Counted from the stretch's first letter, positions 1 through 64,000 are shown. The stretch is 64,000 bases of DNA from Candidatus Bathyarchaeia archaeon (GCA_038870975.1 JAVZJD010000001.1:64001-128000), one strand, 5' to 3'. Notes: generated from the letters alone by a model not told the origin. Translations and numbers: made by a program.

Positions 1-844
1 CATTGAAGCAGACAATACTTCCATCCGCTCCAAAGAGTCCGGCTAAAAAGTTTCTCTTAATCCAGGATTGAGCATTCTTAATCCACTCGGGGATACGGTA
101 AGCTTGCTTCGTCTTCTTTCCAATAGGCATTCCAAGCTTATGCATAAGGATTGAGAAGGCTCTAGACGTAACCTTAACCATAGAATCTGTACAGTGACTC
201 TCATACAAGCTATTCCACGCAGTTTTTATACGAACCCTTCTTTTCCTCATATATATCTTCGACGGTTTAACTCCAAGTTTTTTGAGGTCTTTTATGATCT
301 CCTTAAGTTCCTCGGCTTCTCCGTGGAAGCTTAAAACTAGTCTCTTTCCTCTTGCTAAGTGTAGAGAACCATCCCCCAAGGCATATCCAAAGAGTCTAGC
401 GAGTAAACCAACTTTAGGATCGCTAAGTCGCAATGGAATAAGACCCCTCTTTTTAAGATAGGTAAGTATCTGGTGATCGCATTCTCTAAAATCTCCATCA
501 TCTAGTAGTACATGATCATCTACGCTATATTCTACACCTTCAAAGGGATATACAATAACATGGTCGCCTTCTTTAATCTCCTCCAAGTTTTTATAGCCTT
601 CAGGTGTAAGGATCGGGTGGTCTCTACTTCCTTCAATCACCCGGCCACCTTCAGTTACTATCTGGATTGCAAATTCTCCAGGTTCAACGCTTCTCTCAGC
701 GACAAAAGCGATATTAGAGGAGTCGTTATGCCCCTCTTCTACATCATAGACTTTAAGACTTTGATTGCAGATTTTTTTCGAAATTTCCTCTATTCTCAAC
801 CAGTATCCGTACTCAGTCAAAACTACTGAATTGGGAGCAAGACA
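1..844 (-). mobile_element. Intein with LAGLIDADG homing endonuclease inserted in RtcB (partial)
   Basis: After GYDIN the frame continues [13 protein letters not shown] (block A), GSRDHPILT (block B His), [15 protein letters not shown] and [12 protein letters not shown] (two LAGLIDADG motifs) instead of the RtcB continuation. Confidence 0.92.
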
Positions 845-1171
845 ATTGATATCGTAGCCGACTCCGCCTGGGCTTACGACTCCCGTCTCAGCGTCGAAGG
901 CGCCAACTCCTCCTATTGGGAAGCCGTATCCTTCATGTCCGTCTGGTAGGGTGATGCTGTACTTGTAGATGCCTGGCATTGTTGCTACGTTTGCACATTG
1001 GATGAGTGTTCTATCAGAACGCATCTTCTCTAGAAGTTTTTCATCCGCAAGTACTAAACCTGGGACCGACATTTCTGGTTTGAAAGACTCTGGAATACGC
1101 CACATGTATTCGTTTATCCTCTGTAATGGAACACCATATGAAGTTTCACCAGAATATCCTTCTTCGCCCAA
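1..1171 (-). CDS. rtcB: RNA-splicing ligase RtcB, intein-containing (5' part; runs off the window's left edge)
   Basis: Not in the ORF track. Manual minus-strand translation from TTG at 1171 (SD GGAGGTG at 1178-1184) gives ...[33 protein letters not shown]...[12 protein letters not shown], the RtcB N-terminal signature. The frame stays open to base 1. Confidence 0.95.
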
Positions 1172-1280
1172 TTGTAACACCTCCTAAGGGAGCATCTGTC
1201 GGTCTCCCTCCAGAAGAAGAGAGAGTCCTACATTAGGAGTATTAAAATCACTCTAATAAACGTTTGGACAACACCTGATC

Positions 1281-1538
1281 CTATAAACCATCAAACTGTT
1301 TTTGTTTAAAGATGGTAGAATGCATTGCGATGAATTCTAACGCATATATGGTTTTCTGTGATATTGTAAGACCTATTTCAGCTGAAATAGGTCTTACATA
1401 AAGACTTGATGAAACTATTAGAATTTCTTCTCCGCCTTTCCAAGCGATTGCTGCAAGTTGACCGTTTTGATAAACTACGGCAGGCTCTAGTGGAATGACC
1501 CCTCTATCACATTGAAAAATGATGTGTCTTTTTCCCAC
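1281..1538 (-). CDS. Small hypothetical protein or gene remnant
   Basis: 85-aa ORF filling an intergenic gap; no recognisable motif. Confidence 0.3.
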   Translation of the reverse strand: MGKRHIIFQCDRGVIPLEPAVVYQNGQLAAIAWKGGEEILIVSSSLYVRPISAEIGLTISQKTIYALEFIAMHSTIFKQKQFDGL

Positions 1539-1607
1539 TTGAAGCTTCTAGGTTTTCTTGAGAGAAACTTTAGATTTTAGTTTCTAATTCTAATTTCATG
1601 GTTTAAA

Positions 1608-2282
1608 ATGAAGCTTATTGAGGAAACTACGTTTAGAGAAAGGCTTTACGTGTTTAGAGACAGATACCATGCTGGGGAGCTACTTGCAGAAAAACTCAGA
1701 GAGTATAAGGGTACAGATGCTTATGTTTTGGCTATTCCAGCTGGGGGTGTTCCCGTCGGTTATGTTATCTCTAAACGCTTAGGATTGCCACTCGACGTAA
1801 TCATCGTAAGGAAAATACATATTCCATGGAATCAAGAGGCTGGTTTCGGCGCCGTAACTTTCGATGGAATAGTCATATTTAATGAGCCGTTACTTCGAAT
1901 ACTAGGCTTAACTAGAGAAGAGGTTGATCGATGTATTGAAGTTGAAAAGGAAGCTATTGAGAAAAGGTTAAAATTCATAAGAGGAGATAGGCCTTTTCCC
2001 GACGTAGTAAACAGAACCGTAATTCTCGTTGACGATGGAATTGCTTCAGGATATACCATGCTTTCAGCAGTAAAATCCGTTATGAACCGGAGACCTAATA
2101 AGATTGTTGTAGCTACTCCGACAGGATCTGAAAGTGCTATTGAGCTTTTAAAGCCTTGGGTAGATGAAATCGTTTGCTTAAACGTTCGGACAGGGCCTGT
2201 TTTTGCAGTCGCAGATGCTTACGAAATCTGGTATGATATAACAGATGAAGAAGTTGCGAAGATTTTAAAAGCTATTGACTGA
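1608..2282 (+). CDS. Phosphoribosyltransferase family protein (COG1926-like)
   Basis: FRDRYHAG, IPAGGVPVG and PRPP-binding VILVDDGIASGYTM motifs. Confidence 0.9.
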   Translation: MKLIEETTFRERLYVFRDRYHAGELLAEKLREYKGTDAYVLAIPAGGVPVGYVISKRLGLPLDVIIVRKIHIPWNQEAGFGAVTFDGIVIFNEPLLRILGLTREEVDRCIEVEKEAIEKRLKFIRGDRPFPDVVNRTVILVDDGIASGYTMLSAVKSVMNRRPNKIVVATPTGSESAIELLKPWVDEIVCLNVRTGPVFAVADAYEIWYDITDEEVAKILKAID

Positions 2283-2543
2283 GTTTATTTTCTCCTATAG
2301 ACCGTGAAATTTTAAGAGGCGAAAAGCTTGGAATAGGCGTCATAGCTATAAGCCTTTTAACGTAAGAGCCTGTGAGGAGTATAGATTCCCTATGAACCAT
2401 TCTACTATCATTTCCTTACCCACAAGGTAATACTTATCCACAAGTAAATAGTGGGATTGGCGATTGAGGAATGTTGCTAATTCCTTTTAAGCATGCATGT
2501 AGTACTGAAGGAAGCGGTCGAATAATGGTTTAAGCTTGGGTTT

Positions 2544-3563
2544 TCAAAATAAGTGGAAATAGAATTCTCTAGGTTTGAGTTCTTCGAATTCTCCATGGTC
2601 TATGAGGAATCTGCGTATGTCTAAGCATAGGTGACATTTAGAAACGTATCCTTCTTCCGACTCTTTAAAGCCAAGCTTTTTAGCGAATTGAAGCAGTCCT
2701 CTAAAGTCTTGGTTTACTAGGAATTTTAAGATTGGTTTTTCATCTAAGTTTAATCCATCTCTTAAAATCTCATCCAGTTTTCGACAGTCGCCTAGAGATA
2801 TCCCACTGCAGTATCCAGGGAGGAAGTTTCCATAGCAGTCGAAGTGGTTATGCCATTCTCTTAGGAAAGGCGGCCAGCATAATTGGTCTAGGAAGTGGTC
2901 AGCTGGATGCCTAGGGTAGAAGTCTTTAAGCTTATAGACTGCTCTACCCATTAGAAGTATTTCAGCATTTCTCGCCAGATTTTCACCCTTTGACATTTCA
3001 AGATAGTCTTCAAGTTTAAGACGCCCTTTAACTCCAAGTTTCTTAAAAATTAGGTAGTAGTTTAACTGGTAGACCATTACGTTTCTCCCGAATATTTCAC
3101 GGCTAATCCTAATGGCTCTCTCTGTTCTCTCAAAAGGCACATATTCCAAGTAGTACGGATTGACTGAGATCAAAATCCCCTTCAACCCAACTTCCTTTAG
3201 AAGCTTCAGCTTTTCTCTGACAGTTTTATCGTCGAGCGCCCAGTAGCAGTTTGTTTCAACAAATGTTGAAGGGATTTTTAACCGCTCGGCTGTTTCAACT
3301 GCTTTCAATAGTAGTTCGAAGTTTAGAAATGGCTCTCCCCCTGTGAAATGGAGACCGTAGTTTAGACTTACGCTATCTGGTCCGTATGGGCTTGGAGCTA
3401 TCTTACCAGCTAGTTGACGTAGTATCTCCTCGAGAACCTCCTCGGATATCCAATGTCTCCATCTCGGCGAGCAGGCATACATACAGTACCGGCATTCGGC
3501 AGTACACTGATATGAGAGTATTAAGCCTCCAGATATTGGAATGGGTAATTTTACTCTTCCCAA
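2544..3563 (-). CDS. Radical SAM protein
   Basis: CTAECRYC (CxxxCxxC), FTGGEPF, ETN motif and C-terminal CHLC. Confidence 0.9.
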   Translation of the reverse strand: MGRVKLPIPISGGLILSYQCTAECRYCMYACSPRWRHWISEEVLEEILRQLAGKIAPSPYGPDSVSLNYGLHFTGGEPFLNFELLLKAVETAERLKIPSTFVETNCYWALDDKTVREKLKLLKEVGLKGILISVNPYYLEYVPFERTERAIRISREIFGRNVMVYQLNYYLIFKKLGVKGRLKLEDYLEMSKGENLARNAEILLMGRAVYKLKDFYPRHPADHFLDQLCWPPFLREWHNHFDCYGNFLPGYCSGISLGDCRKLDEILRDGLNLDEKPILKFLVNQDFRGLLQFAKKLGFKESEEGYVSKCHLCLDIRRFLIDHGEFEELKPREFYFHLF

Positions 3564-3696
3564 ATCTTACACCACCGTTTAACCTTCACCTCTATGTACG
3601 AATAGTAGGTGAGGGGGTAATTAAGATGGTGGACTTATTATCGCTATAGTTCACCCGAAAACAATATATTAATGTAGTCGTTATTATCGGAAGGTC

Positions 3697-4119
3697 ATGC
3701 TAAGGGTTATTTCAAAGAGCCGGGTGAAATCTCCTTGGATATTTCACTTGAACACCGGATCGTGCAATGGATGCGATATTGAAATAGTTGCCGCTTTAAC
3801 ACCCCGCTACGACGTTGAACGTTTAGGATGTGTACTTGTCGGCTCACCACGGCATGCAGATGTTCTACTTTTGACTGGACCATTAACTCGTCAGATGTTC
3901 CCCCGAGTCATAAGGGTTTACGAGCAGGTACCAGAGCCTAAAGCTGTTGTCGCAGTGGGAACATGTGCAACATCTGGAGGAGTGTTTAGCGGAAGCTACT
4001 CAATCGAGGGGCCACTAGATAGAGTAATTCCAGTAGATGTTTATGTTGTAGGTTGCCCTCCTAGACCCGAGGCAATAGTTAAAGGGGTTGTTGAAGCCGT
4101 GAAGAAAAAGTTTGGGTGA
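3697..4119 (+). CDS. Group 4 [NiFe]-hydrogenase small subunit (NuoB/EchC/MbhJ-like), locus 1
   Basis: SCNGCDIE, SPRHAD, GTCATSGG and GCPPRP motifs. Confidence 0.93.
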   Translation: MLRVISKSRVKSPWIFHLNTGSCNGCDIEIVAALTPRYDVERLGCVLVGSPRHADVLLLTGPLTRQMFPRVIRVYEQVPEPKAVVAVGTCATSGGVFSGSYSIEGPLDRVIPVDVYVVGCPPRPEAIVKGVVEAVKKKFG

Positions 4120-4125
4120 AAAATT

Positions 4126-5343
4126 ATGTCTGATGAATTGAAAGAGGTTGAATACAAGGAGTTTACTAGGTTTGCATTACCCGTAGGTCCCGTACATCCG
4201 TCGCTTAAAGAGCCAATTCATCTTAAAGTGGTCGTTAGTAGGGAGGAAATCCTAGATGTCGACTTACGCTTAGGCCATGCGCATAGAGGGGTAGAAGCCT
4301 TAGCTGAAACTAGGAATTTAATTCAAAACCTCTATCTCATAGAGCGTATATGTGGAATATGCTCCCACAGCCATACGACATGCTTCGTTCAAGCCGTTGA
4401 GGAAATAGGGGGAATCAAGCCTTCAGAGAGAGCGCTATACCTTAGAACGTTAATATTTGAGCTGGAACGTATACATAGCCATCTTTTACTGCTCGGTGTT
4501 ATGGCTTATCAAATTGGATTCGACACGCTCTTCATGTATACTTGGACCGTCCGTGAGAAGGTCTTAGACATATTCGAGGAGGTTACTGGCAATAGAATCC
4601 TCCACTCCATGAACATCATCGGAGGGGTACGCTGGGATCTTACCGACAAAATGATGGAGAAGCTTGCGAAAACGATGGATGAAGTAGAAAAGGATGTACA
4701 TAACATTTACAGCTTTTTCAAAGATAAGACCGTTGAAAAAAGGCTTTCAAACGTTGGTTTTCTCAGCTACGATGATGCGAGGGAGCTCTGTTTAGTTGGT
4801 CCCACTGCTAGAGGCTCGGGGTTAACGTTCGACGTCCGTAAAGACGACCCATATGCTGCTTACAGTGATTTAAAAGACAGCTTCTCCGTAATTTCGAGAA
4901 AAGAAGGCGATGCCTATGCCAGGGTAGAAGTTAGAATTTTAGAACTATTTGAAGCATTAAATTTAACACGTACAATCATCGACAGACTTCCAAATGGTCC
5001 AATATCTCCGAAGGAGAGCGCAATAAGACTGATGAGTAAAATACCCGTAGGCGAGGCTGTTTCAAGGGTTGAAGCTCCACGCGGTGAGCTACTCTACTTC
5101 GTCAGAACCGATGGGAGGGGAGGGATTAAACGTCTGAAAGTACGAACGCCAACGCTAGCCAATATAATAGGCTTGAAGAGGATGCTCGTAGGATGTGAGG
5201 TGGCCGATATACCGGTTGTTTTAGCCTCGATAGACCCGTGTATAAGTTGCACTAACCGCGTAACGATAATTGATCAGAGAAGCCCTGATATTAAAGTTGT
5301 TAGTATGGAAGAGTTGCGGAGGTTGAAGCTATGCTCACTCTAA
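4126..5343 (+). CDS. Group 4 [NiFe]-hydrogenase large subunit, locus 1
   Basis: L1 ERICGICSHSH and L2 DPCISCTNR Ni-binding motifs, followed by a C-terminal extension. Confidence 0.93.
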   Translation: MSDELKEVEYKEFTRFALPVGPVHPSLKEPIHLKVVVSREEILDVDLRLGHAHRGVEALAETRNLIQNLYLIERICGICSHSHTTCFVQAVEEIGGIKPSERALYLRTLIFELERIHSHLLLLGVMAYQIGFDTLFMYTWTVREKVLDIFEEVTGNRILHSMNIIGGVRWDLTDKMMEKLAKTMDEVEKDVHNIYSFFKDKTVEKRLSNVGFLSYDDARELCLVGPTARGSGLTFDVRKDDPYAAYSDLKDSFSVISRKEGDAYARVEVRILELFEALNLTRTIIDRLPNGPISPKESAIRLMSKIPVGEAVSRVEAPRGELLYFVRTDGRGGIKRLKVRTPTLANIIGLKRMLVGCEVADIPVVLASIDPCISCTNRVTIIDQRSPDIKVVSMEELRRLKLCSL

Positions 5344-6281
5344 TAGCACTTTTAATAATGCTTCCGTTGGTGTTCTTCTTCAGTCTATTCTTTGAAGGAA
5401 TCGACAGGAAGATCCATGCAAGAATGCAGTGGAGAATAGGTCCTCCAATAATACAACCGTTTTACGATTTTATTAAATTGTTCTGTAAAGAAAGGATAAC
5501 TCCTTCAACTGCGGCTCGTGGAATATTTAGTAGCGCTCCTTTAATCGCTGCGTCTTCCTCAGTACTTGGAGCCTCTATATTGCTAGCCAGCATAATTACC
5601 GAGGCAAATGTTGCTGGCGATTTAATCCTGGTTTTATATCTACTGGCAACTTCTTCCATCCTCATAATGGTGGGAGGCTCATCTTCTGGAAATCCATACG
5701 GAGCTATAGGATTCTCAAGAAAGGCTACATTATTCATCTGTTGCGAACTGCCGATGCTCATATCAATCATGTCAATAAGTGTAAAGTCTAACCTGACCAT
5801 ATCGTATTACGATATTATTCTAACTCAACTGCAAGCTAGATCCTGCTTTGCATTAACCAGCTTAAGCTCATTTATAGCGGCGCTGAGTTTCCTGCTATGC
5901 ATACCTGCCGTAGTTGGAGTTGTACCGTTTGACATTCCAGAGGCGAAGACTGAGATAGTTTATGGTCCATTAATCGAATACGGTGGTCCCTATCTGGCTC
6001 TGCTAAGATTGGCTAAGGATTCTACGAGCTTTCTATTAGCGTTTCTAGCATCCACAATCTTCTTCTACCCTATAGCTTTTCTTGAACATTCGTTTTCGTT
6101 AAGCGGGTGGACAGTATTAGGCATATGCATATTTACTTCTCTAATCGTCATGCTGATAACTATAACAATTCCAAGGACTATATTCGCCCGTTTGAAGATA
6201 GGTCAAGCATTCCGCTTCTACTGCATCTTTCCACTTCCCCTGGCCACTATTTCACTTCTCCTATCTTTCATGGGGATATGA
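5331..6281 (+). CDS. Membrane subunit NuoH/HycD/MbhM-like
   Basis: DRKIHARMQWRIGPPIIQPFYDFIKL, PFDIPEAKTE and EYGG motifs; multiple TM segments. Confidence 0.92.
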   Translation: MLTLIALLIMLPLVFFFSLFFEGIDRKIHARMQWRIGPPIIQPFYDFIKLFCKERITPSTAARGIFSSAPLIAASSSVLGASILLASIITEANVAGDLILVLYLLATSSILIMVGGSSSGNPYGAIGFSRKATLFICCELPMLISIMSISVKSNLTISYYDIILTQLQARSCFALTSLSSFIAALSFLLCIPAVVGVVPFDIPEAKTEIVYGPLIEYGGPYLALLRLAKDSTSFLLAFLASTIFFYPIAFLEHSFSLSGWTVLGICIFTSLIVMLITITIPRTIFARLKIGQAFRFYCIFPLPLATISLLLSFMGI

Positions 6282-6294
6282 TGGGGGGTCGAGG

Positions 6295-6633
6295 ATGAAA
6301 CTCGGGGAAATTTTGAAAGAGACTTTTAAATCACTCTTTAGGAAGCCAGTTACAGTGCAGTATCTTACTAAGCCTGGCGAGGTGGTTCCAGTTCCAGAGC
6401 GATATAGGGGCAAGATTATCTATGATAAGGATACGTGCATCGGATGTTTGCTCTGCATAAGAACATGTCCGTCTGGTGCTATAACCGTAGCTGAAGAAGG
6501 GAAAGTATCTTTTAACATCGACCGGTGTATCTTCTGCGGACAGTGTGGAGACACGTGCCCTAGAAAAGCTGTGAAGGTCTCTTTAAACTTTGAAATCGTA
6601 GTTTACACGAGAGAGGGTTTAATCGTCAAGTAG
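6295..6633 (+). CDS. 2[4Fe-4S] subunit NuoI/EchF/MbhN-like
   Basis: Two CxxCxxCxxxCP motifs preceded by YRGK. Confidence 0.92.
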   Translation: MKLGEILKETFKSLFRKPVTVQYLTKPGEVVPVPERYRGKIIYDKDTCIGCLLCIRTCPSGAITVAEEGKVSFNIDRCIFCGQCGDTCPRKAVKVSLNFEIVVYTREGLIVK

Positions 6634-6691
6634 TGAAATACTTAAATGAGGGGGTTGAAATAACATATATTGCTAGATTGGTGGAGCGTTT

Positions 6692-7192
6692 TTGTCTAAG
6701 TGGAAGGAGATTGTAACTTTAACCCTGAAGGACATAATCTATCGGAATACTGAGCTTCCGCTACTTGAAGATCTACTTGTTGAAAAGTATGGGTTTAGAG
6801 TTGTTAGTGATAAAAAACAGGAGCTGTATGAATCGAAGGATGTTTTTCAAATGGATAGAGAGGAGGTTGTTTTTAAGGAGGAGGCTGATGCTTATATACT
6901 TACAGAGGAAGTTGAGAGAAAGTATTCCTTGCTGAAGGTTTTAGAAGGGATGTTCTCGGAGGCAAAAATCTCAATATACATAATGGGTGATGTTCTCTGT
7001 AGAGAAGATATAATAGAGGTTGGTGAGGGAGAGTGGCATCGAATATACACGGCAACGTATCAGATGATTAAATTGGTCAGTGTAAGTGGCTATTCAATAC
7101 AACAATTGATTGAGAGGTTAAAGAGCGACGTTGGGCTTAAAATTGGCTCAACAGAGTGGTCTTTCTATAGACGTATAGAGGCTGAGGCTTAG
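6692..7192 (+). CDS. Hypothetical protein between the two convergent halves of hydrogenase locus 1
   Basis: 166-aa acidic ORF with an upstream TATA-like sequence and GGAG; no motif recognised. Confidence 0.65.
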   Translation: MSKWKEIVTLTLKDIIYRNTELPLLEDLLVEKYGFRVVSDKKQELYESKDVFQMDREEVVFKEEADAYILTEEVERKYSLLKVLEGMFSEAKISIYIMGDVLCREDIIEVGEGEWHRIYTATYQMIKLVSVSGYSIQQLIERLKSDVGLKIGSTEWSFYRRIEAEA

Positions 7193-7195
7193 GCG

Positions 7196-8674
7196 CTAGG
7201 GCTGTTTGATAAGACTAAAGAGAATATTCGGCTGAATGCCCAATAGAATGGTTATAAGGGCTAGGATTAATGTTGGAAGCCACATTGCCCATGGGATGCC
7301 CTTCAAATTGTTTAAACCTTCTGTAGGCTGTCCCAGAAAAATCTGTTGGAAGGAACGTATTAGAATTACTAAAGAGACTATAGACATGCATATGAGAAGC
7401 ATCAGTATTGATAGTGAGAGCATAATTCCCACATGCGGGTATAGGAAGTTGTAGATTGCAGTATAGAGAATCCACTTAGCGTAGAAGCCGCTTAGAGGAG
7501 GAACCCCTGTTATCGAAAAAGCGCAGACAATGTAACTCCACGCCGTATTTTTCATTTTTCCAATTAAACCTCCGAGTGAATTCATATCACTAGTCTCAGT
7601 GGTTATTAGAACCGAACCGAGACATAGCACTAATCCAGCTTTCATCAACGATGAATTTACTAAGTAAAACTGTCCTGCTGTGAAACCGAAAGACGTAAAC
7701 AATCCAAATGGTAGAATCATATGTCCAAATTCCTCTATCGTACAGTAGGCAAACATACGCATGAAGTCTTTCTGGGGAAATGCCGATAAAACTCCAAAAA
7801 CTATACATATAAGCCCGATGCCTAAGAGCAGTAAGATGATTGTTTGAGACGGGTAGACGACGTAGAATGGATAGATCAACTTATGTAGGGTGAGTATGAA
7901 GGCTATCGGCTCTGCCGTGAAGAAACCGTTGATTGTCGGCGGAGAACCGGGGAGTATGTCGGGAACCCACCCGTGGAATGGAACAAGTCCTATGTCAGCA
8001 CCTAGACCGACGATGAAGCATGCAACAATGAGCATCACTAGACGGGGATTCTCCCTGAATAGTTCAGAGTTATCTACTATGGATGAAATGTGTGAGTTCT
8101 TCGTTAAAATGAAGACTGTGAGGATGCCTAGAAGAACGAATAATGCGCTGACTGCTGTGATGATTAAATATTTAAATGATGCTTCAGGGGACAGTTTACT
8201 TGGATTATGCACCACTAGTACTATTGAAACCCCTATTGTCATTTCAACAAATAAGAAGATTCCAAATATGTCATAGGAGAATAGAAGCCCCAACATACAT
8301 ACGAGGAAGAGAAGGACGAAGAAGTTGTACATGCTGGGTTTTAAACGGCCCCCCTTCTCAGCTTCAACATTGAAGATTGAAACCAAGAGGAAGATTAAGA
8401 CGATCCCCACTGCTCCAGCTATATTCGTCAAATCGACTTTAAGAGAGAATACGGGCGTCTCTAAAGCCTCGCCTGATAGAACGTAGGGAACCATCGTCAT
8501 GACTATCAATAGAGTCAAGCCTGTAGCGAATAGCAATGCTACTTTCTCAATCCTTCTAAAGAACGACTCAAGAAACCTAAATGGATAGGTGAATAAGCAT
8601 AAAAACCCTATGAAAGAAGGGACTACTAGAGATAGCAATGGAAGTAAAGAGTACGTCATCCATTCAACCTCCAC
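7196..8674 (-). CDS. Antiporter-like membrane subunit (MrpD/NuoN/HyfF family)
   Basis: EASFKYL, VPFHGWVPD and GVPPLSGFYAKW motifs; many TM helices. Confidence 0.9.
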   Translation of the reverse strand: MEVEWMTYSLLPLLSLVVPSFIGFLCLFTYPFRFLESFFRRIEKVALLFATGLTLLIVMTMVPYVLSGEALETPVFSLKVDLTNIAGAVGIVLIFLLVSIFNVEAEKGGRLKPSMYNFFVLLFLVCMLGLLFSYDIFGIFLFVEMTIGVSIVLVVHNPSKLSPEASFKYLIITAVSALFVLLGILTVFILTKNSHISSIVDNSELFRENPRLVMLIVACFIVGLGADIGLVPFHGWVPDILPGSPPTINGFFTAEPIAFILTLHKLIYPFYVVYPSQTIILLLLGIGLICIVFGVLSAFPQKDFMRMFAYCTIEEFGHMILPFGLFTSFGFTAGQFYLVNSSLMKAGLVLCLGSVLITTETSDMNSLGGLIGKMKNTAWSYIVCAFSITGVPPLSGFYAKWILYTAIYNFLYPHVGIMLSLSILMLLICMSIVSLVILIRSFQQIFLGQPTEGLNNLKGIPWAMWLPTLILALITILLGIQPNILFSLIKQP

Positions 8675-9300
8675 TTAGAGACTAGAGTAGCCCCATAATC
8701 ACGATAAGCCTCCATCACTACGAATATCCCTACGAGGTTAACAAAGACCATTAGACCAAGCATAAAGGGAACTAAGCTTATGGGACTTTCAGCAATCAAG
8801 GGATAGAGGGAGTTCTCAGCCATATTCAATCCCACGAGGATTTTCAATGGATCCTTCCTGTAGACTATGGGTATGCTGGAGAGCAAGAGCATGAGAGCTA
8901 CAAATGGAAGAACATTGAGTCCTTCTGGGAAGGTGTTTGAAAACCAATATCCTAACGTTAACCATAAAACTGCCAACACTACAATTGATATGACAACTTT
9001 TCTATCGTGAATTAAGGGTTTCTCCGAGACATCTTCGGTTTTAATCACACCCCAGTAGATGATTAGCGGACTTACAGCAGCAGATGTAAACCATTCAACG
9101 AAAGCCGCGAGAAAACTGATGAGGGCTTCCATATGTAAACCAGTTATCAACCCTAGGAGACAGTATACCAGCTCTACGAAACCTATGCTGGCGGCTTGTA
9201 AAGCTAAGAAAACTATCGCCCTCTTAGACGTATGGCTAAGCGCTCCTAATGCTGTGAAGAATGTAGATACTATTAGAGACGCTAGAATGGTTAATTCCAT
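8656..9300 (-). CDS. Membrane subunit, HyfE-like
   Basis: Hydrophobic 214 aa with a LKILVGLNMAENS motif, located between two antiporter-like genes. Confidence 0.7.
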   Translation of the reverse strand: MELTILASLIVSTFFTALGALSHTSKRAIVFLALQAASIGFVELVYCLLGLITGLHMEALISFLAAFVEWFTSAAVSPLIIYWGVIKTEDVSEKPLIHDRKVVISIVVLAVLWLTLGYWFSNTFPEGLNVLPFVALMLLLSSIPIVYRKDPLKILVGLNMAENSLYPLIAESPISLVPFMLGLMVFVNLVGIFVVMEAYRDYGATLVSKWRLNG

Positions 9301-9304
9301 AATC

Positions 9305-11290
9305 TCACCCCATTAGAACAGCTATTAATATTACGACCGCCGCACCAGCCATAAATGATATAACTGCTGGAAAATACTGCTGTTTTATATCTAAGTGAAG
9401 CATTTTCACGCAGAATTTAGAAAAGCTTCTTGAAAACTTGTAGTAGATATGGTCGACGTCTAAAGCGTTACAGATGTTATCGATTTTCACTAAGTTTGCA
9501 AGTACGTGATATAGATGGTAGCTGGATATATGCTCAAGTAGATTTACATCTTCTCCGCAGAGGAAAGGTTTAAGCATTTCCTCTCTCTTGACGTAAGACC
9601 CACGTGTAACTGCACTTCTAGACAAGATGAAAATAACAGCAACAACGATACATGAATATGTTAAAATAGACGCCGTTACTAGGGTTGGATTCCAAGATCC
9701 AGATGCCGTTACTAGATCACCTAATGCTGATGTCAACTTAGCCTCTAAACCCAATTGGTGTAGTGCAGGCAACACTATAAGGTTGAATACAGACTGAGGG
9801 AAGATTCCTACTATGAAGAGGAGTATTGAAAGAAGCACCATTGGGAGTAGCATTAAAACTGGCGCTTCTCGAAGCTCCCTCCTGTAATCTCGACTTTTAC
9901 CCAGAAAAATTGCATGAAACATTCTCAGAATGACAATACTCTTTAAAACACTGCCTAGAAATACAGAAACGATGAAGAATGTAGCTTTCAGCTCTAAAGC
10001 AGCATGGATTATCAACCATAATGCAGTGAAATAACCGAGAAATGGGAAACCTAACCAAGAAAGAGCACCTATGCCTCCACAAATAGTGGTAATAGGCATG
10101 TAATTATGTAAACCACCCATATCGTTCATAGAAGTACTTCCAATACGGTATATCGCTACGCCAGAAGCGAAAAATAGCAAGCCGCAGAAGAAGACATGAG
10201 GAATCATGGCGAATAAACCTGCACCAGTTCCCAAAGGAGAGCCAAATCCAAGTACCATGACAGTGCCTCCTAATGCAGAGATATGGCAATATGCAATAAC
10301 TCTTTTAGTCTCACTTTCCATTAATCCAAAAATCGGTGCTGAGATAAGCGTGATAGCGCCTACTAGAGAAATTATGAAGTTCCATATGCTAATGTTGCCG
10401 AAAAACACGGCTAATTGCGGAGGAAGTGTGACCGAGGAGTGGATATAGGGTGTGAAGATTTGACCGAAGAACCTTGGAAAAGCGTAGAGCCCCATTAGAA
10501 AACCGACGACGTGAACATAGGCTGTTACAGGGGTTGGTGCTACGGTTGCGTCCGGTAGCCATGTGTGTAAGGGGAATTGAACCGCCTTTGGCAGGATCCC
10601 TATGAAGAGTAGTATCATCGCTATGGTAACGGCTGGGGTTGCGTATATTCTTTGGGTCCACTCGTGGATCTCCCAGGTTGAAACAACTGGATATATCGTT
10701 ATTGCACCTATTAGAAAGCATACTGTGCCTATATGCGTTATGATGAGAGTTTTAAGGGCCGCAGCTCTACACGTTGGGTCTTCATGCCAGAACGCGACGA
10801 GAACGTAAGAGCAGAGGCTTGATATTTCCCAGAAGATTATGATCATTATCATGTTGCTTGAGAAACAGGCTCCAGTCATCGCCCCTAAAAAGATCAGCAT
10901 AAACGCATATGCCCTGTTGAATGTCGGTGAAACTGGTTTATATCTGTTCTCCAAGCTAAGGTATTTGATGGCGAAGGTTTGAGCTAGTGATGCGAATAAT
11001 GCCGATAGGAAAGTGGGTATTAGTGCTAAACAATCGATATATACGCTTAGTGAGATCGCCCCAAGTGGTGTATGAGCAAAGGTTATGGAGCCTGCTACTG
11101 GGCCATTCTCCAATATAGTATACGTCAACCCCAATATCAACAGTAGACATATGTAGGACGTTAAAACACATATGGATTTTGCAACGACGCCTCCATAGCG
11201 TGGAATCGTTGCAATTAGATAAGCTACGATAGCTACTAGAAAGGGTAATAGCTGTACTGTAAACGCCAGTTGAAGCGGGTCAAGCAACAT
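9305..11290 (-). CDS. Antiporter-like membrane subunit (NuoL/MrpA/HyfB family)
   Basis: FWEISSLCSY, KAVQFPLHTWLPDATVAPTPV and MGGL motifs. Confidence 0.92.
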   Translation of the reverse strand: MLLDPLQLAFTVQLLPFLVAIVAYLIATIPRYGGVVAKSICVLTSYICLLLILGLTYTILENGPVAGSITFAHTPLGAISLSVYIDCLALIPTFLSALFASLAQTFAIKYLSLENRYKPVSPTFNRAYAFMLIFLGAMTGACFSSNMIMIIIFWEISSLCSYVLVAFWHEDPTCRAAALKTLIITHIGTVCFLIGAITIYPVVSTWEIHEWTQRIYATPAVTIAMILLFIGILPKAVQFPLHTWLPDATVAPTPVTAYVHVVGFLMGLYAFPRFFGQIFTPYIHSSVTLPPQLAVFFGNISIWNFIISLVGAITLISAPIFGLMESETKRVIAYCHISALGGTVMVLGFGSPLGTGAGLFAMIPHVFFCGLLFFASGVAIYRIGSTSMNDMGGLHNYMPITTICGGIGALSWLGFPFLGYFTALWLIIHAALELKATFFIVSVFLGSVLKSIVILRMFHAIFLGKSRDYRRELREAPVLMLLPMVLLSILLFIVGIFPQSVFNLIVLPALHQLGLEAKLTSALGDLVTASGSWNPTLVTASILTYSCIVVAVIFILSRSAVTRGSYVKREEMLKPFLCGEDVNLLEHISSYHLYHVLANLVKIDNICNALDVDHIYYKFSRSFSKFCVKMLHLDIKQQYFPAVISFMAGAAVVILIAVLMG

Positions 11291-11308
11291 TAAACACCTC
11301 GAAAATTC

Positions 11309-11325
11309 CTCCTTTCCTAAAGGAG
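11309..11325. promoter_or_regulatory. 17-bp palindrome CTCCTTT-CCT-AAAGGAG between the TATA box and start of the membrane-arm operon
   Basis: Inverted repeat 7 nt downstream of a minus-strand TATAAA (11333-11338); a similar element lies at 45855-45871. Confidence 0.4.
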
Positions 11326-11396
11326 AAATGTGTTTATATTATTTGCGCTTACATAGTTTTATCGACTGTTGAAATCTCGGTTGATTAAGATGGGGT

Positions 11397-11834
11397 TTAA
11401 GGCTTCGCACCCTCATGTTTCTGTTTACGTAACGGATGTAAACCCTCTGGCCAGTCGTCAGACAGTATTAAACGCTTTAGCTCTGGATGCCCTTCAAATT
11501 TCACACCGAGTAAATCATGTATCTCACGTTCGTATAATGCGGCTCCAGGAATTATATCTGTAATCGACTGTACCGCTGCAATATTGGAGGGGATTTTAAT
11601 GCTTAAAGTCAGTATTACTCTGCCTTTGCTTAGGTGGTAGAGTAATTCAATTCCATCCTCTACTTCAAGCCCAGTTATTGCAGATAAGTGGGTAAAACCC
11701 TCCTTCTTCAAAGCCATGATAACATCTTTAACTCTACTAGGGTCTACTTTGGCTGAGACACGGCTATTCCTTGCTGAAACCACTATGCTTGAAACATCGG
11801 CTATCTGTTTGAGTAAACTGACTACATCCTCCAT
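11397..11834 (-). CDS. NuoC/EchD/MbhK-like subunit, locus 1
   Basis: HLSAITG, YEREIHDLLGVKFEGHP and WPEGLHPLRK motifs. Confidence 0.92.
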   Translation of the reverse strand: MEDVVSLLKQIADVSSIVVSARNSRVSAKVDPSRVKDVIMALKKEGFTHLSAITGLEVEDGIELLYHLSKGRVILTLSIKIPSNIAAVQSITDIIPGAALYEREIHDLLGVKFEGHPELKRLILSDDWPEGLHPLRKQKHEGAKP

Positions 11835-12256
11835 AAACCCTAGGACACCGAGCTTTCTCTTAAAGAGAAACTTTTTTATAAATCTCCCGCTTATTCAGTC
11901 AAAAATGGCTTATCTCAGTAGTAGGAATATAGCGTATAATTTGAAAAAGCTCTAAGGTGGAAGATTTTAGGTTTTCAGGAACTCAAATATTTCCCACTTT
12001 TAAACCTTGTTTTCACCATGCTCTCATAAGGCTTATAGAGGCGTATGGTAGATTGGAGTCAATAGACATACTACTGTCTGAAGGCAATTTGCACATTTCC
12101 TGTAGTCTCAGGTCCAAGTATATGGAGCTGATGATTGCAAACATTGAGTTTACTCAAACCTTTAATAGCAGTGGTTGAAGAGCGTAATAATTATATGCGA
12201 GGGGGAGATTTAATATCTCTACGCGTAAGATGACTTTTGAGTTGAGGTAGCCTACT

Positions 12257-12646
12257 ATGAGCGTTGAATATTTGATTAAAATCTCGGAAGACTTTTACGG
12301 TAGAGCTCGTAAGGAGTTTGAAGATTCTACCGTTAAGAGGGATATATTGGGTATAAGAGATTCTGCTGAGAAGGCTTGGAATGCTGTAGTCCAAGCCGTC
12401 GATGCATTGATATTAAAGTATGTTGGGAAGATACCGTCGAGCCACTTCGAGAGGAGGAGGATTTTGAGAGAGCTTGAGGAAGCTGATAGGCGGATTGAAA
12501 GCTTGGGGATCTTAGACCGATACATGTCTAGGTATAAAGTCTTACATGGAGAGACATTCTACGAAGGCATAATAGACATAGAGCAGTTGAAAGTCGAGAT
12601 GGAGAAAGTCGGAAAACTCATTAAAGATATTAAGAGTCTACTTTGA
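12257..12646 (+). CDS. PaREP1/HEPN-like family protein
   Basis: RDSAEKAWNAV...LHGETFYEG pattern typical of the PaREP1 helical family. Confidence 0.7.
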   Translation: MSVEYLIKISEDFYGRARKEFEDSTVKRDILGIRDSAEKAWNAVVQAVDALILKYVGKIPSSHFERRRILRELEEADRRIESLGILDRYMSRYKVLHGETFYEGIIDIEQLKVEMEKVGKLIKDIKSLL

Positions 12647-12815
12647 AACGCCGCATAGAGCCCATTATTCTCGTTTTTCAGTTGTAGCGCTTTCATGTAA
12701 AGATAAATTTTCGTTCTTAATCTATGGCTTTTATTTAAGGTTATGTCTTCAACGACAGTAAAGGTTTAAAAAGCATATGTCTAAGAATGATCTCAGAATA
12801 ATTACGATGAAAATT

Positions 12816-13241
12816 TTAGGTTTTCAGAATCCAAATTCTTCCCAATCTTTTATAGTTCGATTTTAAGATGTTTTTAGCCTCGGCTATGGTTCCATTCCTA
12901 TCGTAGATTACAATACCGTCCTCTAATGCATCTAGTATTAAACCCCATCCACCTCTAACAGCGTCTATAAGCTCTTCGGGGGTTATCCATATGTCTTCAA
13001 TTAACAAACAGTCCTCCTTAATCTTTAAAGCCATCATCCTCCTCTCAAAGAGGTCTTTTGGAATGCTTTCAGCTACCACTAAAACATCTATATCGCTTTC
13101 CGGATACGGTTTCTCCAAGCCCTTGGCTAGAGAACCGTAGAGGATTAAGCCTGCGGCTCTACCGTCTCTAAGGACCAGTGTGAGGTACTTTTTAAGGGCT
13201 TCTTCATAGGCTTTAGCCCTTAGTTTCGGAAGATTTAGCAA
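12816..13241 (-). CDS. Minimal nucleotidyltransferase (MNT antitoxin)
   Basis: ILYGSLAKG...SDIDVLVV; overlaps the upstream HEPN gene. Confidence 0.9.
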   Translation of the reverse strand: MLNLPKLRAKAYEEALKKYLTLVLRDGRAAGLILYGSLAKGLEKPYPESDIDVLVVAESIPKDLFERRMMALKIKEDCLLIEDIWITPEELIDAVRGGWGLILDALEDGIVIYDRNGTIAEAKNILKSNYKRLGRIWILKT

Positions 13242-13678
13242 TCCATACCACCGATGAGCTTTTTAACTATTTCCAAAACGGCTTTAGCGTTGTTGATGAG
13301 TAGAGCCGTCTTTTCTTCATCGTAGATTTCACTAGGCTTGATTATTCTATCAACCGTCTCCCAGCCGTATCTAGGTAGCGTTCCCTGGTCTTCCAAAGTT
13401 ATTGAGTATGAAATCGCTTTGTTCAACAAATCCATATAGTCCTTTTTTAAATCCACCAGCCCACCAGCTATAAGGGACTTGAGGACTATAGTTGGCTTAT
13501 GGGTTTTACCAGGATCAAAACCTAAGGCTACTATAACGGCTTTGATAACCTTCTGAGCGCATTGCTCAGCGTGGTAGACAGCGCTTGGGTAACGCCCGTC
13601 CCTATAGTCTCTCTCACAGTCTTTAAATTCATCCTCAGCCATTTCCAGCCAGTCCAACGCTTTTCTACTGACGGGCAT
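13235..13678 (-). CDS. HEPN domain protein (HEPN-MNT toxin-antitoxin module)
   Basis: WLEMAEDE...AVYHAEQCAQKVIKA...HK...PRYG HEPN pattern. Confidence 0.88.
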   Translation of the reverse strand: MPVSRKALDWLEMAEDEFKDCERDYRDGRYPSAVYHAEQCAQKVIKAVIVALGFDPGKTHKPTIVLKSLIAGGLVDLKKDYMDLLNKAISYSITLEDQGTLPRYGWETVDRIIKPSEIYDEEKTALLINNAKAVLEIVKKLIGGMDC

Positions 13679-13799
13679 CGATTACTTTATAGGCGGTTTA
13701 GAATTTAAGTTTTCACCAGATTAATAACCGTAGGATGAGCGTTTGCCACATCGGGAGTGGGGAAAAAATGGGGGATTAGCCCTATTATGCCCGGTTTAT

Positions 13800-14861
13800 T
13801 TATGCTACTTTCTTACGCAGTGTTAAGAGTGCATAGATTGCGATTCCTAAGGCTATTATTGCGATAACTATTGCTCCGTATGCTGCTCCGCTTATTCCGC
13901 CTACGGAGCCTTCGACGTTGCTGACTCTTCTGGAGAGTGCATCTATACTATCTCGTAGCGCATTGACCGAGTCCCTTAGACTTCTCACATCGCTCAGTAG
14001 CGATTCTATATTCGTCTCAGCCGTGAGGAGCCTTGAAGTTATGCCTGTGATCGAGCCTTTAATTGCATCCATATCCGTCTTCAACGTTCCAACAGTAGTT
14101 CCGAGGTCTCTGAGTGTTTTGTTGAGAGAATCCAGTGACTTATTGAGTGATTCTATTTCTGAAATTAGCTTTGATAAAGCTGGAGGAGTGTCTACAATAA
14201 CTACTTTAAGCGTTTTACTCACTATGGTGCCGTCTTCACCAGTTGCCGTGATAGTTACCAAATAGGTCCCCTTCGTAGCTTCAAGCGACGCTGTCACTAC
14301 TGCGATTGAGCTGAAGCTTGGCGTACCAGTTGCGTTTATGAATTCTACGGATAAGTTTTCAACGGTCGTAGCGGTTAGAGCCACTTTGTAAGTATATGCA
14401 CCTACTGCGTCGACCTGGATGTTCACGGAGTCGTAGAGACCTATGGGTACTGTTGCTGTCTCAGGAGTCAGCGTCACTGTGAATGTTGGAGCTGATGAAG
14501 CGGTGAACGACGTAGTTTTAGAAACGCCTCCATATACGGCCTTGACCGTGTAGGTTCCTGTAGGTAGGGTTTCAGCGAGTCTGAAGCTCGTCGTGTAGCT
14601 TCCGTCGGTACCTGTTTTAACAACGTCTGCAAACCTTAACGTCCCAGCTGGGTCTCTAACCTCAACGTTCACGTAGACGTTGGCTTTAGCCACGTTGTCT
14701 TCCTTAACCGTGCCGCTTATTGTTACGACTTGACCTAAGAGGTACGATGATTTATCCGTCGTGACTGTTACCGTTATGACTGCTGCTGTCGCTGGAGTCG
14801 CTAAAAGTAGCAAAGCCACTAGAAGTAACGGCAGGATTTTAAGAGCGATACTAGACCTCAT
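13800..14861 (-). CDS. Secreted membrane-anchored surface protein: Ig-like domains, coiled-coil stalk, C-terminal TM (SlaB-like)
   Basis: Signal peptide, Thr/Val-rich beta domains, heptad stalk (LISEIESLNKSLDSLNKTL...), C-terminal hydrophobic helix ending RKKVA. Confidence 0.75.
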   Translation of the reverse strand: MRSSIALKILPLLLVALLLLATPATAAVITVTVTTDKSSYLLGQVVTISGTVKEDNVAKANVYVNVEVRDPAGTLRFADVVKTGTDGSYTTSFRLAETLPTGTYTVKAVYGGVSKTTSFTASSAPTFTVTLTPETATVPIGLYDSVNIQVDAVGAYTYKVALTATTVENLSVEFINATGTPSFSSIAVVTASLEATKGTYLVTITATGEDGTIVSKTLKVVIVDTPPALSKLISEIESLNKSLDSLNKTLRDLGTTVGTLKTDMDAIKGSITGITSRLLTAETNIESLLSDVRSLRDSVNALRDSIDALSRRVSNVEGSVGGISGAAYGAIVIAIIALGIAIYALLTLRKKVA

Positions 14862-14877
14862 TGTCTACTCCTCCCTC

Positions 14878-17346
14878 TTAGACGACCGTTATCGTCAGTG
14901 TTATAGGATCTGCTATGGCTTCACCGGTCACGGCATCTACAACCATTATCTTGGCTGTCCAGGTTCCCTTAGCAGCTCCAGTCAGGTATGTAGCAGTAGG
15001 CGTTATAGACTGGCCTGCTACAAGCGTTACCCTAAGCTCGTATATCGGGTACTGTGGTACGCCTGTTGGGTCTGTAAACGTTATCCTTATGATCACGTCT
15101 TTACTGACCGCCGCTTTGTTCGTTATAGTTGCAGTTATCTTGACTTCTTCACCACTACTGTAGCTGGGTTTATCGGTCTTGGCATCAGTTATCGTAGTAG
15201 GCATAACTGGCACTGGTGGAGCATAGGCAACCGTTATGGTTCTAGTGGCTTTAGCCTCGTAGCCCGCAGAGTCTATAGCGTAGACGGTTACCTTGTATGT
15301 CTTATTCACCTCAAGCGTTAATGAGAAGTTGAAGAATGCCTTACTATCCTCTATACTGACTATCGGAACTGAAACGTTGGCAGCACCGTTAAGGCTATAC
15401 TGGAATAGAGATATGACTGTACCTGTCTCGGCTGCAGGTGAAGGCTTAGCCCACCCTGCTATGTAGACGGTTGTAACGTTCTCAGTCGTAGTGACAGTTG
15501 TGTCTTTAGCTGGCTGTGTAATGTTTATTATAGGCTCTAAGGTTGTGACGAGTATCGTGGCTGATGCCGACGCCAACCCGTACTGCGTTGTCGAAGCCGT
15601 TATAACGTACTTGCCTAAGACCGCTGGAGCAGTCCATCCGACCGTAACGCTAGTATCAAGAGGCCCTATGTCTACAATTTCCTCTTCAAGTACACCACCA
15701 GTAGCAGACAAAGTCACTCTTATGGCCGCTTTGAACGAGTTCTCAGAAACTTCATTATCATACTTATCCGCTAGGTAAACTTTGATGTCAGCCGTACCCT
15801 CAGGCTCAACAGCCTCGGGAGCATCTATACCAAGCTTGTAAATCATACCTGGTGTGGTCTTTATTTCTGCAGATTCTACTTCAAAAGTAGCCGTTGGATC
15901 TGTCGTCACGGGTCTGGATACGATAGCTTTAACCGTCGTCGTTTTATATGCCTCTGTATCTACGTAGAACTTGGTGGTTGCCTTGCCATCTCCATCTGTC
16001 GTCGTAGATACTGGTGAAAATCTACCTGCATAGTCTTCAGCGGTGACCTCAAACCTGACTGGAACGCCCTTCTGAGCAGGAATTAGCGTTACAGTGATGG
16101 TTGCATACCTTCCAGCTTCAACCTCAGTTGAAACATTGGGAGTTATTGTAGTTGTCATTTCGGTTGCGAATGTCGACGTTCTAAGCGATTTAGAAGTACC
16201 ACTGTAAGTTCCAGCATACGTACCTGATGGGACTGAAACCTTGGCAGATATCATTGCATATGTACCATATAGTGGATCAGGCTCGTATACCACGGGTAAT
16301 GATTCAGCGGAACCCGCAGGTATTGTTGTAGTAGTGCTTATAAGTGTACCCTTAGTAGCCGTTAATGTCACAGTAGCTGTTACTCCCGCCTCCATAGCGA
16401 CGGGGTTGTCGTATTTATCTGTAACGGAAACCGTAATCTCGAATGAGTCTTCTGTAAGGTAGGATATTGTATAGCCTTCTTCGTCAAATGGAGTTTTAAC
16501 AACGACCTTAGTCGGAGCAGCAGGTACAACTGTTAAAGGCTTTATACCAGGTGTCAACTGTGCCCCAACTGATTCTGCATCTATAACGGCGTCTGCTTTA
16601 AACGTCCAGCTACCAGCCTTTGTAGGCGTATATGTTGCTGAGGCTTTACCATTAGCATCTGTTACAACTTCAGCTATCTTAACGTTATCACCATCTGGGT
16701 TTACGGCCCAGATGACTAAGGGTAGTCCTTTATCAGCTTTCTCATAACCTTGAGACCATGTTGCAACTTTAATCGTGACTTTGTCGCCAGCCTTTGCAGG
16801 AGCGGTGTACTCAAGCGCCACTACTACCGCATCGGCTAAACCCTCGTAGAGATATACTTTTTTAGTTATGGTGGTGTCGTCTACAAACTTAATCGTAACG
16901 GTTAATTCATACTTGTCTACGACACCCTCGGTGGCCTCAGCATCCTCAGGATCTATCCCAATTTTTACTTTACCTTTTCCACCCTCTGGAAGGATGTAGT
17001 TGAAGCCAGATGGTAGCACACTCGCCACAGTCCACGGACCAGTACCTATTACGGTGAAATTTGTACCGGATACGAAACCTGGACACTCTATGAAGGATAT
17101 ACTTTCAGCCGCCGCCGCTGGCACGTATATCCTAACTTCTTTAATGTCCGGGTTGCCTAATGGGTTCTCAATAGTGATAGTTCTAATGGGGAGAGTAGGA
17201 TAGTCTCCAACAACTATGTATGGGTAGTCTAGGGATACTTTCGGCTCTTTAACAGCCGCCAATACTGGGGTCGTTGGTATTGCGATTAATAGTGGTGCTA
17301 GGGCTAATAGGGCTATAAGGGCTAGACTCAACTTCTTGGTTGACAT
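14878..17346 (-). CDS. Large secreted multi-Ig-domain surface protein (putative S-layer major subunit, SlaA-like)
   Basis: Signal peptide, 822 aa T/V/A-rich beta-sandwich repeats, NxT sequons, no C-terminal TM. Confidence 0.7.
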   Translation of the reverse strand: MSTKKLSLALIALLALAPLLIAIPTTPVLAAVKEPKVSLDYPYIVVGDYPTLPIRTITIENPLGNPDIKEVRIYVPAAAAESISFIECPGFVSGTNFTVIGTGPWTVASVLPSGFNYILPEGGKGKVKIGIDPEDAEATEGVVDKYELTVTIKFVDDTTITKKVYLYEGLADAVVVALEYTAPAKAGDKVTIKVATWSQGYEKADKGLPLVIWAVNPDGDNVKIAEVVTDANGKASATYTPTKAGSWTFKADAVIDAESVGAQLTPGIKPLTVVPAAPTKVVVKTPFDEEGYTISYLTEDSFEITVSVTDKYDNPVAMEAGVTATVTLTATKGTLISTTTTIPAGSAESLPVVYEPDPLYGTYAMISAKVSVPSGTYAGTYSGTSKSLRTSTFATEMTTTITPNVSTEVEAGRYATITVTLIPAQKGVPVRFEVTAEDYAGRFSPVSTTTDGDGKATTKFYVDTEAYKTTTVKAIVSRPVTTDPTATFEVESAEIKTTPGMIYKLGIDAPEAVEPEGTADIKVYLADKYDNEVSENSFKAAIRVTLSATGGVLEEEIVDIGPLDTSVTVGWTAPAVLGKYVITASTTQYGLASASATILVTTLEPIINITQPAKDTTVTTTENVTTVYIAGWAKPSPAAETGTVISLFQYSLNGAANVSVPIVSIEDSKAFFNFSLTLEVNKTYKVTVYAIDSAGYEAKATRTITVAYAPPVPVMPTTITDAKTDKPSYSSGEEVKITATITNKAAVSKDVIIRITFTDPTGVPQYPIYELRVTLVAGQSITPTATYLTGAAKGTWTAKIMVVDAVTGEAIADPITLTITVV

Positions 17347-17822
17347 GGTAGATCCACCGAAACTTTCGACGTAAGAGGTTACTTCTCAACTGCTTATAAG
17401 GTTAACCTATAATCTTGTAGACGAAACTTTATACTAAACGCTAAGCCTTTTTAAAAGAAAATATCAAAATATACAAATGTAAACAATTGTCAACACAACT
17501 CTGCCCAAGAGTTTTTAAAACAACCCATGAAAAACCCAATCTAAGTAGGATTCTACTCTGAGCTACACAGTCTTTAAGAGACAAACGTAGCCCCTCCCAC
17601 CTATTAATTCACTGGGGTCTAAGGGGGGAATAGCTCCCCGCATCGAAGGTTTGAAGCTACTTACGACAACTCTATCTATTGTTAAGCTATGTTTCCCCCA
17701 TTTCATCAACCTACCTCATAGAAAGCTATGCTCTCTGAGCGGAGGGGTAGATTTTGGAGGAATTTTAGAATTAACGTATTCTAGTCAAGTCGTTCCATTC
17801 CATAAGAAGGGGTGAAAACTCT

Positions 17823-18160
17823 CAAATTGCTTCAGCCTTAGTGAATAGTGGATTTGAAACTGAAAATTGGCTGAGGCTTTAAGCTTAACGAACTATGGGC
17901 ATCGATAGAGAATTTAAGTGTAGCTGGAGGGGGAGGGTTTCAGGCTATAGACTCGAAGAACGCATAAGCGTAGAACTAATACTGGAGGATGGGAAGCCAG
18001 TGAAAGCAGAAGCAGTAGCAACGATTCTACCGGGAGAAGAGGTTATCATAAGCGACAACCTAACGTCAAACCTAGGAATAGTAATACTTGACCCACATAA
18101 AGGAGTTGTGGTGTCTTAGAGATGAGTTGAATGGAGAGGAAAGAACGACTATACACTCTG
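17823..18160 (+). pseudogene. Degraded archaeal aspartyl-protease-like gene, copy 1
   Basis: Frameshifted fragments SALVNSGFETE...LAEALSL...EVIISDNLTSNLGIVILDP; nucleotide homology to 19861-20160. Confidence 0.55.
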
Positions 18161-18289
18161 AAAAATGGATGTGAAAAATCATTACATTGGTATTCACGTA
18201 GGAGTCAAATTTGGCGTATAAGTAAGATCCATTCATCAAAAGTCTTCACAGCAAAGCAGTTACGCCGCTTAGAAGAGACAATTGATACT

Positions 18290-18478
18290 TGAAGGAGTAT
18301 TCTGGCTCGTATAATCCCTCTGCAACTTAGAGTCCGGATCCCCGCCTCTCTACGACTTTAACCATACATAGAGGCGTAGGTCATGAGTACAACGTTCTTC
18401 CTTAACCTTTCAGAGTAATTTTTCTCCAAGCTTCTTCAGCTTGTTTAAAACTATATCGATTGTACTACAGCACTCTAA
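18290..18478 (-). pseudogene. Degraded C-terminal fragment paralogous to the 20182-21063 gene
   Basis: gttcttccttaacctttcagag...aagcttcttcagcttgtttaaaa aligns by eye with gttcttcctaagcttctcagg...aagcttattcagcttgtttaaaa at about 20310-20366. Confidence 0.65.
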
Positions 18479-18550
18479 GATTAATCGTTATCTTCAGCTT
18501 CGTTCAATGATGGTATTTTAATTATTTTTAGACTTTAGCCGTGGAGGACG

Positions 18551-19012
18551 TTAAAAGTCGATGTTTGTGTTAAGCCATATTCTCTTAACTTCTTTAACTC
18601 TGTCGAAGTCTTCGTCTTCTGTTACTATATTGCTTATTCCAGTCTTCTCCATGGTGGCTAAGTGTACGGCGTCTGATGGTTTTAAGTTGTATTTTATGAG
18701 GTATTTTTCTGTGGGCTTTAAATCCTCCTCTTCGATGGGTATAACTTCTGTGCAAGGCAGAATGATGTCTCTTAAAAAGTTAAATGTGACATCGTAAGGA
18801 ACTCCATACTTTTTCGATATGTATAGTACTTCATCTACGACTAGCATGTTGATGAATAGTTCTTCTCCAAGAAGCTTTTTGAAAAGTTCTTCCAAAGGCC
18901 TCCTCGCTTCGTCGGTCATCACATTTAGATATATTAGAAAGCAGGAGTCTAGGAATATCTTCAACTCACGCCTCCTCGAACTCCATTTCAAGGTAGGCTT
19001 TTTTAAGCTCAC
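18551..19012 (-). CDS. vapC: VapC PIN-domain toxin
   Basis: IFLDSCFLIY...DEVLY...PSDAVHLA...TEDEDF; true start is probably near LKIFLD (~18964). Confidence 0.9.
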   Translation of the reverse strand: MSLKKPTLKWSSRRRELKIFLDSCFLIYLNVMTDEARRPLEELFKKLLGEELFINMLVVDEVLYISKKYGVPYDVTFNFLRDIILPCTEVIPIEEEDLKPTEKYLIKYNLKPSDAVHLATMEKTGISNIVTEDEDFDRVKEVKRIWLNTNIDF

Positions 19013-19232
19013 CTAGCTTTAGACTTAAAGCCCTGATTTCCCTGAGCTTTTCCACGTGCCTTTCAAGCCTATCCATTATCTCATCTGGCGACGGTCTTCC
19101 CCTTATCAAAAGACCTTCGGGAGCCGGCTCTATTACGACATGCCCTCCCTCCTGTATGCCATATCGATTCCTGAGCATCTTCGGGATGAATATTTGCCCT
19201 TTGTTTCCAACTTTTACTCTAAGTTCAACCAT
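18966..19232 (-). CDS. AbrB/MazE-family antitoxin (VapB)
   Basis: VKVGNKGQIFIPKMLRNRYGIQEG swapped-hairpin motif, directly upstream of vapC. Confidence 0.9.
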   Translation of the reverse strand: MVELRVKVGNKGQIFIPKMLRNRYGIQEGGHVVIEPAPEGLLIRGRPSPDEIMDRLERHVEKLREIRALSLKLGELKKAYLEMEFEEA

Positions 19233-19299
19233 AGCTATCCAAAGCTATACTTAACTTAGAAAAATTTAAACTTTGATATATCGTGATGGGCTCGGAAAA

Positions 19300-19526
19300 C
19301 TTCTCTGATGGCGTGAATTTAAGGTATAGTCCCTCTGAACGGGTCTGATGTAAACCATACCGAGGCTCTTAAAACCATGAAAGACATAGATGGAGGCACG
19401 TATGAAAGCCCTGCAATCGCAGACTTTAGTGGCATGACGCTCTGCAAAGCCGACGAGGCGTCAAATGTGAAGACGTTTGACGAAGACTTCCAAAAGCTAG
19501 AAGGATTCAACATAATTGGAGTCTAA
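19300..19526 (+). pseudogene. PIN/VapC C-terminal remnant
   Basis: Manual translation ...SPAIADFSGMTLC...NVKTFDEDFQKLEGFNIIGV-stop; the N-terminal half is disrupted. Confidence 0.55.
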
Positions 19527-19860
19527 GGCATGAGAAATTATGACGGGTTTCCTCAAAACATAAGCCATCTATACTTGAATCACTTTCAATATAACTCCTG
19601 GGCTAATACTAGCCATATATTATACGTTTAAACCGACCCGACCTTCTTCAGAAGTGTTTGAAATTTATTTGCTAAATGTATGCTTTAGTGGAAGCTTGCA
19701 ATAATCTACTACTCTTACCATGATGCATTCAATTATGAGTCTTTTCCACATCCCTAACGGCATGACCTTCATAGGCATCTTGTAGTTTACGTTCCTCAAT
19801 ATGATGACAGGTTTTATTTATACAACATCATATTCCATGAAGAGTTTAAGTGCATATGAG

Positions 19861-20160
19861 TTGACTTTAAAAGTAGAACTAAGGATAGGGAGAAGTAGAA
19901 GCTTCCTAACCATTCCAGCTCTAATAAAGATAGCCTTGAAGCTGAAGAACCTCAACTAGTCATACCGATAAAACTGGCTGAAGCTTTAAGCTTAACGAAC
20001 TATGGGCATCGATAGAGGATTTAAGCGTAACTGGAGAAGCCTTAGACTATGGACTTGAAGCGTTTATGAACGTAAAACTTCTACTGAGGATAGAGAACAA
20101 GTGAAAATTTGAAGTTACCATTAAATAATAACTCGACTTCACATAATAAGGTGGTTGTAA
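19861..20160 (+). pseudogene. Degraded aspartyl-protease-like gene, copy 2
   Basis: LTLKVELRIG...EAEEPQLVIPIKLAEALSL; shares gctttaagcttaacgaactatgggcatcgatagag exactly with copy 1. Confidence 0.55.
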
Positions 20161-20181
20161 TTTTTCAGGAGAAAACAATAG

Positions 20182-21063
20182 TTAGTATCTAAGGAGTAGT
20201 TCCTCTGGTCTGTAAAACTCCTCCGTAGCTTTTAAAAGCCATATTCTCGCTTCTTTAGCCTTCTCTATGAGTTCAACCATTGGTAAGGAGACGTACATCA
20301 CAAGTATGATGTTCTTCCTAAGCTTCTCAGGATGGTTTTCTCTAAGCTTATTCAGCTTGTTTAAAAGCTCGTCTACAAGCCCAGCTCCAGCTCTAACAGT
20401 AGCTTCTCCGATTACACATACATCGTCTGAAACCCCGTAAACGTTCAACTCCAGGTCTGGAAGAATGAGCGAAGTCAAATCGACGTTTATACCGATCTCC
20501 TTAAGCCTATGTTTAACCACGGACTTAGCTTCATCTTCAACATCTATTGTGAGCTTCTCTAAAGTCTTCTCAACTCTGCTGAGCCTAGTGTCCATTCTGC
20601 CGATAATGGCGAGCATTTCATTGAAATCTTCCCTGAGCTTGTTAAAATCTTCCCTAAGCCTTACCTGCTCCTCCCTTAGGTTTTTCTGCTCCTCCCTCAA
20701 CTTCACCTGTTCCTCCCTTAGGTTTTTCTGCTCCTCCCTGATGGACGCTATTTCTCTCCAAATTTTAGTCTGCTCTTCCCTAAGCCTTACCTGCTCCTCC
20801 CTTAGGTTTTTCTGCTCCTCCCTCAACTTCACCTGTTCCTCCCTTAGGTTTTTCTGCTCCTCCCTGATGGACGCTATTTCTCTCCAAATTTTAGTCTGCT
20901 CTTCCCTAAGCCTTACCTGCTCCTCCCTTAGGTTTTTCTGCTCCTCCGCTATTGCGTCAAGCCTTTTGAGAACTTCAGATAGGCCTAAGTACCCCGCCAC
21001 GGCATAGCGGAACTCTAAATCCTTATCTAAAAGCTCTAAAATCTCACGTTTTAAAGACTCCAT
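20182..21063 (-). CDS. Heptad-repeat coiled-coil protein with C-terminal degenerate PD-(D/E)XK-like domain
   Basis: N-terminal DLEFRYAVAGYLG, EEQxxLR heptads and ELNVYG...IGEATVR motif. Confidence 0.8.
   Translation of the reverse strand: MESLKREILELLDKDLEFRYAVAGYLGLSEVLKRLDAIAEEQKNLREEQVRLREEQTKIWREIASIREEQKNLREEQVKLREEQKNLREEQVRLREEQTKIWREIASIREEQKNLREEQVKLREEQKNLREEQVRLREDFNKLREDFNEMLAIIGRMDTRLSRVEKTLEKLTIDVEDEAKSVVKHRLKEIGINVDLTSLILPDLELNVYGVSDDVCVIGEATVRAGAGLVDELLNKLNKLRENHPEKLRKNIILVMYVSLPMVELIEKAKEARIWLLKATEEFYRPEELLLRY
20648..20947. repeat. Intragenic tandem repeat: ~2.4 exact copies of a 126-bp unit built from 21-bp heptad subunits
   Basis: Unit start tcttccctaagccttacctgctcc recurs at 20648, 20774 and 20900. 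Confidence 0.95.
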
Positions 21064-21242
21064 AGATGTCAGTTAAAGTCTACAGAAGACTCATATTTAA
21101 ACTATGAGCTAAACGGTTTAACTCAAGTTGAATGTAAGATGGTTTAGCTTATGGTATGCGATTTAAACACCGCCAGTATGTTGGGTGTCCCTAGAGGCCT
21201 TCGCAGTGTATCTACGTTAAAAATGATTCACTAGTATCCGCT

Positions 21243-21581
21243 CTAAACAACCATAGTGTCTTTCCCAGTAGGGGGCTTAATCTGTTTAAGCTTCTCTACG
21301 ACCTCTGGATGCTTCTTCTCAAGCTCTTTCAAAGACTTATCTATCAGCCTATTCAACTCGTCCATGTTTTTAGCCCTCTCAAACATCTTAATAGACTTAT
21401 CCATCCAATCTATAAGGATTTTATGCTGTTTCAACTCCTCCTCAAGTCTTTTCATCTCCTCCTTAGCCCTATTATACCTCTCTACTAACTCGTTTAAATT
21501 CTTCTTGAGAAGCGAAATATATGCTTTTATAGTCTCATCCTCTTCACCCATCGCGCGCTCAGCCTTATTGATATATGTCAA
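21243..21581 (-). CDS. Small coiled-coil hypothetical protein
   Basis: K/E/L-rich helical ORF; likely start at MGEEDE (~21551). Confidence 0.65.
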   Translation of the reverse strand: MTYINKAERAMGEEDETIKAYISLLKKNLNELVERYNRAKEEMKRLEEELKQHKILIDWMDKSIKMFERAKNMDELNRLIDKSLKELEKKHPEVVEKLKQIKPPTGKDTMVV

Positions 21582-21701
21582 ATCGAACGTTTAACCTTAT
21601 CTGAAGACTTCAAATTTCAAGGTTTGACTATCTACGTAATGGAGGGGGTCGGTCATTAAGCTTTTATTTGGAAGACGTCTACTATTAATGGGCTTTTAAC
21701 C

Positions 21702-24269
21702 TTGTCCCACATAGCTAAGAGGACTTTAGAGGCTTCAATCGTAATTCTCTTAGTAATGCTTACAACATATGCTTACGTCGTCATCCTAGGCGGTTTACCG
21801 TACGACCTGCTGATGGATGCATATGGACTTTTAAAACGCAACTTTGAACTGGTAAACTACTGCTGGATTTCAGAAGGGCTTGGTAGAGCAAACGATAGAC
21901 TAGCTTTTACGACGTCATACATTCTTCTAGCTCTTCTAAACTCTCTAGGAGTCGATTTGAGCTCAGCCTGCTTAATTTTCCTACTCCTCTTATGGGTTTT
22001 AGGCGGAGGCTCTATGTATCTACTGGTTAAAAGGTTTTCGAGAAGTCGATTAACCGGTTTAACAGCCATGTTTATATACCTTGGAGCAGCTACAGCTTTA
22101 AGAGGTCTATGGCGAAGCTTAGACGCCTCAGCTTTATATGTTTTAATGCCTCTTGTCCTTTTAACGGTAGATGAAGCGCATAAGAGGAGAGACCCCCTTT
22201 ATGGATTCTACACGGCTTTAACATGTACTCTATTTTCAGGAGCATTAGCTAAACTCGGCAACCTAGCCGTTTTAATCCTGACAATCTTAGCGTACTTTAC
22301 CGTTAAAACGTACGGAGAAGATGTAAAGTTGAAGACGGTTATGCTTTTTTTGACGACGGCTGGATTCTCATGGCTCATGATGAACATCTGGTGGATAGCT
22401 ATACCTCCAAGCTTAAACGTTGAAAGCTTTAATCCGATATGTTTAATAGCCTTTCCCGTATCCGCTTTAACGCTTCTACTAGCATCTAGAGTAGACAAAA
22501 TGGATATGATACAAGCTTTAGCGATAATCTCCCCAGCTTTAGTTTTAATGGATCCACGTGAAGTTGTTTCGTTAAACGTCTCTCCTGAGGTTTTAGTCAT
22601 AATCTCAGTAGATGCCACGATTCTAGTGGCTTTAGGTCTTAAAAGATTCTCAGAGGTTTTTAGCAACTATATATCCATATCGCTCGTCCTAGAGGGGGAT
22701 GGTGTTAGAGAATACGACCTTGTAAAACCCGTTGTTTTTCTAATAGCTTCAGGTGTAATCCTCTACCAAGGTTTAACCATTCCACCACTATGGACCAGCA
22801 GTTTAAACATACCTGAGTACTATGGAGAGTTAGCACATCTACTCCCACCCGGAGACTATAGGATTCTAACGATGCCAGTTACATGGGGGGAAGTCTTCTA
22901 TTATTGGAGTGATAGGAAGTATGAGAAGCCAGTCGAAAGCCTAGTACTAGATAAATCAACAGTCTACGGCCGTGAATTCACTGTTCTCAACGATTTAACC
23001 CGAAAAGCAGGGTTCTGGAGGATTCTATCCACTTTAAACGTTAAATTCATACTGCTCCATTACGATGTCAGCCAAGATGATCTTCAAAACGTAGATCCAA
23101 GGCTTATAGAGACGAGGCTTAACTACAGCTTCATAGTGGAGCCGAGCTTAGCCAATGGAATTGTCAATGTAGCATCTGAAGCTGTTAAACCTATTACGAG
23201 GGATTTAGGATTCGTCCAGCTCATCAACTTCAACCCAGAGACATATCATTACATTGAAGCCAGATGCGTAGAGGAAGAGGAAGCACAGTCTGAAATCCAT
23301 CTATTTGCATATGGAGAAGCCTGTGCGAGCGAAGAGCCGAACTTGAATCAAACCTTCAGCTTTGCATACATTCTTCCAAGAGCGATGAACTGGCTTGACT
23401 ACAACTACTTAGAGTTTTGGATTAAGATAAACAGTTCAGACACGATCACGATTCAAGTTCAAGACGTCTTCGGCCATTGGGCTCTATGGCGGTTAAACCT
23501 GAAAGAGCGGGATTGGAACCTCGCAATCATATGGTTGAATGACGCGGATTTAGACGTAGGTCTAGATAGGTCGAAAGTAGCTGCTATTGTTTTCTCAGTG
23601 CATTCCAAGATAGGTAGAATCGTAGAAGTTGAAGTTGGCGGTATTTTCTTAGACGAGGGGGTTGTATTGGGCGCTAAGCCTATAGAACTATTTGGAAAGT
23701 TTAACCATCAGCTTACAGTGTATAGGCTTCTGGATGGGTTTGAAACACCGAATGTTTACGCGGTTGAAGAAGTTTTGAAGAGCGAAGGGGATATTTTTGA
23801 AAACATTCTGAAGGATGAATTTGACCCTAGGAGCAAAGCCTACGTAGATGGTGAAATTCTACAGGTCTCCCACGCCGAATTAGAATACGTAAAGCTGGAG
23901 CCTACGAAATATAGAGTTACAGTTCACAATTTCCAAGATAGGTTTCTAATAGTTCTAAGTGAAAAGTTCGACCCAGGGTGGGCTCTGTATGTCGGTGAAC
24001 CATATTTGATGAACATGTTGATCGAAGCAAAGCATCAAAATGTAAAACACGTGAAAGTTAACGGTTTCTTAAACGGATGGTATATTGAAGCTGAAGAAGT
24101 TAAACCCCTCACATTAACCATAGTATACAGACCTCAGCTTCAGTTAGAAGTGCTTAGAATAGTCTCCACGGTGTTCATGATTCTAAGCATCACTATTATT
24201 CTACTTAGAAAGAAGACTGTCAGTGTGCTAAAGCATATAAAGACATATGGTAGAGAAACTGATAGATAG
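21702..24269 (+). CDS. Polytopic membrane protein, GT-C/YfhO-like glycosyltransferase with extracellular carbohydrate-binding-like domain
   Basis: N-terminal multi-TM region, YRILTMP, LNVKFILLH, and C-terminal LSEKFDPGW...VNGFLNGW before a final TM. Confidence 0.65.
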   Translation: MSHIAKRTLEASIVILLVMLTTYAYVVILGGLPYDLLMDAYGLLKRNFELVNYCWISEGLGRANDRLAFTTSYILLALLNSLGVDLSSACLIFLLLLWVLGGGSMYLLVKRFSRSRLTGLTAMFIYLGAATALRGLWRSLDASALYVLMPLVLLTVDEAHKRRDPLYGFYTALTCTLFSGALAKLGNLAVLILTILAYFTVKTYGEDVKLKTVMLFLTTAGFSWLMMNIWWIAIPPSLNVESFNPICLIAFPVSALTLLLASRVDKMDMIQALAIISPALVLMDPREVVSLNVSPEVLVIISVDATILVALGLKRFSEVFSNYISISLVLEGDGVREYDLVKPVVFLIASGVILYQGLTIPPLWTSSLNIPEYYGELAHLLPPGDYRILTMPVTWGEVFYYWSDRKYEKPVESLVLDKSTVYGREFTVLNDLTRKAGFWRILSTLNVKFILLHYDVSQDDLQNVDPRLIETRLNYSFIVEPSLANGIVNVASEAVKPITRDLGFVQLINFNPETYHYIEARCVEEEEAQSEIHLFAYGEACASEEPNLNQTFSFAYILPRAMNWLDYNYLEFWIKINSSDTITIQVQDVFGHWALWRLNLKERDWNLAIIWLNDADLDVGLDRSKVAAIVFSVHSKIGRIVEVEVGGIFLDEGVVLGAKPIELFGKFNHQLTVYRLLDGFETPNVYAVEEVLKSEGDIFENILKDEFDPRSKAYVDGEILQVSHAELEYVKLEPTKYRVTVHNFQDRFLIVLSEKFDPGWALYVGEPYLMNMLIEAKHQNVKHVKVNGFLNGWYIEAEEVKPLTLTIVYRPQLQLEVLRIVSTVFMILSITIILLRKKTVSVLKHIKTYGRETDR

Positions 24270-25026
24270 TATGAGCGGGGTTTGCGCCGCCGTACTATGC
24301 GGCGGTGTTGGCAGTAGGCTCAGACCTTTAACATACTACTTCCAGAAGGCTATGATACCTGTGGGCTCTAAACAGAAGCCTCTGCTTGAATACATAATCC
24401 TCTTACTGAGGAAGAACGGCGTTGAGAACGTTAACCTTCTCTGCGGTTACAAGTATCAGCAGATCGTAAACTATTTTGGAAGTGGCGAGAGGTTTAATGT
24501 AAAGATAAACTACATAGTAGATAAGAAGGGGTTTAGAGGAACCGGTTGGGCCATGGTGAACGCTTACGAGCAGGGATACTTCGACGGATTTGGAAATATA
24601 CTTGTATACTATGGAGACATATTAACTAATCTTAACATTAGAGACCTAATAAACTACCATGAAAATTCAAATTCTACAGCCACAGTAGCAGTTTCTAGAG
24701 GATATAGGCTTCCAGTTGGAGTAGCCTACATAGAAGGGGCTAGAATAGTTAGATTTGAAGAGAAGCCCCTAATTAACATACCAGTCTGCATAGGGATTAT
24801 GATCCTGAGAAGAGAAGCTTTCAAAATTATGGCTGAGGTATCTAGAAAATATATCAATGAAGAATACGACTTGATGGGGCATTTAATCCCCGAACTAACG
24901 AATAGAGGAAAACTTGTGTATGCATACGATACGGATGCATCATGGTATGACGTAGGTTCGACTGAAAAATACGAAAAACTCGACAACAGTTTTGCGGATA
25001 GGCTTCTAGAGTTTTTGGAGAGATGA
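24247..25026 (+). CDS. Sugar-phosphate nucleotidyltransferase
   Basis: LCGGVGSRLRPLT...KAMIPV, YGDIL, FEEKP and WYDVG motifs. Confidence 0.9.
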   Translation: MVEKLIDSMSGVCAAVLCGGVGSRLRPLTYYFQKAMIPVGSKQKPLLEYIILLLRKNGVENVNLLCGYKYQQIVNYFGSGERFNVKINYIVDKKGFRGTGWAMVNAYEQGYFDGFGNILVYYGDILTNLNIRDLINYHENSNSTATVAVSRGYRLPVGVAYIEGARIVRFEEKPLINIPVCIGIMILRREAFKIMAEVSRKYINEEYDLMGHLIPELTNRGKLVYAYDTDASWYDVGSTEKYEKLDNSFADRLLEFLER

Positions 25027-25050
25027 CTAAAGAGACTATTAAACTACAAA

Positions 25051-25638
25051 CTACGGCTCTCGGTTTGAAGGTAGATTCTCTCTAATCCATACTGCTAGTT
25101 CTCTAAAGGCTTTAGCTCTATGAGAAAACCTATTCTTCTCCTCAGTAGACATTTCAGCAAAAGTTCTCCCATCTCCTTCTAACGGCTGAAATATCGGGTC
25201 AAATCCGAACCCTCCGGAGCCTCTAGGCTCACTGGTTATTAATCCCTCCACTCTACCTTGGAAAACCTTGGCTGGTTTTCCAGGCTCAGCATATGCCACG
25301 ACCGATAGGAAATAGGCATATCGGTCGCTTACACCATTCATAAGTCTTAGAACACCGTTTAAACCTATGGTTTTAAGTATGTAGGACGAGTATGGACCCG
25401 GGAAGCCGTTGAGACCCCTTATGAATAGACCAGCGTCCTCTACAACCACTTTAAAACCTAGACGGCCCGATAATTCCTTAGCGGCGTAAGAGGCTATGTC
25501 TTCTAAGCTATCAGACTGTATTTCAATCTTATCAGCCTCCAGCATGGTCAGTTTTAAACCTAGGCTTTCAAAGATAAGCTTGGCTTCTCTAAACTTCCCC
25601 TTATTTCTAGTAGCAAAGTAGAAGTCCATATCTCCCAC
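25051..25638 (-). CDS. rdgB: Non-canonical purine NTP pyrophosphatase (RdgB/HAM1)
   Basis: ATRNKGK, EDAGL, GFPGPYS, GFGFDPIF and SHRAKA motifs. Confidence 0.95.
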   Translation of the reverse strand: MGDMDFYFATRNKGKFREAKLIFESLGLKLTMLEADKIEIQSDSLEDIASYAAKELSGRLGFKVVVEDAGLFIRGLNGFPGPYSSYILKTIGLNGVLRLMNGVSDRYAYFLSVVAYAEPGKPAKVFQGRVEGLITSEPRGSGGFGFDPIFQPLEGDGRTFAEMSTEEKNRFSHRAKAFRELAVWIRENLPSNREP

Positions 25639-25872
25639 GCTCTTAATTGACTACGGGCTGAGTACATGATCCCCCAGTAGAGATACTCGTATTTAAACCA
25701 CCTATTCCCTATTCTAAAGAAGGTTAAATTTAACTTACCTTATTAAGTTGAGATTGTAGAGTTTAAAAACGGCATTAGATGGAAAAGCGGTTAGGGGATT
25801 ATAGGATATTTAATATCCTAGATTAAACACTCGCTCCACTGAAATTAGAGTAACGTCTTAATTCGATGAGCT

Positions 25873-26940
25873 TTAGAAGCCTAGTGAATGGGATAAATCT
25901 AAAGAGTAAAGCGTCTGCTCATAGTATTTGGGACCATATGTTAAAGTTATCTGGTAGAACAACTCTTTTAGAGACTCTACTCTCTCAAGCCATCCTTCAA
26001 CGTAAACCCTCTCGCCTTTAAAAGCCTGAAGTCTATATTCCTCCACATACGATACTATACGTTTTATGCCGTCTACTCTAAAGCCTTCCACTACGTCTTC
26101 AACTTCAACATCGTATACAGACGGCATGAAAGCCGCCTCATCGTCTCCGAGTATGGTTGCATAGGCTTTTAACCAGCCGAGTCTAACGATACTTCTTAGA
26201 GAACTATACTCGTTCGCGATTTCACCATAATCTTTAACAGGCTCAAACTCGACTTTGACAGGTCTAGCGTTTAACGGCTTATAAACGCCGTATATCAACT
26301 TCCTCTTTTGATGCGCTATGTATAGTTTGTAAGGGTAGTTTTTAAACTTCCATTTAAAACTTAAATCTTCAGATGGATGTTCAAACTCGTTGAATATAAA
26401 ACCCCCTTTGTAGAGGGCTGCCAGACAGTCTCTAAGCTCTTTCAAATTCTTCAGCCCATATATGACGAAATCTAAATCTGAAAAATTTGGATGGTAGAAT
26501 CCGAGGAGTAGGGAGCCGAAGACTCCAAAGTCCTCTAAATTCAACTTCGAAGAACACAGAATCATGTTGAGGACTTTCTCCAATGCTGTTAAAAGCTCAT
26601 CTTTCGAAGAATCTATCAGCCTAATTAAGGCATCCTTTGGAAGCCTAACCTCACCTATTCGGTTTTTAGGGACCCCTGGAAGGTATGCATTTAAAGGCCT
26701 ATAGTAGACTCTATACTCTGGAAAACGCTTATTTATGAGTTTAAACGGTTCATCTCCGTAGAGTTTGTAGTGGGATATTTTGCTACGTCCTCTTGGAGCC
26801 CTGGGATTATTGGAACTGTAGAGATTTGAAGGCACATATTCAAGGTCGCACAAGTATCCGTCAGGTGGATGAGAATACCCCAACACTCTAAATATTAAGC
26901 CGTTTGAACTTATGATATAATCTCTATCTCTTAGGCTCAT
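25873..26940 (-). CDS. COG1665-like predicted nucleotidyltransferase, paralog B
   Basis: GVFGSLLLG...SDLDFVIYG Pol-beta motif and N-terminal IFRVLGYSHP. ATG at 26940 abuts the stop of paralog A (the ORF track extends to 27012). Confidence 0.8.
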   Translation of the reverse strand: MSLRDRDYIISSNGLIFRVLGYSHPPDGYLCDLEYVPSNLYSSNNPRAPRGRSKISHYKLYGDEPFKLINKRFPEYRVYYRPLNAYLPGVPKNRIGEVRLPKDALIRLIDSSKDELLTALEKVLNMILCSSKLNLEDFGVFGSLLLGFYHPNFSDLDFVIYGLKNLKELRDCLAALYKGGFIFNEFEHPSEDLSFKWKFKNYPYKLYIAHQKRKLIYGVYKPLNARPVKVEFEPVKDYGEIANEYSSLRSIVRLGWLKAYATILGDDEAAFMPSVYDVEVEDVVEGFRVDGIKRIVSYVEEYRLQAFKGERVYVEGWLERVESLKELFYQITLTYGPKYYEQTLYSLDLSHSLGF

Positions 26941-26941
26941 T

Positions 26942-27964
26942 TTAGTACAACTTCCTAACTTGAATGTACTCGCCCGGTCTACCTGAGCCGACGACAACCC
27001 TATACTTTTCAATGTTGCTTGAAGTAGATATTTCCCTTTCCAATAGACCTCGAACTTCGAGTAAGTCTCCTTCGGATGCTAAACCCCTATACGTACCATC
27101 CATGACGACAATATCCTTCGGCCTCATTTCAGGAGGCAATCTAGACTCTTCATTAACAGCTCGATAATCTGAAACCCTGTAGATTGCTGGTCTGAAGAAG
27201 GATTCCTCAGCAGATTCAACCATGCATCTAAACCTTACAGTCTTTATAGGCATCCTACGGTATGCTCCATAAACGTCTTTTATTTCATCAGACTTTCTAA
27301 CAGCGTTGAAAACGACTTTGAAACCCTTGTAAGAGATTTTATTTTTACGGAGTCTATCGAACTCATTCTCATACATGTATTTCATAACGTCTTTAGATAC
27401 TAATCCACTCACGGTATTCCTCACTTTTCTAAAGTTTAATCCTCCGTAGATCGCTACGTCAACATCGGGTTTTTCAGACAGCATATCTAAACAGAGAGAG
27501 CCATGTATACCAAAATTCTTCAATTCAATGTCGGAATTGGAGGAAATCAATTCAATCCATTCAACGGCCACATCCTCCACTGGAAGACGATTCTTTTTGC
27601 GTATAAGTCTAAATAGAGCATCCCTAGGTTTGAAAACACACTCTATTTTATCTTTAGGAACAGATGTTAAGACTTTAGAGTTGTATGGACATTCGTAGAC
27701 GTAATGTGGGAAGTTTTCACTGAAAACCCTTAAGATCTCTTGAAGATTCTCAGGACTGTAAAGTTTAACTGGTCTCACATACATCTCACTCTCATGCTTC
27801 CAAACCCACGGTAAAAACTCCATCTTAAATAAACTTTTAAAACGCTCCGGCACATACTTTAAATAGGCAATATAGCGATCATCAGGATGCTCATAACCGA
27901 AGACGTAGAAAATAAAGCCATCCTGAGTTTTAATGATATCTCCATCGACGAGTTTTTCAGACAT
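26942..27964 (-). CDS. COG1665-like predicted nucleotidyltransferase, paralog A
   Basis: GIHGSLCLD...DVDVAIYG, N-terminal [10 protein letters not shown]...YLKYVP and an OB-fold-like C-terminus. Confidence 0.8.
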
Positions 27965-28082
27965 GGGTTAATCCAAACCTCTGAAATGCTCTTAGAAAAA
28001 TCTAAGAGTAGAAGTTTAAAAAGGTTTAACCCATAAGCGAACTCAAAGATATATAAACTCACAATACATAGAAAGTTGCTGA

Positions 28083-28349
28083 ATGGTATACGAATCGCAG
28101 GCGTATTTAACATTAATACGTAATGTAGATAGAGGACTTAGAACTAGAACTTTGATAATAAAAGCTCTCAAAAGTGGATGTACGAGTATTGGAGAAGTTT
28201 CAAAAACCACAGGGTTAAAGTACCAGACCATCTTGAAACATATTAAGAAGATGGAGGAAGAAGGTATTGTTGTTAAACGCGGAGAGAAACCTGTAAAATG
28301 GCTTCTGACGGATAGAGGACAGAGAAGTATTTTAATCTACGGAACTTAA
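28083..28349 (+). CDS. Winged-helix (ArsR-like) transcriptional regulator
   Basis: TRTLIIKAL...SIGEVSKTTGLKYQTILKHIKKMEEEGIV helix-turn-helix; divergent from the NTase pair. Confidence 0.85.
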   Translation: MVYESQAYLTLIRNVDRGLRTRTLIIKALKSGCTSIGEVSKTTGLKYQTILKHIKKMEEEGIVVKRGEKPVKWLLTDRGQRSILIYGT

Positions 28350-28356
28350 GGAGAAT

Positions 28357-28634
28357 TTGTTTGTCAGGTAGCGGGGAGAGGCCGCTCCTCCCACCTCCTA
28401 TAACCAACCCGAAGGCTGGTTATAGGCGTCATTTCTGCAGGTTTAAGCTAACCTTTCGGTTAGCCCGTTTCCAAGCCTTTCGACTTGGAAACACCCTGCA
28501 CGACCTATCTACTCAGTCTCACTCATTGGAATCTGTTACGCAACCTTGAGCCGTCCCGAAGGACGGTCAGGGGAGCGTAACAAACTCCGTTGAGCAAGAC
28601 TTTTCGATTTTAGACGACGCTACCTTTTGACCAA
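28357..28634 (-). ncRNA. Unassigned ~270-nt structured RNA with terminal BHB motif (predicted circular RNA)
   Basis: GC-rich island with four hairpins closed by UUCG/GAAA tetraloops on the minus strand; mismatches read as G-U only on the minus strand. Terminal helix GGUAGCG/CGCUACC continues into a BHB. TATA-like box about 25 nt upstream. Confidence 0.85.
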
Positions 28635-28656
28635 GCTTAGGGTCTTCTAATTATTC

Positions 28657-28662
28657 TTTTAA
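28657..28662 (-). promoter_or_regulatory. Putative TATA box (TTAAAA) of the structured RNA
   Basis: About 23-28 nt upstream of the outer BHB helix at 28634, in AT-rich DNA. Confidence 0.5.
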
Positions 28663-28809
28663 GATTAACTGACTATTTTTCTAAATAAATTAGTCTAGTA
28701 AACTGTAACTAGACCTAAAAAAGGTATAATGTATAAATTCATTAAATAAAAATTACTAAATTTAAAAAAGATGGAAAAAAGGTTTGAATTTCCCTTAAAG
28801 CACTGAGGT

Positions 28810-29913
28810 TTATGTTTTAAAGAACCGGCTTTGAAGCCTCTTCAGTGTTTCAACGATGCCTGTATATTCCAGTTCTTCCATGCCGAGTATTGCAGGAGCT
28901 ATCGGTCCATTTCTCCTTATGAATTCAGCCATCTGGAGAGCTGTTCTTCTAGCGTGGTCGAAAGCCACGTCTTCAAATAAATCAGCAGGTCCTACGAGTC
29001 TGCCGCCTGAAAGCTGGAAGCCTAAAGCTACTACTCTAGGCGGTCCGTCGAAGAACGAGCACCTACTGTCCTTTAAGCCTACTGGCATCAGAGGACCGTA
29101 GTGGGAACCCCTCATCCAGCCAGCTACCATGTGCGGTGTGAAGAATGGTGCTAAAGCTTCACCTACTGCTGGAAGCCCATGCTGACATCTCACGATGCAA
29201 ACCGGGTCGTCTTTACCTACGTATCTGCCAGCTATTAGAGAAAGCCTTGTAACACTGGCGACAGCGGCTATAAGCTTGTCGGAATTTCTCCAGACCCTTT
29301 CAATCACATATCTGCCCGTTGTACCAATGAGCGCCAGTAGACTGTAGATTTCACTTGGAGTAGATAGGTCTATACATTCACCTTTCTGAACATCCATAAC
29401 TCTAAATGTGAACCCGTCGTGCATGACAGGGTCTAGTATTAAGCCTGCCGTATTCCAAGGATCTGCGAAAATCTTGTAGAGTATTAGGTTCCAAGCACCT
29501 GGCTCAGTCTTATCAGCGGCAAAAACAACTATCGGCTCACTTCTACGTTCCTCTATCTCCATTTCAGCTACTCCAGGCCCCATGCCTTTGACGTTTCCAG
29601 AAAATGCTTCTGAAAGCAGGTCTTGACCAGCTGCGTAAAGCTTGAGAGGCCTTGAAACCTTTTCAGTAACTTCTTTAAAAGTATCCCATGCTAAACCATG
29701 TATCTTGGGACTATTCTCCCCCTCTCTATGGGTCATTAGAAGTTCAAGGTCGTCTCCAGCGTTGAAGACGTAGTAGTCGATCAGTAGACCTTTTTCTTTA
29801 GCTTCCTGGAGCTTCTTCTTAGCAAGTTCTATTTGCTCTGAGTGGACAATGTGGTGGCCAGCTAAAGAACCAACGTCTGCTTTTATCAGGGATATAGTTA
29901 TTTTGTCGGGCAT
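28810..29913 (-). CDS. fbp: Fructose-1,6-bisphosphate aldolase/phosphatase (class V)
   Basis: IKADVGSLAGHH, GDD, YAAGQDLL, YVGKDDP and GWMRGSH motifs. Confidence 0.97.
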   Translation of the reverse strand: MPDKITISLIKADVGSLAGHHIVHSEQIELAKKKLQEAKEKGLLIDYYVFNAGDDLELLMTHREGENSPKIHGLAWDTFKEVTEKVSRPLKLYAAGQDLLSEAFSGNVKGMGPGVAEMEIEERRSEPIVVFAADKTEPGAWNLILYKIFADPWNTAGLILDPVMHDGFTFRVMDVQKGECIDLSTPSEIYSLLALIGTTGRYVIERVWRNSDKLIAAVASVTRLSLIAGRYVGKDDPVCIVRCQHGLPAVGEALAPFFTPHMVAGWMRGSHYGPLMPVGLKDSRCSFFDGPPRVVALGFQLSGGRLVGPADLFEDVAFDHARRTALQMAEFIRRNGPIAPAILGMEELEYTGIVETLKRLQSRFFKT

Positions 29914-29928
29914 AACTACCCCCTCAAC

Positions 29929-30645
29929 TTAAGGACCCCAAGCTCTCTTAAGTCTTTCGCTTTTAACCCCCTCAAGGTCCAAAACAACAATTCCACCTCT
30001 AGCTGGAAGTGAGACGTTTAAAACATATGTAAACGCCACCCAAGTTTCAAGCCTAGTCGATTTATGTGCATGCCCATGGATCCACACAAGAGGACGCGTC
30101 TCCCTGATAACACTCTCCATCCTCCTACAGCCCATTTCAGGCCAAACGTTTTCATTTTCACCTTCAAGCGTAACATATGTTGGAGCGTAGTGTGTCATTA
30201 CTACGACGTATTCTCCTTTAACCTCTCTAAGCATCCTACTGATCTTTGAAAACCTAGATTCATACCGCCAGTATATGTCTTTGATGTGTGTTCTCTGCCA
30301 AAACGTTGGGCGATCGAGTATGCCTCTTGAACCTATAAAATGAATATTCAAACCTTGAACGTTTACTTTTAGGCTTTCATCGTCCAGCCAAGTTATCTCT
30401 CCAACTTCCCTGTACTTATTTTCATAGCCTTCCCATTCCTCATTACCGAAGCAAGCTAGTAAAGGTGTTTTGGAGAAGACTCTAACGGTTTTTACAAGCT
30501 CAAAAAGCCTTTCATACCCGTTCCTATAGACTAGGTCTCCGGCAAGTAGCATAAGATCTATATTCGTCAGTTTTTGAAGAGACTCTCTGAAAAGTGGAAG
30601 ATACTTAGGCGTATGAACATCTGCAGTTAGAGCAAGCCTAACCAT
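29929..30645 (-). CDS. Calcineurin-like metallophosphoesterase
   Basis: ADVH, AGDLV, GNEE, THYAP and HGHAH motifs. Confidence 0.9.
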   Translation of the reverse strand: MVRLALTADVHTPKYLPLFRESLQKLTNIDLMLLAGDLVYRNGYERLFELVKTVRVFSKTPLLACFGNEEWEGYENKYREVGEITWLDDESLKVNVQGLNIHFIGSRGILDRPTFWQRTHIKDIYWRYESRFSKISRMLREVKGEYVVVMTHYAPTYVTLEGENENVWPEMGCRRMESVIRETRPLVWIHGHAHKSTRLETWVAFTYVLNVSLPARGGIVVLDLEGVKSERLKRAWGP

Positions 30646-30732
30646 ACAACATACACCACTGTATTACGTGTAATTATAATAGTTTTCCTAGGTATTAGAG
30701 TTAAAACTTAAGTATCGACGTAAGCGTCTTCT

Positions 30733-31500
30733 ATGAAGATGGCATCTTTTAAAAGACCTCTAAAACTAGGTTTAACCGCCACATTTACGGCTTTAACGAC
30801 AGTAGCTACCATGGGTTTCACTATATACGTACCAGCTACGAAGGGATACTTCAACCTAGGGGAAGCAATGGTTTACACGACTGCTATTCTACTTGGGCCT
30901 TCCATAGGGGCTGTTGCTGGCGGCTTGGGGTCTATGCTCGCCGATTTAATACTAGGCTACCATATTTACGCTCTAGGAACCCTCATAATAAAAAGCATTG
31001 AGGGGTTTATAGTAGGTCTCCTCGCTCAAAGGCTTAAGTTTAAGGCATCAACATTGAAAGCTATGAGTATAGCGTTGCCAGCTTTTACAGGCTTAACCCT
31101 CGGAATCGTCGGCTCAACTGTATACACTGGTTTCACTGAGGCGTACTTTGGTCCACTTACATTGGTCAAAGGTGAGCTTTCAATGATTGTATGGGCAGTT
31201 TTAGCATGCTTCATATTCATAGTAATGGCTGTATTGTCTCTTAAAGTAGAGCCGAGCTTAACTGTTTACGCAATCTCCATCTTCATCGGAGGCGCGGAAA
31301 TGGTTATAGGCTACTACCTATATGAAAGTCTATTACTAGGCTACTACGCATTAGCGGAAGTTCCAGTAAACATCGGTCAAATGGTCATAGGATTAACCGT
31401 TGCGTTACCACTTATTAAAACCTTGAGTAGAGTAGAAGTTTTTACAAGTTTAAAGCTTTTAGATGGGAAAACGTACGTCAAAACTGATGGTAGTAAGTAG
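30733..31500 (+). CDS. ECF transporter S component
   Basis: PATKGYFNLGEAMV...GGLGSMLADLILGY; multi-TM. Confidence 0.88.
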   Translation: MKMASFKRPLKLGLTATFTALTTVATMGFTIYVPATKGYFNLGEAMVYTTAILLGPSIGAVAGGLGSMLADLILGYHIYALGTLIIKSIEGFIVGLLAQRLKFKASTLKAMSIALPAFTGLTLGIVGSTVYTGFTEAYFGPLTLVKGELSMIVWAVLACFIFIVMAVLSLKVEPSLTVYAISIFIGGAEMVIGYYLYESLLLGYYALAEVPVNIGQMVIGLTVALPLIKTLSRVEVFTSLKLLDGKTYVKTDGSK

Positions 31501-33895
31501 AACCGCCTATATGCTCTGCTTGAACCGGAGGAGGAGTAAATTCAAGCCTTTCTAAACCGTGCATCAATTTTAAATCCTCAGAGAAGACTTCCAACTCTTT
31601 CGGAGCATAAATAGTACCTTTTAATGGGGCACTTAATGGTATTCTAAGTCTCTTTTTAAGCTTCCAGATACTACTGTTGAATTCAACCAATATGGATGTA
31701 AGATTTATCAATTTATCATCAACGGGAGCTTTAGTAGGCATTTTCTCAAAGTGGACCGTTCCACCGTAGAGTTCCCTCCAAAGCACGTCAGTTATAAACG
31801 GACAAATGGGCGCTAGGAGCCTCAATACAGTTTTAAGAGTCGTATGAAGTGTGTACCATGCTGAGTGTTGCGCTTCAAGATCGAAAACTCCATTCTTATT
31901 GTAAGCTCTAGGTTTAACCGCCTCCAAGTAGTGATCTGCGAAAATATGCCATAGGAAGAACCTAATGCCATTACTGGCTTCAAAGAAGTCGAAGTTTTCA
32001 AAGTCTTTTAAACATATTTCCAGAAGTCTATTAACTTCTGCTAGAACCCATTGGTCGAGTGGTTCAAGCTTAACAGGTTTGTCAACCTGTGGAAAACACG
32101 ATATGAACCTCGCCACATTCCAAAGCTTAGTGATGAAAAGCCATGCAGATTTAACCTTATCCTCAGAATACCTATAATCAGACCCTAGCTTGACTTCTGA
32201 AGAAGCCCAGAATCGAAAAGCATCCGCCCCGTACTGTTCAATTACAGGCTCAGGGTCGACGACGTTCCCCTTAGACTTATGCATAGCTTCACCTTTTTCA
32301 TCCAATCCCATTCCAGATATTCTAACCCATGTGAAAGCGGGGCTACCTAACAGCTGATAAACTCTAAGAATAGTATAGTAGAGCCAGGTTCTAATTATTT
32401 CATAGCCTTGCGGTCTGAGAACTAGTTGGAAAACTTTCTTAAACATTTCATCATTTCTACCATACCACGATATATATAGTGGGCTTATGCTTGAGTCGAT
32501 CCACGTGTCGAAAGTCCTCCACTCCCCTTCAAATTCCAAACTGCCGCAGTACTGACATCTTTCAAACGGAGGCTTCTCATTCCAAGGCTTATAGTATTTC
32601 CCCGGTTCCGGTAGATTCGGCTTACCACAATTCTTACAATACCATATTGGTATTTCAGTGGCGTAAAACCTCCTCCTAGAAATGGGCCAATCTATTGAAA
32701 TACTACTCACCCAGTCTAATAGCAGTTGTCTACCTCTTTCAGGGTAGAACTTCATCTTATCTATGATCTTCCTTATGTCGTCTAGGAAATCTAGTTGCTT
32801 TAGGTAATACTCTTTCACATATACGAACTCTATTGGGTCTTTAGAGCGCCAGCAAATCGGCGTTTTATGACGTATCGCTTCCACCCTTTCAATCAAACCC
32901 ATACTACGCAAGTCTTCGATGATCTTATTTCTGGCCTCTTTAACATAGAGACCAGCGTATTTTCCTGCGTTTTCATTCATTTTTCCATCTAAGTTAACGG
33001 CGATAATAGGCTTTAAGCCAAGCTCTCTAAATAATTGAATATCTGCTTTATCACCGTAGGAGCAAACCATTACAAGTCCAGAACCGAATTCCGGTTTAGC
33101 GTAAGGATGTGGTAATATAGGGACTTCTCTCCCATTTATTGGGACTATTGCTGTTTTCCCCTCTAAATGCGTATACCTACTATCTCCAGGATTATAGATG
33201 ACTGCTGAGCAAGTACATAAAAGCTCCGGCCTCGTAGACGCAACGAGTATGGTTTCATCCGACCCCTTAACTCTGAACTTCATATACACGAGTAGTGCAT
33301 TCACTTCCTCGTACTCTACTTCAGCATCAGCTATCGATGTCCTACATGAAGGACACCAGTTTACAGGATATTCAGCTTCATAGATCAATCCCTTATGCCA
33401 GAGTTCGATGAAAGTAGCTTGAGTAAGCTTCCTATATTCTGGACTATCAGTTCGGTAGTAGTTTTCAAAGTCGCAGCTCAGACCTAAACGTTTAGCTATA
33501 TTTATGAGTTGAACTTCAACTTCATCTAAGAACATACGGCAAAGTTCTTCAAACTTCACTCTTTCAATTTCATGGGCTTTTACTCCGTACTTTTTCTCAA
33601 CTTGAACTTCAACTGGAAGACCATTTCTATCTACACCGAAGGGAAATAAAACCTCGTATCCCCTCATCCTAAGACTCCTGGCAACCATATCTATCTGCGC
33701 GTAATGTGCAGCTCCACCTACGTGCCACTTACCCGAGGCATAGGGGGGCGGTGTATCTATGATAACTATGGGTTTGCCAGAATTTGGATTGAAGCGATAA
33801 AGCCCATCTTTCTCCCAAAGCTCTAAAAGCTTAACTTCGTTTTTAGGAGCCCATCTTTTTTCTCCAATCTTTGGCCTGAAGCCTCCACTATGCAT
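31478..33895 (-). CDS. valS: Valyl-tRNA synthetase
   Basis: DTPPPYASGKWHVGG, DWPISRRRFYAT, RPQGYEIIRTW and AMHKS motifs. Confidence 0.95.
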   Translation of the reverse strand: MHSGGFRPKIGEKRWAPKNEVKLLELWEKDGLYRFNPNSGKPIVIIDTPPPYASGKWHVGGAAHYAQIDMVARSLRMRGYEVLFPFGVDRNGLPVEVQVEKKYGVKAHEIERVKFEELCRMFLDEVEVQLINIAKRLGLSCDFENYYRTDSPEYRKLTQATFIELWHKGLIYEAEYPVNWCPSCRTSIADAEVEYEEVNALLVYMKFRVKGSDETILVASTRPELLCTCSAVIYNPGDSRYTHLEGKTAIVPINGREVPILPHPYAKPEFGSGLVMVCSYGDKADIQLFRELGLKPIIAVNLDGKMNENAGKYAGLYVKEARNKIIEDLRSMGLIERVEAIRHKTPICWRSKDPIEFVYVKEYYLKQLDFLDDIRKIIDKMKFYPERGRQLLLDWVSSISIDWPISRRRFYATEIPIWYCKNCGKPNLPEPGKYYKPWNEKPPFERCQYCGSLEFEGEWRTFDTWIDSSISPLYISWYGRNDEMFKKVFQLVLRPQGYEIIRTWLYYTILRVYQLLGSPAFTWVRISGMGLDEKGEAMHKSKGNVVDPEPVIEQYGADAFRFWASSEVKLGSDYRYSEDKVKSAWLFITKLWNVARFISCFPQVDKPVKLEPLDQWVLAEVNRLLEICLKDFENFDFFEASNGIRFFLWHIFADHYLEAVKPRAYNKNGVFDLEAQHSAWYTLHTTLKTVLRLLAPICPFITDVLWRELYGGTVHFEKMPTKAPVDDKLINLTSILVEFNSSIWKLKKRLRIPLSAPLKGTIYAPKELEVFSEDLKLMHGLERLEFTPPPVQAEHIGGSTYYHQF

Positions 33896-33899
33896 TGTC

Positions 33900-36800
33900 T
33901 CACTCTATAATAGGCTTGTCGTATGAAGAAAGCCTACTAATTCCTATTAAGAGTTCTTCACCGTCTAAATTCCAAACTTTACTATACTCCATTCTGGGTA
34001 TCTCACCCAAGGTGAACGTCAGTTTCTTAGCCCTCACCTCACCAGCTATGTACTCTTTTGTTTCCTCTAGAAGACTTTTCGTCTCTTGACTTGAAACTTT
34101 TACATATACTTCTATGTAAGCATCTACTGGAAGATCCATTTCTTTACGCATATACTGAATCCTCCTAACCACGTCTCTACTCAATCCACCAGCTTGGAGG
34201 GCTTTGTCTATTCTAACGTCTAAGTACAACATTCCATTTTTCAACTCAGCGCATGCAAATCCCTCGGTCAACTTCGATTTAATGAAAACATACTCGGGTT
34301 TGACCTCTAAAGACTCTTCTCCGACGTTGAGAATACAACGTCCACTATTCATCAATTCGTCGATTTGAACATGGGACATTCTCCTAATGGCTTCGGCTAC
34401 AACTGGAGCCTTGGACCTGAATTCTCTGCCTATTAAACTCATATTTGGTTCTGCTACTTTAACCCATAGTTTTTCATCTTCACCAGCTCTGAGGAAGACC
34501 AATTCTTTAACATTCAATTGCTCTTTCAGCACATCTATCAAACGTTTAAGCTTACTAGCTAATTCATCTTGAACTCTTAAAAGCGCAGATTTCAAGGGCT
34601 GTCTGAGTTTCAGCCCAACTTCCTGCCTAATCTTAGCTGAGGCTTCAACTACGTCTTTAACAATTTCCATAGCCTCCTCAAGCTCGGGGTTCTTCCAAGA
34701 TTCGTCCGATTGAGGCCATTTACACATGTGTACACTTTCAGGTTGGTTTGGCTCTGCAAATCTAAACATGTATTGGTAGATAGATTCGCATGTAAACGGT
34801 ATTATTGGAGCTGATAGTAGTAAGAACGTCTTCAAAACGTTGTATAAGACGCTGTAAGACGCAAGTTTTTCAGGTGCTTCTTCCTCCACCCATGTCCTAC
34901 GTCTTATCAGTCTGATATACCACCTGCTAACATCTTCAACTATAAAGTCCCTAAGTGTCTTAACGGCGCTATGAAGGTGATAGTTTTCAAAAGCTTCTGT
35001 AACATCTTTTATGAGACGTTGGGTTTTTGATAGAATCCATAAGTCTTCTGGGGACATGAAGTCTTTGACACGTTCAAGACTCCACTTAGATGGATTAAAC
35101 TTGTCGAGGTTCATGTATGTCGATGCAAATACATAGACGTTCCAGAGAATATTCATGAAGGAGAACGTTTCTCCTACACCTTTCCATGAAAACTTTAAGT
35201 CTTCCCATAAAGTGTGCTGGAGTTCGTAAAATCTTAATACGTCTCTACCATATTTTTCTATGACTTCTTCAGGTGCAATGTAATTGCCCCACGATTTATG
35301 CATCTCTCTACCAGTTTCATCAAGTACGAAGCCGTGCATAGCGACGCATTTATATGGTACTGAATTGAACACTAGTGAAGAACATGCTAAAAGTGAGTAG
35401 AACCAACCTCTGGTTTGGTCATGACCTTCGACTATAAAATCTACTGGAAACCACTCTTTAAACTCCCTATCGTCAGACGGATATCCTAGAGATGCCCAGG
35501 AAGCAGACCCAGAATCCATCCAAACATCTATAACATCTAAAACTCTACGCATATTTCCACCACAATCACACTTCAAAACTAACTGATCTACCCATGGTCT
35601 ATGCAGTCTAAGCTCTTCAACACCACAGGCCTCTAGAAGCTCTCTCTTAGATCCGACGACCCTGCGTTTTCCACATTTTTCACATATCCATATGGGCAGT
35701 GGAACTCCCCAGTATCTCTGTCTGGATATGACCCAATCCGATATCTCCATAAGCCAATTTCCAAATCTGCTTTTACCAGCCCACTCTGGAATCCATTTAA
35801 CCTTCTCATTCTCTTCGAGAAGCAGGTCCCTAAGCTTGCTCATACGTATAATCCACTGTTTAGTAGCTCTGAGTAATAATGGGGTTTTACATCTCCAACA
35901 GTGCGGATATCTATGAATAATGGTTCCACTATACAACAGAAGACCTTTCCTCTGGAGGTCTTCTACGATTACTTTATCTGCCTCTTTGATGTACATTCCA
36001 GCGTACTTACCAGCCTCAGATGTAAATCTGCCAGACTGGTCTACAGGTGAGAAGACTGGTAGACCATATCTCAAGCCAACCTCGAAGTCTTCTTCACCGT
36101 GTCCAGGGGCTGAGTGAACCAAACCCGTACCTTCCGTTAGACGTACGAATTCTTCAGACAAGACTACTATGTGAGCTTTCTTAAACTCTTTTTGAAGAGA
36201 CACCTCATCCGCGAGCGGAGGTTTATATTTCAAGCCTTGTAGACTTTTACCATCGAACTCTTCAATCACTTCAAATTCAACTCCGACCTCATCGAAAACT
36301 GGTTTAACCCTCTCTTTGGCGAGAATGTAAACTTCTCTTCCGACTTTCACACGGACATATACGTAATTTGGATGCGCCATAATCGCTACATTGGCTGGGA
36401 GAGTCCATGGTGTAGTCGTCCATATCAGTAAGTATTCTCTATCTCTACCCTCTATAGGAAACTTCACGTATATTGAAGGATCTTCTACATCTCTATACTC
36501 CTGAGATACTTCGTATCCCGCAGCTAGGGCTGTTTCACACCTTGGACACCAGTGTGTGACCCTTAAAACGTTCTCTAGAAGACCGAGTTCTTCAGCTTTT
36601 TTAACTACAAGCCATACCGCTTCTATATATTCATCTCTAATAGTCATGTATGGGTTGTCCCAATCCATCCACACGCCGAGGTTTTTAAACTGCTCTGTAA
36701 GTACCTTTAAATTTTTTAACGCGAAGTTTTCACATTCCTCAACAAAACGGTCGATACCTATACGGTTCTCTATCTCCCTCTTATTTCCAATATTGAGTAA

Positions 36801-37169
36801 ACGTTCAACCATGACCTCTATCGGTAGACCGTGCATGTCGAAGCCTGGTCTATCCCTAACCTTAAACCCCCTCATCCGCCTATAGCGGAGAATACTATCT
36901 TTGATTATCTTATTCCAAGCAGTTCCAAGGTGTATAGAACTCGTCACGTACGGAGGACCATCGAGAAAGTAGAATTTTTCACCTTGCTCGGAAAGCTTCT
37001 TAACCTTCTCGTAGATTTTGTTCTCAGACCACCATCTGAAAACCTCATATTCAATCTTCTTGGGGTCATATGTTTTAGGTAGAAGTCCAACGTGCATGCC
37101 ATCACATCCATTTAAACTCAAGTCGCCAAAGTTCAATTTTGCAATTTTAAAGTTTGATTTTACACTCAC
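33900..37169 (-). CDS. ileS: Isoleucyl-tRNA synthetase
   Basis: DGPPY...HLGT, WTTTPWT, DWVISRQRYWG, EGHDQTRGWF and EMHKS; real start is likely near 37097. Confidence 0.97.
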   Translation of the reverse strand: MSVKSNFKIAKLNFGDLSLNGCDGMHVGLLPKTYDPKKIEYEVFRWWSENKIYEKVKKLSEQGEKFYFLDGPPYVTSSIHLGTAWNKIIKDSILRYRRMRGFKVRDRPGFDMHGLPIEVMVERLLNIGNKREIENRIGIDRFVEECENFALKNLKVLTEQFKNLGVWMDWDNPYMTIRDEYIEAVWLVVKKAEELGLLENVLRVTHWCPRCETALAAGYEVSQEYRDVEDPSIYVKFPIEGRDREYLLIWTTTPWTLPANVAIMAHPNYVYVRVKVGREVYILAKERVKPVFDEVGVEFEVIEEFDGKSLQGLKYKPPLADEVSLQKEFKKAHIVVLSEEFVRLTEGTGLVHSAPGHGEEDFEVGLRYGLPVFSPVDQSGRFTSEAGKYAGMYIKEADKVIVEDLQRKGLLLYSGTIIHRYPHCWRCKTPLLLRATKQWIIRMSKLRDLLLEENEKVKWIPEWAGKSRFGNWLMEISDWVISRQRYWGVPLPIWICEKCGKRRVVGSKRELLEACGVEELRLHRPWVDQLVLKCDCGGNMRRVLDVIDVWMDSGSASWASLGYPSDDREFKEWFPVDFIVEGHDQTRGWFYSLLACSSLVFNSVPYKCVAMHGFVLDETGREMHKSWGNYIAPEEVIEKYGRDVLRFYELQHTLWEDLKFSWKGVGETFSFMNILWNVYVFASTYMNLDKFNPSKWSLERVKDFMSPEDLWILSKTQRLIKDVTEAFENYHLHSAVKTLRDFIVEDVSRWYIRLIRRRTWVEEEAPEKLASYSVLYNVLKTFLLLSAPIIPFTCESIYQYMFRFAEPNQPESVHMCKWPQSDESWKNPELEEAMEIVKDVVEASAKIRQEVGLKLRQPLKSALLRVQDELASKLKRLIDVLKEQLNVKELVFLRAGEDEKLWVKVAEPNMSLIGREFRSKAPVVAEAIRRMSHVQIDELMNSGRCILNVGEESLEVKPEYVFIKSKLTEGFACAELKNGMLYLDVRIDKALQAGGLSRDVVRRIQYMRKEMDLPVDAYIEVYVKVSSQETKSLLEETKEYIAGEVRAKKLTFTLGEIPRMEYSKVWNLDGEELLIGISRLSSYDKPIIE

Positions 37170-37244
37170 CCATAGTCCTCAAGCTCATATTAACCTAGAA
37201 AGTTAGTATTTAAAAGTTACGTAAATTCTCTCAATTGTAGAGAG

Positions 37245-38012
37245 TTGTCTGGTGAAGTATTCCGGGAAAAACCGACTTTAGAGGAAAGCTTGGAAGCATT
37301 TAAGCTTGGAATCAGTGCAAAGAGAATTCTCATAATCGTAGGAGAATGTAAAATCGACTACTTCGGTAGAGGACACTCTGAACTTGACTATGGAGATAGA
37401 GTCGTGATTATTAAAAGCGACGGAGCTCTAATTATCCATCGGCCATCCGGTTTAGAACCTGTGAACTGGCAACCCCCTGGAAGTATGTATAGAGCATATA
37501 TTAAAGGTGGAAGTTTAGTAGTTGAGGCATATAGAAAAACACCTGAAGAAAAAATAAGAGTAACGTTTAGGGGAATAATGCTTCTATCGTCTCTCAACCT
37601 TAGGGATGATGCTTCATTCAAACTTTATACGAGTGAGGAGATAATGAAGAAAGCGTTTATTAAACATCCTGAAATTGTTGAAAAGGGGCTTAGAGTAATA
37701 TCAGAGGAGAAGAGGGTTAGAAGCGGTTTAATAGACTGCCTCTGTGTTGATTTACGCGGCAGAAGCGTCGTGGTTGAATTCAAGAAGGATAAGGCCAGCG
37801 TTGAAGCCGTTGAACAACTTTCAAAATACGTTCAAGAGTTGAAAACGAACAACCTGCAAGTTAGAGGGGTATTAGTAGCACCTTCATTGACAAGAGAAGC
37901 TAGTGATAAGGTTAAGGCTTTAAATTTGGAATTCAAAAGGCTCAGCGTTAAGAAGTGTATTAAGGTCTTAGAGTCTACTGGAGGGGTTAAGATTTCAGAC
38001 TTTATAAGCTAG
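37245..38012 (+). CDS. nucS: Mismatch endonuclease NucS/EndoMS
   Basis: IIKSDGALIIH...PVNWQP, IDCL...VEFK and AVEQLSKY motifs. Confidence 0.93.
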   Translation: MSGEVFREKPTLEESLEAFKLGISAKRILIIVGECKIDYFGRGHSELDYGDRVVIIKSDGALIIHRPSGLEPVNWQPPGSMYRAYIKGGSLVVEAYRKTPEEKIRVTFRGIMLLSSLNLRDDASFKLYTSEEIMKKAFIKHPEIVEKGLRVISEEKRVRSGLIDCLCVDLRGRSVVVEFKKDKASVEAVEQLSKYVQELKTNNLQVRGVLVAPSLTREASDKVKALNLEFKRLSVKKCIKVLESTGGVKISDFIS

Positions 38013-38046
38013 CTTTAAATGTCCGTTTAGAAATTTCAATAATTGA

Positions 38047-38298
38047 ATGACCGTCTTGTTAACTATCGGCTTAACAATAACGCTAATCGGAATCGCTCTT
38101 GTCTTTATAGGATTTCTAATGGAATTTATAAAATCCTTGAAGAAGACAGGTAAAATGAAGACTTGTGGGGCTGTTTTGATAGGACCATTTCCCATAATTT
38201 TTGGGGATAGAGACCTTGTAAAGTATTCGATTGTGCTTCTGATCATAATGTTAATTCTAACAGTGGTTTTAATCATCGTCTCGGGTGCTTTACCATGA
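38047..38298 (+). CDS. DUF131-like small membrane protein
   Basis: GAVLIGPFPIIFG motif between two TM helices. Confidence 0.85.
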   Translation: MTVLLTIGLTITLIGIALVFIGFLMEFIKSLKKTGKMKTCGAVLIGPFPIIFGDRDLVKYSIVLLIIMLILTVVLIIVSGALP

Positions 38299-38720
38299 CT
38301 GTGAAATGTGAAATCTGCGGTATTCACAATGCCAAGTATGTATGTCAAAACTGTGGATTTAGGGTGTGCTCATCGTGTTTCAACCCACGGTTAGAACTCT
38401 GTGTAAAATGTACAGTTAGTAGTTCGTCTGAAGTGAAGTTAGAATATGGCGTAGGTTTTAAGATTATGATCATAGGCTTCGTCTTAGTTTTTCTGGGCAT
38501 ACTCATTACGGTTGCACTAGCCATCCTAAGAGGGATAGGTAATTTGAGTTTCGTTATTCTACTTCTCCCAATACCAGTCGGCGTGGCAGCTGGACCCTAT
38601 GGTGGTGTACTGCTGATCTTCGCTTTAATCATGACGCTCGTCCTTATGATAATCTTAATATTGACCAGTAGGAGACATTTAAGACAATTCTCTCCGAAAG
38701 AGGTTTCAGAGGGTGTTTAA
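38295..38720 (+). CDS. Zinc-finger plus membrane (DUF131-like) protein
   Basis: Four CxxC pairs at the N-terminus followed by TM helices with a PIPVG motif. Confidence 0.75.
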   Translation: MTVKCEICGIHNAKYVCQNCGFRVCSSCFNPRLELCVKCTVSSSSEVKLEYGVGFKIMIIGFVLVFLGILITVALAILRGIGNLSFVILLLPIPVGVAAGPYGGVLLIFALIMTLVLMIILILTSRRHLRQFSPKEVSEGV

Positions 38721-39386
38721 ATGGTTGAAAGGGGTCTTCTTAAAGAATGGTTGACTAAAAGGAGGCGTAATAGAAGCATTGAGCTTGCCTACAAGCAGAT
38801 GAAAGGCTCTGTTGAAACTGTTGCGGAGCTTAGGAGGTGTTTAACTGCTATTATAGAGGGGAATTTTACGGAAGCTGAGAAAAGTATCGGAAGGATTTTT
38901 CTCATGGAGTTGGATGTAGATGAGCTTAGAAGGAAGGTTCTCATCGAACTGGCTAAGGAAGAACCTTCTAAATTCAGAGAAGACTTTGCACGTTTGGTCC
39001 AAGGATTAGATATAATGGCGGATCATGTTAAAGATTCGGCTAGAAGCCTTTTAGTCCTTTTAAGAGGAAAAAAGACTGTTTCTGACGAGATTTGGGTGAG
39101 CTATTTAAATCTTGTGGATAACATTGTCTTATGTACTAGAACCCTTTTAAGAGCGATTGAGGAATTAACTGGCAAAAGCGAAGAAGTCATGCGCTACATA
39201 ATTGAAGTCGATAGGCTTGAAAACGTCATAGATGAGCAATATGTGTCGATTATGGAGAAACTTTTGAAGACTGAGGAAATAGAACCGGGAGTCCTCATGA
39301 TGTTAAAAAGTCTCTTGGAATTTTTAGAGAAAGCTGCCGATATATGTGCTGAGATGGCTGACTACATTAGAGTTCTTCTAGGTTAA
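38721..39386 (+). CDS. DUF47/PhoU-like protein
   Basis: ELDVDELRR...REDF...LDIMAD and LEKAADICAEMAD repeats. Confidence 0.85.
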   Translation: MVERGLLKEWLTKRRRNRSIELAYKQMKGSVETVAELRRCLTAIIEGNFTEAEKSIGRIFLMELDVDELRRKVLIELAKEEPSKFREDFARLVQGLDIMADHVKDSARSLLVLLRGKKTVSDEIWVSYLNLVDNIVLCTRTLLRAIEELTGKSEEVMRYIIEVDRLENVIDEQYVSIMEKLLKTEEIEPGVLMMLKSLLEFLEKAADICAEMADYIRVLLG

Positions 39387-39437
39387 AATTGTGAAAGTTT
39401 ATCAAGAAAATAGTCTATGTGTAAATATTGAGAAGGC

Positions 39438-41789
39438 TTGATAAGTTTAAGGTTCTACCTTTTAGATATCGACAGCCGTCTAAGAAGTGGGGAAGTTGAA
39501 GTTAGACTTTGGGGTTTAACTGATGAAGGAAGGCGTGTTGTCTTATTCGATAGAGCTTTAAAACCGTACTTCTACGCTGTAGCCGAAAATACAGAATTAT
39601 TGGAAAAACAGTTGAAATCCATTGGAGATGTAGAGGAATTCGAGCTGAAAGAAGCAAGGATTTTCGGGAAAAATGTTAAGGCATTTAAGATTTACGTTTC
39701 AAACCCAGATAGATTAGATTCCATAGCGGAAGCTGTTTCAAAACTTAAAGGCTGTGGAGGAGTCTACGATTGCGATCTGAGACATACTCAGCGCTACCTT
39801 CTAGATTATGACGTTCAACCATGCGGATGGCATGTGGTTGAAGTGGAGCCTACAGATAAAGAGAATATTAAAATCGACGAAGCCTACAGAATGTTAAAAC
39901 CACCCGTCTCTATCGGATACCAGAAAGATGTAACCTTCAGGGTTTTAGCTTTCTATATGATTCCACTACCTTCAAAAGGCTCGGCTAAACCTGAGAAGGA
40001 TAAAATCGTATGTTTAGCTGTTAGGACAAACGAAGGATATGTAAACGTTTACAACTCAGAGGAAGTTGGCGAAAGGGGTCTAATTGAAAACTTTATAGAG
40101 CTTATTGATAGCTTCAACCCAGACGTTATTGTTGGTTACGGCACAAATGCGAGAGATTGGGAATATTTGGCTAAAAGAGCTGAAGCTAACGGGTTAAAGC
40201 TCAAAGTAGGTAGAGACGGCTCTGAACCGCATAGAAGCGTCTATGGGCATATTTCAATAGCCGGCAGAATAGCTTTAGACCTATACGATTACGCTGACGA
40301 TATAGCTGATATAAAGATCAAAACCTTAGAGAATCTAGCCGCATACCTAGGTGTCGGTGTGAAAGACGAGCTTATGGAGGAATACGACATACCGAAATTG
40401 TGGGAATCGTCTGAAGGGAGACAGAGAATACTGAGTTACGCATTAGACAGATGTAGAGTTATTATGGAATGCTTTAAAGAATTCATCGACTATGGGTGTC
40501 AACTCTCAAACTTAGTTTGCATACCTTTAGACCATGTATGTACGGCGGCTGTAGGATTTAGAGTCGAGTCTTATCTTATGAAGTGCAGTAGAAAATTCGG
40601 TGAATTAATACCTAAACGTATTGAAAAACCGTACCAACCTTATGCTGGTGCAATAGTCTTAGAGCCGAAGCCTGGTTTACATGAAAATGTAGCAGTTTTA
40701 GACTTTAGATCCATGTATCCCAGTATAATGATGAAGTTCAACATATCACCCGATACTTATGTTGAACCTGAAGTAAACACTAAACCTGAAGAAGTTTTCA
40801 TAGCTCCAGAAGTTGGCCATAGATTTTTCAAAAAACCTGACGGCTTTTACAGAGACGCTTTGAAGAGGCTTTTGGAGGCTAGAGCTGAGATCAGTAAAAA
40901 GCTTAAGGATTTAAGTCCAAGTTCGACAGAATATAGGATTTTAGATGCTAGACAGAAGGCCATAAAAGTCATTACCAATGCGATGTATGGATATGCTGGT
41001 TGGATAGGCGCACGATGGTATAGACGACCCATAGCAGAGTCCACTACAGCGTGGGGTAGGAAAACTCTCCTAGAAACTGTAGATTATGCGATGAAAATAG
41101 GGCTCTCTGTAATCTACGGCGACACCGATTCGATATTTGTTAAACATGATCAAGAGAAGATTGAGGAACTTGTAAAGTATGTCTCTGAAAAACTCGGTCT
41201 AGAGATTAAGCCTGAAACAATCTATAGACGGATAATTTTCACGGAGGCTAAGAAGAGGTATGCAGGTTTACTTGCAGATGGTAGAATAGATATAACTGGT
41301 TTGGAAGCCGTAAGAGGGGATTGGTCTGAAATCGCTAAGAAAATTCAGCGTGAAGTTATTAGAATTATTCTTGAAACAGGGTCTGTTGAACAAGCTCTCA
41401 AAGAAGCAAGGAAAATGTTGAGCGATGTTGAAGTGGGTAAAGTACCTCTCAGAGAACTCATTATATGGAAGACTTTGACCAAGACTACAGAAGACTACAA
41501 AGTGTTAACTGCCCATGTGAAAGCCGCTCAAAGACTCGTAGACATGGGTTGGGATATCGGTCCTGGCGATAAAGTAGGAATAATCGTAGTCAAAGGAACG
41601 GGTAGACTTTATGATAGAGTGGAACCGTATCAATTCGTTAAACCAGAGGATGTAGATTACAGATATTACGTCGAGAATCAGATAGTACCAGCTGTAGTTA
41701 GAATTATCAGCGTCTTTGGGTATAGAGAGGAAGATTTAAGAGCGCCTATAAAAACTATGGAAAAGAAGGGGCAGAGGACGCTCTTTTAA
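39438..41789 (+). CDS. polB: Family B DNA polymerase (B3-like) with degenerate 3'-5' exonuclease motifs
   Basis: DFRSMYPS, KVITNAMYGY, YGDTDS and KKRYAG intact; the ExoI position reads AFYMIP. Confidence 0.93.
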   Translation: MISLRFYLLDIDSRLRSGEVEVRLWGLTDEGRRVVLFDRALKPYFYAVAENTELLEKQLKSIGDVEEFELKEARIFGKNVKAFKIYVSNPDRLDSIAEAVSKLKGCGGVYDCDLRHTQRYLLDYDVQPCGWHVVEVEPTDKENIKIDEAYRMLKPPVSIGYQKDVTFRVLAFYMIPLPSKGSAKPEKDKIVCLAVRTNEGYVNVYNSEEVGERGLIENFIELIDSFNPDVIVGYGTNARDWEYLAKRAEANGLKLKVGRDGSEPHRSVYGHISIAGRIALDLYDYADDIADIKIKTLENLAAYLGVGVKDELMEEYDIPKLWESSEGRQRILSYALDRCRVIMECFKEFIDYGCQLSNLVCIPLDHVCTAAVGFRVESYLMKCSRKFGELIPKRIEKPYQPYAGAIVLEPKPGLHENVAVLDFRSMYPSIMMKFNISPDTYVEPEVNTKPEEVFIAPEVGHRFFKKPDGFYRDALKRLLEARAEISKKLKDLSPSSTEYRILDARQKAIKVITNAMYGYAGWIGARWYRRPIAESTTAWGRKTLLETVDYAMKIGLSVIYGDTDSIFVKHDQEKIEELVKYVSEKLGLEIKPETIYRRIIFTEAKKRYAGLLADGRIDITGLEAVRGDWSEIAKKIQREVIRIILETGSVEQALKEARKMLSDVEVGKVPLRELIIWKTLTKTTEDYKVLTAHVKAAQRLVDMGWDIGPGDKVGIIVVKGTGRLYDRVEPYQFVKPEDVDYRYYVENQIVPAVVRIISVFGYREEDLRAPIKTMEKKGQRTLF

Positions 41790-41806
41790 TAAAAAGGAGT
41801 TTAGAC

Positions 41807-43090
41807 TTAAAATGGAATCCATTTAGCTTCTGCTTTAAACATTTCGTCAACCATTTTCTCAATTTCTCTAGGTGTTAAAATAGCTGAGGTTAATGGGTCG
41901 AACATTATTGCTTGTAAAGCTGCGTTTCTATCTTTCTCTAAAGCCGCTTTAACGGCAAGCTCTTGAACGTTTATATTTGTTCGATTTAAAGCAGCGCATT
42001 GAGGCGGTAAATCCCCAACATGACAGGGATGTATACCGCCTTCGTCGACTAAACATGGAACTTCAACGCAACATCCAATTGGGAGGTTTGTTATTAGCCA
42101 TTTATTCTCAACATTACCGTTTATACGACACGGTCTGCCAGTCTCCATAGAGTATATAATGTCTACGCAATACTCGTGCGATCGGGTAAGCTCTATCGGG
42201 GCTTCACCTCGAATTTGCTTCTTTACATGTTCAAAGTGTGGTTTCCACGCCTCTTTACATATATCCAAATAGAACCATCTTGGTTCACAGTAGATTTTAC
42301 GCTTTTCTTCTGTGGTTCTAAAATATGGGACATATTCGCCTAAATGGTGGCTCGATTCAGTTATAAAGTAGCCTAGGTATTTCATCATTTCAAATCTAAC
42401 TTTATCCCTCTCGTAGATTTCTCTCTTTTTCATAGCTTCGCGAAGGAGGGGATAAGCGTCTCTACCCTTATACTTAAACTCTAGGAAGAACGCTTGATGA
42501 TTTATCCCGGCGACCCAGTAGTAAACGTCTTCATACGGGACGTTTATGTACTCTGCTAATTGCATAGCTGTTCCCTGAACACTATGGCAGAGTCCGATAT
42601 TTTTAATCTTCGTAGCCCTATTCATAGCCCAGCAGTTAATTGCCATGGGATTAGCGTAGTTGATTAAAAGGGCATCTGGACATAAATCTTCCATATCATA
42701 GCATATGTCTAGTAGAACTGGAATTGTTCGAAGGCCTCTGAAAACGCCTCCCGGACCAATTGTATCGCCTACTTCTTGGCTTACCCCGTATTTTAACGGG
42801 ATGTATATGTCATGTTCAAAGGCTTCAAGTCCTCCAACTTGAATCATTATTATTACATAGTCAGCGTCTTTTAAAGCCTCTTTACGATTTAGGGTGGATT
42901 CAACCTTCAAGTTGGGCGCGTATTTAGAGGACAGGGTATGTGCAAACTGAGTTATTACTTCGAGGCGTGCGGCATCTATATCCATGAGAGCTACTGTGGA
43001 ATCCCTAAGCTCTTGATGATAAACTATGTCTGTGAGTAGGCGACTAGCAAAGACGACGCTCCCCGCACCTATGAAGACTATTTTAACCAT
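41807..43090 (-). CDS. melA: GH4 alpha-galactosidase
   Basis: IGAGSVVF, DTIGPGG, NYANPM, GLCHSVQ and AGINH motifs. Confidence 0.92.
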   Translation of the reverse strand: MVKIVFIGAGSVVFASRLLTDIVYHQELRDSTVALMDIDAARLEVITQFAHTLSSKYAPNLKVESTLNRKEALKDADYVIIMIQVGGLEAFEHDIYIPLKYGVSQEVGDTIGPGGVFRGLRTIPVLLDICYDMEDLCPDALLINYANPMAINCWAMNRATKIKNIGLCHSVQGTAMQLAEYINVPYEDVYYWVAGINHQAFFLEFKYKGRDAYPLLREAMKKREIYERDKVRFEMMKYLGYFITESSHHLGEYVPYFRTTEEKRKIYCEPRWFYLDICKEAWKPHFEHVKKQIRGEAPIELTRSHEYCVDIIYSMETGRPCRINGNVENKWLITNLPIGCCVEVPCLVDEGGIHPCHVGDLPPQCAALNRTNINVQELAVKAALEKDRNAALQAIMFDPLTSAILTPREIEKMVDEMFKAEAKWIPF

Positions 43091-43417
43091 ACCATATCAC
43101 GCTACCAGAGGAATCTATGCATTAGAATATTATTAAAGGTTTAACTGCAATCGTTGCAAAAGATTTATCCCGTTCTTAGATGGCATTATAAATCCGAGAA
43201 TCTATTCATTCGCACGGGTTATTCTAACGCTTTATTTCCATATTTCCATATTTCCATAGGAGGGAGAAGTAGTAATTCCATTCTTTAACCAACTCTATGA
43301 ATTTTTCAATATGAGATTTACGTTTTCAATTACGTTAAATTTTTAGGAGGGGGCTTGTTTTAAAAGTAGCGGGAACTCTGATGAGTATTATGTGGATAAT
43401 TCATAACGATTACTTTA

Positions 43418-44122
43418 TCAATAATCTTCACGTTTCTTTATGAGTATTTTTTCAGCTTCTTCCAAATCTTTAAGTGTCTCTATGCTTCTCCAAATTGTAA
43501 AATCATAGTATCTTACAGTTTTAAGCTTTCTAGCACTTGTGAGTTTTGGAAAGGATTCCCTTTCCAGGTCTCCTCTGTCTGGTAGGTATTTAAATACCTC
43601 GGGTCTGAATAGGTACAATCCTGCATTTATCCAATAGTCTCGAATGATAGGTTTTTCTTGGAAGAGAACTATGTAGTCCTTGCTATCTGAAAAGACTATT
43701 CCATATGGCGATGGAAGAGGTACCGTAGCGATTACTCCAATTGCATCTTCATTCAACATCTCAATGAGTTTAGTTGGGTTTATATCGGTTATCACGTCTC
43801 CGTTGACGACGTAGAACATTTCCTCTTTGCCAAGGAGGCTTATGGCGTTTTTAAGCCCACCACCTGTTCCTAAGGGCTCTTCTTCTACAACGTAAGATAC
43901 GTGTACTCCATACTTCCTACCACTACCGAGGGAACTTAAGAACTTCTCTTTTAGATACCCAATGGTTACTATGAATTCCATAATTCCATACTTCTTCAAC
44001 CATTCAATTTGATGCACTATAATGGGTTTACCAGCAACCTCTATTAGAGGTTTAGGCATATCGTTTGTTAAAGGTCTTAAGCGTGTACCTTGACCTCCAG
44101 CTAAAATGATGGCTTTCATCAC
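43418..44122 (-). CDS. Sugar-phosphate nucleotidyltransferase
   Basis: ILAGGQGTRLRPLT...PKPL, EPLGTGG and NGDV motifs. Confidence 0.9.
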   Translation of the reverse strand: MMKAIILAGGQGTRLRPLTNDMPKPLIEVAGKPIIVHQIEWLKKYGIMEFIVTIGYLKEKFLSSLGSGRKYGVHVSYVVEEEPLGTGGGLKNAISLLGKEEMFYVVNGDVITDINPTKLIEMLNEDAIGVIATVPLPSPYGIVFSDSKDYIVLFQEKPIIRDYWINAGLYLFRPEVFKYLPDRGDLERESFPKLTSARKLKTVRYYDFTIWRSIETLKDLEEAEKILIKKREDY

Positions 44123-44207
44123 TAACTCTTACGCTTAGAAAGCTTTTTAAAATTGAGGGAGAACGAGGATTTGGAAAAGTTTCTGGAATCTTATATTAAT
44201 AAGCCGT

Positions 44208-45701
44208 TTAATTGCGAATGGATGAAGTAACGGTTTCACCTTGAATTTTTACGACGTTAACAGAGTGGGGTTTGAGCTCAAGCACGACTTTACCATTTTC
44301 AACTTTAACATGTCCATCTTCAATTAGAACCTTATGGGGATTCTCAAGAGTATTTTTATCCTCGATACTCTCTCCAGCAATTGTTTCAACAGATCCTGCA
44401 ACTGGTTTGAAGTTTTTGAAAGACGTTTGGACATACGTATATTCTTCATCATGTCTATTGACCATGTATAAGTACAAGGTTTTCCCATCTTCTGCAATCA
44501 TGGCTGATGTATCTACAAATGGGATGTAACGATTAAGCTCGCTCGACTTATAAAGCTGTGTATCAACAACCGTCGGGAGGACATAATCTCCAACGTTTTC
44601 ACCATACAGTTTGAATACGTAGTACTGAGGGGTCAAAACCATTCTCCCGTCTTCTGAGGCAACTATTAATGGTAAAACGTTGACTGTTTGTGCAAATGCC
44701 GCTATGGGTACTTCGTTACATAACCTATGTAGAGAATTTAATATCCCTGCTGTAAATACGGCGTCCTTCACACTCGTGGTCTGTCTAAGCAGCGGAGGTT
44801 TTGCCTCCGAATACCAGACGTCCCACTCATCAAAAGCCAGTTTTATTTCACGCTTAATGTTGTACTTTCTCTTTACGTCTTGAACAAGTTCGTAGACGTT
44901 TCTCAACCTCCTCTCTATGTCCAAACTATAGGCTATAAGTTCCCTATAGGGCTTGTCTCCACTGATGTAAATGTGGATAGATAAATAGTCAAAGTATTCC
45001 CCGGCGTTCTTTACCATAGCTATGTTCCACTCTGGGTCTTCACACCCAACTGCTATAAGCTTGATTTCTGGATCTACAGCCTTCATTTCATTTGCAAATT
45101 CCATAGTTCGCCTAGCACATTCAACACCATCCGCACAGAATCCAATTTGCCACCTTCCGTAGAGTTCGTTTCCAATACCCCATATTTTGACATGATAAGG
45201 CTCAGCACGGCCATATTGACGTCTAAGCTGTGCATAGTAAGTCTTCCTGTTAGAGTTACAGTATTCTACCCATTCTGCTGCCTCTTCAGGTGTTCCATTA
45301 CCAGCGTTGACGACTATCCAAGGCTCTGCCCCTACGAGTCTACACCATTCTATGAATTCATCTGTTCCAAAAGCATTAGGCTCATCTTGCCCCCAAGCCA
45401 AGTCATAACGCCTAGGTCGTTGTTCTTTAGGCCCAACGCCGTCTTGCCAATGATATCCGCTAGCGAAGTTCCCACCAGGCCATCTAACTATGGGACATTT
45501 CAACTGTTGAACTGCTTCTAATACATCTAAACGGTAGCCTCTTACGTTTTGAATACAGGAATCTTCGCCAACCCATATACCTCCGTATATGCATTCACCT
45601 AAATGCTCTATAAATTGCCCATAACACCTCCTGTCGAATTTCCCAATTGGTGAAGATGCATTGACAAATACTTCGCAATCCAACACAACCACCTCATTCA
45701 C
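44208..45701 (-). CDS. abfA: GH51 alpha-L-arabinofuranosidase
   Basis: FIEHLGECIYGG, RWPGGNF, WGIGNE, AFDEW and AQTVNVL motifs. Confidence 0.93.
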   Translation of the reverse strand: MNEVVVLDCEVFVNASSPIGKFDRRCYGQFIEHLGECIYGGIWVGEDSCIQNVRGYRLDVLEAVQQLKCPIVRWPGGNFASGYHWQDGVGPKEQRPRRYDLAWGQDEPNAFGTDEFIEWCRLVGAEPWIVVNAGNGTPEEAAEWVEYCNSNRKTYYAQLRRQYGRAEPYHVKIWGIGNELYGRWQIGFCADGVECARRTMEFANEMKAVDPEIKLIAVGCEDPEWNIAMVKNAGEYFDYLSIHIYISGDKPYRELIAYSLDIERRLRNVYELVQDVKRKYNIKREIKLAFDEWDVWYSEAKPPLLRQTTSVKDAVFTAGILNSLHRLCNEVPIAAFAQTVNVLPLIVASEDGRMVLTPQYYVFKLYGENVGDYVLPTVVDTQLYKSSELNRYIPFVDTSAMIAEDGKTLYLYMVNRHDEEYTYVQTSFKNFKPVAGSVETIAGESIEDKNTLENPHKVLIEDGHVKVENGKVVLELKPHSVNVVKIQGETVTSSIRN

Positions 45702-45854
45702 TTTCTCTCATCATACTGGTATTTCTATTTTCCCTCGATTTGATGATATAAACTCTTGAAACTGCTAAGAGAATTTAGATGATATATTTGATGATGAGAA
45801 TTTAAAAGGGTAAATTTAGCCAAGTTCTACTATGACAAAGTTTAAGTTGAGCAC

Positions 45855-45871
45855 CTCCTTAAATTAAGGAG
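45855..45871. promoter_or_regulatory. 17-bp palindrome CTCCTTAA-A-TTAAGGAG upstream of hydrogenase locus 2
   Basis: Perfect 8-bp inverted repeat just downstream of TATA-like TTTAAG (45841-45846). Confidence 0.45.
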
Positions 45872-45904
45872 TACTAAAGTTTAGATAGATTACCTTGTCA
45901 ACAG

Positions 45905-46339
45905 GTGTATGCTATGGGCATTATTACGTGGTCTCGAGTGAGAAGCCCTTGGCTTTTACACTTCAACACTGGGGGATGTAATGGCTGCGATATAGAAGTC
46001 CTTGCGACTTTAACTCCAAGGTATGACTTAGAGAGGTTTGGATGTTTACTTAAAGGTAGTCCTAGACATGCGGATGTCATGGTTGTTACTGGCCCCGTGA
46101 CTAGGCAGGTGAAGGATAGACTTATGAGAGTTTACGAGCAAATGCCAGAGCCTAAGTTTGTTGTTGCCGTAGGCTCATGCGCATGTAGTGGCGGTGTTTT
46201 CCGAGGATGTTACAATGTCTATCCAGGTTTAGATGCTGTTCTTCCAGTGGATGCGTACATACCTGGATGCCCCCCTAAACCCGAGGCAATAATAAACGGG
46301 GTTGCAACATTACTAGCCAAGCTTGGTGGTAGATTATGA
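45905..46339 (+). CDS. Group 4 [NiFe]-hydrogenase small subunit, locus 2
   Basis: GCNGCDIE, SPRHAD and GCPPKP motifs. Confidence 0.93.
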   Translation: MYAMGIITWSRVRSPWLLHFNTGGCNGCDIEVLATLTPRYDLERFGCLLKGSPRHADVMVVTGPVTRQVKDRLMRVYEQMPEPKFVVAVGSCACSGGVFRGCYNVYPGLDAVLPVDAYIPGCPPKPEAIINGVATLLAKLGGRL

Positions 46340-46806
46340 AAGAAGAAGAGGTCGTATCAAAACTTAAGGAGACATTTGGGGATAAAGTTTCAGAGTTTAA
46401 AGTAGCCCCGCGTAGGGTATACTTCTACACTCCTCCAGAGCATTATAGAGAAGTTGTTAGGTTTTTAGTTGAAAAATTGGGCTTTGTACATATTCAAACT
46501 ATAACTTCTACTGATTTAGGTAAGGAGATAGAAATCATGCCTCATCTAGGTAGAGGTCTGACGGTAAGTATCAGGACACGGATAGCTAAGGATAAGCCAG
46601 CAGTAGATAGCATTGTCGATATAATTCCCGGAGCGTCTTTTCATGAAAGGGAAGTCCACGATATGTTGGGAGTGGAGTTCAAAGGTAATCCAAATTTAAA
46701 CAGAATTCTCCTACCTGAAGATTGGCCCAAAGGTGTCTATCCACTTAGGAGAGAAGCCCAGCCTACTCCTCCAAAATCTATTAGAGGTGATGGAGATGAG
46801 TGTTAG
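46336..46806 (+). CDS. NuoC/EchD/MbhK-like subunit, locus 2
   Basis: HEREVHDMLGVEFKGNP...WPKGVYPLRR motif. Confidence 0.92.
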   Translation: MKEEEVVSKLKETFGDKVSEFKVAPRRVYFYTPPEHYREVVRFLVEKLGFVHIQTITSTDLGKEIEIMPHLGRGLTVSIRTRIAKDKPAVDSIVDIIPGASFHEREVHDMLGVEFKGNPNLNRILLPEDWPKGVYPLRREAQPTPPKSIRGDGDEC

Positions 46807-47986
46807 TTCCTCTTACGAGAGGTTTTTCGATGTACCCATAGGACCACAACATCCCGCCCTTAAAGAACCCTTATTCTTGAAGCTCATAGTAGAGGGGGAG
46901 CATGTAGTCGCAGCAGATGTAGACGTATCGTATACCCACAGGGGCATTGAAAGAGCCATGCAGGAGAGGAACTACATACAGAACATATACTTGGCTGAGA
47001 GAATATGCGGCATATGTAATGTAGCCCATACCCTATGCTACTGTCAGAATGTGGAGGGACTTTACGACGTCGAAATACCGAGTAGAGCATTGTATATAAG
47101 AGTTTTAGTTGAAGAACTTGCTAGGATTCATAGTCATCTACTATGGCTTGGCGTCGCGGCGCATGAGATAGGATTTGATACCTTATTCATGTACGTGTGG
47201 AGAGACCGAGAGGTCGTTATGGACTTAATAGAGGAGATAACGGGTAACAGAGTTACCTCTGCTATAAACACTATTGGAGGTGTTCGAAGAGATGTCAAAC
47301 CTGAGACTTGCGACAAATGTTTAAAAGCCATGGATTACGTAGAAGAGAGGACTAAGTATTATAAGAAAGTCTGCGAAACAGACCCGACAATAGCAGCGAG
47401 GTGTGCCGGAGTCGGAATACTTAAACCTGAAGATGCGGTGAGGCTATGTGCAGTAGGACCGACTTTAAGGGCTTCAAACGTGAAACACGACGTTAGAGCG
47501 GATGATCCATATGCGGCTCACGACGAAGTCCCGTTCAACGTAGTTGTATATGATACTAATGACGCCTTTAGTAGAATCCTAGTCAGAATAGATGAGGTGT
47601 TTGAGTCTATAAATATGGTTAGATACTGTATTAAGCACATGCCTAGTGGACCTGTTAGAACTAGGCTTAGGCTGAACCCGCCAGTCGGTGAACACATTAG
47701 TAGAGTTGAGGCACCAAGAGGGGAACTTATACACTACGTAAAGTCTAATGGAAGTGAAAAACCTGAGAGGTATAAGGTTAGAACACCTACATTTGAAAAC
47801 CTACCTGCTCTGTGTGAAATGCTTACGTCTAAAGGAGACTATATAGTTAACATAGCCGATGTGCCAGTGATATTCGCCTCAATAGATCCTTGTTTAAGCT
47901 GTACGTCAAGGGTTGCCGTATTGAATGGTGAGAAAGAGAAGATATGGGTTGGAAGTTTAGAAGGACTGAAGAAATTGGGTTGGTGA
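46733..47986 (+). CDS. Group 4 [NiFe]-hydrogenase large subunit, locus 2
   Basis: ERICGICNVAH and DPCLSCTSR plus C-terminal extension; real start is probably ~46790-46796. Confidence 0.93.
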   Translation: MSIHLGEKPSLLLQNLLEVMEMSVSSSYERFFDVPIGPQHPALKEPLFLKLIVEGEHVVAADVDVSYTHRGIERAMQERNYIQNIYLAERICGICNVAHTLCYCQNVEGLYDVEIPSRALYIRVLVEELARIHSHLLWLGVAAHEIGFDTLFMYVWRDREVVMDLIEEITGNRVTSAINTIGGVRRDVKPETCDKCLKAMDYVEERTKYYKKVCETDPTIAARCAGVGILKPEDAVRLCAVGPTLRASNVKHDVRADDPYAAHDEVPFNVVVYDTNDAFSRILVRIDEVFESINMVRYCIKHMPSGPVRTRLRLNPPVGEHISRVEAPRGELIHYVKSNGSEKPERYKVRTPTFENLPALCEMLTSKGDYIVNIADVPVIFASIDPCLSCTSRVAVLNGEKEKIWVGSLEGLKKLGW

Positions 47987-47992
47987 AGTTAG

Positions 47993-48331
47993 ATGGCCAT
48001 GCTCCCAGAGGTGCTTAAGCATCTGTTCAAAAAACGGGCTACATTGATGTACCCATTTAAGGACAGGGAGAAGATACCTATACCTGAAGGTCTTAGAGGA
48101 AAGATAAGCTTCAATAGAGAGCTTTGCATAGGCTGCGGATTGTGCGTAAAGTTCTGTCCGAGTGGTGCCGCAGAGCTTGCAGAAGACGATAAAGGTAAAC
48201 GTCCAATATTTCACTTAGACCAATGTCTCTTCTGCGCTCAATGTGAAGAAGTCTGTCCTAGGAAAGCTATAACGTTGACGAGGGAGTTTGAAATAGCTGG
48301 CTTTAACAGGAGCAGTTTAATCGTAAAGTAG
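47993..48331 (+). CDS. 2[4Fe-4S] subunit NuoI-like, locus 2
   Basis: CIGCGLCVKFCP and CLFCAQCEEVCP motifs. Confidence 0.92.
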   Translation: MAMLPEVLKHLFKKRATLMYPFKDREKIPIPEGLRGKISFNRELCIGCGLCVKFCPSGAAELAEDDKGKRPIFHLDQCLFCAQCEEVCPRKAITLTREFEIAGFNRSSLIVK

Positions 48332-48374
48332 AAGTATAACATTTAAAGTATTCAGTCACAGCGGGTCTATAGGA

Positions 48375-48866
48375 ATGGAGGAGGCTCTCAGCAAGCTTCT
48401 CAAAAATAAGCATAGAATAGTAGTCCTAGGTATTGGAAACACATTGAGGCGCGATGACGGATTCGGCGTACACGTTGCTTCCTCTCTTAAACAGATCAAC
48501 TTTGAAAACGTGTTAATATTGGATGCTGGAGCTACACCGGAAGCCGTTTTAGACGATATTTTGGAGTATAAGCCTTCGCATCTAATAATAGTAGATACCA
48601 TTGATGCAAACCGTAAACCCGGAGATTTAATAATAGCTAGGTTTGAAGATTTACTAGATGAAGTGGCAGTGTCGACCCATCGTCTACCTTTGACATTACT
48701 CGTAAAATATCTGAGACTTATGGGGTTTGATGGAGAAGTCATACTTGTAGGTGTTCAACCTCGCGATTTATCATTTGGAGAAACTTTGACACCAGAGGTT
48801 GAAGAGGCTATCCACGTTGTCACGGATTTACTGAGAATCGTATTATCAACTAAGCCATATGAGTAG
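48375..48866 (+). CDS. hycI: Hydrogenase maturation protease (HycI-like)
   Basis: LGIGNTLRRDDGFG, GATPE and STHRLPL motifs. Confidence 0.9.
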   Translation: MEEALSKLLKNKHRIVVLGIGNTLRRDDGFGVHVASSLKQINFENVLILDAGATPEAVLDDILEYKPSHLIIVDTIDANRKPGDLIIARFEDLLDEVAVSTHRLPLTLLVKYLRLMGFDGEVILVGVQPRDLSFGETLTPEVEEAIHVVTDLLRIVLSTKPYE

Positions 48867-48918
48867 GAACCCCGGTTAAAACATTCATAATTTTATTGAT
48901 CCAATTATTAATTGTATT

Positions 48919-49638
48919 TTGGTCGACGTGAAACCTATTAATCACTGTTTAGATATTATAATGAGGGGATTAATTTTGGAAGGATATAGAATGCCTGTTA
49001 TAGGTGAAAAGTTTCCTCAGATAGAAGCAAGAACAACCAAAGGTATAATTAAATTACCAGACGACTATAGCGGAAGATGGTTTATACTTTTCAGCCACCC
49101 AGCAGATTTCACCCCAGTTTGTACAACGGAATTTGTAGCTTTCCAGAAGAGATATGAGGAATTTCAAAAGTTGCAATGCGATCTAATTGGGTTAAGTATA
49201 GACCAAGTGTTTGCCCACCTTAAGTGGGAGGAGTGGATTAAAGAAAAGCTTGGCATCGAAATTCTATTCCCGATAATTGCAGATAACACTGGAGATATAT
49301 CTGCGAGATTAGGTATGCGTCATAAACAAGCTGCAGGAACGCAAACTGTAAGAGCGGTCTTTATAGTTGATCCGAAAGGTGTGATTAGAGCAATACTCTA
49401 TTATCCCATGGAGCTTGGCAGAAACATGGATGAAATACTTAGAATGCTTAAAGCACTGCAAATAGCCGATAGGGGATACGCTATTCCAGCTAACTGGCCT
49501 AATAATGAAATAATAGGTGATAACGTAATTGTTCCACCAGCTAATACCGTAGACATGATCAAGAAGAGGAGGGAACAAGTAGCATCTGGTGAAGTGAAGT
49601 GTCTAGATTGGTGGTTTTGCTATAAGAAATTAGAGTGA
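48919..49638 (+). CDS. Peroxiredoxin (archaeal Prx6 type)
   Basis: [14 protein letters not shown] and C-terminal CLDWWFC; real start is likely 48991 (MPVIGE). Confidence 0.95.
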
Positions 49639-50001
49639 TAGTTAAAAATTGTGGGCAGCATCTCTTTCCACAATTTTTAGGTATTCTGGTCTTAGGCTAC
49701 AACAATTAAGAGCGATCCCTTTATACACTTATTTTAAACAAGCGAAGATGATGAGGATTTATGGGAATAATTAAGGTTCAGTCTACTTCTTCTCTTCTAC
49801 TCGAAACATATATTTTCCTGAGCCAACATTGAAAACTATGTAGTCTCCCTCCCTTCTAGCGGAAATTATGCCCTACACTCTTTGGACGAATTCTCCATCC
49901 CTCCAAACTACTGTTTCGAACTAAAGTGAAACGCCTAAAAAATCAAGTTAGAATATCTTTAAATCGCTCATCTCCTGTAATTTCTTTCATCAAACACTTA
50001 A

Positions 50002-50797
50002 TCATCTTATTTGAAATGCCCGTGAAGGGTTACCCACTAGAATTTTCTCTATAAAATCGCGGTTAAACTCGTTTTCCATCATTAAAGAAATAAGATCCTT
50101 GATTAAATAAGAGTATCTTCTGATACTGCCGCCTTTAGGCTCGCCAACATTGTACCACCCAGCGTCTTGAGACAAAAGAAGCTGCCCCTCAAAGCCATGC
50201 TCAAACACGAAACCCACCAGCTTAAGAGTCCTCTCAGCCGTTGCTTCGCTAATACCGTCATATGAAACCCATGCACCCTGCTGCAAAATTTCTAAATGGC
50301 AATCACAATCTTCTGTTGTGTAAGAGTAATGTAGCCTGGATTTACAGCAATCTTTATGAAGCCAGCTTTAATGGGAAAACTCACCTCTAAATTCAATTTA
50401 TCTTTAACCAATTCATCTATGATGCCGTCCTCTATTTCATGCGCCCAGCACCCCGCCAGCTGATCCACCGAGTACTCAAAAGCGTACTTTGGGAGAAAAG
50501 GCTCTTTATATAAGCCCGTGTTTGTGAGAATATGGATACCTGAAGCCTTTGATAGGTCTGCAAGTAACTGCGGATCCCTCCCCATGAACGCCGGAGTACA
50601 ATCAACAAAACCATTAACATCCAACTACCGAATCTCCTTTAAGTAGGGAAGCATAATGTCAAAGACTTCTTTAGGATTATAGCGATCCCGGCTAATTTTA
50701 TCAGCCCCAATAAAATCACAGAGTATATGCTCATGAATTAAAGCCAAACCAAATTTCTCGGGGAAATATCACCAAGAACCGTTCTTATTTTTCCCAT
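50002..50797 (-). pseudogene. Phosphotriesterase-family (amidohydrolase) pseudogene
   Basis: MGKIRTVLGDI / frameshift / GLALIHEHILCD...EIR-TAG-LDVNGFVDCTP...GRDP...NTGLY...AGFIKIA / internal deletion / LLSQDAGWY...NPSRAF. Confidence 0.85.
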
Positions 50798-50845
50798 TTT
50801 CCATAAAAAGAAAAAACTTAACCCTAAATTCAAAATTCGCACACT

Positions 50846-50974
50846 TTAATTTAAATCTCTTGCCACCTTCAAGTCCAAGATGCTGAGAGCAACCTCGCCG
50901 TTGCGGCCGAAGCCAGCTATAATACGCCTATAACCCTCAAGCCGCCTCTCAAAGCCATGTATGTCGAAGCCCAC
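50846..50974 (-). pseudogene. Probable N-terminal remnant of an archaeal tyrosine integrase downstream of tRNA-Cys
   Basis: GFDIHGFERRLEGYRRIIAGFGRNGEVAL resembles, from memory, N-termini of archaeal integrases; it is truncated after ~40 aa and sits next to the tRNA 3' end. Confidence 0.4.
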
Positions 50975-51037
50975 GCTAAACTCACTTTCTCTAGACTTAA
51001 AAGGAGGAGTATGGAAAGGGACTTGAACTCGGAGAAG

Positions 51038-51112
51038 TGGAGCCGGGGAGGGGATTTGAACCCCTGTTTGACGGGTCTGCAGCCCGTTGCCTCGCCGCTC
51101 GGCCACCCCGGC
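51038..51112 (-). tRNA. tRNA-Cys(GCA), CCA encoded, no intron
   Basis: GCCGGGG...ACGGG-CTGCAGA-CCCGT...GGTTCAAATCC...CCCCGGCTCCA cloverleaf. Confidence 0.97.
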
Positions 51113-51227
51113 GTCAAAGATTTTTCCCGTGATGTGTTGTATAAATTTTTCTGAAGATTATTCAAGGCGCTAGGCTAATACTTGAAATATTTATTGCTCT
51201 GAAGTATTAAATTGTTGTTGAATATCC

Positions 51228-51860
51228 ATGTTATATGAAGTTATTACTCATAGGAGAAGCGTAAGAACTTACGATAGAAGAGATGTTCCTAAAGCTGTTT
51301 TAAGTAGGATTTTTGAAGCCGCTCGATGGGCTCCTTCAGCTCATAATGCTCAACCCTGGCGTTTTATCGTTATATACGATTATCTCGTCAAGAAGAGGCT
51401 TGCTAAGGCTATGGCTGATGCGTGGCTTGAAGATTTGAAGAGGGATGGTGTTCCAGAAGTAAAGGCGTTGAAGATTGTCGAAGAAGAGTCTATGAGAAGA
51501 TTTACTGAAAGCCCCGTATTGATAATCGTATGTTTGACCATGAAGGATATGGATGAATATCCTGATGAACGTAGAATGAAAGCTGAATACATTATGGCCG
51601 TTCAAAGCGTAGCAGCTGCGGTAGAGAATTTGCTCTTAGCAGCTCACGCAGAAGGACTTGGAGCATGTTGGGTATGTGCACCACTATTCTGCCAAGATAT
51701 TGTAAAGAGGGCTTTAAAACTTCCAGATGAATTTGAACCGCAGGCCGTATTGACACTCGGATATCCGGTTGAAGAGTATAGACCTCCTCCAAGGAAGCCT
51801 TTGAGTGAAATCGTATGGGTCTTAACATCAGAGGGGGAGTTGACTCCATGGGGGATTTAA
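51228..51860 (+). CDS. Nitroreductase-family protein resembling the FbiB C-terminal domain / FbiE (dehydro-F420 reductase)
   Basis: RRSVR, APSAHNAQPWRF, MADAWLEDLKRDG and YPDERRMKAEYIMAVQSVAAA; overlaps cofD. Confidence 0.8.
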   Translation: MLYEVITHRRSVRTYDRRDVPKAVLSRIFEAARWAPSAHNAQPWRFIVIYDYLVKKRLAKAMADAWLEDLKRDGVPEVKALKIVEEESMRRFTESPVLIIVCLTMKDMDEYPDERRMKAEYIMAVQSVAAAVENLLLAAHAEGLGACWVCAPLFCQDIVKRALKLPDEFEPQAVLTLGYPVEEYRPPPRKPLSEIVWVLTSEGELTPWGI

Positions 51861-52804
51861 CTAAGCTTAAAGTTACAGCTCTAGCAGGTGGTGTAGGTGC
51901 GGCAAGGTTTCTCAGAGGTCTCATTGAGGTGGTTCCCCAGCAAAATGTGAGCATTATTGGAAATGTCGGAGACGATTTAACACTCTACGGATTACACATA
52001 AGCCCAGACTTGGACATAGTCATGTATACACTCGCAGATTTAGTATGTAAGGAGAAAGGGTGGGGTATAGAAGGAGATACCTTCAACTGTTTAAACATGC
52101 TTTCAAAATACGGGTTTGACTCTTGGTTTAAACTTGGAGATGCGGATTTAGCAACGCATATCTATAGAACCTATATGATTAAAAGTGGTTTAACATTATC
52201 ACAAGTAACACTTGAATTGTGTAGACGGCTCGGATTGAAAGTAAGATTGATCCCCGTTACAGATGACCATTTACGGACAGTGGTAATTTCCGATGAAGGG
52301 CGGCTATCTTTTCAAGAGTACTTCGTAAAGAGGAGGTGTGAACCCAAGGTTTTAAGTGTTGTCTTTGAAGGTGTTGAAAACGCTGAGCCAGCTCCAGGCG
52401 TCTTTGAAGCTTTAGAAGATGCTGATGTTATAGTAGTATGCCCGAGTAATCCAATACTGAGCATAGGACCAATACTTGCCGTTAAAGGCGTTAGAGATTT
52501 TCTTAGAAAATCTCTAAAACCCATAGTAGCAGTAAGTCCCATAGTAGCTGGTAAAGCTTTGAAGGGGCCAGCGGATAAAATTTTATTGGAGTTGGGTTTA
52601 AAGCCTTCCGCTTTGACCGTAGCAGAACTTTACAGAGACTTTTTGAAGGTTTTCATAGTTGACGTTAGAGATGAAAGCCTCAAATTTGAAGTTGAACACC
52701 TCGGCATTAAAGTCTTTTTAACGGACACTGTTATGAGTGACCTGAGTAAACAGGTTGCACTCGCTAGAGAAACTCTTAAAGCAGCCTTAGAAATTCATAT
52801 GTGA
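51815..52804 (+). CDS. cofD: 2-phospho-L-lactate transferase CofD/FbiA
   Basis: LAGGVGAARF, NVGDD, ISPDLD, LGDADLATH, FQEYFV, PSNP and GPADK; likely start 51848. Confidence 0.96.
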   Translation: MGLNIRGGVDSMGDLTKLKVTALAGGVGAARFLRGLIEVVPQQNVSIIGNVGDDLTLYGLHISPDLDIVMYTLADLVCKEKGWGIEGDTFNCLNMLSKYGFDSWFKLGDADLATHIYRTYMIKSGLTLSQVTLELCRRLGLKVRLIPVTDDHLRTVVISDEGRLSFQEYFVKRRCEPKVLSVVFEGVENAEPAPGVFEALEDADVIVVCPSNPILSIGPILAVKGVRDFLRKSLKPIVAVSPIVAGKALKGPADKILLELGLKPSALTVAELYRDFLKVFIVDVRDESLKFEVEHLGIKVFLTDTVMSDLSKQVALARETLKAALEIHM

Positions 52805-52808
52805 ATCG

Positions 52809-53480
52809 TTGAAGCCGATAATTTACGCAATAATACCAGTGAAAGATCCCTGTGAGAGTAAGAGTAGATTATCTAATGTTTTTAATACTGAGGTTAGGAG
52901 AAGGTTAACTCTACTTATGCTTGAAGATGTAATTTCAACTTTGAAACGTTCTAAACTGTTAACTAGAGTGGTAGTTGTAAGCCCTAGTTTAGAGGTTTTG
53001 AATTTAGGTAAGAATCTTAACTGCGAAGTTGTCAGAGAAGGGCCGAGAAGTATAGGACTTAACAAAGCTGTGGAATTAGGAGTCGAATACTCTGGAAAAC
53101 TTGGAGCTGAAGTTGTACTCATACTTCCAGCAGACATACCTATGATAGGACTTGAAGATGTTGACAATTTACTTTCGTCTGGATTAAGGTTGGAGAAGCC
53201 CTACGTAGTCATATCGCCGTCTAAAGATGGGGGGACAAATGCTCTAATGCTAAGTCTTCCTACACGAATAACATTTAAATTCGGACCTAATAGCTACATG
53301 TCGCATTTACAAGAGGCTAAGAGAACTGGGTCTAATTTTGCCGTCTTCCATTCTAAGAACATAGAAATGGATGTAGATGATGAAATAGACCTATGTTTCT
53401 TCCTGAAGTCTCTTGAGAGTGGAAAATGTAGAAAGTCTTGGCTTTATTTGCGGGAAGTGTACAAAGACCTGTGCAATTGA
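52809..53480 (+). CDS. cofC: 2-phospho-L-lactate/PEP guanylyltransferase CofC/FbiD
   Basis: IIPVK...KSRL, MLEDV, ADIP, DGGTNAL, FGPNS...H and DVD motifs. Confidence 0.94.
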   Translation: MKPIIYAIIPVKDPCESKSRLSNVFNTEVRRRLTLLMLEDVISTLKRSKLLTRVVVVSPSLEVLNLGKNLNCEVVREGPRSIGLNKAVELGVEYSGKLGAEVVLILPADIPMIGLEDVDNLLSSGLRLEKPYVVISPSKDGGTNALMLSLPTRITFKFGPNSYMSHLQEAKRTGSNFAVFHSKNIEMDVDDEIDLCFFLKSLESGKCRKSWLYLREVYKDLCN

Positions 53481-53516
53481 CTCTTCCCATAATTCTTTAA
53501 TTCAGTACTACTAACG

Positions 53517-54140
53517 TTATTGTGACTTAGACTTTTTAACTATTGTAAATCTCCGAATGAAACCAGGTAAAAGCCTTCTGTAGATTAATTGGGCTGGAAG
53601 GAAGGCGATTAAGACCTGAGAAGCATTATATGCCCCCGTAAGCGCCAGTATATATATTATATTTGAAGTGAACCATTCTATCGTAGATTGAGGAAATGGA
53701 AGACTAGGTATTATTAGGATGATGAAGGCTAGGTTTGGAAAAGTCATTAAAACAACCCTCAAAATTACAGCGGAACACAGGGCAAGCTTCCAGCGTCTCC
53801 TTCCAATTAAGGCTAGTCCAGCTAACGTTGACGCTATAGCCAATCCCTTCATAATAGGTCCGTAGAAAGGTATGCCCGTACAACTCATTATAAGCACGCT
53901 GAAACTATCTATATTTATCGACAACCCTAATACTACGAGGATTGTTGCTAGTAATGCGGGTTTAAGTCCAACTGCTAAGTATAAAAGGTATATAACTATC
54001 TCAGCCGGGTCATAAAGAAGGTAGTTTAACGGTGGAAATGGTAAAAAGTGGCTTACACCTGTAAGCTCGATCAAATATGCTAAAGCCCCAAATACTGCTG
54101 AAAGAGCTACAATACCACTAGCACTTTTTAAACGACTCAC
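53517..54140 (-). CDS. ECF transporter S component (RibU/PanT-like)
   Basis: PFPPLNYLLYDPAEI motif; about 6 TM helices. Confidence 0.75.
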   Translation of the reverse strand: MSRLKSASGIVALSAVFGALAYLIELTGVSHFLPFPPLNYLLYDPAEIVIYLLYLAVGLKPALLATILVVLGLSINIDSFSVLIMSCTGIPFYGPIMKGLAIASTLAGLALIGRRRWKLALCSAVILRVVLMTFPNLAFIILIIPSLPFPQSTIEWFTSNIIYILALTGAYNASQVLIAFLPAQLIYRRLLPGFIRRFTIVKKSKSQ

Positions 54141-54710
54141 AAAACTTCCTCTTCAAGAGACCTGCTTATATTTTTTACTCAAAATTTAAAATTTACTCAA
54201 ATTCGAGTATATAATGTTGGAGAGAAATACTATGGCTTCTCCAATGAGTTGAATTCCATGAAACTAAGCCAGTTTATACATTTATCAATGGAGAGGACAG
54301 AAGCTAATTAGTGTTAAAATCCATGGAAGAGACTAGGTCAGCTTATAAAGCGGGACATATTCAGCTTAAGAACAGGAGGCCATCTTCCCATGATACATAG
54401 AATCGTCATAGCTATTGTAATGGAGCTAGAAAATACTAACGCAATAACACTGCTAGAAACTTTTTCCTTTTATTATTCGCAACACCAAACTCTTCAATTT
54501 CTGAATTATCCCTAGAGACACCTTTATAAAACATAGACTTCATAGCGTTAAAATTCTATTCCATTGTTGAAGTTTTGATTAAAAAGCGAGTACCTCGTGC
54601 TTATGAAGTTCGACTGTCCGTTGAGAGTGTTATTCATAGCTATGACTTAATAGTAGATGCCTAGTTTAAAGTTGGAAAAGCTAAAGAGTGGAAAGTTTCA
54701 AATATCAGTG

Positions 54711-54786
54711 TGGACCCGGCGGGATTTGAACCCGCGACCTTGGGCTCCGAAGGCCCATGTCCTAGTCCAGGCTAGACGACGGGTCC
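54711..54786 (-). tRNA. tRNA-Arg(TCG), no intron
   Basis: GGACCCG...TGGGC-CTTCGGA-GCCCA...GGTTCAAATCC...CGGGTCC-A cloverleaf. Confidence 0.96.
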
Positions 54787-54814
54787 CTTAAAAATACTTT
54801 CGAAGTAGCTGTAG

Positions 54815-56092
54815 TTAAGTGTTATTCGATTCCGGGACCTCGGGTATGATGTGTGTTCCCTCGGGAACCGCTAGGAGTTTCGCATCTCTACTTGTTAGAG
54901 AGAACGCTATTTCTAAGGCTTCTTCCGGGCTTGAAGCAGGTATCAGCATCATGTTTTCCAGCTCTTTAGTTGTTACACCCTTTGCATAGACGACTATACG
55001 GCTTTTCGTAAGTATTCTAGCCATTATTTGTGCTTCCCACTGGTCTCGGATAGGTTCATGTTCTCTTATATGTTTTAGTAGGGCTATGGGGTTTTTAAAC
55101 TTGGAAACGAGCTGGTAAAAGTGTTCATGCGCTACTCCATCGCAACACTCAGCCAGAAGCACTATTACACCGTTTGTCTTGACCAGTTGCTCACCCACAG
55201 CCATGCCTTTAACGGCTTGATATAAGTTTCTATCTGCCGGGTAGCCTCCACCGCTTACTACAACTATATCTGCCCTTCTTTCAGCTTCAACTTTTATGAA
55301 ACGTTCTATAAAATCAACGGCAGACCTATGAGCCTTAATGGGGTCACCTGAGAAGCACTTTGAAACGCCTCCCTCCATGCCTAAGACAACGTTCACAACA
55401 CCATCCAGTTCAGATGCATTAGCAGCTTCGCAGATATCTCTGTAGATTATATTTTTATCTAAAACTCCAAGCCTAGAACCGGGGTGGTTTATCATAGCAT
55501 AGGAATGATTCCTATAAATCGTTTCAACACCAGAAACTCCTGGGAGGATAATTTTACCTCCACCGCTGTATCCTGCGAAGAAATGCGGTTCTACTGTACC
55601 AATGCCAATCCGTAGATCAACTTCAAAAAGCCTACTGTTAACCCATAGAGGAGTACCCCATGATGTTTCACCGAGGTACGTTAGTTCATCAGTTTTCGAA
55701 GCATCATGATTTACGATCTGAGCTTCTTCAAAGACTTTTCCACCTAAAAGTTCTTCAAGCTGGTTTTGAGATGCTGGCTCATGTAGTCCATTTGCCACCA
55801 GAACTGTAAATTCGTTAAACCCTTTTTCTTTAAGTTTTTGAATAACTGGGGGTAATATCTTACTCAACGGGGTGGCTCTGGTGTAATCCGTAACTATGAG
55901 TAGAGCTTTAGACCCTTTCTTGATGAAGGGTGTTACTGGGTTTTCTAAGCTACATCTAACTTCATATTCTTCATCTTTAGAAGATGAGAGTCTAGAAGTT
56001 TTTAATACACCTATGAGGTTTTCATCTGGTAATTCGACTTCAACCCGACTCCTACCATAAAGGAAGCTTGCTTTCAAAGTATTTCGCCGCAA
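54815..56092 (-). CDS. larA: Nickel-pincer-dependent lactate racemase family protein
   Basis: DYTRATP, ANGLH, NHD, EPHFFAGYSGGGK, H and NLYQAVKG motifs. Confidence 0.9.
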   Translation of the reverse strand: MRRNTLKASFLYGRSRVEVELPDENLIGVLKTSRLSSSKDEEYEVRCSLENPVTPFIKKGSKALLIVTDYTRATPLSKILPPVIQKLKEKGFNEFTVLVANGLHEPASQNQLEELLGGKVFEEAQIVNHDASKTDELTYLGETSWGTPLWVNSRLFEVDLRIGIGTVEPHFFAGYSGGGKIILPGVSGVETIYRNHSYAMINHPGSRLGVLDKNIIYRDICEAANASELDGVVNVVLGMEGGVSKCFSGDPIKAHRSAVDFIERFIKVEAERRADIVVVSGGGYPADRNLYQAVKGMAVGEQLVKTNGVIVLLAECCDGVAHEHFYQLVSKFKNPIALLKHIREHEPIRDQWEAQIMARILTKSRIVVYAKGVTTKELENMMLIPASSPEEALEIAFSLTSRDAKLLAVPEGTHIIPEVPESNNT

Positions 56093-56187
56093 ATTTAAAA
56101 GTTTAAGGTCTATTTAAACATCTCCATGTTATGCTTGAAGATAACTTGTTAAGACTTATCTACTATAAAGTAGTCTATTGATAGGGG

Positions 56188-56715
56188 GTGTTAAAACCTT
56201 TGGAAGTTTTCGAAGCCATTAGGAGGAGAAGAAGTATTAGACGTTATAAAAAGGATGCTAAAATCCCAGAGGAACACATACTGAAGATTCTTGAAGCGGC
56301 TAGATTAGCACCATCGGCTGGCAACCGTCAGCCTTGGAGGTTTGTAGTAGTTAAAGACCCAGAGGTTAAACGTAAACTCGCAGAAGCATGCAACAATCAA
56401 ACTTTTATAGCAGATGCACAGGTGGCTGTCGTAGCAATTGGAGACCCATCCGTTTCACGATGGTATTCTCAAGACCCCATGATAGCTGTCGAGCATATGG
56501 TTTTAGAGGCTACGGAACTCGGCTATGGAACATGCTGGATAGGTGCATTTAATGAAGAAGCTGTTAAGAAAGTATTGAACATACCTCCAGAACTTAAAGT
56601 CATATGTGTAATTCCAGTAGGTGTTCCAGATGAAGAACCGCCGCCAAGACCTAGGAAACCCATTGAAGAGATATTCCACTTAGATAGGTATGGAAATCCA
56701 TACAAGGTTAAGTGA
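56188..56715 (+). CDS. Nitroreductase family protein
   Basis: RRSIRRY, APSAGNRQPWRF and GYGTCWIG motifs. Confidence 0.92.
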   Translation: MLKPLEVFEAIRRRRSIRRYKKDAKIPEEHILKILEAARLAPSAGNRQPWRFVVVKDPEVKRKLAEACNNQTFIADAQVAVVAIGDPSVSRWYSQDPMIAVEHMVLEATELGYGTCWIGAFNEEAVKKVLNIPPELKVICVIPVGVPDEEPPPRPRKPIEEIFHLDRYGNPYKVK

Positions 56716-56724
56716 GGGAGAAGA

Positions 56725-57234
56725 ATGCATATCATAGAGGACCTTGACAGATACATCCCTGTAACATACAATGCTATGAGAAAGACAGGTCTACTATTAG
56801 GCTCAGTCGGATATGATGGAAGGCCAAATCTTATGACGATAGGATGGGGGTTGATGGGAATAGTTTGGACTAAGCCGATTTTTCTTACTGCCATAAGAAT
56901 AAGCAGATACACGCATAGGCTTTTAGAGGAAAACGGTGAATTCACGATTAATGTCCCCACCGAAGATATGGGTGATGTGTGTAAAATCTGTGGAACTACT
57001 TCAGGGTTTGAAATCAATAAGTTTGAGAAGATAGGTTTAAAGTGGAGACGTGGGGAATTTGTCAAAGCCCCTGTAGTAGAAGGGTGTCCCATCGTTTATG
57101 AGTGCAGAGTAATCTACAAAGATTCTGTCAAGCTTCAAACACTTCCTAAAAATCTGATTGAAACGCTCTACCCTAAGCGAGATTGGCATACCTTATACTA
57201 TGGTGAAATCCTTAAAATACGTGGAGAAATCTAA
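56725..57234 (+). CDS. Flavin reductase-like (flavoredoxin) protein
   Basis: PNLMTIGWG, SRYT, EFTINVP, CGTTSG and HTLYYGEI motifs. Confidence 0.9.
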   Translation: MHIIEDLDRYIPVTYNAMRKTGLLLGSVGYDGRPNLMTIGWGLMGIVWTKPIFLTAIRISRYTHRLLEENGEFTINVPTEDMGDVCKICGTTSGFEINKFEKIGLKWRRGEFVKAPVVEGCPIVYECRVIYKDSVKLQTLPKNLIETLYPKRDWHTLYYGEILKIRGEI

Positions 57235-57525
57235 CATGCAGTTCAACGCACTTATTCGCCTCCACATCACCCCAAATCTTTTTTATCCAGGTTCCTCTTG
57301 AACTTGATGAACGGAGTTGAAACCCACTAATCGTGGAGTTAGTGGAATAGTAAAGCTGTAGATTTTTAAATGAATTAAAAATGGAGAATTTAAGTCTCTG
57401 CGCACACTCACCAACATGGATTTCTGGTACTATTTAAATGAGCCAGAGAGCATTTTAAGGAGACTAAAAGGCGTAATGCTTTTTAGGGAGAGAGTAATGA
57501 GAGTATGTGCTAAGGGTGAGGCGAA

Positions 57526-57912
57526 GTGTCAGCTAAAAAACCGTTTTATGTTAGATTTAATGTACCTAAGGAGCTGGCGGATGCAGCCTATGAGACAATA
57601 TCCATGATTAAAGACACTGGTAAAATCAGGCGAGGTGTCAATGAAGTCACAAAGTCCGTCGATAGAGGTATTGCTAAGCTAGTAGTTATAGCTGAAGATG
57701 TGGATCCGCCTGAAATCGTTGCACACTTACCCCTCTTATGTGAAGAGAGGAAAGTTCCATATATATACGTACCATCTAAAAGACAGCTTGGCGTAGCAAG
57801 TGGCATAGAGGTGGCCGCATCTTCCATAGCTGTGATAGACCCTGGAGAAGCTAAGGGAGTATTCGACGAGCTTATTTCTAAAATTGAAGCCCTTAGAAAG
57901 GGTGTAAAGTGA
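57526..57912 (+). CDS. rpl7ae: 50S ribosomal protein L7Ae
   Basis: [15 protein letters not shown]...[15 protein letters not shown] motif. Confidence 0.98.
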
Positions 57913-58133
57913 TGAGTTCTAAGAGGGCTAAAGAAGAAGAACCCACTCCAGCCGAGGTTATTCAAGTAATAGAGCGGACTGGCGTTACGGGTGAAATAGA
58001 ACTAGTTAGAGTTAGAATTCTAACTGGACGTGAAAAGGGTAGGGTAATTTCCAGAAATGTTAAAGGACCTGTTAGAGTAGGTGATGTTGTCCTCCTTAAA
58101 GAGACTGAGAGGGAAGCGAAGCGGATAAGGTGA
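57909..58133 (+). CDS. rps28e: 30S ribosomal protein S28e
   Basis: RTGVTGE...[11 protein letters not shown]...ETEREA motif. Confidence 0.97.
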
Positions 58134-58152
58134 TCGTAGAGGCGGAGATGCC

Positions 58153-58350
58153 ATGCTTTCCAGAGTTAGAAAATGTTCTTTCTGTGGTTCAGAAATTCCT
58201 GTGGGATGTGGACTTATGTACGTTAAGCGAGATGGCACCATACAATGGTTCTGCTCTAGAAAGTGTAGAGTGAGCATGTTGGAGTTTCACAGAGACCCTA
58301 GAAAGCTTAAATGGACAGAATACCATGGGAAGAAAGAAAGAGGAAGTTAA
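58153..58350 (+). CDS. rpl24e: 50S ribosomal protein L24e
   Basis: CSFCG...G.MYVKRDG...FCSRKC...PRKLKWT motif. Confidence 0.97.
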   Translation: MLSRVRKCSFCGSEIPVGCGLMYVKRDGTIQWFCSRKCRVSMLEFHRDPRKLKWTEYHGKKERGS

Positions 58351-58975
58351 GGCTTGTATTCAGAATCAATGGGGTGGTTTTTACCGTATGAGAATAGTTG
58401 TTTTGGCTGTTCCAGGGGGAGGTAAAACTACTATAATGCGTTACGTTCAGATGAAGAAGCCTGATGTAGTGATCGTTAATTTTGGGGATCACATGTTTAA
58501 AGCCGCTCAAGAACTCTACGGTGTTAAGGATAGAGATGAGATGCGTAAGAAACTGTTACCCGAGGAGTATGTTAAACTTCAGGAGATCGCCGCCAGGGAA
58601 ATATCTAACATATCGGGGGACGTTCTGATAGATACCCATGCATCTATAAAGATGGGAGGAGGATACTACCCGGGATTACCTGACGACATCGTTAAACTGA
58701 TGAAGCCACACTATATAGTTCTCTTTGAATTCAACCCCGAGGTTGTATTGTCTAGGCGTATGAAGGATATGGGAGGCGTTAGAACGGGTAGAGATGTAGA
58801 GACATCTGAAGAAATCGAACAACAGCAACAAGTAAACAGGTTGTTCGCGGCGGCTGCTGCGAATGCTGCTAGAGCGATTTTACGCATCGTTGACCTACGC
58901 TTCCCCGAGAAACATCCGTATGAGCATGCTGAGGTAGGGGCTGAAGAGATTTTGAAACTCCTTAAAATGGGCTAG
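58325..58975 (+). CDS. adkA: Archaeal adenylate kinase
   Basis: AVPGGGKTT, NFGD, RDEMRK, DTH and GYYPGLP; real start is likely 58388. Confidence 0.92.
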   Translation: MGRKKEEVKACIQNQWGGFYRMRIVVLAVPGGGKTTIMRYVQMKKPDVVIVNFGDHMFKAAQELYGVKDRDEMRKKLLPEEYVKLQEIAAREISNISGDVLIDTHASIKMGGGYYPGLPDDIVKLMKPHYIVLFEFNPEVVLSRRMKDMGGVRTGRDVETSEEIEQQQQVNRLFAAAAANAARAILRIVDLRFPEKHPYEHAEVGAEEILKLLKMG

Positions 58976-59032
58976 CGTCGAATTAGAGAAGGATGGTAAA
59001 GTCTAAATACTCGTAAGACCTATTTAAGCAAC

Positions 59033-59425
59033 ATGGCTGTATTTCTCAGAATAATTCGAGAAGATTGGGCTAGCAGGGTTTTTGAGGGTGGAATATACTA
59101 TACTTCACTGAAGAGAAGGTGGGAGAGAGGTTTAAAATGCTTCTTCCTAATGAAGACTGAGGCTGGAGACTCAGTAGTAGGGTATGGCATACTAGAAGAC
59201 TATAAAACCAAGGAAGAATGGCTCAAAGCTGGAGGGGAAAACTTTACAGAACACACTTGGAAAACTGCCCTGATATTTGGAAAGATCGTGAAATTTCAAA
59301 ACCCAATCCCCGTGAAGGAACTTCAACTCGACCAGCGTTTAAAAGGCAAATATCTACATGGTCTTAAAGCCGACCAGTTCTTAGTAGATAAAATACTCAA
59401 CTTATCAGAAGGCTTTTCGCATTGA
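59033..59425 (+). CDS. PUA/ASCH/EVE-like (DUF365-like) protein
   Basis: SVVGYGILE...IVKFQNPIPVKEL pattern. Confidence 0.55.
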   Translation: MAVFLRIIREDWASRVFEGGIYYTSLKRRWERGLKCFFLMKTEAGDSVVGYGILEDYKTKEEWLKAGGENFTEHTWKTALIFGKIVKFQNPIPVKELQLDQRLKGKYLHGLKADQFLVDKILNLSEGFSH

Positions 59426-59674
59426 AATTTTACTACAATATAAATATGTGCTTTTTTAAATGTTCGTCATATGATAATTACTTTATGGTTTAATTTTTAA
59501 TCTTGATTTTTCCCTCCAATCCTCATGTAAAATTCAGAAGATTAGTTAGAATTAGACTTCTACTTACGTAAAACTTAATTAAACCACAAACGACAACAAT
59601 CTGTCAGGCAATTAACAATTGCTTTAAGGAAAAAGATTTATATTTCTTTTTCATAAATTGAAATCGGTGAAAAA

Positions 59675-61720
59675 GTGTCAAAGGAGATAATAGAAGAAAA
59701 GATTCCATGGCACTTTCTAATACCCTTCATGATAGTTCTTGGAGTATTTACTATGGCTGTAAACCCCTTGAACTCAACTGGTACGTGGAGAAACCCTCCT
59801 GGATACTCTGCAGCTATGGGGGTTGTCGTCATATGCTATTCAGCTCTAACAGCCCTACCATTCCTATGCTTTTACTTTGCAGGCGCTCTTGGAAGGTTAA
59901 ACTTCCTCAAGAAAAGGATCAACATGACGACTATGACCTGGCTTTATACTACGACGCTATGCCTTTCATTCTACCTGGGTAGACCTACATCAGACACAGC
60001 ATGTGCCAGCTATGGTGTTTTCTTGGGTAATAGGATAATGTCTCCAGTTGAAGAGACGACTAGACTCGTTCCATGGTTTATGGCTCCACCACCAGATATA
60101 GCAAAGCTAGCACTTTACGGTGGTGTTCCAACACCTTATGCAGATTTAATGCCTATGATGCTTTTCTGGAGCACTTTTACAATAGTGTATGGTCTTCTAA
60201 TGGTATCTATAGCTACAATATTTAGGAAGTATTGGATAGACGTTGAAAAAGTTCCATTCCCTCACGTAGGAGCTGCATACGAGCTCCTAGTGAGGACATT
60301 ACCCGAGAGAAGAGCGAGATTCTCAGGGCCATTCTTAATTGGAGTTATACTGGGAGTTGCTGTTTGGATACCGACGTTTCTCACAGGATTATTTCCCTGG
60401 TTCCCAGACATCTATGGATGGAGATGGGAAGCGAACGTATGTGGATACGGATCGCACTTCGTTCAACCCGGTGAGCCGTTAGCAGCTCTCATAGGTATGG
60501 CTAGGATTGAGAAGGAACCGCTGGGTGTAGCTATAGCGTATTTTGCACCATTAACAACGTTATTTAACATGTGGTTCTGGTGGCTAGTACTAGTAGTGTT
60601 ATGCCAAATAGCATACTTCTTCGGATATTACACAGGGATTCCAAATACTCCGGGTTGTGGAAGAGTCTGGTGTGGAGAAATATCAATATCCTACGGTGAG
60701 CCGTTTAAATGGACATCTGTCCTCATAGGAGGAATATGGGGTTTAACCATATTCCTATTGATCTTAAGTAGACACCACATTATAAGTACTTTAAAAGCCG
60801 CGTTTGGAAGAATGGACCCCTCGGCTAAAGTTGAATTCGAAAAAGGCGAGCCCATAAGTTACAGAGGAGCCTACACCTTACTGATAGTGACGTTCATTAT
60901 AGCAATATTCATACATATCGCATGCGGTATGAACCCGTTATCATCACTATTGACACCTATAAACATGATAGCTCTATGGTTTGGTTCCATGAGGCTTCTA
61001 GGTATAGGAGGACTCTACTACCGTAAAACTGATAAAGGATATGCGTTGCATAGGCTCCTACTATGGCCTAAGGCCCCAGAAGTTGTAGATAGAGATTTCG
61101 CCATGTCTGCACACTTTAACACATGGTTTACAGATGCCCCCGACATGGGCAACCAAGTCGGTGGAAACTTTCTAACTGCTTTCGAAGCCTATAGAATGGC
61201 AAGTCTCACAGGAGTGACTACTAAAAGCGTTTTCAAAGTTCTTGTAGCCTCCATAATAATATACTCTCTAGTTACGATACCAACGTGGATGACTATCGCC
61301 TACACATTCGGCATAACTAAGATCCAAGGCACCTGGGGCATGCACGGATGCAATGCCGTAATGCAGAGGTCTGCTGATCCCGATAGTTGGAACAGTGCTC
61401 CAGGTACAGAACCATGGGTACCACACTTCATCGCTGGGTTCCTCTTTGTGGGGCTTTTAAGCTGGCTACACGCAAGATACATATGGTTCCCATTTGAGCC
61501 TGTAGGCTTCATACTGGGGATAGGAGCAGGATTCGAATGGGGATTCTGGAGCTTAGCATTAGTAGCTTGGATTCTCAAGCAATTAACGCTTAGAATCGGT
61601 GGGAGTAAACTGTATGAAGAGGTTGGAGCTCCAGTAGCAGGTGGATACATAGCTGGACATGTATTGGCTTTGATACCGGGAATCATAATAGGTAGATACA
61701 GGTTCTTCTTCCCATTCTAA
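59675..61720 (+). CDS. OPT-superfamily-like polytopic transporter (DUF6784/6785-like)
   Basis: RKYWIDVEKVPFP and C-terminal WFPFEPVGF...LRIGGSKLYE; many TM helices. Confidence 0.7.
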   Translation: MSKEIIEEKIPWHFLIPFMIVLGVFTMAVNPLNSTGTWRNPPGYSAAMGVVVICYSALTALPFLCFYFAGALGRLNFLKKRINMTTMTWLYTTTLCLSFYLGRPTSDTACASYGVFLGNRIMSPVEETTRLVPWFMAPPPDIAKLALYGGVPTPYADLMPMMLFWSTFTIVYGLLMVSIATIFRKYWIDVEKVPFPHVGAAYELLVRTLPERRARFSGPFLIGVILGVAVWIPTFLTGLFPWFPDIYGWRWEANVCGYGSHFVQPGEPLAALIGMARIEKEPLGVAIAYFAPLTTLFNMWFWWLVLVVLCQIAYFFGYYTGIPNTPGCGRVWCGEISISYGEPFKWTSVLIGGIWGLTIFLLILSRHHIISTLKAAFGRMDPSAKVEFEKGEPISYRGAYTLLIVTFIIAIFIHIACGMNPLSSLLTPINMIALWFGSMRLLGIGGLYYRKTDKGYALHRLLLWPKAPEVVDRDFAMSAHFNTWFTDAPDMGNQVGGNFLTAFEAYRMASLTGVTTKSVFKVLVASIIIYSLVTIPTWMTIAYTFGITKIQGTWGMHGCNAVMQRSADPDSWNSAPGTEPWVPHFIAGFLFVGLLSWLHARYIWFPFEPVGFILGIGAGFEWGFWSLALVAWILKQLTLRIGGSKLYEEVGAPVAGGYIAGHVLALIPGIIIGRYRFFFPF

Positions 61721-61786
61721 ACTCCCTCGCTTTTTTATTTTCGTCAACGTTTAACTGGTCTAAAAGCGTGCAGATAGCCTGTATTG

Positions 61787-62908
61787 TTACGATATCTTTA
61801 GCAGTTTTAAAGCTGTAAGTCTATAGACTTCAATACTGTCGAGGTATTCTTCAACGTCTATCTTCTCCACATTAGTATGGCTCAAAGATGAGTTGCCCGG
61901 CCCATATGTTACAGCATCTATGGGAAGCCCAGCTAGAAGATTCATATCCCCCGTACCAGTTTTCCGAATAAGCTTAGGATAACTTCCTCTGACCTCTTTT
62001 ATAGATTCCCTTAAGGCATTTAAAAGCATTGAATTTTTATTCGCCTCATAAGCCTCACAGTACTCTTCAGGTTCCACTTCTACCTGAACCGTTGGATATT
62101 TATCCGTGAAGTCCTTCGAAAGCTTCTGAGAAAACTCTATGAGTTCCTTAGCTTTGACATTGGGTGGAATCCTAATATCGAGTTTAGCCTCACAGAAACC
62201 AGGTACGATGTTTGATGTTTCTCCCCCCTTAATCCAAGTTATCGACGTAGAAGTAGTATAGTATCTACTTGAAAATTTGCGGGTAGAGTAAGATTCATCT
62301 ACCTTCTCTTTTACCAACTTGTAGAACTCGTAGAGTTTTTCAACAGCGTTTTCAAAAGCCCATGGCGACCCCGCGTGCCCAGGTCTCGTCTTACACTTTA
62401 TGGAGAGTTGAACCCTGCCTCTGTAAGCTATGGTTACAACTTCAACACCACCTGGTTCACCAAAGACCGCAAATTTACCCTCTAAACCTTTACGTAATAG
62501 ATGTTTAAAGCCTAAACTAGAGCCTTCTTCGTCAATCGTGCATACAACAGTAAGCTTACCGTTTAAATTCTCGTCTTTAAGAGAGGCCCCTGCAACAACC
62601 ATAGCTATCAACGCAGATTTAGCGTCTACAGCTCCTCTAGCGTATATAAAGCTCCCTTCTTCTTTATAGGGTATGATCCCTGGAACTGTATCCATGTGAC
62701 CTATATACATAAGCATAGACTTACCAGTACCTATAGACCCTAGAACGTTTCCAACTTCATCGATACATACGTTATCATAGCCCAATTTTTTCATAGCATC
62801 CATGAGAAAAAGTGCCAGTTCAGTTTCACGTAGGGATGGGCTGTAAATCTTCAGAGCGTTTCTAAGTATGTCCACCGCTTTAGCTTTAAACTCTGAGTCT
62901 GTACGCAT
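61787..62908 (-). CDS. lysK: [LysW]-lysine/ornithine hydrolase (M20)
   Basis: GHMDTVPG, GAVDAK, DEE, GEP, TGTGDMN and YGPG...H motifs; in operon with lysW and lysZ. Confidence 0.92.
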   Translation of the reverse strand: MRTDSEFKAKAVDILRNALKIYSPSLRETELALFLMDAMKKLGYDNVCIDEVGNVLGSIGTGKSMLMYIGHMDTVPGIIPYKEEGSFIYARGAVDAKSALIAMVVAGASLKDENLNGKLTVVCTIDEEGSSLGFKHLLRKGLEGKFAVFGEPGGVEVVTIAYRGRVQLSIKCKTRPGHAGSPWAFENAVEKLYEFYKLVKEKVDESYSTRKFSSRYYTTSTSITWIKGGETSNIVPGFCEAKLDIRIPPNVKAKELIEFSQKLSKDFTDKYPTVQVEVEPEEYCEAYEANKNSMLLNALRESIKEVRGSYPKLIRKTGTGDMNLLAGLPIDAVTYGPGNSSLSHTNVEKIDVEEYLDSIEVYRLTALKLLKIS

Positions 62909-62911
62909 CTG

Positions 62912-63724
62912 TCAACCTCTATAGATAGTAGTTCCTGTTTTACCCTCTAGGGCAGAAGTTATAGGTTTAGGTTTTAAACCAGAACATATCACGACTCTCT
63001 CGACGCCCATCTCCAAAGCCTCAATAGCGGCATAGACTTTAGTAATCATACCTGGACCTATTTTCCTAAGTTTCTCCTTCAATCGAGTAGAGGATATTTC
63101 CCTGCAAAGTTCCCTATCGAGGATTAAGCCTTCAACATCCGTTAGTAGTATGAGGCGGTCCGCTTTCAAAGCTCCCGCTATATAAGACGCAGCCCTATCT
63201 CCATCGACGTTTAAAATTTCATATTCAGAGCCTATAGACAGTGGTGAAATAACAGGTAAATAGCCCGAGTTTAAAAGCGTTTCCAAAAGACCAATATTAA
63301 CACCTGTTATTTTCCCAGTATATCCTCCAGGTATAGTTCTTTTCCTACCCTTTTCATCTATTATAACGAGTTTCTTTTTCCTATCTGCTCTTAAAAGCCC
63401 TCCGTCTACACCTGAGATTCCTACGGCTGGAAGATTGAATTCAAGGAGTGTAGAAACAATCTCTTTGCTTATTTTACCAGCCATAACCATAACATAGATA
63501 TCGAGTGTTTCCTTATCAGTATACCTACTTCTAAAGCCGTCTGGAGAAGTTACGAAGACTTGTTCTTTACCCATTTTAGAAGCTATACTTGTAACTTCGT
63601 CCCCTCCTCCATGTACTAAGACTAGTTTATAGTTTGAAAATACCTCTTTAATATCGCTTATCAGGTTTACATCTGGAGCCCCATCTTTAAGAATACTTCC
63701 ACCGATTTTAACTACCAGTTTCAA
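62912..63724 (-). CDS. lysZ: [LysW]-aminoadipate/glutamate kinase
   Basis: VVKIGG, VHGGG, SRYTD, NVDGDRAA and GMITK motifs. Confidence 0.93.
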   Translation of the reverse strand: MKLVVKIGGSILKDGAPDVNLISDIKEVFSNYKLVLVHGGGDEVTSIASKMGKEQVFVTSPDGFRSRYTDKETLDIYVMVMAGKISKEIVSTLLEFNLPAVGISGVDGGLLRADRKKKLVIIDEKGRKRTIPGGYTGKITGVNIGLLETLLNSGYLPVISPLSIGSEYEILNVDGDRAASYIAGALKADRLILLTDVEGLILDRELCREISSTRLKEKLRKIGPGMITKVYAAIEALEMGVERVVICSGLKPKPITSALEGKTGTTIYRG

Positions 63725-63753
63725 ACATCAACCCTCAATATAGAATTCTCCGA

Positions 63754-63939
63754 CTATTCTCCCCAGTCTTCTCCCTCTATTTCGGCAAGTTTAAGCTCAA
63801 TTTTACCATTGTTTATATAGACTTCATACTCCATACCACAATCGGGGCAGGAGAATATTTCACCTTCGAGGACGTCATCGGGAATTTTAATCTTACCACC
63901 ACACTCATGACACTCTAAAACTATAACCACATATATCAC
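63754..63939 (-). CDS. lysW: Amino-group carrier protein LysW
   Basis: CxxC...CPDCG zinc ribbon and C-terminal EDWGE. Confidence 0.97.
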   Translation of the reverse strand: MIYVVIVLECHECGGKIKIPDDVLEGEIFSCPDCGMEYEVYINNGKIELKLAEIEGEDWGE

Positions 63940-64000
63940 CTCCCACCTTTTTTCCGAGTCATATAAGCTGTTCTAAGGGGAAGACTCCATATTTCTATAA

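Follow-up and report, generated by a model that had tools for sequence, protein, structure and literature searches.

The stretch of archaeal DNA analysed here, a window of 64,000 nucleotides from a Candidatus Bathyarchaeia archaeon, holds on its minus strand a segment (28634-28357) that raises the question of whether an archaeal genome may contain an independent gene for a circular RNA. An initial annotation had described at this locus a structured RNA of no known family, closed by a bulge-helix-bulge (BHB), and had proposed that the enclosed piece is excised and joined into a ring. Archaeal EndA, the splicing endonuclease, cleaves such a motif after the second nucleotide of the bulge. The question has two parts, namely what kind of gene the locus is, and what would become of the ends of its transcript.

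As to the first part, it is near certain that the segment is a genuine gene for a strongly structured non-coding RNA whose family is undescribed. The minimum free energy (MFE) of the RNA is -146.4 kcal/mol, against -88.2 +/- 6.0 kcal/mol for dinucleotide shuffles (z = -9.75), and the opposite (+) strand reaches -125.2 kcal/mol, 21 kcal/mol weaker than the minus strand. Among the paired positions of the homologue alignment, 122 cells hold G-U and 19 hold A-C, a disparity that fixes the RNA strand as minus, and the hairpin caps UUCG, GAAA and GCAA are present on that strand only. The locus forms a GC-rich island between AT-rich flanks, which are non-coding and without sequence conservation; the RNA region contains no open reading frame except one of 62 aa, which runs on the opposite strand. 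The initial annotation had assigned the RNA to the minus strand, a choice now borne out among homologues, and the elements it had drawn all lie on that strand where it had placed them (Table 1).

Table 1. Features of the RNA gene and its immediate surroundings, in coordinates of the window.
Feature	Coordinates	Strand	Remarks
TATA-like promoter box CTTAAAAG	28656..28663	-	TTAAA core begins 30 nt before GGUCA
BHB outer helix, UUG/CAA	5' strand 28632..28634; 3' strand 28357..28359	-	3 bp in the window
BHB central 4-bp helix, GUCA/UGAC	5' strand 28628..28631; 3' strand 28363..28366	-	
5' three-nt bulge, AAA	28625..28627	-	Predicted EndA cut 28626/28625
3' three-nt bulge, AAA	28360..28362	-	Predicted EndA cut 28361/28360
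Predicted excised and circularised product, 265 nt	28361..28625	-	From BHB geometry and genomic EndA and RtcB
P1 closing helix, GGUAGCG/CGCUACC	5' strand 28618..28624; 3' strand 28367..28373	-	95.8% of cells paired; 3/7 pairs with double changes
Helix X, CGUC/GACG	5' strand 28613..28616; 3' strand 28427..28430	-	Long-range; 82.9% of cells paired
Candidate loop-E (bulged-G) module, 5' half A-U-C-G-A-A-A	28602..28608	-	AUC pairs with GAU 28507-28509; GAA opposite AGUA
Candidate loop-E module, 3' half G-A-G-U-A-G-A-U (GAGUAGAU)	28507..28514	-	Faces the 5' half at the base of P2
P2, long interrupted hairpin, UUCG loop	28515..28601	-	Five basal pairs 98.6% paired, three with double changes
Pseudoknot, 5' strand AGGUCG	28501..28506	-	Pairs with CGGCCU 28379-28384
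Pseudoknot, 3' strand CGGCCU	28379..28384	-	In the P5 apical loop
P3 three-way junction, UGCAGG/CCUGCA	28436..28500	-	94-100% of cells paired; 11 pairs with double changes (junction and arms)
P3a, GAAA loop	28493-28466	-	Arm of the P3 junction
P3b, GAAA loop	28464-28447	-	Arm of the P3 junction
P4, 13-bp hairpin, UUCG loop	28397..28426	-	7 pairs with double changes
P5 hairpin, GGGAG/CUCCC	28374..28392	-	7-nt loop forming the pseudoknot; 100% paired
Pyrimidine/T-rich trailer	28348..28356	-	Directly 3' of the outer helix; putative transcription stop
AspA/ArsR-like winged-helix gene, 88 aa	28083..28349	+	Convergent; stop codon 8 nt from the RNA 3' end

Within one class of hot-spring Bathyarchaeia the RNA gene is present throughout, once per genome in 17 of 17 genomes belonging to four families (f1-f4), and a sample of 133 genomes from elsewhere in the phylum yielded none. 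By BLAST, pattern search and a covariance model of 146 positions from the 3' domain (R1), it was recovered in the window's genome and all seven others of f1, and in three of three genomes of f2. Within f3, R1 matches the RNA of one genome (G012), where it is split over two contigs, and the copy in G009 was found beside the orthologue of the winged-helix gene that adjoins the RNA in the window. Both R1 and BLAST miss the RNA of f4, which was found beside the same orthologue in four of four genomes. Six metagenome contigs contribute two further variants. A second match in the window's genome (C2:610721) is judged to be due to chance, as it looks coding and is unstructured and a reversed-pattern control produces matches too. 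No copy of the RNA was found among the viral contigs of IMG/VR, where five pattern matches all fail the covariance model, and a viral origin was rejected on this ground.

These homologues allow the fold to be judged by compensatory change. In an alignment of 14 homologous sequences from f1-f3, 94.4% of the cells of the proposed structure hold standard pairs, and compensatory double changes are seen at 29 pairs, against 33-46% of cells and 3-7 pairs in controls with slid partners; the structure of f4, drawn from four sequences, comprises 126 pairs, 32 of them with double changes. Among relatives the stems are kept and covary, and so does the BHB in f1, f3 and f4, as the circular reading of the initial annotation required. 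The two most conserved blocks of the RNA are UCGAAA (28607-28602) and GAGUAGAU (28514-28507), at the base of P2; UCGAAA and AGUAGAU are invariant in 14/14 sequences of f1-f3, the 3-bp helix that flanks them is 100% paired, and the helices on both sides are supported. We take these blocks to match the 5'-AGUA/5'-GAA consensus of the bulged-G (loop-E or sarcin-ricin) motif, a fit that makes them a candidate loop-E module. The 6-bp pseudoknot is 100% paired in 13 sequences, and two to three of its pairs are compensatory, two separate counts agreeing on G-C/A-U and C-G/U-A and just one of them including U-A/U-G/C-G. It is crossed by helix X, whose 3' strand sits in the joiner between P3 and P4 and for which covariation offers moderate support, the adjoining alignment pair (29/404) being U-A in f2, C-G in f3 and U-G in genus g2. 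The candidate loop-E module and the covariation-supported pseudoknot in the core are new relative to the initial annotation, whose loose likening of the joiner to those of the RNase P specificity domain finds no support: the segment makes a family-specific long-range helix and a pseudoknot.

Several other foldings were considered and rejected. The MFE pairing GUCGU/AUGAC breaks in g2, and the same nucleotides form the covarying pseudoknot and helix X; a small UCG/CGA hairpin after P1 is absent from f2; a K-turn at the internal loop of f2 is off the GA/GA consensus in sequence; and an RNase P-like order of helices is belied by the crossing of helix X and the pseudoknot, which is unlike the P2/P4 pattern. 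P5 is almost invariant, and covariation speaks neither for nor against this hairpin.

Whether so elaborate a fold belongs to a known family was examined with the 4227 covariance models of Rfam 15. Within the RNA region nothing was found at gathering score, and at E <= 10 there were just two chance-level matches (E = 3.4 and 8.2), in a search whose query was linear and in which local half-matches would show; across the whole window, two tRNAs alone reach gathering score. The larger versions of the RNA from f2 and g2 have no Rfam match either. Archaeal RNase P RNA (RF00373 and type T) gave no match in the region at E <= 10, archaeal SRP RNA (RF01857) gave none there, and no Rfam match to group I or group II introns or to C/D and H/ACA sRNAs was found in the region, so that the absence of a known family noted at the outset stands. 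The initial annotation had left in question whether the genome has separate RNase P and SRP RNA genes; both are present in canonical form elsewhere, at C1:918906-919207 (180 bits) and C1:167069-167388 (173 bits), respectively.

BHB-bounded introns of similar size occur in archaeal rRNA and tRNA genes, and the locus could be conceived as an orphan or mobile intron of this sort, or as a known RNA (RNase P RNA, SRP RNA or a fragment of rRNA, for example) in strongly diverged or permuted form. For the latter, the permuted SRP RNA gene is a precedent (PMC4731332). We regard an origin of either kind as very improbable, given a single copy per genome held at a conserved position by the same gene throughout the class, flanks that are unconserved and non-coding, no viral copies in IMG/VR, no partial Rfam matches even at E <= 10, and canonical RNase P and SRP RNAs in the same genome. 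In general character the RNA resembles the bacterial OLE, GOLLD, ROOL and raiA RNAs, which are likewise restricted to particular lineages and have covariation-supported folds, pseudoknots, GNRA loops and no assigned biochemical function; no sequence or model similarity to them was found, however, and the present RNA is archaeal. To our knowledge, none of these bacterial RNAs is framed by a BHB or circular.

Outside its core, the RNA evolves fast. In other genera P2 has gained 45-110 nt; in genus g6, P3b gives way to a 27-nt hairpin unit present three times; and in f3 the place of P4 is taken by identical 28-nt hairpin units, each with a GUAA cap, repeated in tandem. This array interrupts the assembly, with 4.1 copies at the end of one contig and 5.5 at the start of the next. 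The f4 RNA (~330 nt) retains the order of elements, that is, P1, a CCCC/GGGG long-range helix around two hairpins, a P4-like hairpin and a mini-P5; its interior is unalignable with that of the other families, a fact that speaks against strict conservation of a catalytic core. The invariant blocks of the candidate loop-E module, together with the pseudoknot and the freely expanding peripheral hairpins, lead us to infer, weakly, that the RNA may act as the core or scaffold of a ribonucleoprotein rather than as a base-pairing regulator.

The convergent gene next to the RNA encodes a winged-helix protein (Pfam HTH_24 and HTH_5) whose best solved relative is AspA (4rs8, E = 4e-6), and one orthologue is present in each of the 17 class genomes. 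It lies convergent to the RNA at a distance of ~8-65 nt in f1, in genome G008 of f2, in f3 and in f4, amounting to five of six genera, and the other neighbours differ among the lineages that keep this adjacency; in g6 the winged-helix gene is not adjacent to the RNA. The arrangement may reflect a functional link or mere retained synteny. In other classes there are 33 orthologue-like matches to the winged-helix gene, and at the 13 of these loci that were examined no BHB-framed RNA lies alongside; where their sequence was read, the convergent neighbour is either plain intergenic DNA or a protein-coding gene, presumably MazG-like to judge from its translation. The same-strand upstream neighbour of the RNA is the fructose-1,6-bisphosphatase gene (fbp), and beyond the winged-helix gene stand two uncharacterised nucleotidyltransferase-like paralogues, a search for a solved relative of this nucleotidyltransferase neighbour having found none; we rejected a functional connection with fbp or with these paralogues, since such neighbours are common to f1 and f4 only.

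AspA is a plasmid segregation protein, and this relationship, the adjacency of gene and RNA in five of six genera and the f3 tandem array of identical 28-bp units would all suit a role at the level of DNA, in which the inverted and tandem repeats of the locus bind the winged-helix protein in a centromere-like or operator-like manner. Such a role is extremely improbable in our estimation: G-U is tolerated in the stems and A-C is not (122 to 19), the long-range helices and the pseudoknot covary, RNA tetraloop caps occur on one strand only, and the unit is framed by a promoter and a U run, all of them features that a site for DNA binding would lack.

With the nature of the gene established to this degree, the second part of the question turns on its ends. 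Both termini are available in 18 distinct sequences, 14 from f1, f3 and f4 and four from f2. A canonical BHB frames the RNA in 14/14 of the former, with 4/4 central pairs, a 3-nt bulge 3' of the central helix on each strand, 6-7 of 7 paired positions in the inner helix and 1-7 contiguous bp in the outer helix, the last being limited to 1-3 bp in the window's own genus (g1). All three helices covary. The central helix occurs in five variants (GUCA/UGAC, GUCA/UGAU, GUCA/UGGC, GUCG/UGAC and GUCG/CGAU), the outer helix is built of unrelated sequences (UUG/CAA, GUG/CAC, UCG/CGA, GCCG/CGGU, GCGCCG/CGGCGC and CGCCG/CGGCG), and the 3' bulge is AAA or AAG in 14/14 of the BHB-bearing sequences. Nucleotide conservation runs from GGUCA to UGACAA(A/G)C, ending at UGACAAAC, and these limits coincide with the BHB. 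The motif that the initial annotation had read from a single sequence is confirmed at its stated positions, and three families conserve it with covarying helices.

The signals on either side suggest a transcript trimmed closely to this frame. The upstream TATA-like box noticed at the outset is confirmed (CTTAAAAG, 28663-28656), and a TTAAA box is found in 18/18 homologues, 30-36 nt before GGUC(A/G), at a distance that rises with the length of the outer helix (30 nt in g1, 32-33 in f2, 34 in g2, and 36 in f3 and f4). At the trailer, homologues carry U runs (UUUUUU in g2, UUUUCUUUUUU in f3, CUUUUU in f4), and the T-rich tract is likely an archaeal oligo-T terminator. If the start and limits of transcription are placed from these positions, promoter spacing and trailing U run together imply a primary transcript barely longer than the BHB-framed RNA. 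That the flanking 'exons' amount to just a few nucleotides, as first suggested, agrees with the limits of conservation at GGUCA and UGACAAAC and with a distance from TATA box to helix that follows the length of the outer helix.

A BHB at the ends of an RNA need not be cut, and the mature RNA may instead be linear, its terminal stem with offset 3-nt bulges serving to bind protein or to protect the ends and being left alone by EndA. Chance BHB-like matches are common, every 930-nt control region in our own motif scan containing some of comparable score; the outer helix of g1, at just 1-3 bp, is short for a strict hBHBh' substrate; and the f2 version, which closes with a plain 9-10-bp stem and an internal loop, shows that a linear form works. 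What goes beyond chance is the coincidence of the BHB with the termini of a conserved RNA, together with its covarying conservation in three families. The exact geometry is kept in 14/14 sequences of these families despite five central variants and a fully changed outer helix, and kept geometry with changing helix sequences is the pattern expected of a structural signal read by EndA; moreover, conservation ends exactly at the BHB. As for the flanking helices, the window's motif has an hBHBh' arrangement with an inner helix of 7 positions and an outer helix of 3 bp, and the short outer helix of g1 would need an EndA of broad specificity. On balance we consider an uncut, linear RNA unlikely.

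The genome encodes proteins that could process such a motif. Two EndA paralogues are present at C1:251571-251813 and C1:270239-270493 (tRNA_int_endo, 105 and 83 bits, in ORFs of 188 and 191 aa), which may form an enzyme of the heterotetrameric, broad-specificity type, and RtcB is encoded as well (494 bits). Introns are predicted by ARAGORN in 13 of 44 predicted tRNAs. A simple scan of the 250-nt flanks of the genome's own 16S rRNA found a 13-bp processing stem and no canonical BHB, an absence that is not unusual in Bathyarchaeia (PMC12918454) and that leaves the predicted tRNA introns as the only positive control within the genome.

We accordingly consider it probable, as a reading of the geometry of the termini, that the locus is an independent RNA gene whose transcript would be a substrate of EndA and RtcB giving a 265-nt circle. 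The TATA promoter would drive a transcript of ~285 nt ending at the T-rich tract, the ends of which would pair into the canonical BHB; EndA would then cut both 3-nt bulges at the positions listed in Table 1, and RtcB would join the ends of the middle piece into a circle, leaving as by-products a leader and a trailer of ~9 nt each. The predicted back-splice junction reads ...CCUGACAA|AGGUAGCG..., with 28361 joined to 28625 as ...CGCUACCUGACAA|AGGUAGCGUCG..., and would lie in a 7-nt loop, UGACAA|A, capping P1. The ring would be a compact fold closed by P1, and its circularity may shield the ends of the RNA at high temperature. As the 'exons' are ~9 nt each and unconserved save for their pairing, the excised piece must be the product.

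The archaeal pre-16S and pre-23S rRNAs offer a close parallel, in that a long-range helix of the flanks likewise carries a BHB at which EndA excises and RtcB ligates; their cargo, however, is rRNA from a polycistronic transcript, with a circle that is in most cases an intermediate, whereas the locus described here would be monocistronic, with a 265-nt RNA between vestigial flanks. It could be supposed from this parallel that the BHB serves for trimming of the ends alone, a circular intermediate being re-opened into a mature RNA that is linear and possibly permuted. Circular pre-16S and pre-23S rRNAs are indeed mostly re-linearised intermediates (PMC12918454), and the present data fit an intermediate and an end product alike. 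No conserved second processing site is seen, however, the ligated junction would fall in the small loop capping P1 and leave the molecule compact and closed, and the circular SRP RNA of Thermoproteus is a functional end product (PMC4731332). Re-opening of this kind strikes us as quite unlikely, and a circle as end product remains the reading that we favour.

Family f2 bears upon what that circle would be for. Its four sequences have no BHB: three extra nucleotides in the 3' strand let GUCA pair within a continuous 9-10-bp terminal stem that faces an internal loop of 3x3 or 3x2, and covariation of GUCA/UGAC to GUUA/UAAC backs this register. Since the motif is present in three of the four families, we infer that f2 has lost or masked its BHB. 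An RNA that persists in f2 without the motif probably has a function that does not depend on circularity. Circularisation would then be one of two interchangeable means of protecting the ends, as suggested by the way f2 manages without a BHB, and not part of the activity of the RNA.

The nearest known counterpart is the SRP RNA of Thermoproteus, in which EndA-dependent circularisation yields a functional circular RNA (Plagens et al. 2015, PMC4731332). In T. tenax and T. uzoniensis this is likewise a stand-alone gene for a structured RNA with an EndA site at its termini (PMC4731332), and a stable circle of ~300 nt made by the tRNA-splicing machinery has been shown there and is predicted here. 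The Thermoproteus RNA is a permuted universal RNA whose permutation is repaired by circularisation, whereas the present RNA is unpermuted, matches none of the known families and is encoded alongside a normal SRP RNA, and its circle is a prediction. The excised piece is likewise circularised by RtcB in the case of archaeal BHB introns in tRNA, rRNA and mRNA (including cbf5 and the 5' UTR of HVO_1309; PMC7714728) and of metazoan tricRNAs; in all of these, however, the exons are the product, whereas here they are ~9 nt each.

The substrates of EndA known so far are very few, comprising tRNAs, rRNAs, one permuted SRP RNA and two mRNAs, the rRNAs and both mRNAs being those recorded beyond tRNA in PMC7714728. 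The RNA, which combines a candidate loop-E module with a pseudoknot and a multi-way junction, is among very few new archaeal RNAs of intricate fold and is class-wide, and its families amount to a natural experiment in which the exchange of a BHB for the f2 terminal stem, and the growth of hairpin arrays, make the roles of circularity and of peripheral hairpins testable. Were the circle real, archaea would be using the tRNA-splicing machinery as a general route to stable circular RNAs, and the locus would be a natural counterpart of engineered systems for the expression of circular RNA. A larger proposal, which we put forward as a possibility with the odds against it, is that this is a hitherto unknown housekeeping RNA, universal in its class and maturing as a protein-free-ended circle, which serves as the RNA subunit of an undescribed ribonucleoprotein or is a ribozyme, and which represents a wider class of dedicated circular-RNA genes in archaea. 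If that were true, EndA and RtcB would have a third major job beside the maturation of tRNA and of rRNA.

The RNA gene has acquired tandem hairpin units among its relatives. The hairpin units of the array in the third family, f3, are 100% identical to one another, and because the array breaks the assembly, their copy number can be given only as a lower bound of at least 5.5. In g6, a genus of the second family, it is the GAAA-capped hairpin P3b whose place is taken by a repeat, and here the RNA gene has relocated: it no longer adjoins the winged-helix gene, but has a GrpB-like gene on its upstream side and a URO-D-like one downstream.

Features of the RNA gene, its neighborhood and the RNA-processing genes (G, genome, with G000 that of the window; C, contig; L, extracted locus)
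Feature	Location	Strand	Description
Hairpin array, f3 RNA gene	L055:1585-1700 + L056:1-155 (G012); L061 (G009)		tandem 28-nt units, GUAA loop
Repeat in place of P3b, g6 RNA	L038:1691-1768 (G011); also L037, L022		~3 copies, 27-nt unit
62-aa ORF	window 28361-28549	plus	TTG start; wholly within RNA gene, opposite strand
Two adjacent paralogous proteins	window 25873-27964	minus	379 + 340 aa
Winged-helix orthologues, matched stretch	G005:C112:9670-9921; G015:C7:9747-9998
RtcB gene	window 1-1000; G000:C1:62226-65000	minus	single 986-aa open frame
16S rRNA match	G000:C1:504336-505972 (L064)		1637 nt

The 62-aa ORF antisense to the RNA gene is almost certainly spurious, and could be a trap for automatic annotation. 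The two paralogous proteins share ~28-30% identity; one of them bears a weak NTP_transf_2 match, and neither an NCBIfam family nor a solved relative was found for either. Both adjoin the winged-helix gene in f1, the window's own family, as does at least the first in f4. The matched stretches of the winged-helix orthologues in G005 and G015 each carry one in-frame stop (TGA and TAG), which could be a sequencing error, a pseudogene or recoding.

Elsewhere in the window's own genome, the 16S rRNA match is longer than the 1478-position model, so that the gene may be interrupted by ~160 nt of inserted or intron sequence. The flanks of this gene form a 13-bp processing stem, and a motif scan of these flanks found no canonical bulge-helix-bulge. 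Across the whole genome, ARAGORN predicts introns in 13 of the 44 tRNA genes, the long ones including 85 nt in a tRNA-Ser and 138 nt in a tRNA-Glu, and makes one "tRNA-Stop" call; some of its calls may be mispredictions. Lastly, the Pfam match to RtcB, the ligase predicted to circularize the RNA, falls in two pieces (model residues 1-50 and 49-426) within its open frame, and since these lie ~1.4 kb apart, the split suggests that the RNA ligase of this archaeon itself contains an intein.
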